Source: Isurus oxyrinchus (Eukaryota). From it: 64,000 nt of DNA. The stretch is taken from assembly GCA_026770705.1 (NCBI GenBank), contig JANJGN010000005.1, positions 187,488,001 to 187,552,000 of the forward strand, in the 5' to 3' direction. How positions within the stretch are numbered: position 1 is the first letter of the stretch; each line of letters opens with the position of its first letter. Made by a program: the position numbers and the translations under genes. The notes beneath the pieces are model-generated. The model saw only the letters and a program-made list of their open reading frames with translations, was not told the DNA's origin and did not search any database. Of this stretch, positions 1-64,000 are shown piece by piece.

Positions 1-475
1 TAGTTAAAAGATACCAAGGCCCTTCACTGGAGCATTATGAAACAAAATTTAATGCTGAGACGCTTAAGGGGATATTGGGGATGAGGTGATTTTAAGGAGC
101 ATCTTAAAGTAGGGGGGAGAGGTGGAGAGGTTTAGGAAGTAAATTCAAGATCTAATGAAGCGGAAAGCATCACTGGAAATGGTGCAACAATGAGAATTGG
201 GGGATTTGCAAAAGGCCAAAATTGGAGGAGTGCACAGACCTCAGAGGCTGGTAGGGCTGGACGAGGTTACAGATTACAGAAGGAGCAATGGATTTGAACA
301 CAAGAAGGAGAATTTTAAAATCAAGGAGGTGCTGGTCTAGGAGTCGTTATAGGTCAGCAAACAAAGAGGTAATAGGCGAACAGGACTTGGTGTGAGTAAG
401 GACACGGGTAGCTGAGTTTCAGATGAGTTAAAATTCAGGAAAGGCTCAAGGTGAGAGGCTAGCCTGGAGAGAACG
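1..475 (-). mobile_element. L2-type LINE 3' fragment
   Basis: Purine-rich reverse copy (TTTTAAGGAGCATCTTAAAG, GTAGGGCTGGA, GAGAATTTTAAAATCAAG) matching the + strand copy at 41080-41760. Confidence 0.7.
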
Positions 476-2054
476 ATCTTCCAAAGGTTGGCTTCGCTAC
501 GTGCACTTTTCTGGCAGGATCGAGAAAAGGGGGCAGAGAGTCAGTAGTATAGGGACTTTCTCTGCTGGTTGGATTATTTAACCTGTGTAGTGGTGAGAAT
601 TAGGGACCATTCATCTGTTTCCGATACATCTGTTGTGTGTAAGGACAACAGCCTTAAACATTTTATATGATGTAGCCAAACAGGGCAGACTCTCTCACAG
701 AGATAAATGGGAGAGATTTGAGTCTTTTGCACCTTCACTGGCGTGCAGTACATTTTCACAGTTTCACTTTACTCTAAAACACACAAGCGAAGGATGCAAT
801 TTAACAAACAATTCTTCAATGCCTTTGAACGATGTATTTTACAAAGTAAAACATCAAGTGAACATCACAGCAGTCAGAATCTGTTGCCATAATATGTGCG
901 TTGTTAATGGAACAAAACACAACATCGAGATCTTTCAACTCATAGAACAAGCACTACATAAAAGGAGGTGAAGTATTTAACACCACAAGCATTAATGGCA
1001 CTGCATAGGATGGGTTTCTGGTGAAAGAGGTGATCCTTGTAAGACCCTCAGCAAAATACACGCAGTAGCCATTATCGCAATCAGCCACAACGACCAACAC
1101 TGAAGCTATTTCCAAAGTGTCAATGGTGCAAAACACCTGTCAAATCCATCAAACTGCTAGAATCTTTAATCGCAAGACTCAGCGTACATCCACCTAAGGT
1201 TGCGCCAGTATTCAATGGAATTGTTTGAAGGGCGAAAAATAATTGTACAGAATGGTGCTTTTAAGGTACATATTATATAGATATAACCTTTAGTCCCTTG
1301 CAAACACCAATGCCCCCAACTCCATACTACACAGATAGCACAACAAAACTGCAGTCAGTCTCAAGGACAAATGGCCATACACCAGGCTGTATGCAATCCA
1401 AGACATGTTATCATGTGGGCAAACTATTGTCCTAAAATTGTATTCATTGCTTTTCAGAATGTTATCAGCTATATGCCAACTGTTCCGCGTGAAAAATAAA
1501 GCATTCCTGTATTTTGTTGGTAAGAGCCACCTTTGCACCAGAGGTGATTAAAAAAAAAATCATTCTACCGCAGATCACAAACCACCGGTTTTGAATTTAA
1601 AAAAAAAGATGTCAATTGTTTAGCAGTTCTGGCTAAAAAGGAAGATTGCTCTTAGAGCCCTTTGCTTCTCCTCTTCATCCCAACACTGATTTTTACCAAC
1701 ATTTTTATATACGTATATATGATGCAATGGATAAACTGATGATTTGATACTCCCAGACAGATTTGTCAATGGCAAATTCTGCTGTATGTTATTAATAAAA
1801 TTGCTGGATAAGCAAGACACATTTATACAGAAAGTGACACAAATGCTGGGAAAGATTATTTCAGATTATCAATTCGTTGAGATTAATGATGCCAGCCTTA
1901 CCACACGTTGCTGAGCCTATATTCAGCACTTAACCCAATCGCCAGTCTCATGGTTTCCTGCACTGCTGTCGGCAAGGATAGATTGTCTGTGTTCCAGCTT
2001 TTAAAACACCATTCTTAGGTTACAGTTACACTGAAGCTTTTGCATTGATGCAAA

Positions 2055-2428
2055 AAGGACTTGTATTGACATTGCACCTTTCACAACCACAGGGCACCCC
2101 AAAGCACTTTGCAACCAATAAAGTACTTTTAAAGCTTAGTCAATACAGAAAACACACAGCAGCCAATTTGCACACAGCAAGGTCACACGGATCACTGGGA
2201 CCAATTCCTTGCTCCTCTCCAAATAATGCCATTGGATATTTTATGCCCACCTGAGAGGATAGGCAGGGCCTCAGTTTAACATCTCACCTGAAAGGCAGCA
2301 CCTCCAACATTGCAACATTCGTCAAAACTGCACTGGAGTGTCAGTCTAGATTATGTGTTCAAATCTCCAGGGTGGGGACTTGAACCCAAAACTGTCCGAC
2401 TCAGAGGCAAGAGTGCCACCCACTGAGC
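2055..2428 (-). mobile_element. Deu-domain SINE
   Basis: Reverse complement of the 25315 family, including the tRNA head (GGGACTTGAACCC on +). Confidence 0.8.
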
Positions 2429-2904
2429 CACACGCGCACGTAAACATGAAAAGTGGTGCACTGGTTTGATCCCAATCTGGCTCTCAGCTCAATGAAGCCA
2501 AGTGCCCATCTTGTGCCAGCTTGGGATTCACGCCGGCTGCAGTATAACTCAAGTTCAATGCAAAGCTTCATTTTAAGACCTTTCCATGAGGTAACCTGGG
2601 AACATTTTAACACTTTGCACAATATGTTTTCTATTGCTATCAGGGAACAGAGGCTTCTAATCTCACTGTTTCTAATGTTAAATGGGAATCTGTTGGGAAA
2701 TGCAACTCTGCTGAATTGACCAGTTTCACGTTAAATTGGAGGATGCACATCTAGCTGTATAACTCCAGTCTGCAGACACTGGTGTAACGGTCTTACATAT
2801 ACTGTAGCAGGCTAATTTTGTGACTTACTTTTTCACTATTTTCTGTGTTTAGGACTAAAGTAAAGACCTACTCTTTGTACGAAGGCTCTATCACAGTGAA
2901 AGTG

Positions 2905-3040
2905 TATCATAGAATCTTACCGCACAGAAGAAGGCCATTTGGCCCCTTGTTCCTGTGCTGACTCTTTGGAAAAAGCTATCCAATTAGTCCCACTCTCCTG
3001 TTTTTTTTCCCAAAGCCCTGCAAATATTTCCTTTTCCAGT
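2905..3040 (-). mobile_element. CR1 3'-end fragment
   Basis: CATAGAATC..CACAGAAGAAGGCCATTTGGCCC, the reverse of the CR1 tail. Confidence 0.7.
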
Positions 3041-3164
3041 CAAAGTTTTTGATCAAGACCATCTTATTTCTTGGACTATTATCAAACAGTATTTTTCTCT
3101 CTCAGATGTTTGTGCTTGGACATGCAAGTGGAGCAAATTACTTCCATCCGCAAAGTGCAGGTAC

Positions 3165-3650
3165 TGTACTCAGCTCTGGTTTCCATATCATAAAAGGCAT
3201 ATGGAGGCACTGGAGAAGGTGCAAAAATTACTTACAAGGATCATACCAGAACTGAGAGGGTATATTTGTCAGGAAAGACTGAACAGGCTGAGGCTGTTTA
3301 CTCTAGAAAAGAGGAGGCTGAGTGGTGACCATACTAAGGCCTTTAAGATTACAAAAGCATTAGTTTCCACTGTGGGGCAATCCAAAGCAAGGTGCCATGA
3401 ATATTAAGTAGTCACTAATAAATCCAATAAGAAATTCAAGAAAAGCTTCTTTAACAAGAGAGTGGTGAAAATGTGAACTCATGCAAGTAGCATTTAAGAG
3501 GAAAGTGGATAAGCACATGAGAGAAGAAGCAGTGGAAGGATGGGGTGATGGTGTTAGAGGAAGGAGGGTAGGAGGAGGCTCATGTGGAGCACAAACATTA
3601 GCATAGACCAGTAGGGCTGAATGGCCTGTTTCTGGGCTGTAATTTTATTT
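3165..3650 (+). mobile_element. CR1 LINE 3' fragment
   Basis: ALEKVQK..TRIIPELRG..ERLNRLRLFTLEKRRLSGD; 3' end GGGCTGAATGGCCTGTTTCTG. Confidence 0.88.
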
Positions 3651-4579
3651 AATTATATGTCAGCTATGTAGCATTCTGACCTGGATAAATCACTCAATTG
3701 GAACATACTGTTACTTTGTAGGTAAAATTTCAGACAGTGGTCTTTAACCTTCCATTGGTTTATCAGTGGTAAGAATGCTACCTCACCAAGACACAAGTGC
3801 ACATAAATATGGAAATAGAGGTACAGTTTTGATCACAATCTGACTCTAAACTCAGTGAAGCCACGTTCCCATCTCACGCCAGTTTGGGATTCATGCTGGC
3901 TGCAGTATAACTTCAGTCCAACCCGCAACTGAAGTTTAAGACGTTTCCATCATGTGACCGGGGAGCTTTTGATCATCTTGCACATCTTTCCTATGGCTAT
4001 GAGGGAACCGGAGTGTTTTTTTTCCTCACCAGTTTGTTTGTCTCCCCTCTTTTCTCCAGAACACCTGGGGTTTGTGTTGGGGTGTGGTTTGCTCAGAGGC
4101 TGATTCTCCTAAGCCAAGCTGAGTTGGTTAGTTTGTCTGAATTGCAGACACTGGGTTATCCTGTTCAGCAGTGGTACTGGGGTGATCCTAAACCTATCTA
4201 TTAACCACTGTCTGTGCGGGTACTCTTTTCAAACAGGAATTACTGGATGGTGATCTAGAGCAAGAGTCTTGCTCAACTCCTCTTACCCACCCACCCAGCC
4301 CACACCCAAACAACTCAGGGGCATTGAGACCCACTATGAAACCCTCCTACACTGCTGACAGCAGAAATTGTGAATGGACTTGGGATAAACTTGAACCTTC
4401 CTCATCTATATAGATTAGTGTTTGTACAATATTGTGAAGTGCAATCACCCACTGGAGGAACTATCATGTTGTTCTGAACAGCAACAAGTTCAGGATGTAC
4501 AAACTTTACCAAATCAACAAGCTAAAGGGTAGATTGCTTCTCTGCATTTAATATCAGTCATAAAACAAAAGGATGATTT

Positions 4580-4922
4580 TCTTTATTTTTTCATGGGATG
4601 TGGGTGTCACTGGCAAGGCCAGCATTTGTTACCCATCCTTAATCGCACTGAGTGGCTTACTAGGCCATTTCAGAGTCAACCATATTACTGTGGATCTGGG
4701 GTCACATGTAGGCCAGACCAGGTAAGAGTGGCACATTTCCAGATGAGCTTTTACAGCAATTGACAATAGTTGTCATGGTCACCAATACTCAGACTAGCTT
4801 TAGACTCCAGATTTTATCAATTGAATTTAAATTCCACCAGCTGTCATGGTGGGATTTGAACCCATATCCCTCACAACATTAGCCTTGGATTAGTAATCCA
4901 GCAACACTGCCACCATGCCACC
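4580..4922 (-). mobile_element. Second tRNA-SINE family copy
   Basis: Reverse complement of the 13740 family (GGCCAGCATTTG..CCCATCC; GGGATTTGAACCC). Confidence 0.8.
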
Positions 4923-6324
4923 ACACCACCCAAAAAGAAGTCATGACCACAAACACATTTCATTCCAAATCAAAATATAAAAGCACACATACTTTCTCCC
5001 AGAGCTCAGCACATGATTAATCCATGCAGACTGAAGCAGCAGTTAAAAGAACGAGGAGGAATCTATAGAGATAAAAGATTACTCCTTTTGCAAAAAACCC
5101 TGTTTATATTTGTTCAGTGCAAGTGAAACGAGAAAATAAATACGTATTAGCAGCTCATTCTGGCAATACTTAACGTTTCACAAACTGCAGATGTGGAAGT
5201 ACTGTTGTTACTTACACCCCAGGGATCTAAGAGTATTAAAAATTCTGAAGTAAATTGTTAGGCATAGTGTATGACTGTGCTTGACGTATGCCAAGTAATT
5301 CTCGGTATGCGCCAAACTCTTGCACGTGCTATGTCTTGTAAATTACCAGAACAGTTCTGTAATGGGCCTCAGGCACAATGCTTTACTTCCCTACCGGCGC
5401 CTTTCCTGCCTTCAGCACTGAACCATATACAGTTTTTCGAAATAAACACGCTTCCTAACTCTGTCCAAAAGCAAAATCTGGGAAGATTTCTGCCGCTAAG
5501 CTATGTAAAGTAGAATTTTTGAAAATATCGGAATCTGCAGGCTATTTGAATCACATGGCTCATTATATTCAAAGTGAAAAATGTATTGCAATGTAAATAA
5601 TGGATCACAGGGACAGAAGGAGGCCATTCAGCCTCTCAGGCCTGTTCTTCCATTTCGTTATATCATGGCTGATCCATATCTTAACTCCATCTAAGGGCCT
5701 TAGTCTTGTAACCCTTACCTAACAAAAACATATCAATCTCAAGATTTGAATCCTTGGAAATAATCACAACCTGTCACCTCACCAGGTACACTGGTAACAA
5801 AATTGTGAATTAATTTAGAACCAGCACATTTATGAACTGGAAGCGTGTTGTGAACAGAGCAAATCTTTGGCCATTAAGGGCTTCAAACAATGTCAACGCC
5901 CGAAAACTGAACTTACAGTGATCTGTAAGATGGCATCTGGACCCCTAACAATGGTTCCATATCCACTCTCTAGAATGATGCAAAAAAAGGTAGTAGTTGT
6001 CTTACACATTCATGTGTATCTTATGCTTTTGCCTTTATGGCTCTTTCACGTTATGGGTGATGGTGCTGCTGAACAGGGACAAATGGTTAATAATATCATC
6101 AATATTTGTCAGACATGTCAATGAACAAAATAGTTCCACGCCCATTCTGTGCGATGCTGTCACCTTGCTCTGTTTTTGCTATTTCACTTTGGTGCAGAAA
6201 AGTGGCCCTGATGTTTTCATAGAGTTCATTCTTAGCTTTCAGCTTTGCTCCCAACTAAAACCCTGATTACTTTGGCCTGCAGTTGTTCCGCATGGTGAAG
6301 GATGGTAAGTAAAAATAAAGACAC

Positions 6325-6712
6325 ATGAGCTCAGGACATCCCAAAACGTCTTACAGCCAATGAAGTCTGGTCACTGGTTTAACGTACAAAACACAGCAAT
6401 TAGCTAATTTACGCACAGTAAGATCCCACAAACACCCCTGAGATAGTGATGCTCTTTACTGATGTTGGTGGGCAGTTAAATATCAGCCCAAGACACTCTT
6501 CCTCTTCATTTAAATAGTGCTGTGGGATCCTTTAATTCCACCCTCAAAGAGCAGATGACGCATCAGTTTCATGTCTCAGCTGAAAGACGCCTTCATTAGT
6601 GCAGCCCTCCCCCAGTGGAAATTGGGAGTGTCAGCTTAGGTTTAATTCTCAAGTTACTGGAGTGAGACTTGAACCCATCACCTTCTAGCTCAGACAGAGG
6701 ACTGAGTCACGC
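6325..6712 (-). mobile_element. Deu-domain SINE
   Basis: Same family, with GAGACTTGAACCC head on +. Confidence 0.75.
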
Positions 6713-7914
6713 CTGGCAGAAGGTAAAAAGCACAGCGGATCAACATTGGCTAAAGCTCAGTCTAGTAATGGAGAATTTACCTTACGCATAGCATCATCTG
6801 TTAAATCAAAGGTATAAGTATTTGAATTCAACATCATAAATCACAAGTTGAGGAGTAACGCATCTAAAGGTGCATTGGCGATTATTTCTAGTGAGGTAAA
6901 AAGGAAAAAAAAAGCAGCTGGATATGTAAAACTGGATAGTAGTTTATTTTAATTGGAGTTGGATAAATATAAATTGTAGTAAGTCAAATGGGCTGAGAGA
7001 TCAAATAGGGATTGATTGAGAATGCCACTTTACTGAACAGATTTTATCTAAATCACATCCTGTGAGCATCAAACAGCATTTACTGCAGTGTCATTTTCAG
7101 AAGTGTTACAGTTGGACTGTCAGCACCAGCAAAAACAAAGGACAGCAGTATGTTGTAGATCAGTGCAGTGAATAAAAACTTCCCAGCACAAAAACCAGCA
7201 AAAAAGCACCCTCCCTTTAAAAGATTTTTTCTAAAAATAAAAGGGCTTATGCATAAATAGGTTCTTCCTGGTGAGGTGTCAAGGATTGGTTCACATGGGT
7301 ACATATTGCAGCCAAATTCTTGGGCTGTGGAGAGGGTGCAGAAACCACCCCTACTATTGTTGGGGCAGTTTGGAGGGCAGTAGCCTGCTAGACTGCTCAC
7401 ATTATCCTCCTTCTCAGCAAACCACGTTCAGTGGTGCCACTCTCTCTGGAGGTGCACACCTACACAGGCGCCCACACACACAGGTACATGCACATCAGAT
7501 ATACATAAGGGCACACACACAGCGCACACAGACACACGACACTGGTGCACACACAACAGGGCGGTCACTGCTGGAGGCCATGAATACTGGACATCAGACC
7601 AGCAGCGCACATGTACAGACATCATCGTCGCACCACACATAAAGATGATGTCATCACGGGCTTCCCATCCATAAGCCCACAACTAAAAAGGAGCAGCTTG
7701 CAAAACAACGAGAGGAAGGAGCACAGGCCCTTGCCGGTGCTTCACTGAGGCGGAGTGGTCGGTGTGAGCCACAGGGACGAACCTGCTGCGACCGTTTGCA
7801 TTGTTAGTGACTCCAAAATAAAAATACCGGGCAGAAAGGCATCCAGTACCAAACAGCAGAAAGAGCAGCTACAAACCAAACTGTCCAGTATAAAACGTCA
7901 CAGATGGCCACCCT

Positions 7915-8350
7915 AACGCACACATGTGCGCACACACACACACATATACACACAGGTACACACACACAGATACATAGAGACACACGGATACACATACACA
8001 CAGATACACATAAGCACAGATACACATGCACACAGAAACACACAAAGATACACATACAGATACATACACACATACACAGATATACACAACACAGAGATAC
8101 ACAACACATACACGCACACACAGACACAGATACACAGACACACATACATACATAGGTACACAAGGCATAGGCACACAAACATAAGTGCGAAGACACACAC
8201 ATACAGGCAGAGATGTACACACACGGGTACACAGTGACCTGGCCAGACACGCAGCTACATACATACACAAACACACATGGGCATACAACACGGGCACGAA
8301 CAGACACACACACACACAGATATGGATGCGTGCACAGACAAGCACACAGG
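7915..8350. repeat. Degenerate (CA)n-rich microsatellite region
   Basis: CACACAGATACACA-type repeats; source of the HT/CV-rich ORFs. Confidence 0.92.
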
Positions 8351-8469
8351 TTACAGGTACATGGTCCAGCCCCTGTGAAAGTGAAGCTTGCCTTGTTAAC
8401 AGCCTGTAATGATGGAGGTGTGTGTATTTGGAGCTGCCGTCTGGCACAGATTGTTCTAGACCTGGCCTC

Positions 8470-8790
8470 TCCCCGGGAACACTGATCCGGGCACCTTCAA
8501 TCCGCAGCTAATAACCGGACAGGGGAAGCTGCTCCCCATTCCATAAATCAATGTGCAAAATAATTGCTAATACACTGGTTATCGATTAGCGCGCCGCTGC
8601 TCATTTTGTGGCGATAGCTGAGAACTAACAAAGTGACAAGGGTAAAGTGTTATTTCTTTCACAGGCAGACAGCTGGGCTGGAAAAATGACTCCAGCAAGC
8701 AGTAAATTCTTAATTGACACCTGTCAAGATAATGGCAGCAGTCACAGCTGTCGCGGGAAAATTCATCCCTCGCCTTGTCCATCCGTCAAC
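8470..8790. promoter_or_regulatory. Candidate intronic enhancer (CNE-like)
   Basis: Unique sequence with a PBX-HOX site TGATTTATGG (minus, 8541-8550), a palindromic TALE-dimer site TGACAGGTGTCA (minus, 8715-8726) and several TAAT cores. Confidence 0.5.
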
Positions 8791-8887
8791 CTCAACACCC
8801 TGTGCTGCGCACCGCATTCTCTCCTTAGCCGTCCTCCCCAAGCGCCTTCAAAATTGCTGCTCCCGCTTTTGCACCAACCCTGGAATT

Positions 8888-8931
8888 TGTGTGTGTGTGT
8901 GTGTGTGTTTGTGTGTGTGAGAGAGAGAGAG
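8888..8931. repeat. (GT)n(GA)n compound microsatellite
   Basis: Directly visible. Confidence 0.92.
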
Positions 8932-10469
8932 GGAGAGAATTTTTTTGCAATAACTAAATCTCTCTGTCACCGTTGGAGTGGGTGGGGAATTGAGAGGGCG
9001 GTGGGGGGGGGTGGGGGGGGGAGGTGGAGGGGATGAGAGAGAATGAATGGACTGCCAGGTAACAAGGGATGCGAGGCAGGAGAGATGTGTTTCTTTAAGC
9101 GTGCCATTGCACATCTGCTGTTTCACCTTAAAACCTGGCATTTCGATAAAAGCCGGTTACATGCCCAGCATCAGCTGCAGATTTGGGATTGGAGGGAGGT
9201 GGAAAAAATACACACCTGTCACTCATGGATCCCTTCTGCTATAAAAAAAAATCCTTTAAGAGCCATGAATATTTGGTGTTCATGTATAAATTTTTATGGA
9301 AGTGAAGATTTTCTCCTCCCCCTCTCCCCCCCCCCCCCCCCCCCCCCTCCAGTAGAATAATCATTTGAACAAGTGAAACAAAACTGAAAATGATTTTACG
9401 GTGGCCGCATGTCTCTGGAGCTCACTCGCATGCAATGTCTCAATATTAAACCCCGAGTCTTGCCGCGCAATATCCCTACAGGTGACAAGACAGGCTGCCT
9501 GCCACTTGTGTAGTTACATGTCCCTCACATGCACCGAAGACCCACGAGTAACTTGCCTCCTGATCAATTTCTTTTAAGAGGTACGAGTGCGGGGGGTGGT
9601 GGGGGGTGGTGGGGGGTGGTCTGAGTGCTTGCCAGCTAGCCCTCTGTCTCCCAACCCCTCCAAACCAACCATTACAAACAACACAGAAAAATAAGCCCAG
9701 CTCAGTTAAGTGCAAAGGGTTAAAAGGTCGCTGTAGTCCCACTAGCGAGGGTGAGAAGGTGAACGATTATTGAGGCAGCTCAGGCCACCACAAAGCTCAG
9801 GCGCTTTGAAGCTTTTCTTGTTTAACATGGCTTTGACAGCCGGGAAGGGTCACACTGGAAGCTTCATTACCGGGGCCTAAGTTTCTCGTTCCCCGGTGTT
9901 CACTGTACTCCCCTCAGCTCCACACCTCTCTCCTACTCTCCAAATACAGACACCCGAAGCATCAAGACCCCACAACGAGAAAAAAGCAGATTACTCGCAA
10001 AAATCTGGGATGGACCTAAGTTATAGAGTGATGAAATTTGGGATAGACCAAAGTTTCAAACTGATTAAATCTTAGGATAAACTACAGTTATAACTTAATA
10101 ACAACCCTGGAACAGGCCAACATGATAACTGTGCTGGGAATATCCATCATGCCCAGTGATGGACTCAGAATGCATTGTAAGTTGCTCCATAAGAATTTTT
10201 TTTAATGATTTAAACATGGAAAGATTGCTGCCTGCACTCGTGAAAAATAAATAGCTCACTTTCAAAAAACTAGCAACTGGGTTTGTACACAGGGATTCCT
10301 CTTTGCGATACTTTTAAAAAACTGACTGTACATGCCGGCTTTCCAATAACATTCTTATCCATCTCCGTATTCTCAAAACCAGCAGACCCGGTGTATTTGG
10401 CTTTATTTGCGGGGGGATGGATGGGGCGGGAGTATGGGTGGGGCGGGAATGGGGGAGAGGGAGGAAGAA

Positions 10470-10727
10470 AGGGATTTGCATTTCTATAGCACCTTTCACA
10501 ACTTCAGGATATCCCAAAGCACACTACAGCCAACCTTCGAAAAATATGACAGCCAATTTGCACACAGCAAGCTCTCACAAACAGCAAGAAGCAGATAATC
10601 TGATTTTGTTGATGTTGATTGAAGGATAACTATTGGCTAGGGCACTAGGGACAGCTCCCCTTCTCTTCCAAGAGTGCCAATGGATCTTTTGCATCCACTT
10701 GGGAGGGCAGACTTGGTTTAAAGTCAC
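10470..10727 (-). mobile_element. Deu-domain SINE, 3' part
   Basis: TTGCATTTCTATAGCACCTTTCAC..CAGCCAATTTGCACACAGCAAGCTC. Confidence 0.75.
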
Positions 10728-12799
10728 AATTGAAAGAGAGAAACTGTTGGCAAACTTCTGACTGTAATCAAATTGTGGTAATCTTTAAAGGTGCTTCTGA
10801 TCACAGCAATTCAACTAAGGGACTGTTGTCACAAATCACAACTCTGGTCAACTCAAGAGTCAGGAAGGCAAATTTCAATGAAGAGGCTCAGTTTCTTAAC
10901 ACAGGGCACCTCCCTGAATATCACAACTCTTGAGAGATAACTGACATGTGCAATCTTTAATTTGTCCATGTTTTCTAGTGACAACCTTTCCAATTCTATT
11001 CACTTTGACACATATCCATTATGCGACTGCATCATAGCAACTGAAGGAATACCAATACTTAGTAATTGTCCAAGAATTCTAGATACATTAACACCTCTCA
11101 GAACAGAAAATCATTTGATCAAATGGAAAATGTGCCTTTTAATATTTTTGCAGCTTCCTAAAGAAAAAGTCAAGCATATTTTTATGAAGCAATAAACATG
11201 ATAAATGAGCTTGGCTAATGTCACTGCTTACATCTGTGCAAAAAGGACCAACCTGGTTCTCCATCCTCTCCCGCTTAAATTAATCTGTTGGCACAACTCA
11301 CTACAGTTACTGTGGTCTACGCAAAGAACATTTTACTTAAATTTCTGAAAATTCAAACAAAAGACAACTGCCTTCCACCAAGAATATTGACTTAATTGGA
11401 GACAAGAGGTTTAGTCTAAAGGCTTTACTGCTGCTGTATTTTGGTTAACCCATCAAAAGCCTTTCTTGCATAACATCAGAGGGCAACATTCTCAGACTTT
11501 GTTTAACGCTTAAATTCTAAATGACCTCTACATATCTCAACTGATCATTATCAACTTCGAATTTGATGGCCAATGGCAAATGCAACATTATTGAGTGCCC
11601 CCCTACACCAAACAAATAGATAGGCAATAGAAAGGATATCCAGCAATCAAGACACAGCGCCCAAGAGTATAGCAGGGAATTTACACCACAGGCCCTTTGG
11701 CCCAATTAGTCCACGCTGATGTTTATGATCCACACGAGTCTCCTCCCACCATACTTCTCTCACCCTATCAGCGTATCATTTTACTTCTTTCAACACCATG
11801 TGCTTATCTAACTTCCCTTTAAATGTATCTACGCTATTCACCTCAAGCGACGAGTTTTGCACTCTAACCATTCTCTGGGTAAGGACGTTTCTCCTGGGAG
11901 GAGTGGTCACATGTGAAAGGAAATTGGGATTTCATAGAGCTTTGCATATTTCTTTTAATTCAGGTTCTGAATGCGCGACAGGATCTTTCCACCACAAAAC
12001 AGTCAAGGCAGTAAACTTTAAAGTTGCTGAGGGAGAGAAGGAGGGAAAAGGAGAAAGGATGGTGGAAGTACGATGAAGGAAGAGAGACCACCCAAAAGAG
12101 TCAGGCCAGGACTATGGAGACAGTGACCCCAAAAGGGAGCCAGAATCAATTTTTTTTTAAAACACATCAAATCAGGGAATCAGCTTCTTGGGACCTTGTT
12201 GAGAGACTGAGGTTCTGTAAGAAGATTGGGTAGGAAAGAAAGCTTATGCAATATAAACACAGTTGAAGTGTAGGAAAATGCAGCAGACAAATTGTGCGCA
12301 GCCAGCTCCCACAAATGGTAATGAGTTAATGACCAGATAATAGGTTTCTAGTGATGGTGTTTGAGAGGTAAATATGGACCAGAACTCTGAAGGAAACATC
12401 TCTGTTCCCAGGCATCCCATTTGAAGGCTCAGCTCTCAACCACAAAGCCATGACTTTAAGTTCTAAGTTAACTACTAAATGAACGGGCCTCTTTAAGTTG
12501 TCAAGTTTTCGACTGAGAACTGTGCAAATGTGAGATGCTCATACTTAAGAGATGAGGACTTGTCTACAGCTGGGTAACATAGATGGAGAACACCACAACT
12601 TCCATTCTCCTAGCTGAAGAAGGAGGTACAGTGACAAGGGATCAGCAAAGCAGAAAATGGGAAACAAAAATGCAAATAATAAATCTGGCGATTAGACCCT
12701 AAAATAACACACAAGTCACCAGGAGAAAAAACCCACTTGGACTAAGACTGTATGGATTTTCAAAGAACAGGTGGTAACAGTGAGCACAGTTAGTAAAAG

Positions 12800-12970
12800 A
12801 AAGAACCTGCATTTATACAGCTCCTTTCCTAACCTCGGGACACCCCAAAGCACCTTACAACAAATGAAGTATTTCTGAAGTGTCGACACTGTTGGAATGT
12901 AGGAAATGCGGCACCAATTAACACACAGCAAGCTCCCACAAACAATAATGTGATAACAATCAGATAATAT
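12800..12970 (-). mobile_element. Deu-domain SINE 3' fragment
   Basis: CCTGCATTTATACAGC..CCCAAAGCAC..ACACAGCAAGCTCCCACAAAC. Confidence 0.72.
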
Positions 12971-13624
12971 GTAGGGGTAAGTATTGTAGACATGAGTTAT
13001 GCCAGTTACTTAATACAGTCTGTGTTTTACTTTTACAGAAAGGTACAAAAATGCGATATCTGTCAATAAGAAAAGCTTCAATTTGTAGAAACAGAGTTTA
13101 CTTGATGCAACTCAATGTGACTACCGATCCATAACTGAAGATTTAATCATTGAAGTAGGTGGCATGTTACCAGATTGGAGGGGCAGAAAATCTTCTTGGC
13201 TCAGGGAGGGGAGGAGACCAGTAATCAGTTTTGTTAAAATACACCTGAAGTTCAGAACGCTGGAGCATTTTTTGCCTGCTGTCTTCAAATTGAGAACATC
13301 GCAATATGCTGCTACTGTTAAAGTGGGATCAATTTACCTCTGCGCAGTACTCAATATTCCAAGCCTTTTACAAATATAAGAGAGTTGATTTATTCCTGAT
13401 CTAAAAGATTTTTCACATGCATCGAGCTTGCTACTGGAAAAATATGATCACGTTTAACTGAGATTTTCAGATGGGCCAGGAAGATGCAAGAGTCTCCTCT
13501 GGGATACCTGATACATTCAGATAGATAGATTATAGTGCCGACATTCTGAAGTGCAACTGGTGAGTTATTCCACAATTTCAGCAATTTGGAATTTCCAGAA
13601 TTGTGGCTTAAGCTGATACGTAGC

Positions 13625-14410
13625 ATCGGAACATCAGAATAGACGTAGGCAATTCAACCCCTCGAGCCTGTTCTTCCTTTCAGTTAGATTTTGGCTGGTC
13701 TATATTTTAACTGGATCTACCCATGTTGGCTTTGTAATTGGGGGAAATGGTGGTGTAGTGGTAATGTCACTAGGGTTAGTAGTAGTCTAAAGGCCTAGGC
13801 TAATATTCTGGGCACATGGGTTCAAATCCCACGAGGGCAGATGGTGGGATTTAAATTCAATGGAGCCAGCTATCTGTGATGCTGATTATGAAATCCTTAC
13901 CAATTGTTGTAAAAACCCATCTGGTTCACTAATGCCCCTTTAGGAAAGGAAACCAGCTATTCTTATCTGGCTGGGCCTGCATGTGACTCCAAACCCACAG
14001 CAATGTGGTTGACTCTTAACTGCCCTCTGAAATGGTGTGACAAGCCACTCAATTCAAGGGCAATTTGGGATGGGCAACAAATGCTGGCATTGCCATTGAT
14101 GCCTACAATCCCATGAAAGAATAAATTAAATTAATCCTTAATAACCTTGCCTAACCAAAAAAAAAATCAATTTCAGTGCTGAAATTTTCAATTGCCTCAA
14201 CAGTTTTCTGTGGGAGAGTTCCAGATTTCCCGTACCTTTTGTGTGAAGAAATGCTTCTTGATGTCACCACTGAATGGCCTCGCTCTAATTTTAACATTTT
14301 TCCCCCTTGTTCTGGACTCACCCAGCAGAAAAAATAGCTTCCCTCTATCTACCTCATTAACTCATTTAATCATCTTAAACACCTCAGTTAGAATCGCCCT
14401 TTAATCTTGT
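13625..14410 (-). mobile_element. CR1 3' fragment interrupted by a SINE
   Basis: GTAGGCAATTCAACCCCTCGAGCCTG and GAGAGTTCCAGATTTCC..TGTGTGAAGAAATGCTTC segments on either side of the SINE at 13740-14125. Confidence 0.7.
13740..14125 (+). mobile_element. Second tRNA-derived SINE family, full length
   Basis: A box TGGTGTAGTGG, B box GGTTCAAATCC, tail AAGGGCAATTTGGGATGGGCAACAAATGCTGGC. Confidence 0.8.
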
Positions 14411-14654
14411 ATAGTCGCACAAACCTTGGTTTTATAAAGCATTAGAAAAAGAAAAACGAGAATTTCTAACAATAATTTGCTCCATTATTGCAACACCACC
14501 ACTCGTTACTGAATTCAATTTTATCTAAATCTTTTACATTTTTGGCGCTTCTACCATATGAACACAACATCAGCAGCACAAAATGTGTCACAAAAGGCAA
14601 ACAAACAACAAAGAACAAAAACATTTATTTCTCCTTCATTCTTTGAAGAGACGG

Positions 14655-14935
14655 GTCTGTAATGGTAAGGAATTATAAACGAAATAAAGAACTTAGGAGG
14701 AACTTTTTTACCCGGAGAGTGGTGAGAATGTAGACCTTGCTCCTACATAGACTAGCTGAGGCAAATAGTACAGGTGGCTTTAAGAGGAAGCTGGATAAAG
14801 ATCTGAGAAAGAAAGGAATTGAATGATATGTTGATGAAGTGAGATGCATTAAGGTGGGAGAGATGTAGTATGGAGAATCAACACTGGCATGGAGTGATGG
14901 GTCAAATGGCCTGTTTCTGTGCTTTACATTCTATG
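14655..14935 (+). mobile_element. CR1 3' fragment
   Basis: AACTTTTTTACCCGGAGAGTGGTGAGAATG...ATGGGTCAAATGGCCTGTTTCTGTGC. Confidence 0.75.
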
Positions 14936-15069
14936 TAAAACCAAAATGTCTATTGAAAAAAGTCCTGTCATGTAAAAAAAATCAAAACAGAAACTACAAT
15001 AAACATTGAGATCTGAAGGAAACTAGAAACTTAGCTAAAATCTTTTAGTCTGGCTTTATTGCTCTGTTA

Positions 15070-15335
15070 GAAGCAGAATTACTGAGGTCATTAAGACAGC
15101 ATTGTCTCTGTGACATGATTAGTCAGGTAGCAAAGTCCATTTGTCACCTGCACCAGTAAATTGAGTTAATACTGCACTACGGGCAATAGGGACTGTATAA
15201 TATCAACTTGATCACATCAAACTGACTGCGAACCTGACACCTTACTAAATTTGTCAGCATTAATCATTAAACCCTGTCACAAATCCATCAAGTTTACAGA
15301 TAATTAGAGGCTTGGTAATGAAGCGGGCTAAACAT
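15070..15335. promoter_or_regulatory. Candidate intronic enhancer (CNE-like)
   Basis: Minus strand TGATGGAT (15290-15283) followed 3 nt later by MEIS/PREP TGACAG (15279-15274), plus several further TGAC/TAAT motifs. Confidence 0.45.
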
Positions 15336-17508
15336 CCCTTACTTTTCCCTCTTTTTATTTTAAAGTGATAATTATGAGGTCTCCTGGTTTACAAGGGACC
15401 ACTTCCTCTGATCCTTTTCTTCCCATCACTGCACAGAAGCAATGGGACTGTCTCAGGCTCTTCCCCCTTTCCTTTCCCATCAGCCTGGGCTCTTACTTAC
15501 ATACATCTGTTGGCCCACATCTTCAGAGCCATTTCCTGGCTGCCAAACAATCAATTTTTTTTAGACGCTATTGCTATTCTCAGGGAAAGAAAAGTCATCA
15601 GTTATGCAAGTTGTAACAGCCAGACAAGCCAAGAGACAGCCTAATGAACCCATATTTCATCTATAAAATGTGCTTAAAATGCCACTATAAAAGATATTTT
15701 ACCATCTTTTTAGCTAATTTTCTCTCAGTTTAAACAGCAGATGACTCAGTCATCAACTCTTCATTGCTATTACAAACCTGCATTTTGATTAAGTATGCCA
15801 AATGTCATGTATGGGAAAGAATGGAAACACTAAAGCCTGCCAACTTTTGATTGGCCATTAAAACCAATGATGTATGTGCCTGTCAAAAGACAGACGATTA
15901 AATCAATATTGGAAAAAGTCGTCTTGATGGCTTGTTTCTATGTAAGAGCTGTCAGGACGAATTACCATGCACCATCACGTTTGTGTCAGTTTTTCAGCCC
16001 CCTTATAAAAATATTTGTTGTTTAAAGTTGCTGATATCCAATTTCCCCTGGACTTAAATGGAATCCTGCAATGTCATCCAAACTGACCCTCCTGCGCTCA
16101 TCATTTCCTCTCCAACATAGAAAAGAGTGTGTCCTTCAAAGTGTACACAATCCTCGGTTTATTTAGCAGGCCTGCTTTACAAGTTTCCTTTCCATTAAAA
16201 AAAACACACACACACAAATAAGTAACAATTCGGATTATGCCCAGGGATTTTTTTTTTTTTTGGATTGAACTGATTAATTTCTGGGAGGTCAGGGGGTGCA
16301 GGAGAGGCGATTGGGGAGAGTGGGGGGGGGGGCGGGGGCGGGGTTGGTGGGTACTCTGCTGCAGGGGAGATGCTTAAAACTTGGTAGGATGGAGAGGGTG
16401 GGGAGGATGGGGGAGGGGAGGAAGGGGTGCAAGTAAACTTAGGACAAAAAAGAACCATAAGTGACCTGACTTGCAGAGTGTAACGTCAGGAACATGTGGG
16501 TTGCTATGGTGAGTGATTTATTGATCTTTATCAGGAATGAACAGATCAAACGCTGCCGAGATGGCAGAGGATCCATCATACATCAAATCAAGGGTGGCAA
16601 TCGTCTATTAGGGGCAGAGAGAGAGAGAGAGAGGGAGGGAGATAGAAAACTAGACCCTATTAAACCAAAACAAACCTCTCAGGAAAGAAACATATTTCTT
16701 AAAATGTTCTCTGGATTTATTTTATATATGAGTGTTCAAGGGGTTACCCATTCCTCACAGAGTCATCATCCCCGTGGCGGGAGGAGGGGGGAATTTCCAA
16801 AATGCATCTACTGCACGTGCCCTCACATCTTAAAAAGAGAGGGGATACCTCATTAGGTTGAAACATCCTCTTCAATCTATCATCAGCTCCTTCACAACAC
16901 CCCCCACCCCCGAAAATAAATGATGCCACTTGACATCTATTTAAAAATAATCATATGGCTCGGCTTCAATGCTTAAATTTATATTTTAAAAATCAAGACT
17001 GGGCTCCTCACGAGGGGAAGGGTGTTGTGGGGGTGAGAGAAGAGGTGGCGGGGGGGGGGAGGTGGGGAGGTGGGTGACATACAGGCTGGAAGGGGGACGG
17101 GGACGGCGGGGGGTGGGGGTGGGGGTTCAAAATGCAATTAAATGCGATCAGATCCGCGACGCAGCATAAAAAAACATGACGCTGACAGCATTTGACAGAC
17201 ATCTGACAAACTACGCCACTCACATCGAGAGACGGAACGGTCAAAATATTAAATAAAAAAAAAATCCCCCTCCAACACCGAGCAACACACACACAAAAAT
17301 GAGAAATTGGATTGATTTAAAAAAAATGAGGTGAGGGGAGTTACAGTGGGGAGGGAGGGGAGGTGGGGGTGGTGGTGGTGGAATAGATTCCCCCCCCCAA
17401 AAAAATATCCATCTCCGTCTATCCGTATCCTGCATCTGGTACACAGTAGCAGGAGGTAATGCGAAATAATAAGACATAAAAGTGCATCTTTCTCTCTGTA
17501 GCTCTTAC

Positions 17509-17548
17509 CTGCCGAGCGCTTGGGTGCTTGTTGTTTCCTCCTCGGCAT
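17509..17548 (-). CDS. TSHZ2: Teashirt zinc-finger homeobox gene, coding exon 1 (MPRRKQQAPKRSA + 1 nt); the rest of the gene lies left of the window
   Basis: ATG at 17548 in context gcagcaacATG, then 13 codons + 1 nt and a canonical donor CAG|GTAAGA (GT at 17508-17507). MPRRKQQAP(R/K)R(S/A)A on a 40-nt phase-1 first exon is the TSHZ1/2/3 hallmark. Family call is strong; the paralog call (K10, no divergent PTGR3/ZADH2 exon seen upstream) is weaker. Confidence 0.88.
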
Positions 17549-20500
17549 GTTGCTGCTCGCTTCTGTTGCCGGCCAGGAGTTTCCGGAGTTAGTACTTTAA
17601 TTTTCGGTGTTTTCATACAGACCACAATAAAGCAGGAGGCGAAAGTGTAGCAATGGATTCTATTTTCTTGAACTATGTGTGTGGGTTTTGTATTTTTTTT
17701 TTGGTCGGGGGGGAGGAGGGAAGGGGGGGGGGAAGGGGGGGGGTTAGATGGGGGAGGAGGGGTGGGGAAGGAGGGAGGGAAGGGGGAGAAGAAGAGTTGA
17801 AGCTGTACGAAGAGGGGAGGGGAGGGGGGGGGAGAGTTCTATATTTCTCTCTCTCCCTATCTCTCTCACTCTGTTGAAGATTGGTGCTGGTGTTGATTGG
17901 GGAGGGGGTGGGGTTGGGGGGGTGTTGGTGGTGGGGTGGGGAGTGGGGGGGGGAGTGTGGGGGGAGGTCGGGGAGTCTTGTTGTCAATAAACCGCTCCGC
18001 AAAGCTGCTTCAGCGACCAGAGATCTCAGAGAAACTGAGGTTTCAGTCACTGCCTCATATGCATAAGATAGACAGACACACACTCCAGTTACTTTCTATC
18101 ACTGCCTCTCGTATCTCTCTCCCTCTCACTCTGCCCACTTTCAACTTAAATCAATGCAGAGGAGAGACAGATAATGCACATCACACACAGTTGAGTGAGA
18201 GAGCGGTGAACTAGTTCCCCATAATAATAATAATTATTATTTTTGGAGGGTGTGTGTATGTGTGTGTGTGTGCGGGGAGGGGAGGGGAGGGGGGGGAGAG
18301 TAAACTCTCGGGTGGGCTCCGGGGAAAATACAGAATATCCACTGAGCAAGACAGTCTTAACTGATCCACAGAGCTATCGAGCAGCATTCAGTGATGATCC
18401 GCTCCTTTACCCACTCCAGTACATTGCAATGTCCTCACAGTTCCGTTCCTCTTAGAAAATGTTACGAACAGTGAAGGAGCAATGATGGAAAGTAAACTTC
18501 TGGTCGCAGTCCGACTTTGCCAATCTGTCTGTAAAAAAGGAACTCTTTCTTAACCCCGCGTGGGTTTTTTTTATTCCCTGTTTCCTAATACCAATTCGTT
18601 TGCCTTTTCGAGGCGAGGATGTCCTCCGCCATACGTAACCAACGCTATATGATAGTTTTATCGTCCTTTTCCTTTGAAATCTTAACGCTCTGCGATGCTC
18701 CTTAAACTCTCAGAACGGCTGCGTCCCAAATTTAAAGTTTTTTTAAAAAAAAATCTAAACGTCAGATTTCAGAGCAGCCTTGTTTTATTCTTTCTGTTTT
18801 AATCTTCCTCTTCCCCAGTATTATTGGCGAGGCGGTTTTTAATCTTGTCTGAAAGTAACTTTTCAGCCAATTTGCACGAAGCTGTGGAGAGTCTGGTGTT
18901 GTCAGTCGACAAGGAGGAGGCACTGACTGACTAGAGGTGCCCCTCTCTTTTTTTAAAAAACTTAATTGTCTCTTTCCCTTTGTTTGAGAGACAGACCCAG
19001 AATTTCACGTTCCTGTTGCACTGATAATACTGATTTCTGTTTTCTCTCTCTCTCTCTGTGTCTCGGTTGGGAGTTGATGCCGGGCTCCTGTTTGATTTGT
19101 TACACCTTTAAGGAAGTGAATATCTTGTACGGGAAGAGGAGGGTCTGTGTGTGTGTGTGTGTGTGTGTGTCCCTCTCTATTTCTGGTGCCGCACTCTTCT
19201 CCAGCGATCTTACTCAGTAATATTAGCCCATGCAATAGTATTTCGAACACCGCCCCCAAATTCCCTTTCTGTCTTTGTATGGAATCTGTACCCTTAAAAC
19301 CAGCGATAAACAATACTTTCTTAATAACAAGCCCCCACCCCCCCTCCTCCCTTTTATATAAAGAATGCAGTTCTTCAAATATAAGCTAATCCAAACGTCA
19401 GCAGCAGGGGGAAAAAAGTCTGTATTAACTGTTGGAGCACTTCCTGAACTTTGTTCCGTATTTTGCTTCCTTCCCGTCTCCTCTCCCCCTCTCCCTGTTG
19501 CTCTCTCTCTCTCTCTCTCTCCCCAGTATCTATAGTGTGTCCAATTTTGCTTTGGCAGGAAGCGTCTTTTCGCTCATTCCCCGGACTCCTCGCCGCCGTT
19601 GTTGTTACTGCTGCTGGTGGCTGTTTTCCCTCACCGTGACCCCCACCCCCAACCCCAACCCCCAACCCCAACCCCAACCCGGTTAGCAGGTCGACTCTCG
19701 CGCGCCGTCTCGCCGAACTGGAGGCCCGTCGGCGGTCAGGCGCAACATGAGGAAATTCGTAGTTACAAAGCTCAGCGCAAACTTCAGGGAGGCTGTGTGC
19801 GTCCGCTCCGCCCGCGTCCCGAGCCCTGGAGACGGTGAATTACTGGTCCGGAATCGGTGAGTTGCTGACCATCATTATTAACACCTCTTTCTCCCCAGGA
19901 TGTTGCCTTGATCCAGGCATCGATTTTGAATTCAAACTTCAGCAGAATGGTCCTCTCCTGTGCATTGTAATCAAACAATTTCACCCTCCAGTCGAACTGC
20001 TACAATTCCTCTTGAGTTCTCTGCTTGAACAGAGAAAATGTTTGGTGGTTGGGAGGGAGGGGGGGGGGGGTGGGGGGAAGGGAGGGGGATAAGGTGAGGA
20101 TGGTGGTGGGGAGGGGGTGGGGGTGGGTGGGTGGTGGGGGTGGTGTAGAGAATATGGGGGGAAAAAATAATCAGACCGACCCACTTTGCACTGGAGTGTT
20201 GGAAGTGGGAGTTAATCCCTCCAAAATAACTCCAGGTTCCGCCCTAACATCTGTGCGTTTACCCGGCCTTCAGGACCCTGCAACGCGTTCATCTATCTGT
20301 CAGTCAGCCTGTCATGTCAGTCTGTCTGAGTGCCTGTGCGTCAGCTGCAAGAGCGGTTTACGTGGGTTGTAAACTGACACAAATACACTCACGCTGACTG
20401 ACTGACTGACTGGGGGCAGTACATCCACACACAGAGACAGAGAAATGATACAGTACTGTACTGCACAACTCCACGCAAATCCTCTCCCTTCAGTAACTAA

Positions 20501-21331
20501 AACATTGCAGGGCGAAGCTGGGTTTCATTGCATCCGTCCTAAGTCAGCAAGTCTCTCTCTCTCTCTCTGTCTTTCCCCATAATAAGCATATAAATAGGCC
20601 GATTTGCATATCATATGTAGGTAGATATTGTACAAGGCAATCCAAAATAATGGAGATTCATCACGTTCCTTTTGTTCCTAAGTAGGATGCACATTTTTTT
20701 AAAAAAAAACAAAAACAACCCGTGGGATTTGTATATTTTTCCTGGTCTTGCTGCCTCTTCGTAGAGAAGTTGACACCACAGTGTCTCCACCTCTTGCGCT
20801 TCACCGATACCTTGCAGCCCTGTGGATTATTACAAGGTGGTCAGTTGTATAATAGAGCCTAGCGGTAAGATCGCCACACTTGCCCGGGATCTAAAGACTC
20901 TAATGCCTGTAAATATATATATATATTATTTAGTGCAATTTGGAAATATTTGGAGTAACAATTAAATCCGCACTTCCTTTTGGACTGGGCACCTTCTGCC
21001 CCTTCTCCGATCAGTATTGAGCTCAGTTCAGAATTGTCCAGCTGTTCCACAGCTGCAGGGTCAGCCTAATTCAGATAAAGGCGCGTATTGTAATAAAGAC
21101 ATATTTGCCAGTCAGATACAGAGCAGCGACTTTAACTATACAGATGTCATTTTATTCGCATAATATAAGTGGGGTGCTCTTGAGATTCCAGCATTAATTC
21201 GCACTCTCCCCGCTTCACAGCAGGTAGGTGAACGAACCGCGACGCAGTTCGCTTAGTCCACGCAGCGTCGTAACCCGTATTCCTATTTGAACCCTGCATC
21301 CTGAAGTTTCTTACAACAACATGTAGGACAG

Positions 21332-21338
<7 letters not shown>

Positions 21339-21374
<36 letters not shown>
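21339..21374. repeat. (TA)n microsatellite
   Basis: Perfect TA run. Confidence 0.95.
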
Positions 21375-21378
<4 letters not shown>

Positions 21379-24300
21379 AGCGTTTACAAATTTGGAGAAT
21401 CCTTAAAGGGAAAGTGAGGGAAATTCAGAAGTAGATACTGCGCAAACTGAGTCTTTCATCTGATTGTTTTGAAGTTACAATGGGGTTAGCTCTCCCCATT
21501 TTGCAGTTCTAACCACGCCACATAGTTCGCTTCTCGGCTCACTCCTTCCCGACTCAAAATACCTTTCTTCTGGTAGGCATTAGACAGACCACTTTGGAAG
21601 GGATGCATGCCTTCAGATTCTTGGGAGGGACTTGTACAGTCCATCATTTTAATTTCCTATATATATATATATATATATATAATCTTTTCAGAGAAAGCCC
21701 TATGTCACATGAATGGAGTTACATATTTTATCTGTGAGAGTGGGTGCCAGGTTTAACAAGCTCCCCCCACTCCCACTCGTTCTTTTTTCTGAGCTATTAA
21801 CAAGAAAGGAGAAAATAGGGCAATGGTTTAATGTTATCTGTCTTACGGTTCAGTCGGCCTCTGTGACATGCTAAAACTGCACTTTCATAATGAGTCTTGA
21901 AATATGATTTCGATTCCATTTTTAATGCACCAGAATTTTATCAGTGCGGTGGGACTGTACGCCCCAGCCTCCTCCCTCCTTAAAAAAAAAACCTCTTGGG
22001 GAGTTTTAAACAAACTTATGCTGCAGCTTCGGTTTCCTGGTAAATAGCCGGGCCTTGAAGCTTAGGTTTCAAATGTTTCATTTTTAAAACAAAATTAACG
22101 CGAATCTAAAACAATGCACAATTCTGGGATTCGTGGGAGAAACTAGGGAGCTCCAATACTTCGATATCAATTGCGTATTATGTCTTTTTTTAAAAAAAAA
22201 CACTGGGTTCTGTATGTAGACAACACACTTGGGCAGAGTTATTGTTTATAAATGGGACTTTATCAATTCCCGCGTTCTTGGCCTCTTCAGTCCTGTTTCT
22301 GCTTTTGTTCTGAATCACAGTTTTTTAAAGTCAACCAATTCAGTGAGAACATCTGGATCGTTGGTGCCACTGTAACCCAGTGTAACCCCAAGAGCAGGAT
22401 TCTGATTTTGATTTTGCTTTTTTGGGAATGTTGCAGCACTTGCTGTGGACTGTCGCGGGCTGAGCCGTCAAGAAACAGGGTCCTCTTCCCATTCTTCCCA
22501 AGAACAGGCGATGCGGCTATACCTCCCCCCCCCCCAAAAAAAAAACACGTCAGCCAAGTTGTACAATGTAAGAAACGTTGTTTGAAATAGCAGCCGAAAG
22601 CTGTCGCTTCCTTTATTCCCAACCGATTTACCTATGTCAATTCCAGGTCAGTTTCAATATCAATCAATGATTCAGGGAGCATGAAATCTGCGGGAACATT
22701 TCCTGTTAAAAAAAATGATTTTTTTTCTTGGTTGGGGGGGGGGGGGGGTGTGGGGAGGAGGTGTGATAAAAGGGATGAAATAATTCTAAATTTTAAAAAA
22801 ATGTGGGGTGGATGAGGGGCAAATGATCATGACTGCTGGGCAAGAATTCGGGTCCTTTTTAACTTTGCGAAAGACACACATACACACACACTTCCACCCT
22901 CTCTCTCCTCACCTCTCCCTGGATTAAATAAAGGTGACTGACCCATCAAGCTTTCATGTCTCCAACCGTGTGAGGGGGGCAGCGACAAGGAGGCCGCTGA
23001 CACGATGGAAGGGGGGGTGGGAGGGGGGGGGGGGTGGTTAGCGAAGTCAGGAAACGTGTGCCATCGCTTGCGCAGCCGGGCGAGCAGGGAGGGCAAAGAG
23101 GCTGAGATATTTGAGAACTCAGGAGCCGAATCCTGTCCTGCCGAACTGCAGCTTTTTGGCCGAAGCGATTTCGCGTACAAGGCCCCTCAAGTCCCGATGG
23201 CAAGAAATGCTCACTCGCAGATTTAAACGTTACGAAAGCGTATCATTTTAAATTTCACCCCACGTGCAATAAAAACAAAACAAACTAATTTTAATCTTGC
23301 TATTTTTTATTTAAAAAAAAAAACATTTACAACAATAACGCTTTACACGTCATCCAACCCGACTTTTTATCTTAAAGAAGTTTTATTCGGGACACACTTT
23401 TTCCCCTATTATAACCAGAGACTGCAACTTTTGAAACTAGTTGGATTTCCTAACTTGTTTTGGCCTATCAATAACCTTGTCGCTTTTAGGAGGGAAAGAA
23501 AGGGTCTATTTCATTGCACGTGTAATGTGCAAAATGCATCCTTTTTCGAATATTAATCTTTAAAATTCATTTATGCTTGAGAAAGTTAAATCGCGCCAGA
23601 CCAGAAGTGGAGGGAGCCTGCATTTAGCATTCGTGATATAATTAACCCTCAAAAGCATGCTAACATTTTCAATTCTGCTTTAGAAATGTCCCCGAGCACT
23701 CTTAAAGGGTCGGAGCGGTTTTACCCCATCCAGGGTGTGATCTTACTTGTGGTTTGGATCCTAGCCTGCGACATAAATTAAAACGCTTTGAACTCCAATT
23801 GTGCGGATCAAAAGGCGGGCAGGCCGGTTTTTAAAAATCGTAGTTTGGTTAAAGAGAAAATGTTTTAACAAAAAAGGTTTTCCTTTTTTTCCATGGGCCA
23901 GTGGGTTTTCAATGGTATCGCAGTGTAAGCCATTGGACACTGGATGTAAAGGGATAGAGCATCGTTCGTTCTTTGCAACCCTGGATTCTGTGGGGAACGA
24001 TTTCGGCTGCTAAGTCAGGTCAGATCTACGTTTTCTGCTCGCCTCAGTCTTCGAATAAGCATAGTTATCTGGGGGTGGGGGGGGGGTGTGTGCGCGGGTG
24101 GCTTAACTCCATTTCCAGTCAGACCTGCCATTACAGCGCTTAAAGGGTTCTCTGCCAGCCAGTGAAATCAGAATGGTTCCAGTCAGTGACCACTGTCCTG
24201 CTTAATATTCACTCCTTTACTCCCGCACCGCACAGCGCACCTCTGCAATGGATACCAAATAATTATCCTTAAAACTCTACTCACGCCAAGGAGGCATTTT

Positions 24301-25314
24301 GTCTGAGGATGTGCAGGGGAGTGTGGGGGAGGAGGAGGGAGGGGGGGATCTTATCATCAGGATACTTTCTTCTCTCATAGCCTTAAAGTCTTGCCCCCCC
24401 CCCCCCCCCCCCCCCCACCCTTGCGTTCCTGGGGATTGCCCCTGATTTTGCCGGCTGGCCGCAAAATAGTCCCATAAGAAAATATCAACGCCCTTTCAAA
24501 GCGAGGACCATCGAGCTTACTTGATCCTTTGGAATAGACAGAGAGAGAGAGAGAGAAAGGTCGGGTGGGGGGGTGGAATCCTTCCTTGATGAGAAAGTTG
24601 CACCAGCATCCGAGAGTTGTTTATTGCCTGACTTTTCACTGGTCGGTCTGGGGCGAGCCCCTGACTCGCTCCCTCCACTCCCAGTCATTTGTTTAATTTA
24701 CCAGGCAGGAAGACACGTTAAAGTTTGCACCCCCCCCGCCCCCCCCCCCACCCCCGCCGCCACACCTTCTGGACATCTTCGGGATCGACCAGCCTTCGTG
24801 TTAAATCAGGAGGGCCGCTGGGTGAGGAAGACATTGGATTGTTTTGGATAATCAGGCTTGTGCGGAATGAGAGACCCAACTTTGCGTGTCACATCCATAG
24901 TTACACGTATCATGGGTCAAGACAATCTCAAGGTCGCTCCAGTTCATTGTGGTTAGGCTCAAAGTTCCATTGTGCAAAAAGTGACCATTTTAGTTCAGCC
25001 GCTCTGAAATGGTTGGCTAAATGCCGTGTCCCTGGCACAAGCTTGATTGTTTTTCCAAACACTCGTCACTTCTCTTTTCAAAACTATAATGAATCCCCGC
25101 ATCACCCCCCCCACTCTCCCCCCGGTTTCTGCTAGGTCTTGTTTTAATTCCCCTGTGGACAATTTTGAAAAGGTCTCTTTATCCTTTTGATTGTGACCTG
25201 AAGTTCAGTTAGCTCTTGTTAGACGTCACTGGCGATAATATTATCCTGTTTACCTCGTTCAAAACTCCTCTTCATTTTGAGCACCTCCATCAGGTCACCT
25301 GTTCATCTTGTCAG

Positions 25315-25748
25315 CTGTAGCTGGGTTGGTAGCACCCTCGCCTCTGAGCCACAAGGTTGTGGGTTCGAGTTGTACTCCAGAGGGCTGAGTGGAAAAACTC
25401 TGGCTGACTCTCCCGGTGCAGGACTGAGAGAGTGCTGCGCTGCCAGAGATGCCGTCTTCTGGATGAAACATTAAACTGTGGCCCTCTCAGGTGCCAACAA
25501 AAATCCCATGGCGGTATTTTAAAGAAGAGCAGGGGAGTATCTTGGGCAATAATTATCATTCAACCAATGTGACTAAAAACAAATTATTTGGTCGTTACCA
25601 CACTGCTGTCTGTGGGAGCTTGCTGTGCACAAATTGACACATTTCCTACATTGCAACAGTGACTGCCTTCAAAAATACTTCATTGACTGTAAAGCACTTT
25701 GGGATGTCCTGTGGTTATGAAAGGCAATATATAAATACAAGTCTTTTT
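25315..25748 (+). mobile_element. tRNA-derived Deu-domain SINE (SacSINE1/AmnSINE-like), near full length
   Basis: B box GGTTCGAGT, central GATGAAACATTAAAC..CCCTCTCAGGTG..ATCCCATGGC..GAAGAGCAGGGGAGT, L2-like tail TGTAAAGCACTTTGGGATGTCC. Confidence 0.82.
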
Positions 25749-26959
25749 ACTCCTCTAGTGTTTAGAGATTAACCCCAGCCAGTCAATGCAAATAAAGCAA
25801 CTATTTTCATGTGAGCATGGACATTATTATTCTATGTCCATTCCAACTCTTTGTTCTGAGGATTCAGTTGTACAGCAATCAGCAAAACAATGTGAGCTCT
25901 GCTATTTCTTAAATTGTGTTTCAAAAACAAATGTTATCATTAGCAATTTTTTAAAACAGAAATCCTTCTTTATGCATGCGCCTCTGGCCCAAGGGGCCAA
26001 ATGGCCTATCCCTGCTCTTATTTCATATGTTCACATGCATCTTTTAATCAACATTATCAAGATTTACTATTTATAGGGTGGTATTAGCACATAATTGTTG
26101 ATTTGCTAATTTTGTACTCCAATACTGCCCACAAACTAGTCCCTCTTTACTAAAATCCTTCAGATTAAAGGAAATATTTCTAGGGTAATGATCATTTGAG
26201 TTTATTTGCAACTTGAGCATTCTAACAATGTTGCGAAGTTATATTTATAGTATTCTGATAAATAGCAGATATGTAAATCCTTCCAATCAACTACATATTA
26301 TTTCTTTGTAAACTTGCAATATTTCCTGAATCATACTGCTCCACGTCCTGCTCACAATGACACACAGAAAGCTGCAAGGGACTAGAATGCGGTGCTTCAG
26401 AAACAGCAGCATGGGGAAAATAAATGCCTTGGTGTTGGGACAATCCATTTCCATCACTTTTTATCAACAAGGAGTGCTAGCGCTTGAGATCCTGATGAGA
26501 GCTGCAGCATATTGAGAGAGAGAGAGAAAAAAAAAATCAAACTTGTCCTACAATTCGGGAGCATAGGGCCATTGTTGCAAATATTCAGGCAAAACAAAAT
26601 AGAGATGAGTATGGCAAGACATTGTAAATAACAGCAAAATGGAAGAGCTGGGGTTGCAATTCAATCCAGATGTTCAAGTGATATGTATAAACGGTTGAAT
26701 TTTGCCCCGTAGTTTATAACGTCATGTGAACTTCCCAATTTGATTACAGGCCTGTAAGTTCCTCACTGCTGCCCTTCTATATGTGGTATTTCTACATTCT
26801 GAAGTATCAGGTTACAAAAGTGTTATGTTATATTCTAATATATGGAAAGAATATTTCAGAATTGATATGTTCTTACTATAGCATATTAAGCAAATAACTC
26901 ATTTTCTAGATTTTATACTTTTATCAAGGGTATACATTTATGAATCCTATGTGTTTTTT

Positions 26960-27178
26960 TAATGCAGTGAGTTATTATTATGCACTGCCAGAAAGGGTGG
27001 CAGAAGCAGATCTGATTGTAACTTTCAAGAATCAATTGGATAAATGCCTGAAAAGGAAAAAATTTGCAGAGCTACAGGAAAAGAATGGGGGAGTGAGACT
27101 AATTGGACAGCTCTTTCAAAGAGCTGGCACTGGCAGGATGGGCCGAATGGGCTCCTTCTGTGCTGCATGATTCTATGA
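26960..27178 (+). mobile_element. CR1 3' fragment
   Basis: ALPERVAEAD..TFKNQLDKCL; GGGCCGAATGGGCTCCTTCTGTGCTG tail. Confidence 0.8.
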
Positions 27179-28301
27179 AGTCTGAAATGGGGAACATTTG
27201 TTTGCAAAGCCATTGGTATATATTTCCAATAATAGGAGAGATTAAGAAAATGGCAGAGTGTTTTATAGCACTGTCACAGTCTGGTTGGCTGCTGGTTCCT
27301 ACTTATAAAAAGGCACATACTGAGCTCCAAATTTCTGTGGCTATTTGAGCAAATAGATAGTTCTCTTTCAGAAACTTGGAAGGTAACCTAAGCCATGCCA
27401 CTCTCACACAGCTCCTAGTTGTCAGTCACCAAATTATATCAGCGTAGACTTGGAGTATGCTGCATGTGCACCCTTCAGGCCAGGATATGATGTCTATGCA
27501 TGTGTGAGGGTGGGAGAAGGGTTGGGGGGGGGGGGGGGGGGGGAGCGCGGAATGGGGGGGAGGAGAAACATCTTTTTTTGAACAGGACAATTTAGCATTG
27601 TTTAATATACATTAACTGGAGATTGGTGGACAATGTATGTAATAACCAGACTATGCATAACAGCCGTGGCTTTGCTAGAACTGATTCTGTACTTGTTACA
27701 GTAACAACGTGCATTTATTTAGCACCTTCAATGTTGTAAAACATCCCAAGGTGCTTCACACAGGCGTTACCAGAAAAAATTTGACACCAGGGCCTGAATT
27801 TTATGTTAACGAGGTCGGGAGCATGCCTGACCCAAACACACGTGAAATTGCGCGAGGTGACATGGGGCGTGCGTCCCGATGTCATCGCACACGCAAGCAA
27901 TACTGAGGTTGGCGAGCGCGCAGGAGTTGGAACCGTGCCTGCCAACAATTAAAGGGCCAATTAAAAAAGCCAATTTACTCAATTTTACGTTGCCCATGCG
28001 ATTTTGCACTTGTCACACGGGCAAAATGGGCAGGCAGGCAGGCAGCCTGTTTTTAACGAATTGGCATCCGGGGGAGGGATAAAAAGGGTCTGGAGCATCG
28101 CCGTGGTGAGTGTTGCGGAGTTTAGCAAACAGCTTGCTGCTGGATGCTTGGTGAAGCTTGGCAGCTTTTTCTCTGTGTTGAGCTTCAGACTTTGCATTGC
28201 TAGCCTTCATTTCAGGATTCAAAGGTGTCGCCAAAGCCCCGGGAGGATTTTGTACCGTGTGGACCCTTCCAGTCACCAAACAGCCCTCTGTTACCCTGGT
28301 A

Positions 28302-29480
28302 ATGGGGATTGTGTACACTGGTGGTGCCTCCTCTGAGGAGGAAGAGAGGGGCAGAAGGGAGAGGAGGCCAGGGAGCGACCTGTGGGAGGAGAGGCGCAGG
28401 CAGGCACAAGGGGCGCAGGGTCAGCCGGGAGTCCAAAGCGTAAGGGGCCCTAGAAGACGCCATTATCCTGCTGCCAGAGTTTACAGGCAGCAATGTAGCT
28501 ACCTCAATATGTCAGCAGTGCTGAAAGAGGCTTTGCCTCTCCAGGGAGACCGTGACCTCAGTTTGTCAGATGATTGGGCCTGAGATCAGCTTCGACTGTA
28601 TGGGTGGACACCCCATGTCAGTGGCTCTGAAGGTCACAGGGGCCCCCAACCTCTCTGCCTCCGGCTCTTTCCAGTTGGGGATCTGTGTGGCGTGTCCCAA
28701 TCAGCTGTCCACAGTTGCATCAAACTGGTGACAGAAGCTCTGGTCAGGCGGTTACTGACTTTCATTTTCGGACAGGTGAGGCCAGCCAGGCTGAGCGAAC
28801 CAGAGGCTTCGCGGCCATTGCTGGGTTCCCCCGTGTCCAGGGTGCAATCGACTGCACACACGTGGCCATCAAGTTGCCAGCGGGTCAGCCGGGTGCCTTC
28901 GTCAACAGGAAGGGCTTCCACTCGATGAACGAGCCGGTAGTGTGTGACCACAAGGCACAGGTTCTGCAAGTCTGTGCAAGGTACCTTGGCAGCTCCCATG
29001 ACTCATACGTCCTCTGACATTCCCAGGTGCCAAGGCTCTTCAATGCTCCAGCCCTACTGGATGGATGGCTGCTGGGTGACAAGGGCTGTCCATTGGAAAG
29101 GTGGCTTATGACACCTCTCCGGTATCCAAGAGCAGAAGCAGGGCCGAGGTATAATAGGAGTCATACCTCCACAAGGGCGGTGATAGAGAGGGCCACAGCT
29201 TATCTGGAGATGCGCTTCTGATGCCTGGACCGTTCAGAGGGAGCACTACAATACCCCCCAGAGTGGGTGTCACTGATCATGGTTTCTAGCTGCGCTCTGC
29301 ACAATCTGGCTGTGGCAAGGGGGGACTCACTGGAGGAAGAGAATTTTGAAGCAGCTTCACAGGCCACAGAAGATGAATCCAATGGTGGGTCAGAAGAGGA
29401 GCCCGGGGAAGAACACAGTGAGGGTGTGGAGTCAGACCTCTGGAGCCTTCAGGGAGGCAGGGACACCAGGCTGCCAAGGC
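28302..29480 (+). pseudogene. HARBI1-like DDE transposase, disrupted by frameshifts and stops
   Basis: Motifs [68 protein letters not shown] and an acidic tail; in-frame TGA at ~29015 and ~29219; AATAAA at 29574. The 3' end is approximate. Confidence 0.92.
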
Positions 29481-29655
29481 ACTGCTTCTACCTCATGCCA
29501 GGGCTGCCTCCTCCTTACCGGATGTCTGAAATGACCCATTCCATTGAATCCAAAGCCCGCTCAGTAACTGTGCAATAAAGTTTAGAGCCGCTCACGTCCA
29601 GCATAACACACTGGCGTGCCCCACACCTACAAGGCAAGTGAAGCACACTCGGGCG

Positions 29656-29785
29656 GAGAGTCATACGGACTCGAATCGTTAACTCTGTTTCTCTCTCCAC
29701 AGATACTGTCAGACCTGCTGAGCTTCTCCAGCGTTTTCTGTTTTTGTTTCAGATTTCCAGCTTCCGCAGTATTTTATTTTTTATA
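29656..29785 (+). mobile_element. Penelope-derived terminal-repeat fragment inserted between the two Harbinger genes
   Basis: GAGTCATACGGACTCGAATCGTTAACTCTG...CAGACCTGCTGAG; same family as 33126 and 43544 but lacks CTGATGA. Confidence 0.75.
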
Positions 29786-29899
29786 AAATTTGTATAATGT
29801 TGACACTCACAGAAAATGAACAGAACAATGTAAGTTGTTAATGGTCACACCAGTGAAAAAAACAGTTAACAAAACATGACAGAACAGAAGATCACCCGT

Positions 29900-31784
29900 G
29901 AACAGTGCTTCAAATATACATTTGTGAGTGCTGTGTTATGTTACCCTGCTTTCCCCTCCCTCCTCTCTGGCACTGGCATTGGAGACAGCTGCTGACTCTG
30001 CTGTCCTGTCGGCCTTGATGACCTTGGTGGTCATCCTCTGGCCAGCGGAGCCTGTGCTGGCCCCGCCCAGGAGGGAGTGTCCAGCGCCACATCTGGGGAC
30101 TCCTCAGTAATGGTGCCTCATCAGATACCTCACTCACTGGCAGAGGGGCGGAGGAACTGCCCCCATCATCCAGAGCACCCTGAGAGGTGCCCGCAGAGAC
30201 GACAAGCAGCTCGTGCACCAACGTGAGGTCGGTCTGGACCTCCCTGCTCACCATTGATGGACGGGCACCTGGCAGAGATGCTGGGTGCCTCATCCATCTC
30301 TCACATTGGCATTGACCTCCAGAGGTCATTTTCTGTGCAAGAGCTTGCAGGTCTGCGCACAACCCCTGGAACCCCTGATTCTGTTCCTGGAGCTGCATCT
30401 CCGTGAGATTCGCCACTCCCTCAAAGGAGGAGGCAGTGCGCTCAGTGCTGAGAGTCATCACATTATTCATTCTCCACATGGACTTCTTCATGACAGAGAC
30501 TCCGGCACGCAAACCTTGAGGATTCCTTGCCAGATTGTCCCATGCATCCCACTGGACATCCAGCATTTGCTACCTAATGGATGACTCCAGGGGCTTGTCA
30601 TCTGCCTCAGACTCAGCATTGTCCTGGTCTCCAGCAGTCCTCTGACTGCCGGCACCCTGGGAACTCTCCGCCTCTGCCTGCTCTTCATGTGGGAGTACTC
30701 GTGCCCTCACCATTATGCATCGACATTGTAGCCAATGGTCTAATGCCCACTGAGGCGCTTCTATCTGCGCTGGTGCCTGGTGCAGAGAGGGAGTTTGACA
30801 CAGGTCCATCTGATGGGCACTGGTCCTCTGGCATCAAGGGTGGTTCATCGGGGTCCTGCAATCGTTTGCTGGTTGGCGATTCTAGGGGAGAGAAACGAAA
30901 TTTCACTAGCATTAGTCTTCACACTGTCACTGTGAATGCTAGGCGGGCTGGTGAGACAATGGAGATCTCCATCATGGGGCCACCATCTTTCAATGAACAA
31001 TGGGGGCTCCAGTTTTGAGGTTTCCGTTACAGTTGAGAAAACACAACAATGTTTACACACTCCAACACTCTCACCTCTGTGCACTGTACTCTTACCTTCA
31101 TCAGAGATCCCAGCCTCTCCACGACCAGTGACTGAGCTGGGCACTGGCACTCCATCTCTAAGTCATCTATCTCATTTCTCATCAATATGAGCAGGTTTGG
31201 GGGTGGGGGGGTGGGGTCTCCACCTGTCCTTGACCTCTCAATGTTGTTATGGCTACTCTTCTCCTTAAAGGACATGGGAGCATTGATTAGTCCACTCTCT
31301 ACCTGCAGCATCACTGCAGCCTGGCCAACCCCGCCTGAGAAACACCTCGCAGGGCACATCCGAGTCGTGGCCCTCAACCCGTAAAGCAATCAGGCCAAGC
31401 AGCCAGAGCTCACCGCCTTGGCTGGCGCTTGACACTCAGACTTGTACACCCCCTGAGCACCATGGGGGGACAGCCAGCCGTTAACACGGCTCCACACTGA
31501 TCCATGCCAACTCGGTACTCACCCTTGCCGAGTGCAGCAGATTGTTGAACCTTTTGCCACACTGCACTCAAGTGCGCCGCATAACATCCTGGCCTTGCAC
31601 CTGGGCTGCCACCTCTGGGTGGCCTCCTCTTGTCATCCCTGGGGATGCGAATGTTCCGCCTGGCACTGACCTTCTCCACAAGGATTCCCAGACACTCATC
31701 CGAGCACCGGGGGGCAAGTGTCCACAGGACTTGCCCTCCCACCTGGCCTGCCCTGTCAAACAACTCCAAAGCTACATGTCCCCT
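29900..31784 (-). pseudogene. Harbinger Myb/SANT-like DNA-binding gene, 3 exons (~31784-31523, 31263-31096, 30881-~29900), disrupted
   Basis: PRCSDECLGILVEKV...RRT-VQCGKRFNNL trihelix motif, exon 2 EKSSHNNIERSRTGG, GT-AG junctions at the stated positions, colinear with the second copy at 53539-57136. Confidence 0.85.
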
Positions 31785-33125
31785 GGCAGCATTCAGGGCA
31801 CTGCCTCTGCTGCTTTTAAATCCCCCACTGGGTAGCCCTTGGACCTGCACTCAACAGGCTCCCGCCCTTAACTGGTCACCCAGTGTGAAATCGTGTGGGG
31901 AACACAATCTCGCCCGGGAACGGATTACACGTCTGCTTTGGGCCCACCAACTTGGCACACATGCCAAGCGTGAGATTCCGGCCCAGGTGTCAAGGAGATA
32001 GTAAGGCGATATTAAGGCATGTGACCAAAAGCTTGGTCAAGGTGGGAGGTTTTAAGGAGTCTTAAAGGAGGAGAGAGAGGCCAAAGTGTTTATGAATTTG
32101 TACTTTTGGTTTGTATTTGCATGGACTTAATGTTACATTAAATACTTTACTGTAATTTCCCTTTGGAGTTTTTTTACTATTGGTAATATATCTATGCAGT
32201 TTGTTTTTCTTACTATTACCAATTTGCATAGTAAATGTTATTGCCATTATTGAATCATTTATGTGAATCTGAATAAATGTGGTACATTTTCAACTTTGAA
32301 ATTATGAAAATATATAATCTTATTAAACAAAAAAAACGATTCATATCCATGCATCAGAAATGACAGAAAAAAAGAATTGATTTTATACTTCTTCAAATGG
32401 CGCATGGAGAATATTGAGTTAAGGATTGGCTCACATCTCAATGGCATGACCTGCCAACAGATTTTTAATGCAATGTGGAAAAAAAACAAATAATGCTTGA
32501 GTTTCCTAATCTGAAGTTTTATTTGTTTTTTTTTTGAGGAGCACTAGTTATGGGTTGTCTGTTCAGAATTTAAAATGTACACTGTGGGCAGGATGAATAA
32601 TAAGGTGGTCCAGATTCAACCCACAGTCCTTATGTTACACAGTTCCATTGAAGAGCCTAGTGGTTGATGAATAATGAGGTGTTAAATGGACCTATTTAGA
32701 CAAACAATTATCAGATTGGTATTTGAAAAGGTGAAAACAAGGCCATTAATCTGTTATTTAAATGTACATTATGTACAAGTAAGCATTACATGATAGACTG
32801 GTATTAAAATTATTCTGAATATATACATTTAACAGAAAACTCCTATAGCAATGGATGAAGTGAAAATATGGCTTTCAAGCGACAAATGTTTAATTAAGAT
32901 AACAACAATGCCATGCATTTATAGAGCAACTATAACATGGAAAAACGTCCCAACTTGCTTCTCGGAGGTGTTAAGAAAATGGATGATGAGCCAAAAACAG
33001 GGCTAATACAAAATGTGAGGAAGAGCTTGGTCACAGAGGTGGATTTCGAAGGCACGGCCACCAATGATGGGGGGGAGGAAGCGTGGAGTTTCAGGAAGAG
33101 AGAAAATAAGGGAAGGAAGTTGTAG

Positions 33126-33224
33126 CAAAAACAAAAATAGCTGGAAAAACTCAGCGGGTCTGACTGCATCTGCGTAGAGGAACACAGTTAACGTTTCAAG
33201 TCCATATGACTCTTCATCAGAACT
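33126..33224 (-). mobile_element. ~100-bp Penelope-derived mini-element carrying a hammerhead motif
   Basis: Flanked by GGAAGTTGTAG (33115-33125) and GGGAGTTGTAG (33225-33235); inserted in an L2 fragment; same ends as the copy at 43544. Confidence 0.8.
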
Positions 33225-33225
33225 G
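33185..33225 (-). ncRNA. Minimal type I hammerhead ribozyme motif
   Basis: CAGTT-CTGATGA-A-GAGTC-ATATG-GACTT-GAA-ACGT-T-AACTG: stem I CAGTT/AACTG, core CUGAUGA and GAAA, stem II GAGTC/GACTT, palindromic stem III ACGT. Confidence 0.7.
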
Positions 33226-33804
33226 GGAGTTGTAGACCTTGAGGAGGAAACAGAGACCAGTGTGGGGAGAGCTCATGGAAGGATTTAAATATAAAACTGA
33301 GAATTGTACATTTGAGGAATTGGGGAATCAACATACATTAGCAAGATGAGTGTGATTTAAAGCATGATAGGATATAGGCAGCAAAAGCGTATGGGTGGCA
33401 GAGGTTGGGAGGTCAGCCAGGATGGACTGGGATAATGGATTCCAGAGGCTCAACGGCAGATGGGCTGAGACAGGGATAGCAGCAGCTGATGTTGCCAAGG
33501 TAGAAATGGGTTGCCTGTCTGGCTTGAAGTTTAACTGAACACTGAGGTGGTGAGCAATCTGGTTCACTCCTGAGACAATGGGTAAGGAGGGGGATGAAAT
33601 TAGAAACATGGGTGCAGAGGGATAATGAGACCACTGACCTAAAGTTTGGCCAAAGAGGTAGGTTTTCAGGAGCATCTTGCAGGAGGAGAGAGGGTTAGGT
33701 TCACACCAAGATGTTCTTATTTCACAGATTTGTGCTTTTTATTTTTGTATTTGCATGGACTTGACTTTATTGCTAGAAAACCACGATGAAGAGAAACTAA
33801 GAAC

Positions 33805-33910
33805 ATTAGAAATAAAACCAGAAAGGGCTGAAAATATTCAGCGGGTCTGGCAACATCTGTGGACAGAGAAACAGAGTTAACATTTCAAGTCATGACCCTT
33901 CAATAGAACT
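33805..33910 (-). mobile_element. Degenerate Penelope-derived terminal-repeat fragment
   Basis: CAGCGGGTCTGGCAACATCTGTGGACAGAGAAACAGAGTTAACATTTC...GACCCTTCAATAGAACT. Confidence 0.7.
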
Positions 33911-33945
33911 CAACCCAGGAAAATTAGAAGCTGTATGATACCCAG

Positions 33946-34062
33946 GGGCGGAATTTTACACTGGTGGGATGTTACAATGCTGCTGAAGTCAGTGGACTTT
34001 TGAATGGCTCACCACATTTTACTCCCCCTCCCCTGACGCAATGGGGCCATAAAATTCCATCC
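33946..34062. mobile_element. 117-bp Harbinger-type MITE
   Basis: TIRs GGGCGGAATTTTA and (rc) GGATGGAATTTTA with CAG on both flanks (33943-33945, 34063-34065). Confidence 0.8.
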
Positions 34063-34619
34063 CAGGAGTGTATTTATTTATACATGTACGGTGCAGAGAA
34101 TTTACCAAGCCAACAACTGTTATGAGACAAAGATGAACCATTGCCAGTGTGGTAAAAACCCTGATATACACATGATGCCAATTAATCAGGAAGGGAACAT
34201 GTAGAACATGCCTCCTAATATTATATTGTTTTGCTCTTGATTGGCACTTAACGAGGCCTGAACAAGCAAAGCACTTTTTGGTAACTTTTTCTAGTTTTCA
34301 GTAAACACATCACAGTAATCCTCAAAGTAACATTAGATACAGATGACTATCCATTAATACTTTTCACTGGCATTGATGCATATTTATCCTTTCACTAAGA
34401 TTATCAAACAACATGAAAATATGGCCTAAGACCACTTTTAAAAATACCAACTGATTTACTAATAAATTTTGAATAATAAACAATTTCTGTAGATCAGTAT
34501 TTGCCCTAAACTTGTTTACTTTGCAACAGTTGATGAGTATTAACGACTATAAATTACACTAGCACTGGGCAGAATACAGTTACAGAAAGCACAATGCAAC
34601 AAGGGTTTGCAAAGCAACA

Positions 34620-34850
34620 CTCAGAACAAGGGGCAGGTCATTTAAGACTGAGAGGAGGAAGTTCTTCACTCGGAAGACGTTGAATCTTTGGAATTGTCTA
34701 CCCCAGAGGGCTGTGGAAGCTCAATCATTGAGCTTGTTCAAGACAGATAGCAATAGATTTCTGGAGATAGTGCAGGAAAGTGATGTCAAGGTAGAGGATC
34801 AGCCATGGTCAAATTGAATGGTGGAATGGCCTACTCCTGTTCCTATATGT
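34620..34850 (+). mobile_element. CR1 3' fragment
   Basis: TTTAAGACTGAGAGGAGGAAGTTCTTCACTC..AATCTTTGGAATTGTCTACCCCAGAGGGCTGTGGA. Confidence 0.75.
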
Positions 34851-36309
34851 CTCTAGACGTATGCTATTAACTAATCCAAACCTGATATCACACTTAATAG
34901 TGATGAAATGGGTTTTCTATGCCTTCTTTAAAACATTCATATAATTAACCCCAAAGCAATGGGTGCTGCAATGGTTTAGTATAATGTCCAAGTTCGTCCA
35001 GCACCTCCCTTCTCTGTTGGTTACAAGGTGGCCTATATTGGCTTGTGTTCTGCCAATAACATTGATTCTTAAATATCCTTTTGTTTTCAAATCCTCCCAT
35101 TGCCTCACCCTCCCCTCTCTCTGTAACCTCCCCCAGCCCTAAAAACCTTTTAGATATCTGTGCTCTGTGATGTTCCACTGCATTAGAAGTACTATGTAAA
35201 TGCAGGTTCTTGTAGTGTTAGGCTCAATGAGTTTGAGCAGCTGTATCTAGTTCCTCTGTGGCACGGACAAAACTGGCATTAATTTGGTAATCTCGGAGTG
35301 TTCACAAGGACAGCTGGTGTGCAAAAGGAAAAGCAAAGTTATTGCTGTATAAGATGGGGTACCCTTCTCACTGTTGGAATTAAGGCACATTTTTGAGGCA
35401 GGGTAGACGGAGCTTTGTCTGCAGCTGATCTGATGTTGATGTTGACTTCAGTGCCTCTTCCTAGTGCTGACTCCTTCATAGGCATAAAAAAAATCACTAA
35501 TTTTGTTCAACTTTTGATTCTGCGCCAGGGAGAACTATAAATTTTGGGAATGGCACCATGGAGTGAGCTTTATTCTCAAGATAACTTGTTCCTGCTAATG
35601 ATAGCTCGTAACTCCCATAGTCATTATTTGGACTCTATGTGGGATAAAACTGAGGTGCTCACCACAGGAGTTATGCGGTGTACGCACTCTTTGCAATTTT
35701 TTGAGACTTATTAATGTTTCAGTCAGTTCATACTTATATCAACTGCATCTGCATAAGAAATATTGCATTCAGTTCCGGCAACCTGGGAAAATTATGCTCC
35801 AAATGGGAACACATGGATCTTGTTGGAACACAATTATGGGTGAACTGGGTTTAAACTATGAGCTGCCAAATCCCAAAGTGGGAGCAACAGCTGTTCTTTT
35901 TTTAAAAGAAAAAATCACAGTTGCCAAATTCCCACCTTTTTTCTCCCTCGTCTTGGCTCTCCCACTTGACTTTTGTCCAAGGTCACTGTTACCATATGAC
36001 CTCTTTCATTTGGGAGTATGACGCACACCAAGTCAATGGACTCCTCTGTAACTGATGCCAGTGCCCATGTGTGGTCAACTGACTGGTAACATGGGCACAA
36101 CAGGCCAGAGATGCATACTGTTGTTCATCTTCACCTTCTCCCAGCCATGAAGGCTTCACTGAGGAGGACTGATTTCCAGCTTGTTGGAGAACTGGTGAAA
36201 CGTACTCAAGTCAGAGCATACAAGCTTGTATGACTGGTGCCAGCATAATTCGTAGGGAAATAACATCTTAATTTACAGCTTGTGGCTTTTCGTAGTAAAT
36301 TGATCAAGG

Positions 36310-36535
36310 AAAGAAAACTTTCATTTCCTTCACGCTTTTCATGACCTCAGATCATCCCAACGTGCTTTACAGCCAATGGAGTACTTCTGAAGTATAGTCA
36401 CCACTCTAATGTAGGAAAGTCAACTTGCACACAGCAAGCTCCCACAGACAGCAATGTGATAACGACCAGGTCATCTGTTTTTAGATGTTGGTTGAGAGAT
36501 AATATTGGCCATATCACTGGGGTGAACTCCCAGGC
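36310..36535 (-). mobile_element. Deu-domain SINE 3' part
   Basis: GCTTTACAGCCAATG..TGCACACAGCAAGCTCCCACAGACAGCAATGTGAT. Confidence 0.75.
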
Positions 36536-36559
36536 ACATTTTTTCTGAAGTCATCCTCA

Positions 36560-36925
36560 AGATGTGGGAGTCACCAGCAAGGCCAGCATTTTACCCATCC
36601 CTTATTGCCCTTGAGTAGGCGGTAGTGAACCGTTCCTCCATGCGAATTATAACTTTTTGTATATTTTTTGATACAACTGAGTGATTTGCTAGGCTGTTCC
36701 AGAGGGCAGTCAAGAGTCAACAACATTGCTGTGGTTCTGGAGTCATATGTAGGCCAGACCGGGTAAGGATGGCAGATTTCATTTCCTGAAGGACATTAGT
36801 GAACCAGATGGGTTTCTGCAACAATTCAGTAGTTTCATGGTGATCATTACTGATGCTAGCATTTTATCCTTTTCTTAATTTCAGATTTATTTAATTAAGT
36901 GAATTTAAATTCCCCACTGGTCCAG
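36560..36925 (-). mobile_element. Second tRNA-SINE family copy
   Basis: GAGTCATATGTAGGCCAGACCGGGTAAGGATGGCAGATTTC..ATTAGTGAACCAGATGGG. Confidence 0.75.
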
Positions 36926-37604
36926 TAAGATATCCGATTTCTTATCATAGTCTCAATTACTCTATGTAGGTCATAGAGAGGGATCATCAAGGGAGATCCG
37001 GGATCTTCAACATCCTGATTTGAAGTAATGGCTGGAGAAGAGTGTTAAATGTGGCTACACAAAACACGGAGGAAACAGACATTGAGCATTTTTCTCCATT
37101 CCTTATGGCTGAGTACAGTGTTGTATTGTTACGTAAATGTTTATGAGGCCTAATGGAAATGGGAAAGTATGGTGTATGTGGGATATCACTAGCTTGTAGA
37201 TTGTCTTGTGGTTTATCACAGGACTTTATTAAGGCCAGTTATATTTCAGTCCATAGCCCAAGGATACCATGAAAGATTTCATTTGATGATAAATCGTATT
37301 AAAATAGGCGTATAAGAAAATCTCTTTTGTCAGACTTACAAAGGAAGTTGTGTATTTGAAAAGTGTAAATCAATTTAGTACCCTCCAACTTTATAAAACA
37401 GTAACAAATACTTGCAAAACTGCATCTGAAAGATGACGTTATAATTAACTGATCTTGTGATGTTTGGTTGCCTATTTTTCAGAGGCGGTGAAACATATTA
37501 TTGTAGTTCAAATAATTAAGAAAATGTCTAGTGATGTGTGTCAATGTAAATATAAAACAGTTTTTAATTAGTTACTTTTTCCTAGAAGTCAGTCTTCTCT
37601 CAAG

Positions 37605-38300
37605 AAGTACGAATGAAGATGGATATTCAGCCCCTTGATCTTGGGTTTTATTAGATCATGGTTGACCTGTTTCTTCATTCCATCTACTTTCCTTGCTTCT
37701 GTAACCCCTAACCCCCATGCTTAACAAAAATATGTCAATCTCAGTTTTCAAATTTTCAGTTGGCCCCCAGCTTTAATTTGGTTTTTGGGGGAGAGAGTTC
37801 CAAATTTACACTACACTTTATGCCAAGTGCTCCCTGATATCACATCTGAGTGGCCTGGCTCTCATTTTGATGAACCCCTTGTTCTGGACTCCCCCCACCC
37901 CCCACCAGAGGCAATTATTTCTCTCTATCTCCCCAATCAAATCCTTTAATCATCCTAAACACCCCAGTTATATCACTCCTTAACCTGTTATTCCTGTGGG
38001 AATACAAGCCTAGTCAGTGTAACCTGTGCTCACAATTTAACCCCTTTAGCCCCAGTACCATTGTTGTGAATCCGCGCTGCACCCACCCCCAATGTTATTC
38101 TATCCTTCCTGACGTGTGGAGCTCAGGGCTGAAATCAGCCACTCCAGATGGTGTCTAAGCAGAGCTTTATAAAAGTAGAATAACTTCCCACCCCTTTGTA
38201 TTCAAGCCCCTTGTGATAAAGGTCATATTCCATTTGCGATCCCTATTATTTTTGTACTTGTTCACTAGCTTTTAGTGATGACTGTACTTGGACTTCTGAA
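37605..38300 (-). mobile_element. Old CR1 fragment
   Basis: Reverse CR1 3' signature (ATTCAGCCCCTTGA, GAGAGTTCCAAATT, TGTGAATCCGCGCTGCACC). Confidence 0.7.
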
Positions 38301-38794
38301 AAGCTCTTCTCTGTGCTAATTACATGTTCATTATTAAGTTACCTGTGCATAACAGGTTTGAATAATCTAGGCTGTAAAGGGCTGAATCCACCTTCCATTG
38401 GTAGATTAATAGCGGAGCAGAATTTCTCTCTACTCATGTGAGTCCACAGCTAACCGACTCAAGTTTCTTGTGGCATGAAACAATTAAACCATTGCTTATG
38501 GACTTATCACCACAGCATGGAAGGGAATTTGAGTGTTTAAATGCTGCTGATTATTGGGGCACAGGCATTATTTTCTTTTTGGCATTAAGCAACTGCAGAA
38601 GGGAGGCACAACAGTAAGGAGAGATTCCCCATTTACTGATTTGGTGTTTGTCCTTTCAGTAGAAATAAGGTTCAGAAGAGAATGGATTTTGTGGAAGGAA
38701 TAACAATGATGTTGTCACCACTCTGAAATTCACACGCGCAGAGTTTAATTTAGAAATCCAGAGTTGCTGTTTCTGTTTTTGTATTTGTTATTCC

Positions 38795-39025
38795 CACTGG
38801 CTACACCAGCATATGTTGCCCATCCCTAATTGCCCTTGAGCAGGTGGTGGTGAGCTGCCTTTTTTAACCACTGCAGTCCATGGGATGTAAGTACACCCAC
38901 TGTGCGGTGAGGAAGGGACTTCCAGGATTTTGACCCAGTGACAGTGAAGGAACGGTGATATGTTTCCAAGTCAGGATGGTGTGTGGCTTGGAGGGGAACT
39001 TCCAGGTGGTGATCTTCTCATGCAG
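38795..39025 (-). mobile_element. LINE 3' end sharing its tail with the second SINE family
   Basis: TTGCCCATCCCTAATTGCCCTTGAG followed by LINE-like GAAGGGACTTCCAGGATTTTGACCCAG. Confidence 0.65.
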
Positions 39026-39384
39026 GTGAAGTCTGTAAATGGTACACACTGCTACCCCTGTGCCTTTGCCCTGCTCCTCCACAAGGTGCGCTATACCTTA
39101 GTGATAGACTCGGCATTTAAATCCATGAAGGGCCATGAAGTTGCTACATTCACCCGTTTGTTAGCGACTATACACGCCAGAAAACATTAAGGCTGGTGCA
39201 TTCTGCCGTAAGTGAATTTCTAACGCTGTGATAAATATTGATTACTCCCAATCAGCCTCTCTAGCTATGAAAAATTAATTTTACAAGTGTGGACTTACAT
39301 TCCTTCAAAATTTAATCATTGGAGATTATTTTAAAAATTTCATCTTTATTTGTCTCTTTTACTTATCACACCCTCTCTCTCTAT

Positions 39385-40197
39385 TGTAGCTCTGTTGGGA
39401 ACATTCTCACCAATGAGTTAGAAGATTATAGGTTCAAGTCCCACTCAAGCACTTGAGCACAAAATCTAGGCTAACACTCACAGTGCACTACTGAGGGAAT
39501 ACTGCACTCTCATAAGTGCATTCTTTTGACTTTAAGCCAAGGTCCTGTCTGCCCTCTCTGGGTACTATTTCTGAAGAAAAGGGCAGTTATCTCTGGTGTC
39601 ATAGCTAATATCAACATCACAAAAATATATTGTCTGACCATTACCACTATCCTGTTTTTGGGAGCTTGCTGTGCACAAATTGGCCACTACTCTTCCTACC
39701 TTACAATATTGACTACACTACAAAAAGTATCTCATTGACAGTAAAGTGCTTTGTGATTCCTGGTGACCCTAAAAGGTGCAATAGCAAAGCAAATCTTTTT
39801 TATTTCTTTTGCTTTCCATGCATTATTTTACAATTATTCTAATTTATATTGGTGGAGTGCTGCACTGTCTGTGGTGCTGTTTCTCAGATGAGACATTACA
39901 CCAAGGCCCAGTCTTCCCTCTCAGGTGGATGTAAAAGATCCCATGGCACTACTTTGAATATGAGCAATGGAGTTTTCCCTTGTGTCTTGATCAATTTTAT
40001 CCCTCAACCAGCATTGCTAAAACATATTATTTGGACATTATCACATTGCTGTTTGGACCTTGGTGAGCGCAAATTGGTTGTCATGGTTCCTACATTACGA
40101 CAGTGACTACCCTTTCAAAAAGTACTTGATTAGCTGTAAAGCGCCTTGAGACATCCTGAGGTCTTGAAGGGCACAGCATAGGTGCAAGTCTTTCTTT
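39385..40197 (+). mobile_element. Two adjacent Deu-domain SINEs (~39385-39800 and ~39850-40197)
   Basis: GGTTCAAGTCCC head in the first; CTCTCAGGTGGATGTAAAAGATCCCATGGCACTA core in the second. Confidence 0.78.
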
Positions 40198-40462
40198 CTT
40201 GGCTGAAGAACATAAGGTTCCAAGCCTTAGGCCCAGTGATCAATAGAAGAATAATTTAGAACCACTGATCTCATGTATAAGGCAATGGAGAAGGTTTCCA
40301 CGTACAAATGTTGGAATGTGAAGGCATGGGAGGAAGTATGGATCACTAATACATTGCAGGGAGCTTTTCATGGTGTGCAGAACTTGTCGGAGTGAATGAC
40401 AAGCTAGGGTATTTCTGCAGCAGCAAAATGCTTTGATGAAGATGAACTTCTAATTACCTTTC

Positions 40463-41069
40463 CTTGAATCTTGCTGATATGAGGGACATGTTGCTGAAGA
40501 TTTTCTTTCTTGCACTCATCAGGACAAACACAAGAATGCCAAATTTCAAATGCTTACAACAATTGATATGACAGGAGAAAAGGATGCTAATTGGTTGGCA
40601 AGCTGAGTCTGGCTTGGCCGTGGAGAACCCATTGGAGAAGTATCGGCTCTCCAAGATCCCAGGTATTTCAAAAGAGATGCAAGAATTGAACATATTCCTT
40701 TTGTTTGCAGAGAATGGGTCCCTGTGTATGAATGTATGTCACTTCTAGCAAGTGTAAATGAGCCGCATTCTGAGTTCAACTGATTATCTTAAATTGGTTG
40801 TTGTTGTTGTAGGTATTGGCACACTCAAGATTGTTCAGCAGGTGCTGCCAAACCACGGAATCACATCTAACAGTAAATGTTTTGTTTTAGGATTGTAAAA
40901 GTGGGCTAGTTGAGTACATTCCGTACTCTGCCTATTAGGAACAATTGAAGGAACATGCTGCTTGATTCGATCAGCCAATCACTTGGATGTATGCCTACGT
41001 TGTCTTTGTTCTGATGAATGCAAGATGAAATGCTTCAACAACATGTCTCTCTTTTCAGCAATATTCAAG
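40463..41069. mobile_element. ~600-bp element bounded by ~70-bp inverted repeats that each contain a hammerhead-like motif (Penelope-like)
   Basis: 40463-40533 is a diverged reverse complement of 41000-41069; both carry CTGATGA-(G/A)TGCAAGA-..GAAA-N-(G/T)CTTC. Confidence 0.65.
41007..41040 (+). ncRNA. Minimal hammerhead ribozyme motif, second family (decayed)
   Basis: TGTT-CTGATGA-ATGCAAGAT-GAA-ATGCTT-C-AACA: stem I TGTT/AACA, intact core, UUC cleavage triplet. Confidence 0.55.
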
Positions 41070-41084
41070 TCCTGTACTAGCAAG

Positions 41085-41760
41085 CAACTGTTTAATTACC
41101 ACTCCATCATCAAGACTGCACCTACTTGCATCTCTGTAACATCGTCCACCTCTGCCCTGCCTCAGCTCATCTGCTGCTGAAACCCTCATCTATGCCTTTG
41201 CTACCTGTAGACTCAGCTATTCTAATGCTCTCCTGGCTGGCCTTCCTTTTTACAAGCTCCACAAACTCGAGCTCATCCAAAGTTCTATTGCCCATATCCT
41301 GCTCCTGTTTACTACCCATCCTCCCTGTCTTCACCGATGTACATTGGCTTCAGGTCACGGCAATGCCGCGATTTTAAAGCTCTTGGCCTTGTTTTCAAAT
41401 CCCTCTGCAGCCTCACCCCTTCCCTTTCTCTTCAGCTAACCTTCAGCCCTACAAACCTCGAAGAACACTGCGCTCTTCCAATTCTGAAATCATGTGAACC
41501 CTGATTTTAATGGCTGCACAATGGCTGGATGTGCCATTGTGGTACCTGGGCCCTAAGCTCTGGAAATCCGTTCCTAACCCTCTCTATCTCTCTACCTCTT
41601 CTTTCGTTCTTAAAAGTGCTCCTTAAAACCTACCTCTTGAACAAGTTAGCTGCCCTAACATCCCTTTACATGGCTTGGTGTTAAATCTTGTTTGATAATG
41701 CACCCGTAAAGCATGGGTTGTATGTTTTACTCCATTAATTTCACTATATAAATCAGGTTG
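41085..41760 (+). mobile_element. L2-type LINE 3' fragment
   Basis: CTGCTGAAACCCTCATCTATGCCTTTG..TATTCTAATGCTCTCCTGGCTGG, ACATTGGCT, CTCCTTAAAACCTACCTCTT. Confidence 0.78.
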
Positions 41761-43077
41761 CTATCCTAGATTTGTCCATTTTGTATGTTGATGGCATTGA
41801 ACACACTCAAGCTGTTTGTTTCTGCTGCTTTGCAGTCTGATTTCATTTTCCAGTCTACATGGCATCGAGACCAGCAGGTTAAAATGACTGTTTCATCCTG
41901 TTAATCTAAGAGACGGAATGGAGAAAGGAGGGTCTGCCCAGAATAGGGAAATGAATTGTCGTTTAACATTCTGTATTAAATAAAGCACCGAGCCCTTTTA
42001 AATCATCCTTTTCTAGGAAACGTAAAATAAATCAGTGCGTGTACCAAGGGAGATGAATTTAAGAGCGCATGGAGAGTTAGAAGTTTTATGCTGGATATAG
42101 AATTTCCCAGTAATTAAATGCATGATTTTTCTCAAACCTTGAGTAATTACGTAACAGTCATTAAACCTCTTGTGGGAGTGTTATTAGTTACCAAGGACAT
42201 GGAGCATATTGGTGGTAATGTTCACATTGACAGCAGCTGCCATTACAACCGGTCCCTCTCAGCCACTAAGCAGAATAAACCCTTGCCATAAAACTTAAGC
42301 AATATGTATTAAAAAGTAGTGCCGGATACCAAGGAGTGAGTTCAAACTGTAATTTAAACCTGGGCATTCAGGGGACAGTTAGAATTCCACTGCAGTGTTA
42401 CTCTTGGAAAACTCTTCAGTTTGAAAACTGCGCCACTGCCTTTATTCTCCAGACAAAACTTGCTGCCTATTAAATCCAAGCAGTTGGCAGCAGAATATTT
42501 GTTCAGCGGAATGGGAATGAATCCAAGGTCAGTGGTTCTAAATTCATCAAAAATAATTCAGCCAGTGGCATAAGCTTTGAGTCTAGAATTCAGGTGGTCT
42601 GTAACGGCTGGACATTCAGCCTTTTTTGACTTTTTGAACCACTCGGGTTTAACTAACCCTGTGCCAGTCAAACTACCGAGAAAATACAAATTATGCTGTT
42701 GGCTTTCTTGATGGGAAGAGGGTTGTGGATTTTTGTGCCTATTAATTCCTGAGGATTGGAAGTCTTTTTTTTTTACTTTGAGTACCCAGTGTCCATATCG
42801 AATGGCAGGGCAAACCTACTTCTACTCTCACTATTCTCACAATCCTGCATATTCTTACTATCCTGCATGAAATCTCCACTTCACAGACTTGCACCAAATT
42901 TCTGGAATGACGTTGCGAGTTTGCATCATTTGGGTTTTTGGGTTGGTGAAATTTAACTCAAGGTTGAGATGTGCCTATTTTTGCTGAAATTCATTTCACA
43001 TTGGGGTCCCAATGCGTACAGAAAGGAGACCATCATTTAGTCAGGGCTAAATTCAAGCCAAGGTCTCAAAATCAGAA

Positions 43078-43425
43078 AAAGAAAAACTTGCATTTCTAAA
43101 GCCTCTTTCGCAGCCATCTTAGAGGGCTTTACAGTCAATGAAATACTTTTGAAGTGTAGACACTGTAGGATTGAGGGATAAATATTGGCCAGGTATTGGG
43201 GGTGGCTCCCTGCTCCTCTTCGAAATAGTACCTTGGATCTTTTACATCCACCTGAGAGAGCAGACGGGTTTAATATCTGATCCAAAAGACAGCATCGTCA
43301 ACAGTGTAGCACTCCCTCGGTAGTGCACTGGAGTATCAGCCCTGATTTTTGTGCTCAAGTACTGGAGTGGAACTTGAAATCAGAACCTTGTGACTCAGAG
43401 ACCAGCATACTACCAACGGAACCAC
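43078..43425 (-). mobile_element. Deu-domain SINE
   Basis: GGATCTTTTACATCCACCTGAGAG core, tRNA head near 43370-43420. Confidence 0.8.
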
Positions 43426-43451
43426 CTCAAAACTGGAGGTGAAAGATTCAA

Positions 43452-43790
43452 GGTCATAGAAACAGGAGTAGGCCATTCAGCCCCTCAAACCATTGCTGAT
43501 CTGCGACCTAACTCCATATAACCATCTTTGCCTTAATTTCATTCAAAAACAAAAATAGCTGGAAAAACTCAGCAGGTCTGATAGCATCTGTGGAGAGGAA
43601 GACAGAGTTAACATTACGAGTCTGTATGACTCTTCATCAGAACTTAATTTCATTGCTTACCAAAACTTTTAACAATCTCAATTTTAAAATTAATGATTGA
43701 TCCAGCATCAATTGCCATTTGTGGAAGGGAGTTCCAAAGTTCTCCAATCTTTTGTGTGAAGAAGTGTTTCCTAATTTCACCCCAGAAAGG
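43452..43790 (-). mobile_element. CR1 3' fragment (host of the 43544 mini-element)
   Basis: CATAGAAACAGGAGTAGGCCATTCAGCCCCTC...GTGTGAAGAAGTGTTTCCT. Confidence 0.7.
43544..43642 (-). mobile_element. ~100-bp Penelope-derived mini-element with a mutated hammerhead (GAA>GTA)
   Basis: Perfect 12-bp duplication CTTAATTTCATT at 43532-43543 and 43643-43654; inserted in a CR1 3' fragment. Confidence 0.82.
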
Positions 43791-43991
43791 AAACCTTTTG
43801 TACTACTGACCCCACCTCATATTACACTCTTCACAGTAATGGATCAGAAAATGTCCTATGTAATCTGGAGCTTGTGATGTTGAACTGTTGATATATAAGA
43901 CAGTATAAGACACTGCTCAAGTACTTTAAATGGGAATGCAGGTTAATTGTAGGTAATTATAAAGTCCTCATGGCAGTTACAGATCAATAAA

Positions 43992-44382
43992 TGGCTTAGA
44001 GAAGAGAAGGTTGAGAGGAGATTTGATAGGAATGTTCAAAATCATGAGGGTTCTGGACAGAGAGGATCTGTCCCCGTTGGTGGGAAAGTCTAGAATCAGA
44101 GAACACAGATTTAAGGTGATTAGCAAAAGAACCAATGGCAGCATGAGGAAAAACTTATTTACACAATGAGTGCTCAGGATCTGGAATGCACTGTTGAGAC
44201 TGTGGTGGAAGTATATTCAATCGTGGCTTTCAAAAGGGAATTAGATAATTATCTGAAGAGAAACAATTTGCAGGGCCACAGGGAAAGGGCTGCGTAGGGC
44301 ACCCGGCTGAGTTGCTCTTGCAGAGAGCTGGCACAGACACGATGGGTCAAATGGCCTTTGTCTGTGCTGTAACCATTCTATT
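43992..44382 (+). mobile_element. CR1 3' fragment
   Basis: GAGAAGAGAAGGTTGAGAGGAGATTTGATAG...GATGGGTCAAATGGCCTTTGTCTGTGCTGT. Confidence 0.8.
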
Positions 44383-44487
44383 ATCCTACACTTAGGTCCT
44401 AAGATCAAAAAGCCAGCATTGTGTTTGCAGCAATAACTTTATATGATATCTGGAGAATAATAGGCTTCCACTAGATGTCAGATTTTG

Positions 44488-44890
44488 GGGGTAATTTTAA
44501 CCTAACCGAATGATTTTTCTGGGTGGGAGGTCAAGTATCACCAGAAGCACTGGATTTAAGAGCCACTCCAGTAGTTGTTGGGCATGGAAGGAATGTTCAT
44601 GCTGCCACCGAGCATGTTGATAATTATCCCTTCCAACACACTTATGGCAGAGTGGGAGAAATTCCTGGTCAGCCATGCTTGATGCACATTGCTGCCTCTC
44701 GAGTTTTACCAACTTGTCTTTTTCTAACGGAGAGAGATGCCTATAGTCTGTCACGGAGTATGGTAATCACAGATGGAATGATTTACTAACCCTTGAATCC
44801 AATGAAAGGTGAAATTCAGTGAGGTGTAAAACAAGATGATTCAATCCTTTCAGTTCCCTGGCACGTGGATTTGAGGTTAAATTACAACTT
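44488..44890. mobile_element. Possible old MITE
   Basis: GTAATTTTAACCT at 44491 and AGGTTAAATTAC at 44874 form an imperfect terminal inverted repeat. Confidence 0.35.
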
Positions 44891-46061
44891 TATATCTATT
44901 GCAAATCTTGTTCAACTTGGCTTTACATTTTTTTGTGTCGACTTTTTCTCCATTATAAATTCCTATGTCCATGTTTATAATGGGTTTTGCCTAGTAAACC
45001 CATTACCCTGTACAGTATGGCCACAGGCTTCACAGAAATCATCAAAGTTACATTCTAAAAATGTTTTCAATGAAAACGAATTCTCAGTAACTGAAATTTC
45101 TAATGTCCAAATAAGGTTTTCTAAAAATTATTTCCTCAAACTTAGTTTGCAACAACATGCTGACACTTATCCATTGAATTGTATTTTATGACCATTAATA
45201 CCTCCATTATAGTTTTTACTTTCACTCTGTTACTATTGGCTGACATGCTTCATTGCCCCATCATTAGTGGGCGCCACATCTCCAGGACACCCAGCACTGC
45301 AACAAGGCGGAAAGCCTGGTAAGTTTCCCTCAGCTGGAGAGGATGTGGAGGTTTCCACAGCAGCAACATATAAACTGCCCTCCCCTCACCCTCCCCCCAC
45401 CCCATCTCACCTCTATGGCCCCCTTACATCTGGCCCCGTTGCCATGGCAAGTACCTCAAATGTGCCTGTACATTGTTTTTGGAACCTGCACCACTGGTAG
45501 AGAAATGAAGAGAGCTCTCACTGACCCCACAAACTTTTGGCAGGGATAACAGGGAAGCTTTGGTGCAAGTACCTTTCAGCAGTGCCTGGTTCTGGAGAGT
45601 GCAGACCATGCTAATCACCTAGTGGCCCATGCCTTGGTGGGGAGTTGGGGGGGGGCAGGCCATTGGCCAAGGAACCAATCAGTCTGGATGGTCAGTGACC
45701 AAAACAGCCAATCTGGTGCGCCCCCTTCCTGATTGACAGACTAATCAGCCAATTATTGCTGTTGTCCTCAACAACAGCAATCATGGGTGGAGTAGTAGAA
45801 CCCACCAGATTCCCCAGTTCCTCCTTTCTTGCTTACCTTGTGGACTTCTGTTTGTGCCTTGTCATCATCAAGTGTTGCTTCCTTAATCTTCAATCTTCTT
45901 TCTTCAGACTGGCTGGAGCACAAGGTATGAGGTAAAGCACCTAGTGCCTCATTTCTCTGGCCCATACTGACCCTCCTCCTTCAAGGGTGTGGAGCCAGGG
46001 CCCTTCCCAACCTCCTCCAGTCACTACCCTTAGTGTTAATATGGAGCTGACTTATGATTTG

Positions 46062-47030
46062 CAGATGAAGGACAGGGTTTGGGCAGTCAGGAGGTGAGTT
46101 ATTTACTGCAGAACTCCCAGCCTCTGACCTGCTCTTGTAGCCACAGTATTTATATGGCTGGTCCATTTCAGATTTAGTCAATGGTAACCCCCAGGTTGTT
46201 GATAGTGGGGGATTCAGTGATGGTAATGCCATTGCATATGATGGGAAGATGGTTGGATTCTCTTTTGTTGGAGATAGTCATTGCCTGGCACTTGTGTGCT
46301 GCAAATGTTACTTGCCACAGCGCTTGATAGCACTGTCGATGACTCCTTCCATCACTTTGCTGATGATGGAGAGCAGACTGATGGGGCAGTAATTGGCCGG
46401 GTTGGATTTGTCCCACTTTTTGTGTACAGGACATACCTGGGCAATTTTCCACATTGCCGGGTAGATGCCAGTGTTGTAGCTGTACTAGAACAGCTTGGCT
46501 AAGGGCACAGCTAGTTCTGGAGCATAAGTCTTCAGTAATATTGTCAGAATGTTGTCAGGACCCATATCCTTTGCAGTATCCAGTGCCTTCAGCTGTTTCT
46601 TGATATCACATGGAATGAATCGAATTGGCTGAAGATTCGCATCTGTGATGCTGGGACCTCCGGAGGAGGCCGAGATGGATCATCCACTCAGCACTTCTGG
46701 CTGAAGTTTGTTGCAAATGCTTCAGCCTTGTATTTTGCACTGATATGCTGGGCTCCTCTATCATTGAGGATGGGGATAATTGTGGAACCCCCTTCTCCAG
46801 TGAGTTGTTTAATTGGCCGCCACCATTCATAACTGGATGTGGCAGGACTGCGGAGCTTAGATCTGATCTGTTGGTTGTGGGATTGCTTAGCTCTGTCTAT
46901 CACATGCTGTTTTCACTGTTTGGCATGCAAATAGTCCTGTGTTATAGCTTCACCAGGTTGACACCTCATTTATAGGTATGCCTGGTGCTTCTCCTGGCAT
47001 GTCCTCCTGCACTCTTCATTGAACCATGAG
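46062..47030 (-). mobile_element. LINE ORF2 fragment (CR1/L2 group), internally deleted
   Basis: QIRSKLRSPATSSYEWW, IPILND, KAEAFATNFSQKC, KCQAMTISNKRESNHLP, LGVTID. Confidence 0.8.
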
Positions 47031-47486
47031 GCAGTCATGAAGCAGTTTTCTGACAAATAATTGATGACTGTCTGGGTATTGGATTGTGTGCCATGTTTCT
47101 GTATCTCCTGGTTCATTTTCACTGCTACCTGGCCATGGTGGCACACTCCACCATTTCCATAATTCGCTGATCACAAGGCCTGGGGTCTATCTTCCTGGTT
47201 TTGACTCTGGTTGTGGCTGTGGTGGTAGAGCTTTGACAACATGAGGTGGAATTCCAATGGTGGGGACAATGCCGCAAACTGGCAGATTCTTTCTTGTTAC
47301 TGAAGCCCAGGAGAGCATCCTGGATTCCTCAGCTACAGTGGGTGTTGGATCAGCAGCTGAAGGGGATGAGGTCCACAGCAACAAGTGGCTCTGGTCCTGG
47401 TTCTGAATGTGTTCTTCTAAGGTTTCTATGTTCCTATGTTCCCTCTCGGTCTTAGTTCTCCCTTGATGGTGAGTGAGTGCATGTAT

Positions 47487-47625
47487 GTGAGCGAGAGAGT
47501 GTGAGCGAGAGAGTGTGAGCAAGAGAGTGTGAGCGAGAGAGTGTGAGCGAGAGAGTGTGAGCGAGAGAGTGTGAGCGAGAAAGTGTGAGCAAGAGAGTGT
47601 GAGCGAGAGAGTGTGTGCGAGTGAG
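47487..47625. repeat. 14-bp minisatellite (GTGAGCGAGAGAGT)n, ~10 units
   Basis: Directly visible tandem units. Confidence 0.92.
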
Positions 47626-48279
47626 TAAATGTGAGAGAGAACCCTGAGACTGAGAGTGAACCGCACACACACACATACACACACTCACACTGCTTGTTGT
47701 GGGGATGCACACCCTCACCCTCCCCCTCATCATTCCTCCCCAAAATCCTATCCACACACCCCACGGGGAGAAATGGAAAACCCAGGTTGAAAGGCAACTC
47801 ACTTCCGACTCCCACTTTCTTATGAATTTCGCCGAGGTTAGCTCAAAGTCTGCACCACCAGAGGTGGGCACAACCAGACTTCTTAGCTTAGCCTCAGTCC
47901 CCTTCCCTTCTCCAGTGACTAGGGGTTGGGGACTAGTCTGTCTCTCTAGTTCTGCTGATTAGACGAAAAGACAAAAAGGGTTTTATTAGTTAGCTCTGCT
48001 GCTTGACACATTTTAATGATCATCTTTATTAATTACTCACTTTTAAAAAATTATCAATTTATTGCTTTGACATTGATTTTTTTTCTTTGGCTCAGCAAGT
48101 TGTCTATGTTTCCTTCATACCTTAACTATTTTTTTAAAAAATTCACGTTATTGTTCTGCCAAAGCAAACCTCAGACAGCTGCGGCTGAGTTTCTTGCTGA
48201 AGGGGAATGAGAAGCTCACATGTAGTATGATTGCATTTTGCAGGGCTGGCAAAAGAGGTTATTTTTGCTCCAATAGAAA

Positions 48280-48482
48280 TGGGAAGTTTTGGAAATTCTC
48301 ATCACATCTAGCAGCATCTGCGCAGAGAGGAACAGAGGTCATTGACCCTTCCTCAGAACTAGTGCATATCATGGACCTGTAGTGTTGACTCAGTTTCTCT
48401 TTCCACAGATGCTGTCTGACCTGCCAAGTATTTCCAACATTTCCTGTTCATATTTCAGGTTTGCAGCATCTGCAGGACTTTG
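48280..48482. mobile_element. Old inverted pair of Penelope-derived terminal repeats
   Basis: GCAGCATCTG..GAGAGGAACAGAG facing CTCAGTTTCTCTTTCCACAGATGCTG. Confidence 0.6.
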
Positions 48483-49217
48483 TTCTCCCACTATATGCTC
48501 CAAGTGTGGGAGCTAGTTTCAATTTAGAATGAGAAAATATTTATCACTCGATGCAACGTGTAATTTTTCTGTTAACAAAGCCCACTTGTGTAGATATAAG
48601 TAGCGCATTATTGCAGGTGAATTGGTTAGTGCTAATTTATTGGAAGGTTTTGTCATTTTTACACTTGGAAGTGAAACCCAGGAGCTATGCTCCAATGGAA
48701 TATGTCACTGTTAGTTTAAGATATTCTCATTTATACATAGGATTGTTGTTTGTGGTGCCTGTGAGGTTCAAGTCTTATGGAGTTTGCTGCCCAGATACTG
48801 CACAAGGCCAGGTTCAAAGAAGCAGAGCTGGTTGCAAAATATGAAAGACCAAGTTGTGTGTAATTGTCTGACAAAGCTGTGATTATAAAGTGTATCATAC
48901 CAAAACCCAAGCTTTCGTTGGGCTTTATAAATAGAGGCATAGAGTACAAAAGCCAGGAAGCTGTACAAAACAATTAAACCCTACAGTGACTATGTTTTTC
49001 AATTCTGGGCACCCGAAAGATGTGAAGGAGAGGGTTGCAGGGGTGAAGGGGGAGGGGGAATAAGGGGCCCGGAAACAGAAGAAGCACCAGGGTCCGTTAT
49101 TCCTCTCCCTGGCCGTGCCTCTCAGTCCTTAACACTGCAGTACACTCCTATGTGATTTTGAAGTGAAAGAGTTGGAGTGACGCACAGTGTGTTGTTCCTT
49201 ATTTAAAATAAGTTGAA

Positions 49218-49775
49218 TTGTGAAAGCTCTAATTATAACAATAATTCAGGACAAAATTAAAAGTCACATGGACAATTGCGAGTTAATTAAGGAAAGCCGG
49301 CATGCATTCCTTAAGAGAAAATCATGTTTAACTAACTTGCTGGAGGTAATGAAAAGGGTTGATGAGGGCAATGCTGTTGATGTGGTGCACATGGACTTCC
49401 AAAACACATTTTGGCACAGTGGTCATGAGGGGTCAGAGTAGAAGGAGACCAGTTTCCCACTAGCGAAAGGATTGAGAACGAGAGAGCATAGATTTAAAGT
49501 AATCGGCAAAACACGCAAAAGCTACATGAGGAAAAGCTTTGTCTTTTCAGCGAGTGGTTAAGATCTGGAAAGCGCCTGAGAGTGTAGTAGAGTCAGGTTC
49601 AATGGAGGCATTCAAAAGGGAATTAGACTATAATCCGAAAAGGAAGGATTTGCAAGGATACAGGGAGAATGCGGGAGAATAGCACTAGGTGAATTGTTCA
49701 CTTGGAGAGCTGGTGCATACATGATGTGCTGAATGGCCCCCTTCTGTGCTGTAACAACTCTGTGATTCTATGAAT
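49218..49775 (+). mobile_element. CR1 fragment (RT piece joined to the 3' end)
   Basis: KRKSCLTNLLE..VDEGNAVDVVHMDFQ followed by the CR1 tail. Confidence 0.82.
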
Positions 49776-50407
49776 GTAATACCGCAGATGGGGTCTGACT
49801 AAGGACAGAAAACTGAAGCATCACTTCCTCCCCCCACTTTGTAAACCAGCCCCCTTGAGGTAAAGGCTAACATTCCATATTCCTTTCGATAATTTTTTAT
49901 AATTAACATAAAACTGTATCTGAGGGAGCTTGTGACAACGATAGCATTCTGTGACACTAACTGAACTCCCTTACACCAATCCTAACTTAGCTGTCATACA
50001 CTGACCCTTGAATTAATGACAGATTAGCTCGCTTATACTAAATTTCACAGGAATAACAAACATACGGAACTAATGGGCAGGAATAGCTGGTTCGTCAAGC
50101 CTGTCCCTCCTGATGACTAAACACTTCCTCCTCCCTGTACCCCCACCAAATGCTCCCTTATCCTGCACCCATGCAATCCTCTGGGAGAAGCAAATAAACA
50201 GAGAAAAGTTCCAACACCAATGAGAAAAGTTCTCTGGAAAATCCCTCTCTGACCCCCTCAGGTGTTTGAGATCAGTTTGAGGGATCACATGGACCAATTG
50301 TAACCTACAGGCACTTAATCTTCTCGGGAGTGATTTCTGCCCAGTCAGGAAACCCTCCGACCTTCTCTTGAAATCCCTCCAGGATTACAACACACAAACA
50401 GACTCTT

Positions 50408-51690
50408 AGGAACATAGAAACTAGGAGCAGGAGTAGGCCATTCAGCCTTTCGAGCCTGCTCCACCATTCAATATGATCATGGCTGATGCTCTATCTTAAC
50501 ACCATATTCTCGCTTTCTCTCCTTACTCTTTGATGCCCCAATATTCAAAAATTTATCAATTTCTTTCTTGAATACACTCAGTGACCCGGCCTCCACAGCC
50601 TTCTGTGGTAGAGAATTCCACAGGTTGACCACCCTCTGAGTGAAGAAATTTTTCCTCATCTCAGTCCTAAATGGCCTGCTCCATATCCTGAGATTGTGGC
50701 CCCTGGTTCTAGACTCCCAACCAGGGCAAACACCCTCCCTGCATGTAGCCTGTCTAGCCCTGTTAGAATTTTATACATTTCAATTAGACCTCCTCTCATT
50801 CTTCTAAACTCTAGTGAATACAGGCCCAGTCGAACCAATCTCTCCTTATTCGACAGTCCTGCCATACCCAGTATCAGCCTAGTGAACCTTTGCTGCACTC
50901 CCTCTATGGCAAGTGTATCCTTTCTTAGGTAGGGATACCAAAACTACACACAATACTCCAGGTGTGGTCTCACCAAGGCCCTGTATAACTGCAGTAAGAC
51001 ATCCCTACTTCTGAACTCAAATCCTCTTGCAATGAAGGCCAACATACCATTTACCTTCCTAATTGATCACTGCACCTGCCTGTTTACTTCCATTGACTGG
51101 TGTACAAGGACACCCAGATGCCTTTGTACATCCACATTTCCCAATGTATCACCATTTAAATAATACTCTGCCTTTCTGTTTTTCACACTGAAGTGTATAA
51201 CTTCACATTTATCCACATTATACTGCATCGGCTGTGTGTTTGCCCACACACACAACTTCTCTAAATCACCCTGAAGCCTCCTTGCATCCTCCTCACAACC
51301 CCGCCCAGTTTTGTGTCACCAGCAAACTTGGAAATATTGCATTTGGTTCCCTCATCCAAGTCATTTATATATATTGTGAAAAGCTGGGGCCCAAGCACTG
51401 ATCCCTGTGGTACACCACTAGTCACCACCTGGCATCTGGAAAAAGACCCATTTATTCCCATTCTCTGTTTCCGGTCTGTCAACTAATTCTCAATCCATAC
51501 CAATATATTACCCCCAATCCCACGTGCTTTAATTTCACCCACTAGCCTCATATGTGGGACCTTTTCAAAAGCCTTCTTGAAATCCAAATACACCACATCC
51601 ACTGGTTCTCCCTTATCTATTCTACTAGTTACACCCTCAAAAAACTCCAGTAGATTAGTTAAGCATGATTTCCCTTTCATAAACCTGTGC
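50408..51690 (-). mobile_element. CR1 LINE, reverse transcriptase to 3' end, with stops and frameshifts
   Basis: [76 protein letters not shown]. Confidence 0.95.
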
Positions 51691-52409
51691 TGACTTTATC
51701 TAATCCCAACCAGTTGATAATGATCTTTATCCTCCTCTTGAGCAATAATTCACTCAGTCCATGCCCTTCCGTTATTCACCTATCTAACTTCTTCAGTGTT
51801 GACGTAGTCCTACAACAATGCGTAAAAAAAATTCCTCTTGTTCTCTGCCCTAAACCTTTGCCATCTAATTTTGCATTGATGCCCCCTTGTCAAACTCTCA
51901 ATCACTTTAAAAAATTGTTTATATCCATTCACCCCATTCCTTCTTAATTTTAAATCTTCCATCAAATCACCCTTAATCTCCTCTGTTGTGATTTAAACCG
52001 GCCCAGTTTTCCAAGTTTTTATCTGCATTTGATCCAAATTCAGCTGATGTCATTACCAGGAGACCTTACTTTCAATCCATCAAATGTACGAGTGTGATTT
52101 TGGGCAGATATGACCAGAGAAGAAAAGCGATCAGATGTTCACCATCTTTATATTGCCCACCTGTTTCCAGCACACAACGCACTGGGTACCTGAAATAGGT
52201 GGAAGCTTCATCCAAATATTAGAATGTTGGTTGGAACACATCGGAGGGGGTAACAACGTGGGCTTGGAACAAAAATGAGACCCATTGGCACCTAAGTACC
52301 AAGACATGGGACCAAACCTTCTGATCAGTATCAAACCATTGTGTCCAATGCTGGTTAGCTAGAAAACCATGCACTTACCTGGTTACATTTAAAAGGCTCT
52401 GAGCTTTTT

Positions 52410-52775
52410 CTTTAATCATTTGTGGATGTGGGTGTCACTGGCTTGGCCGGCATTTATTGCCTATCCCTAATTGCCCGTGTTCAGAGGGCATTTACTTGTC
52501 AACCACATGGCTGTGGTCCTGGTGTCACATGCTGGCCAGATCAGGTAAGGACATCAGATTTCCTTCCCTAGAGGGCATTAGTGAACCAGATGGGGTTTTA
52601 TAACAATTGGCAATAGTTTCATGGTCATCTTCAGACCTTCTAATTGCAAATCTTTTTTTCAATTGGGTTCAAATTTCACTATCTGCTATGGCAGGAATTG
52701 AACCTGGGTCCCCAGAGAATTAAACTGGGTCTTGGAATGCCAGTCCAGTGATAATACCACTATGCTACCACCACC
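52410..52775 (-). mobile_element. Second tRNA-SINE family copy
   Basis: Same motifs, with head GGAATTGAACCTGGG..ACCACTATGCTACC. Confidence 0.78.
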
Positions 52776-53580
52776 CCCAAATTCCAATGCAGCATCCTGA
52801 AGGAGTTGCTCAGTGTAGGAATCCACACAGAGATCTGCGAATAGGATCAGCACAGAAGACATGCCCCCTCTTTACAGCACGAGCTGCCATTCAGTAAGCT
52901 TAAAGGTCCAGTCTGAATATCAGTGAATGGGTGAGTGGATGCGGTGGGTTGGGGTGGGTGGGGTGGGTGAGGTGGATGGGTGCGTAAGTGGGTAGGATGA
53001 GTAAGTGGGTAGGCGGTGAGGTGGGTAAGTGGGTAAGGGGGTGTTTGGGTCGGGGTGTAGTCGGGCTGGGTCGAAGAGGTAGTCAGGTGGCCAGGGAGGG
53101 TAGTTGGGGTGGGTCAGTGTGTCAACGGTGGTGGGGGCGGGTCAAATGATGTAGTTAGGGGATCGAGAGGGGAGTTGGGGGGGGTGATTGGGAGGGTCAG
53201 TTGTGTAGGTACCCAGATGTCACAGTAGGTTTTAATCAGTCTAACATTTCCTGGGTAGCTATTCAGGTAAGTACTGTGGAACTGTCCCAAGGGGAGAATT
53301 TTCCCCATGTTGGGTGGGCCATGCAGTAGTGGGCATTGACCCAATCACCGCCATGTGATTGGGTCCGTGCCGCCATTTTAAGTGGGCGGGCCAATTAAGG
53401 CCTGCCCAGCGTCGTTCACGACTCCCATGGATAGCGGGAGTGGGCAGGCGGCGCTGGGCATGCTCAGACCACCAGGTCCAGTAGCGACCCAGTGGCCTGT
53501 TTAAAGGAAGGCCTGACAGCCTTTGCAAGGCTGCTCACAATGGCCGGGAGAAGAGCACAACAAAGGGGCAATGTGACTGA

Positions 53581-54020
53581 AGCACGTCCGGAGGGTAGGG
53601 CATCGGGACAGGCCAGACCGGAGGGTAGGGCATCGGGGCAGGCCAGACCGGAGGGTAGGGCATCGGGGCAGGCCAGGCTGGAGGGTAGGGCATCGGGGCA
53701 GGCCAGGCTGGAGGGTAGGGCATCGGGGCAGGCCAGGCTGGAGGTTAGGCTAGCGGGGCAGGCCAGGCTGGAGGGTAGGGCATCGGGGCAGGCCAGGCTG
53801 GAGGGTAGGGCATTGGGCCAGGCCAGACCGGAGGGTAGGGCATCGGGGCAGGCCAGGCCGGAGGGTAGGGCAATGGGGCAGGCCAGACCGGAGGGTAGGG
53901 CATTGGGGCAGGCCAGACCGGAGGGTAGGGCATCGGGGCAGGCCAGACCGGAGGGTAGGCTATCGGGGCAGGCCAGGCCGGAGGGTGGGCCATCGGGGCA
54001 GGCCAGGCCGCAGGGTAGGC
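53581..54020 (+). repeat. 30-bp coding minisatellite, ~14.5 units
   Basis: Unit GGCCAGACCGGAGGGTAGGGCATCGGGGCA, encoding (ARPEGRASGQ)n in frame with the Myb-like ATG. Confidence 0.97.
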
Positions 54021-54359
54021 CAGGGGACAGTGTACTGTACGTTTCTCCGACGAGTGCCTAGCTGCCCTCCTAGAGGAGGTGGCAGCGCGGCGGGAGGTCC
54101 TTCTTCCGAGGGACGGGAGGCAGAGTCCTGTCCACCTGACCAAACGTGTGCGGGAGGAGGTGGCTGAGAGTGTGAGCTCCCACGATGTGGTGCGGCGCAC
54201 ATGGCTGCAGTGCCACAAAAGGTTCAACGATCTCCTGCGCTCAGGAAGGGTGAGTACCAAATTGCCTCAAGTCACTTAATGCAGCCGTCACCCTTTCACC
54301 CCAACCCACCCCTCCCTGCCCTCGGCAACTCTGAGTATAGTAATGTCATTGAATCCCTC

Positions 54360-54909
54360 AGGGCATTGTGAGCAATTCTGGGCCCCGTATCTCAGGAAGG
54401 ATGTGCTGGCCCTGGAGAGGGTCCAGAGGAGGTTCACGAGAACGATCCCAGGAATGAAAGGCTTAACATATGAGGAACGTTTGAGGACTCTGGGTCTATA
54501 CTCGATGGAGTTTAGAAGGATGAGGGGGGATCTGATTGAAACTTACAGAATACTGAAAGGCCTGGATAGAGTGCACGTGGGGAAGATGTTTCCATTAGTA
54601 GGAGAGACTAGGACCCGAGGGCACAGCCTCAGAGTAAAGGAAAGACCTTTTAGAACAGAGATGAGGAGAAACTTCTTTAGCCAGAGAGTGGTGAATCTAT
54701 GGAATTCATTGCCACAGAAGGCTGTGGAGGTCATTAAGTGTATTTAAGACCGAGATAGATAGATACTTGATTGGTAAGGAGATCAAAGGTTACAGGGAGG
54801 AGGCGGGAGAATGGGGTTGAGAAACTTATCAGCCATGATTGAATGGCGGAGCAGACTCGAAGGGCCGAATGGCCTAATTTCTGCTCCTATGTCTTATGGT
54901 CTTATGGCA
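54360..54909 (+). mobile_element. Young 5'-truncated CR1 LINE inside Harbinger intron 1
   Basis: Open ORF2 C-terminus (QFWAPYLRKDVLALERVQRRFTR...FFSQRVVNLWNSLP), 3' tail TCTTATGG repeats, TGAATCCCTC duplicated at 54350-54359 and 54910-54919. Confidence 0.93.
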
Positions 54910-55195
54910 TGAATCCCTCGCTGGGTGTGCCAGCAGAGATTGCCCATGCCCAGTTCACCCTGAGAGGGTTGAGCTAGGATGTGTTCTGCACCCGCAGCAT
55001 GTGTGACACTGACACCCAGAGTATAGAACGGGGCTGAAAGTCAAGAGTCTGCACCTAGGCAGAGTACTGGAACTGCGAAGCATGTCGGAGTCAGGGTGCT
55101 AACATGCTGGGAGGGGAGCGTACAGTTGGTGGGGCACCAGTCCATCTGCTGGTCTTTGCGCTCCACATGCTTGTACCTCCTTGCTTAGCAAAGTT

Positions 55196-55590
55196 TCACT
55201 CCTGAAGCTCCAGAGCAAATCCACTCACCAGCGTCACACCGTCTCAGCCAGGCAGGCACCAGCGCAAATACTAGCACCTCGGTGGGAATTAGATATTCGG
55301 CTAGTGTCCCAGTGAGGGCACTTCACACTCGCTTGAGGTGTGGGCAGAGACAGAGAGTGCCCAGGGCGCTGGCAGTCAGAGAACCGCTGGGGACCAGGTA
55401 CGTGCTCAGTCAGTGGCTGATGATGTGCCCCTGGAGTCACCCATGAGCCAGTGAACGCGGGAAATGCAGCAGGGTGTGTGGGATGATCTGGTGGAAATAC
55501 ATGAGGATTTGCGTGGCATGGTGCCCATGCTTGAGGAGTCCACGTGGAGCTTCACCAATACAATGAGCCTCATGGCTGAGCGCCATGCTT
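55196..55590 (+). repeat. Diverged duplicate of part of Myb-like exon 3 (56211-56615), located in intron 1
   Basis: Colinear match, e.g. CAGAGCAAATCCACTCACCAG and GCGTGGCATGGTGCCCATGCTTGAGGAGTCCAC occur in both. Confidence 0.9.
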
Positions 55591-57450
55591 TCTCCTTGTG
55601 GTGCCACATGTGAAGGAGGCAGCATTTGGGCAATAGGGGGTGGGTCGGCAATGGGGTGTGAGTCAGCCCTGGCTTGTTTGGGTGAGTGTGCGACAGCTGC
55701 GGGGTGACGAAGAGCTGGAGTCCTGCAATGTCCCACCCCGGCTGGGTTGGCAGGGATGCGATGGGAATTCAGGGGCAGGCTGGACTAATCAATGCTCCTC
55801 TCTCCTTTTCAGGAAAAGACTGCGCACAATGCATGGGAACGAATGCAGACTGGCGGAGGCCAGGCCCAGTTGGCCATCCTAATGGCTTTCGAGCAGCAGG
55901 TCATGGACCGTGAGAGGCTCCATTCCCCTCGGTCCATTGGTGGCGGTGAGGCTGGGGTGCCACGGGGAGGTATGTTTGGTGAGCACTCAGGTCACCATGT
56001 GTGTCCCAAAAGCCCTGGCACTGCTGGATGGTCTGGGATTGAAGTTAGCAACATGGGTTTACCCTTGATTATGGAAGGATGAGCGCATAATGATCTGGGG
56101 GAGCAGCATGCACATTGACATTGTTCACACTGTAACTAATCAAATGTCCTTTTTCTTCCTTTCAGCATCACCGGAGCAGGGCTGGGAGGAGGAGGCAGAG
56201 GGCCCACCTCTCACCCCTGAGGGCCCAGAGCAAATCCACTCACCAGTGTCACACCATCTCAGCCAGGCAGGCACCAGCGCAGATACTAACATCTCAGTGG
56301 GAATTAGATCTTTGGCTAGTGTCCCGGGGCATGGTGGTGAGGGCACTTCACACTCGCCTGAGGCATGGGCAGAGACAGAGAGTGCCCATGGCGCTGGCAG
56401 TCAGAGGACTGCTAAGGACCAGGCACATGCTCGGTCGGTGGTTGATGATGTGCCCCTGGAGTTGTCCATGAGGCAGCGAACGCTGGAAGAGCGGCAGGAT
56501 ATGTAGGGCAATCTGGAGGAGATACATGAGGCTATGCGTGGCATGGTGCCCATGCTTGAGGAGTCCACACAGAGCATCACCCACATAATGAGCCTCATGG
56601 CTGAGCACCATGCTTCTTCCATGGAGAGAGTGGTGAATCTTGTAGAGAGGCTTCTCCAGGAGACCAATCAAGGCCTCCTGGGGTTGCACTCGGACCTGCA
56701 AGCCCTCACAGCAGCATTGACCTCAGCTGGTCAGTGCCAGTGTGGGAGATGGTGTGGGCACCAAGTATCCCAGCTCAGTGCCCATCCATCCACGGTGAGC
56801 AGGGAGGTCCGAAGCAACCTCATGTCAGCGCAGCAGCTGCCTGTCGTCTCTGCGGGCACCTCTCAGGGCGCTCAGGATGAGGGCAGAGGCTCCTCCGCCC
56901 CTCTGCCAGTGACCATGGCACCTGATGAGGCTGCGGCGACTGGGGAGATGCCAGCTGTGCAAGTGGCAGCTCCCTCCCAGGCAGGGCCATCAAATGCTGC
57001 ACAGGCCAGAGCACGTCTGCCAAGGTCATCGAGACCAACAGGACAGCACAGTGAGCAGGCTGTCTCAGATACCAGGGCCAGCGAGGGGTCAACACCAAGA
57101 CATAGTACCTGTAAGCGTAAATTTAAGGCACCTTAGACACACCACGGGTTTCTCACTGGTGCTTTTATGTTTGCCCATAGTAGTTTCTGGAAGACTTGGT
57201 GTGATGTCCAACACCATTTTTTCTATGCTTTATGAAGTTACATTTGTTCACTCAATAAATGTTGACATGTTGCCATGCCTCAGGGTGATTCCTTACTTCT
57301 GCAAGTAGACGGGAGCCCATGATGTTTTGAGTGAGTTGTCTGACATTGAGCATTATTGACAAGGGCCTTAGTTAATGTTATTATCCAGGCTGATTTAGCA
57401 CTCAGGTATCGAGTGTGGAGCCTGCAGCCCAGGCTTGACCTAAAGGTGTG

Positions 57451-57856
57451 CTAGCTGATGGTTCTTTGGATTAAAGCCTCCTGGGTGCCCCTGCCTCCCT
57501 GGAGTGTGCCCGGGTCAGCGTCTACCCCCTCAGCATTTCCCTGTGCGTGCTCATCCTAGGACTCACTGCTGGACTCATCATGTGCATCCTCATCGCTCCT
57601 TTCCAGCACCAGATTGTGGAGAGTGCAGCATGCAACCACTATCTGCAACACACAACCTGGGGGGTACTGGAGTGAGCCCCCTGAGTGGTCCAGGCATCGA
57701 AAGCGCATCTTGAGAAGACCGATGGTTCTCTCCACCACAGCCCTTGTGGTGCCGTGGCTCCTATTGTACCGCTGCTCAGCCTCTGTTCTTGGATGGCAGA
57801 GAGGCGTCATGAGCCACCTTCTGAGGGGATAGCCCTTGTCACCCAGCAGCCATCCA
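57451..57856 (-). pseudogene. HARBI1-like transposase C-terminal fragment
   Basis: [18 protein letters not shown]...[27 protein letters not shown]...CCTLHN in ORF 57556..57879. Confidence 0.92.
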
Positions 57857-58944
57857 CGGTGGGCAAAAATAATATGCACATCATTGCCTGTGCCTGCAAG
57901 GCATCACTTGATCATTATATCCATGTAAATTGGACAATAAGGATTTCGAGGTGGTGGAAGTTTGTCTAAAAGGCGCAGTAAGATTAAGATGCTTCCATCA
58001 TTTTGTTCATATTATTGCCTTAAGTATCGTAACATAAACATGTCATTTTACATACATGTAGCGTAAAGGTCGGGTGAATGGCATAAATGTTATATGTTTG
58101 CAGTCTAAAGTTGTGCATCATCACAATGCCTGATTATCACCACTGCATTCATGTAGAGGTCTGTTATTTCTAAGAGCGGAAATACTGGTGGACAGTGTTT
58201 AATATTTAGATTATGCAAGTTTAGGAATCTCTCCTTCGAAAGAGTCGAACTTCTGTGTTGGAAAGGTTGAATATTTTCACTTATATTACATCTGAATGCT
58301 CACCCCCTCCAGGGTCTGGACTGAGACAGTCTAAAAACAAACCTTCCTAGTTCAAGGACAAATTTCACATGTGTGTGAATCTTCAAGGCATCATTTGCAT
58401 CAATAAAATATTAAAATAAGCAAGTCTGGTGTTCTAAATACATTAAATAATATAATGAGACATTGCATAAGGCATAATATTGATGTGATGTATTGTAAAA
58501 CACACCACGATTTCATACCTCACGTTCCTGTACTTTGTTCAGAGAAGGCTAGCAGACACCTTAATCTTTTACTCAGTGGCAATGAATTCCTGCCTCTAAG
58601 TAAAAAGCCCCAAATTCTGTATGTCCTTGCGGAGCTTGACTAGGATTACTGTTACAGCTGAGATTTTACCCAGCCACACTGTTTTAAGTTATTTTATTAC
58701 AGTGGGTACGGTAGATCAAGGAAGATGCATTCATAACATGGCCTGACGGGTTGGGTATCAACTTGTAGATCCTCCCACCACACGCCAACAGCAGGCAGTA
58801 AGAGCGGGAGAGATTCCTGGTCAGCTGTGTGATGGAAAGAAAGCTGGAGCATCCACCAGCATCATTCAAAGTCCTGGACTATAACATGATTGTAAAGGCG
58901 AATGTTGACACAGCAATTCAGACTACCCTCGTCCCCCTGCCCCA

Positions 58945-59120
58945 GGGATCCGGTTGGCTCAGTTGGCTGCGCTGCCAGTGTGGATCAGATTGGTGCCAAC
59001 AGTACGGGGTTCGGTCCCCGTGTTGGCTGGGGTGGGTTCAGGACTTGGCTCCTTGCGCCACCCGCAGTGGAGATCGTGGTGCTGTGGTTCAGACCAGCCT
59101 TCAGGCAGAGAAGAAGAAGT
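58945..59120 (+). mobile_element. Short tRNA-derived SINE-like element (third type)
   Basis: A box TGGCTCAGTTGG (58955-58966), B box GGTTCGGTCC (59008-59017), (GAA)n tail at ~59108-59119. Confidence 0.5.
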
Positions 59121-59139
59121 ATGGTAGGTAGTGATTATG

Positions 59140-59495
59140 TTAGTGGGCAAGCAACCCCAGAGGCCTGGACTAATGATGCAGAGTTCTTGAGTTCACCACA
59201 ACAACTGGGGAATTTAAATTCAATGAACTAAGTCTGGAATTAAAAGCTAGTATCAGTAATGGACAATGAAATGACTTGATTGTTGCAAAAAAAAACACAC
59301 TCGGAGAACAATGTTCTTTACCTGGTCTGGCCTACATGTGACTCCAGACCCCCCCCAGCAACGTGGTTGACCCCTGACTGCCCTCTGAACTAGTCTATCA
59401 AGTCACTCAGTTGTATTGAAGAAGGCGGCTCAAGGGCAATTAGGGATGGGCAATTAAAGCTGGCTTTGCCACATGCTGTGAATGGATTAAAAAAA
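59140..59495 (+). mobile_element. Second tRNA-SINE family copy
   Basis: ACCTGGTCTGGCCTACATGTGACTCCAGACCC..AAGGGCAATTAGGGATGGGCAA. Confidence 0.75.
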
Positions 59496-59784
59496 AAACA
59501 GAATGCAACATATAATTTAACCCAATTGCAGATATTCAAAGGTGTTTATCACAAGCCAGATTGTGATGCACCTGATGGAACATTCAATGCATCCAAACAG
59601 AAAAAAATATTGATGAACTTATGGTACTCACCTCTTCCTTTTACAGGAAATTTCCAAATGCTTTGCAAATGCACCGGTTGTCAGTCAGGGATTGTAATGT
59701 TGCACAGCCAGGCTGGACTGTGCAAGTATAGAATTTATGTTTGCCACATGAAGCTTATACCACAGGTAAACAAAATAACATTAG

Positions 59785-60955
59785 TCCGAAAGCAGAATGC
59801 ACTGCAGATGCTGGAAATGTGAAATGAAAGCAGAAAATGCTGGAAATACTCAGCAGGCCATGCAGCACCAGCGGAGAAAAACAGAGTTAACATTTCCGTC
59901 TGACGAACTTTCGTCAGAATTGGAAAAAGAAAAATGAAGAAACGTTGGAGGTTTTGCGCAAGTACAGAGGCAGGGAAAGGTAGGAGGAGGTAAAGAACGT
60001 GAGTGAAGGTCTGTGATGGGGTGGAGGGCAGGAGAGATTAAATGACCAAAGGGAGGACGGTGCAAGGCAAAAAGAGATGGAAATGGGACAAGTAAAGAAA
60101 CAAAAGATGGGTCTAAAGGGGGTGTAAATGGGAAAGGCAGAATCATCAGCAGCTGTTGTCTAAAATATTTTCTTTAAAAACACACAAAAAGTAATGTGGG
60201 CAAAGGTTATGATCTGAAATTGTTGAGTCTGAAAGGCTGTAATGTACCTAATCAAAAGATGAGGTTCTGTTCTTGAGTTTATGTTAGAGCTTCAGGGGAA
60301 CAGTATTGGAGACTGAGAACAGAGAGGTCAGAGTGGGAGTGAAGCAGAGAATTAAAATGACAGGCGACTGGAAGTACAGAGATAAAAACAAAAAACTGCG
60401 GATGCTGGAAATCCAAAACAAAAACAGAATTACCTGGAAAAACTCAGCAGGTCTGGCAGCATCGGCGGAGAAGAAAAGAGTTGACGTTTTGAGTCCTCAT
60501 GACCCTTCGACAGAAGGGTCATGAGGACTCAAAACGACAACTCTTTTCTTCTCCGCCAATGCTGCCAGACCTGCTGAGTTTTTCCAGGTAATTCTGCTTT
60601 TGGACTGGAAGTACGGTGTCTCACTTGCGGACTGAATTAAGAGCCAAGTGATCACTCAAGCTGCTTTTGGTCTCCTTGATGTAGAGTAGACTGCATTGTG
60701 AAGGGTGTGATACTAAATTGAAAGAAATGGAAGTGAATCATTGTTTCACCTGGGAGGAGTGTTTGGGACCTTAGAGAGTGAAAAGGGAGGAGCTAAAAGG
60801 GTGGGTGTTACCTCCTCTGTGTTTGCATGGGAAGAGGGGGAGGGATTAGGTTGCAGCATAAAATCTACCCCCTCCCTCACCTCTCTTTCAGCACGCCAAA
60901 CGGACTGCTCCCTTCGCAACACTCTGGTCCACTCCTCAATTACTCCCAACAGCCC
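59785..60955 (-). mobile_element. Old Penelope-like retroelement fragment (GIY-YIG endonuclease remnant and 3' repeat)
   Basis: Minus-strand remnants GPKHSSQVKQ*FTS..NLV..QCSLLYIKETK and EQNLIF*LGTLQPFRLN; an inverted piece PSLTSLSARQTDCSLRNTLVHSS on + at ~60865-60945; terminal repeat with CTGACGA...GAAA at 59885-59920. Confidence 0.75.
60378..60602. mobile_element. Fold-back Penelope-type insertion with 84-bp inverted arms
   Basis: Arms 60425-60508 and 60513-60596 (two mismatches seen), loop GACA; GACTGGAAGTAC duplicated at 60366-60377 and 60603-60614. Confidence 0.9.
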
Positions 60956-61560
60956 GTCCCAGACCCAGGGTAAGGACAGCAGGCGTCCTTCCTTAAAGTA
61001 CGTTAGCGAACCAGTTGGGTTTAACAACAATCCGACGACAGCCTTCGGTTCCTTTTACTATTTTCAGGTTTGAAAAGACGGAGTTCAAATCCCCAAACTG
61101 CCCATGGTGGGATTTGAACTCATGTTCTGCTAGATTATTAATCCAGGCCTCTGGGTTAATGTCCACATACCCATGATGTGATGCAAGTGTTGGACTTTAT
61201 CTACATCACTGCTGCCTGTTGGTGAGCAGAGAGGGTGAAATATTCCCTCAGGGTAAACAGGGAGAATGACTGAATGTATCACATCAGAACTGCAGTGTAC
61301 TGATGTTAATGTTTCTGAATGTTATTGGATTCCTGCCTAATTTTGAGATTCATCTTTCAGGAGGTAATTATCGCTTTTCATTGAGTCAACCGCAGTATAA
61401 TGCATCTCTTGACAGTGACATGGATTTCTTAGATTCCTACAGCGCAGAAGGAGCTCACTTGACCCATCGTGTCCGTGCTGGCCCTTTGGAAGGGCTATTC
61501 AGTTAGTCCAACTGCCCCCTGCTCTTCCCCACGTGCCTGTAAAAATTTCTCCTTTCTCAA

Positions 61561-62240
61561 GGGCAGGATTTCCCCCCCCCCCAACCTTCGGCCGGGCGCA
61601 GCGGGGTGGACCCGGGATCGGCCGCCCAAGTGTCCCCCGCTGGCCATCAGTCCCCAGCCGCGATTTCACGCTGGTTGTCCAATTACCAGCCAGCCAACGG
61701 TGAAACGCGGGCTGATAACCTCAGCGCTGCCGGGGTGGGGAGGGGAAAGAGTGCGGGCGCTGAAGTTTGTGGAGGGGGGGGGGGCGGCGGTGGTGGGGGG
61801 GGGTTGGGGCTGGGGGTGCACTCAGTGGAAGCGCCCTCTCCCTGAAGGCACAGAGCTGCCTCGGAGAACTGAAGATTTCTAACGTGAGAAATAAAAACGA
61901 TTGAAAATAAGGAAAACTTCTCCCCACCTGTGACTCTGTCACATGAACAGGGACACGTGAAATACGAGGTTTAAAAGATTTTTATTGTTTTTTTTTTAGC
62001 CACCGTTTGAAACCTCATCCCGCCCGAGGGTGAGCTTTCCTTAAAAATGCAAAGGACGCCTGGCCTGTTCGCCCACCCGTCTGTCAACGCAGCGGCTGGA
62101 GGGGCAGCCAAAAATTCAGTTGAATGAATTGATTAAGGGCTTTAATAGCCCTCTCAGTTGTCGGCAGGCGGACTCCCGCCTCTTGCACTCACCCGCCGAT
62201 CGAAAGATCCAGAGAGTGCGCAATGAGGTCAGGACGCTGG
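61561..62240. mobile_element. Non-autonomous Harbinger-type element (left TIR and body), running into the satellite
   Basis: Starts GGGCAGGATTTCC, GC-rich with retained CpGs, interrupts a CR1 3' fragment. Its right part resembles the reverse complement of the 27811-27890 subterminal region. Confidence 0.7.
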
Positions 62241-64000
62241 CCCGATATCACTCCTGTCAGGGTCGGGCGTGTGCCCGATATCACTCCTGTCCGGGTCGGG
62301 CACTCACCCGATATCACTCCTGTCCGGGTCGGGCGTGTACCCGATATCACTCCTGTCCGGGTCGGGCACTCACCCGACATCTCTCCTGTCCGGTTCGGGC
62401 GTGTACCCGATATCACTCCTGTCCAGTTTGGGCGTGTACCCGATATCACTCCTGTCCGGGTCGGGCACTCGCCCGATATCACTCCTGTCCGGGTCGGGCA
62501 CTCACCCGATATCACTCCTGTCCGGGTCGGGCACTCACCCGATATCACTCCTGTCCGGGTTGGGCGTGTGCCCGATATCTCTCCTGTCCGGGTCAGGCGT
62601 GTGCCCGATATCACTCCTGTCCGGGTCAGGCGTGTGCCTGATATCTCTCCTGTCCGGGTCGGGCACTCACCCGATATCTCTCCTGTCCGGGTCAGGCGTG
62701 TGCCCGATATCACTCCTGTCCGGGTCGGGCGTGTGCCTGATATCTCTCCTGTCCGGGTCGGGCACTCACTCGATATCACTCCTGTCCGGGTCGGGCGTGT
62801 ACCCGATATCTCTCCTGTCCGGGTCAGGCGTGTGCCCGATATCACGCCTGTCCGGGTCGGGCGTGTGCCTGATATCTCTCCTGTCCGGGTCGGGCACTCA
62901 CTCGATATCACTCCTGTCCGGGTCGGGCGTGTACCCGATATCACTCCTGTCCGGGTCGGGCGTATGCTCGATATCACTCCTGTCCGGGTCGGGCACTCAT
63001 CCGATATCACTCCTGTCCAGGTCGGGCGTGTGCCCAATATCACTCCTGTCCGGGTTGGGTGTGTGCTCGATATCACTCCTGTCCGGGTCGGGCACTCACC
63101 CGATATCACTCCTGTCCGGGTCGGGCGTGTACCCGGTATCTCTCCTGTCCGGGTTGGGACACTCACCCGATATCACTCCTGTCCGGGTCGGGCGTGTGCC
63201 CGATATCACTCCTGTCCGGGTCGGGCACTCACCCGATATCACTCCTGTCCGGGTCGGGCACTCACCCGATATCACTCCTGTCTGGGTCGGGCACTCGCCC
63301 GATATCACTCCTGTCCGGGTCGGGCATGTGCCCGATATCACTCCTGTCCTGGTCTGGCGTGTGCCCGATATCACTCCTGTCCGGGTCGGGCGTGTGCCCG
63401 ATATCTCTCCTGTCCGGGTCGGGCGTGTACCCGGTATCTCTCCTGTCCGGGTCGGGCACTCACCCGATATCACTCCTGTCCAGGTCGGGCGTGTGCCCAA
63501 TATCACTCCTGTCCGGGTCGGGCGTGTACCCGATATCACTCCTGTCAGGGTCGGGCGTGTACCCAATATCACTCCTGTCCGGGTCGGGCGTGTACCCGAT
63601 ATCTCTCCTGTCCAGGTCGGGCGTGTACCCGGTATCTCTCCTGTCCGGGTCGGGCGTGTACCCGATATCACTACTGTCCTGGTCAGGCGTGTGCCTGATA
63701 TCACTCCTGTCCGGGTCGAGCACTCGCCCGATATCACTCCTGTCCGGGTCGGGCGTGTGCTCGATAGCACTCCTGTCTGGGTCGGGCACTCACCCGATAT
63801 CACTCCTGTCCGGGTCGGGCGTGTGCTCGATATCACTCCTGTCCGGTTCGGGCACTCACCCGATATCAGTCCTGTCCTGGTCGGGCGTGTGCCTGATATC
63901 ACTCCTGTCCGGGTCGGGCACTCACCCGATATCACTCCTGTGTGGGTCGGGCGTGTACCCGATATCACTCCTGTCCGGGTCAGGCGTGTACCCGATATCA
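62241..64000. repeat. 33-bp tandem satellite, ~53 units, continuing past the window end
   Basis: Unit CCCGATATCACTCCTGTCCGGGTCGGG(CGTGTG|CGTGTA|CACTCA|CACTCG). Confidence 0.98.

Follow-up and report, generated by a model that had tools for sequence, protein, structure and literature searches.

The window is a 64-kb stretch that holds nine pieces of one Penelope-like pLTR (pseudo-LTR) family, mostly with other ends than the two short units considered here and including two head-to-head pairs (Table 1). The other pieces of the family, and the broken hammerhead core of the 43.5-kb unit, were overlooked in an earlier sequence-only reading. That reading described two units with matching ends and their own target-site duplications, and this description stands: the 33-kb and 43.5-kb units are 87% identical, both start on the plus strand with CAAAAACAAAAATAGCTGG, and each lies between duplications of 11-12 bp. 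In the 43.5-kb unit the first two bases (minus strand) are common to unit and duplication, which represents microhomology. The host repeats are presumably L2 at the 33-kb unit and CR1 at the 43.5-kb unit, labels that fit. Empty sites were searched with nhmmer using the host site minus the unit and minus one duplication. At the 43.5-kb site the host repeat is uninterrupted in 104 of 127 matches, and at the 33-kb site one of six matches spans the junction, weakly. Empty-site search by flank-pair blastn returned self matches only.

Table 1. Short pLTR insertions, their duplications and hammerhead motifs, and other pieces of the family in the 64-kb window
Feature	Position	Strand	Evidence
Short Penelope-like pLTR insertion (33-kb unit), running from element +1 at stem I as far as +99 at the first tail site	33126-33224, 99 nt	-	sequence comparison
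Its target-site duplication, left copy, 11 bp	33115-33125	+	
Its target-site duplication, right copy, 11 bp, 1 mismatch	33225-33235	+	
Minimal type I hammerhead in 33-kb unit	33186..33224	-	sequence, descriptor match, family covariation
Stem I	33224-33221 / 33189-33186	-	
CUGAUGA (extra A at 33213)	33220-33214	-	
GAAA, with 5-bp stem II	33197-33194	-	
Predicted cleavage point (stem III is a palindromic ACGU)	between 33190 and 33189	-	
Second short pLTR insertion (43.5-kb unit)	43544-43644, 101 nt	-	sequence comparison
Its target-site duplication, left copy, 12 bp	43532-43543	+	
Its target-site duplication, right copy, 12 bp, exact	43643-43654	+	
Degenerate hammerhead in 43.5-kb unit, GUAA replaces GAAA (base 43616)	43606..43644	-	
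Long-tail family copy, about +4 to +134	29649..29781	+	
Older short-tail family copy	33805..33936	-	
Old head-to-head pair	48288..48484	.	
Older long-tail family copy, upstream extension	59789..59928	-	
Young head-to-head pair with a CUGUCGA core; one tail is long, the other short	60380..60608	.	

The 33-kb copy carries the Penelope-type minimal type I hammerhead that had been claimed for it. It is the only exact match to the minimal type I descriptor in the window, and 30 shuffled windows gave none. In a core test (CUGANGA, GAAA and UH with stems I and II), the 33-kb copy passed and the 43.5-kb copy failed. Of 110 family copies, 9 still fit the descriptor; 54 of the 110 have CUGUCGA or CUGUUGA cores, which are those of the youngest subfamilies. 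Covariation, proposed earlier as a check on stems I and II, was found mainly in stem II (eight double changes at the first pair and three pair types at the second), with three cells only in stem I. The stems are 88% paired compared to 21-46% in a slid control, a figure inflated by related rows. The Rfam hammerhead model had been proposed as a further check; neither the window nor the 33-kb unit alone had a hammerhead match in Rfam scans, so Rfam is uninformative for such a minimal form. Single-strand folding of the isolated motif was not better than that of shuffles (z -0.3 to -1.1).

The units are very probably cut-short pLTR pieces of an abundant Penelope-like element (PLE) that encodes a reverse transcriptase (RT) and a GIY-YIG endonuclease. 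Natural copies have a 926-aa frame between two such pLTRs, with a match to RVT_1 (E 2e-7) and a weak one to GIY-YIG (E 9e-4, under the Pfam cutoff) in which the motif is visible. The unit sequence is the pLTR that flanks this frame, which supports the earlier proposal of mobilisation by a Penelope RT/GIY-YIG. The linker that joins RT to EN reads CX4CxxC, and Neptune/Nematis clades have a CX2-5CxxC linker at this place (PMC8557442, available portion). By its linker sequence, the element would be of Neptune/Nematis type. Partial-tandem and inverted 5' copies are present in the family, as expected of EN+ PLEs. Most family copies continue into the 3' UTR and ORF; 20 of the 29 closest relatives extend 51 to more than 1100 nt into this common sequence, and an extra tail of ~38 nt is present in 13 of the 29. 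The first Met of the element lies ~175 nt downstream of stem I, and RNA contigs cover the pLTR. By extrapolation there are roughly half a million pLTR pieces genome-wide. The element itself is an ordinary one.

A sample of 1.6 Mb, evenly spaced across the genome, supplied the counts of young copies, inverted pairs and short units. At the 3' side, 121 of 129 strong matches end at +95..109 or +130..139, with peaks at about +100 and +137, ~35 nt apart. These two tail sites are known RT start sites (PMC11167929, as far as its available text goes), and the 3' end common to both window units is the first of them. Head-to-head (inverted) pairs number 34 in 1.6 Mb, and in 26 of the 29 classifiable ones a short tail is combined with a long one (p 8e-6).

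At the 5' side, the claim that matching boundaries exceed random 5' truncation is borne out, since among 62 young non-inverted copies 15 have their start within -10..+10 of stem I, versus 7 in 105 nt of flanking sequence (p about 1e-7). The histogram of copy ends suggested earlier thus has a non-random 5' pile-up, but the pile-up is ragged (about -10 to +16) and there are two 3' ends. A finer pass gave starts at 0..+16 in 10 of 56 copies and at -5..+15 in 13 of 27 inverted arms (read by eye). An internal probe gave 20 independent non-inverted copies among the nearest relatives; read by eye, their starts lie at -2..+12 in 6 cases and at -87 or beyond in 14. The 5' boundary is soft, because several young copies, short or inverted, begin between -3 and -29. 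In old subfamilies homology may appear to end at stem I because upstream sequence diverges. Eight full-length copies have a complete 5' pLTR; every one of them reaches at least 7 nt upstream of +1, and none begins precisely there. No consistent extra G, a possible trace of a capped 5' end, was seen by eye. Duplication scores of at least 9 were found for 12 of 44 short copies (null 11%). The units begin 35 nt ahead of the cut site, and one of 43 ends among the matches listed falls at +34..38.

The sequence-only reading took the units for a discrete ribozyme-SINE or minimal retrozyme, that is, short units transcribed and copied as a family of their own; we consider this very unlikely. Short units are common (29 in 1.6 Mb, about 18 per Mb, and 29 of 89 evaluable non-inverted copies), have their own duplications and start non-randomly, and vertebrate retrozymes derive from pLTRs (bioRxiv 10.64898/2026.07.22.740005, available part). 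The tree also shows mild clustering of the short label (a value as low arose in 6 of 500 shuffles), and this label is commoner among old subfamilies, but clustering may stem from upstream homology lost in old copies. A SINE family should form a lineage distinct from its partner element. On the tree (91 columns, low resolution), however, short copies interleave with long ones, with at least six well-supported label changes and no short-only lineage, and five long copies match one short copy exactly across 91 nt. A nearest-neighbour test of short versus long copies gave 20 versus 16, one self-duplicate included, which is too close to discriminate. The ragged 5' ends and the 14/14 split of short units between the two tail sites, like that of all non-inverted copies, also argue against a separate family, as do the pLTR identity and the rarely intact core. 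Retrozymes have at least two tandem hammerhead units and a unit bounded by cleavage sites. The window units are instead single motifs between target duplications, and they do not run from cut site to cut site.

We favor, with a probability of roughly two in three, the interpretation that the units are short pLTR insertions of an EN+ PLE, reverse transcribed from the first tail site and likely ended by run-off near the front of the hammerhead. The run-off mechanism taken by itself falls slightly short of even odds. The GIY-YIG endonuclease would nick the target, and RT would start inside the RNA at a tail site, as suggested by work on an anole element. The available text of PMC11167929 describes two internal RT start sites and extension of both strands; sequence 3' of the start sites is required there, and hammerhead mutants still insert. 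RT would then likely run off the RNA 5' end at the hammerhead front, near stem I, and many pieces likely start at this front because copying runs off RNA that begins there. Transcription start and an internal promoter have been placed within the pLTR (PMC2377424; PMC8557442, available portion). If an internal pLTR promoter gave an mRNA start near +1, the units would be strong-stop-like products of the 5' pLTR, and either read-through RNA or a jump to the 3' pLTR would be required for long and tandem copies. Priming may occur on both nicked strands, one per tail site, which would yield the head-to-head pairs. Being without the sequence downstream of the RT start sites, the units are probably dead ends. 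Against run-off, the transcription start of D. virilis lies ~120 nt upstream of helix I (our sum from PMC2377424 and the accessible part of PMC4209133).

The same element could produce the pile-up differently, if an RNA fold or a bound protein at the hammerhead were a stop or fold-back point on longer read-through RNA, so that no RNA end is needed; we regard this as rather unlikely. Hairpins typically stall RT at their 3' side, not at their 5' edge, and the folding of the isolated motif, no better than that of shuffles, also counts against such a stop. In its favor, ends are ragged on either side of +1, fold-back and internal restarts likewise cluster about -8..+14, and the anole protein binds the hammerhead region and aids hammerhead folding (PMC11167929, in the text available). 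More improbable still than a SINE or retrozyme is a 3' splice site at the boundary, with copies made from spliced RNA. Long copies do have a pyrimidine tract and AG at +1/+2, and in D. virilis the 5' end of helix I marks where the intron stops (PMC4209133, accessible part). However, no upstream exon separates the unit from the target duplications, which adjoin it directly, several copies retain an A+1 and G+2 not supplied by the target, and there is no GT..AG joint among the RNA contigs listed (a weak point).

An RT jump onto the 3' end of hammerhead-cleaved RNA was considered after one copy (L167) was found with +1..35 duplicated. By eye, about 28 of about 34 independent duplications break at +35..39. 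This jump is not supported because control breaks are similarly common elsewhere (a similar number at +47..66, some 10 at +14..30) and several can be put down to a 4-nt microhomology.

The family thus provides a footprint consisting of the 5' pile-up at stem I and the near-strict pairing of short and long tails. These are two measurable numbers, directly testable by the existing in vitro system and by 5'-end RNA mapping. Tentatively, and with the odds against it, PLEs might replicate via an LTR-like strong-stop, in which RT that had started at the 5' pLTR's tail sites would run off the RNA start at stem I and would have to jump to the 3' pLTR for the ORF. Jumps that failed or were misplaced would then account for the short units (roughly 90,000), for head-to-head pairs and for internal pLTR duplications, and a single protein dimer would prime both target strands, one per tail site.

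The shark element resembles EN+ PLEs of Neptune/Nematis type in its RT with C-terminal GIY-YIG and CX2-5CxxC linker, and also in partial tandems, 5' truncation, an inverted 5' copy, a 30-40 bp tail at one end only, solo pLTRs and target duplications; a pile-up at hammerhead stem I is not stated in the available portions of these accounts (PMC8557442, PMC3846280). In PAc, a Poseidon element of the anole, the tail is likewise defined by two internal RT start sites next to each other, with the hammerhead just upstream and no ends at the cleavage site (PMC11167929, within the available text). The PAc ORF, however, starts inside the hammerhead, whereas the first Met of the shark element is well past stem I, and PAc in vitro is without strand bias between start sites, whereas shark inverted pairs almost always have one of each. 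The hammerhead is like the minimal type I motifs of metazoan PLEs, as described in the accessible part of PMC4209133, in having a short stem I, one additional base following A9, a G10.1-C11.1 pair and a palindromic stem III, and these too are mostly single motifs of truncated elements; the CUGUCGA or CUGUUGA cores of the youngest shark subfamilies differ from them. Non-LTR retrozymes share a PLE pLTR origin, a type I hammerhead and dispersed monomers, but the available part of bioRxiv 10.64898/2026.07.22.740005 defines them by at least two tandem hammerhead units, whereas each of the two window units is a single one that has its 3' end at a tail site and lies between target duplications.

The two insertions of about 100 nt in the window are short insertions of the pseudo-LTR (pLTR) of a Penelope-like element (PLE), with one regularity that is unexplained but testable. 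Both insertions and their flanking target duplications were borne out (Table), and the units are 87% identical to each other. When the 43.5-kb unit and one duplication were removed, the host repeat, which we take to be CR1, was uninterrupted, and 104 of 127 matches spanned the joint; the same test at the 33-kb site (presumably in L2) was weak, with the joint spanned in one of six matches. The minimal type I hammerhead proposed for the 33-kb copy was recovered as a minus-strand descriptor match, the sole one in the window, with none in 30 shuffles. The 43.5-kb copy has GUAA in place of GAAA and does not match the descriptor, and an Rfam scan returned no hammerhead match for either unit. Nine pieces of the pLTR family occur in the window.

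Table. Coordinates of window features and of features at genomic loci (L-numbers) and in genome contigs (G000:C).
Feature	Position	Strand	Remarks
33-kb unit	33126-33224	minus	11-bp duplication, one mismatch
43.5-kb unit	43544-43644	minus	12-bp duplication, exact
Tandem arrays in window	62095-64000 and 53500-54100		33-bp and 30-bp periods
ORF-intact subfamily core	L123:3711-3750; window 60380-60608		CUGUCGA, not CUGAUGA
Putative 5' UTR intron	L123:3794-3886		+84 to just before first Met; donor-like CAG/GT at +84, possible acceptor before ATG
pLTR duplication	L167:4163-4350	minus	+1..+35 duplicated, predicted cut site abutting stem I; no special class shown
Hammerhead-part tandem arrays	G000:C24:5015413-5015684; C12:142976662-142976893; C5:51744822-51745015; C3:156314058-156314215		35-67 bp units

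Among the 29 closest genome-wide relatives, 20 share upstream sequence (51 to >1100 nt) encoding the end of an RT-GIY-YIG protein; the other nine comprise three that become an inverted copy by fold-back, three with an extension of just 10-14 nt and three that end at stem I. A further tail of ~38 nt is present in 13 of the 29. A protein search of the genome yielded 57,507 first-look candidates, of which 150 were scored. Eight of 20 long-frame loci have the layout pLTR-ORF-3' UTR-pLTR. Across the 20, the end of the 3' pLTR falls at +95..112 (16 loci) or +136..146 (four loci), where +1 is the first base of stem I and the predicted cut lies between +35 and +36. A 926-aa frame matches RVT_1 (E 2e-7) and, under the cutoff, GIY-YIG (E 9e-4), and carries a CX4CxxC linker, a type assigned to Neptune and Nematis (PMC8557442, partial text). 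Full-length copies form a younger subfamily with pLTRs ~82% like the window units, and copies 93-95% like the 33-kb unit have truncated ORF pieces attached. Mobilization by a Penelope RT/GIY-YIG, as the sequence-only reading suggested, fits a pLTR that flanks an ORF with an RVT_1 and a sub-cutoff GIY-YIG match.

The survey sample (160 evenly spaced 10-kb stretches of larger contigs) contained 179 pLTR matches, which extrapolates to ~557,000 in the genome. In 121 of 129 strong matches the 3' end fell at +95..109 or +130..139, the short-tail and long-tail sites. In the anole Poseidon element PAc, two internal RT start sites bound the optional tail (PMC11167929, partial text); the 3' end common to both units is ordinary because it falls at this known site. 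The 1.6-Mb sample held 34 head-to-head pairs, and 26 of the 29 classifiable ones combined a short-tail with a long-tail arm, where half was expected (p 8e-6). Because one-ended tails are already described (available parts of PMC8557442 and PMC3846280), this count quantifies a known layout. Our inference is that both nicks prime, each at its own tail site; fold-back self-priming would yield the same joints. At L123, L125, L127 and L133 a several-kb inverted 5' arm (ORF plus 3' UTR) adjoins a full-length copy.

The 5' ends also pile up near stem I. Among 89 evaluable non-inverted copies, 47 reach at least 80 nt upstream, 29 begin at -12..+16, six are intermediate and seven begin further inside the element. 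Since old subfamilies can mimic a boundary, the count was redone on 66 young copies, less four at locus edges: 40/62 pass -80, 15/62 begin at -10..+10 and 7/62 within the 105 nt around that interval (binomial p 1e-7). A base-level pass placed the 5' end within 60 nt in 16/56 young copies, divided by eye into 0..+16 (10), -12 to -28 (four), +32 (one) and an internal deletion (one). An internal-probe set of 31 loci, made up of 11 from the existing set and 20 of the 28 new places, represented 26 independent insertions, by eye six inverted, six starting at -2..+12 and 14 reaching -87 or beyond. Duplications scored at least 9 in 12/44 short copies (null 11%), implying ends from -18 to +15, and one of 43 listed ends lay at the cleavage site. 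This is a genuine pile-up, though a ragged one, and it does not coincide with the cleavage site. In the sample, the expectation of non-random copy ends thus held for their clustering near stem I; the matching boundaries gave way to ragged 5' ends and two 3' sites. The open-access texts and literature listings consulted contain no statement of this pile-up.

Most likely these ends reflect run-off: reverse transcription would begin in the 5' pLTR at one of its tail sites and run off an RNA 5' end near +1, and the product would join the target, often via 1-4 nt of microhomology. Internal pLTR promoters are shown for D. virilis Penelope (PMC2377424, partial text) and a Chlamys element (PMC8557442, likewise). 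However, no RNA start is visible in assembled RNA contigs, full-length copies reach upstream of +1, and the ends of some young copies fall between -3 and -29. The main rival is a structural or protein-bound stop of RT at stem I. In internal pLTR duplications the restart point is mostly at roughly -8..+14 (by eye and pattern-biased, among the 100 of 183 matches listed), which is compatible with run-off and with such a stop alike. An RT jump onto hammerhead-cleaved RNA was tested and is unsupported. The same duplication joint appears in identical form at some ten places among the matches listed (G000:C13, C5, C8), which suggests a propagated variant or segmental repeat.

Stem pairing held in 88% of cells across 77 copies, against 21-46% in slid controls, although related rows inflate these counts; stem II shows compensatory change and stem I hardly any. 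The full descriptor matched 9/110 copies, and 54/110 sampled copies, the ORF-intact subfamily among them, have a CUGUCGA or CUGUUGA core. In the youngest, ORF-intact subfamily (L121-L140) the core is CUGUCGA. A change at that position (A to U) is expected to weaken cleavage. Judged from these cores, the ribozyme with which the element spread was probably weakened, which fits insertion independent of hammerhead cleavage in the anole element (PMC11167929) and poor cutting by such motifs (PMC4209133), both seen in partial text. Directly before +1, upstream of both pLTRs in this subfamily (L121), stands a 10-nt copy of its own stem II/GAAA segment, possibly a template-jump error that became fixed. 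The L123 sequence suggests that this element, like other PLEs, has an intron of ~90 nt in its 5' UTR; its spliced joint was absent among the matches listed in RNA contigs.

The discrete ribozyme-SINE or minimal retrozyme proposed earlier was not upheld, as short copies (5' end near stem I) have no lineage of their own among long ones (running further upstream). On a low-resolution tree (91 columns) built from 27 short copies and 48 long ones, the label required 16 changes, at least six of which were imposed by branches with good support; five long copies were identical to a single short copy, and the nearest row of each window unit was a long copy. The short label was mildly clustered (6 of 500 shuffles), for which old subfamilies can account. 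Short copies split 14/14 between the tail sites and include core variants of several subfamilies. Retrozymes are by definition pLTR-derived tandem units (bioRxiv 10.64898/2026.07.22.740005, partial text), which rules out that label for the monomeric window units; the small tandem arrays from the hammerhead part of the pLTR (Table) would come nearer to it.
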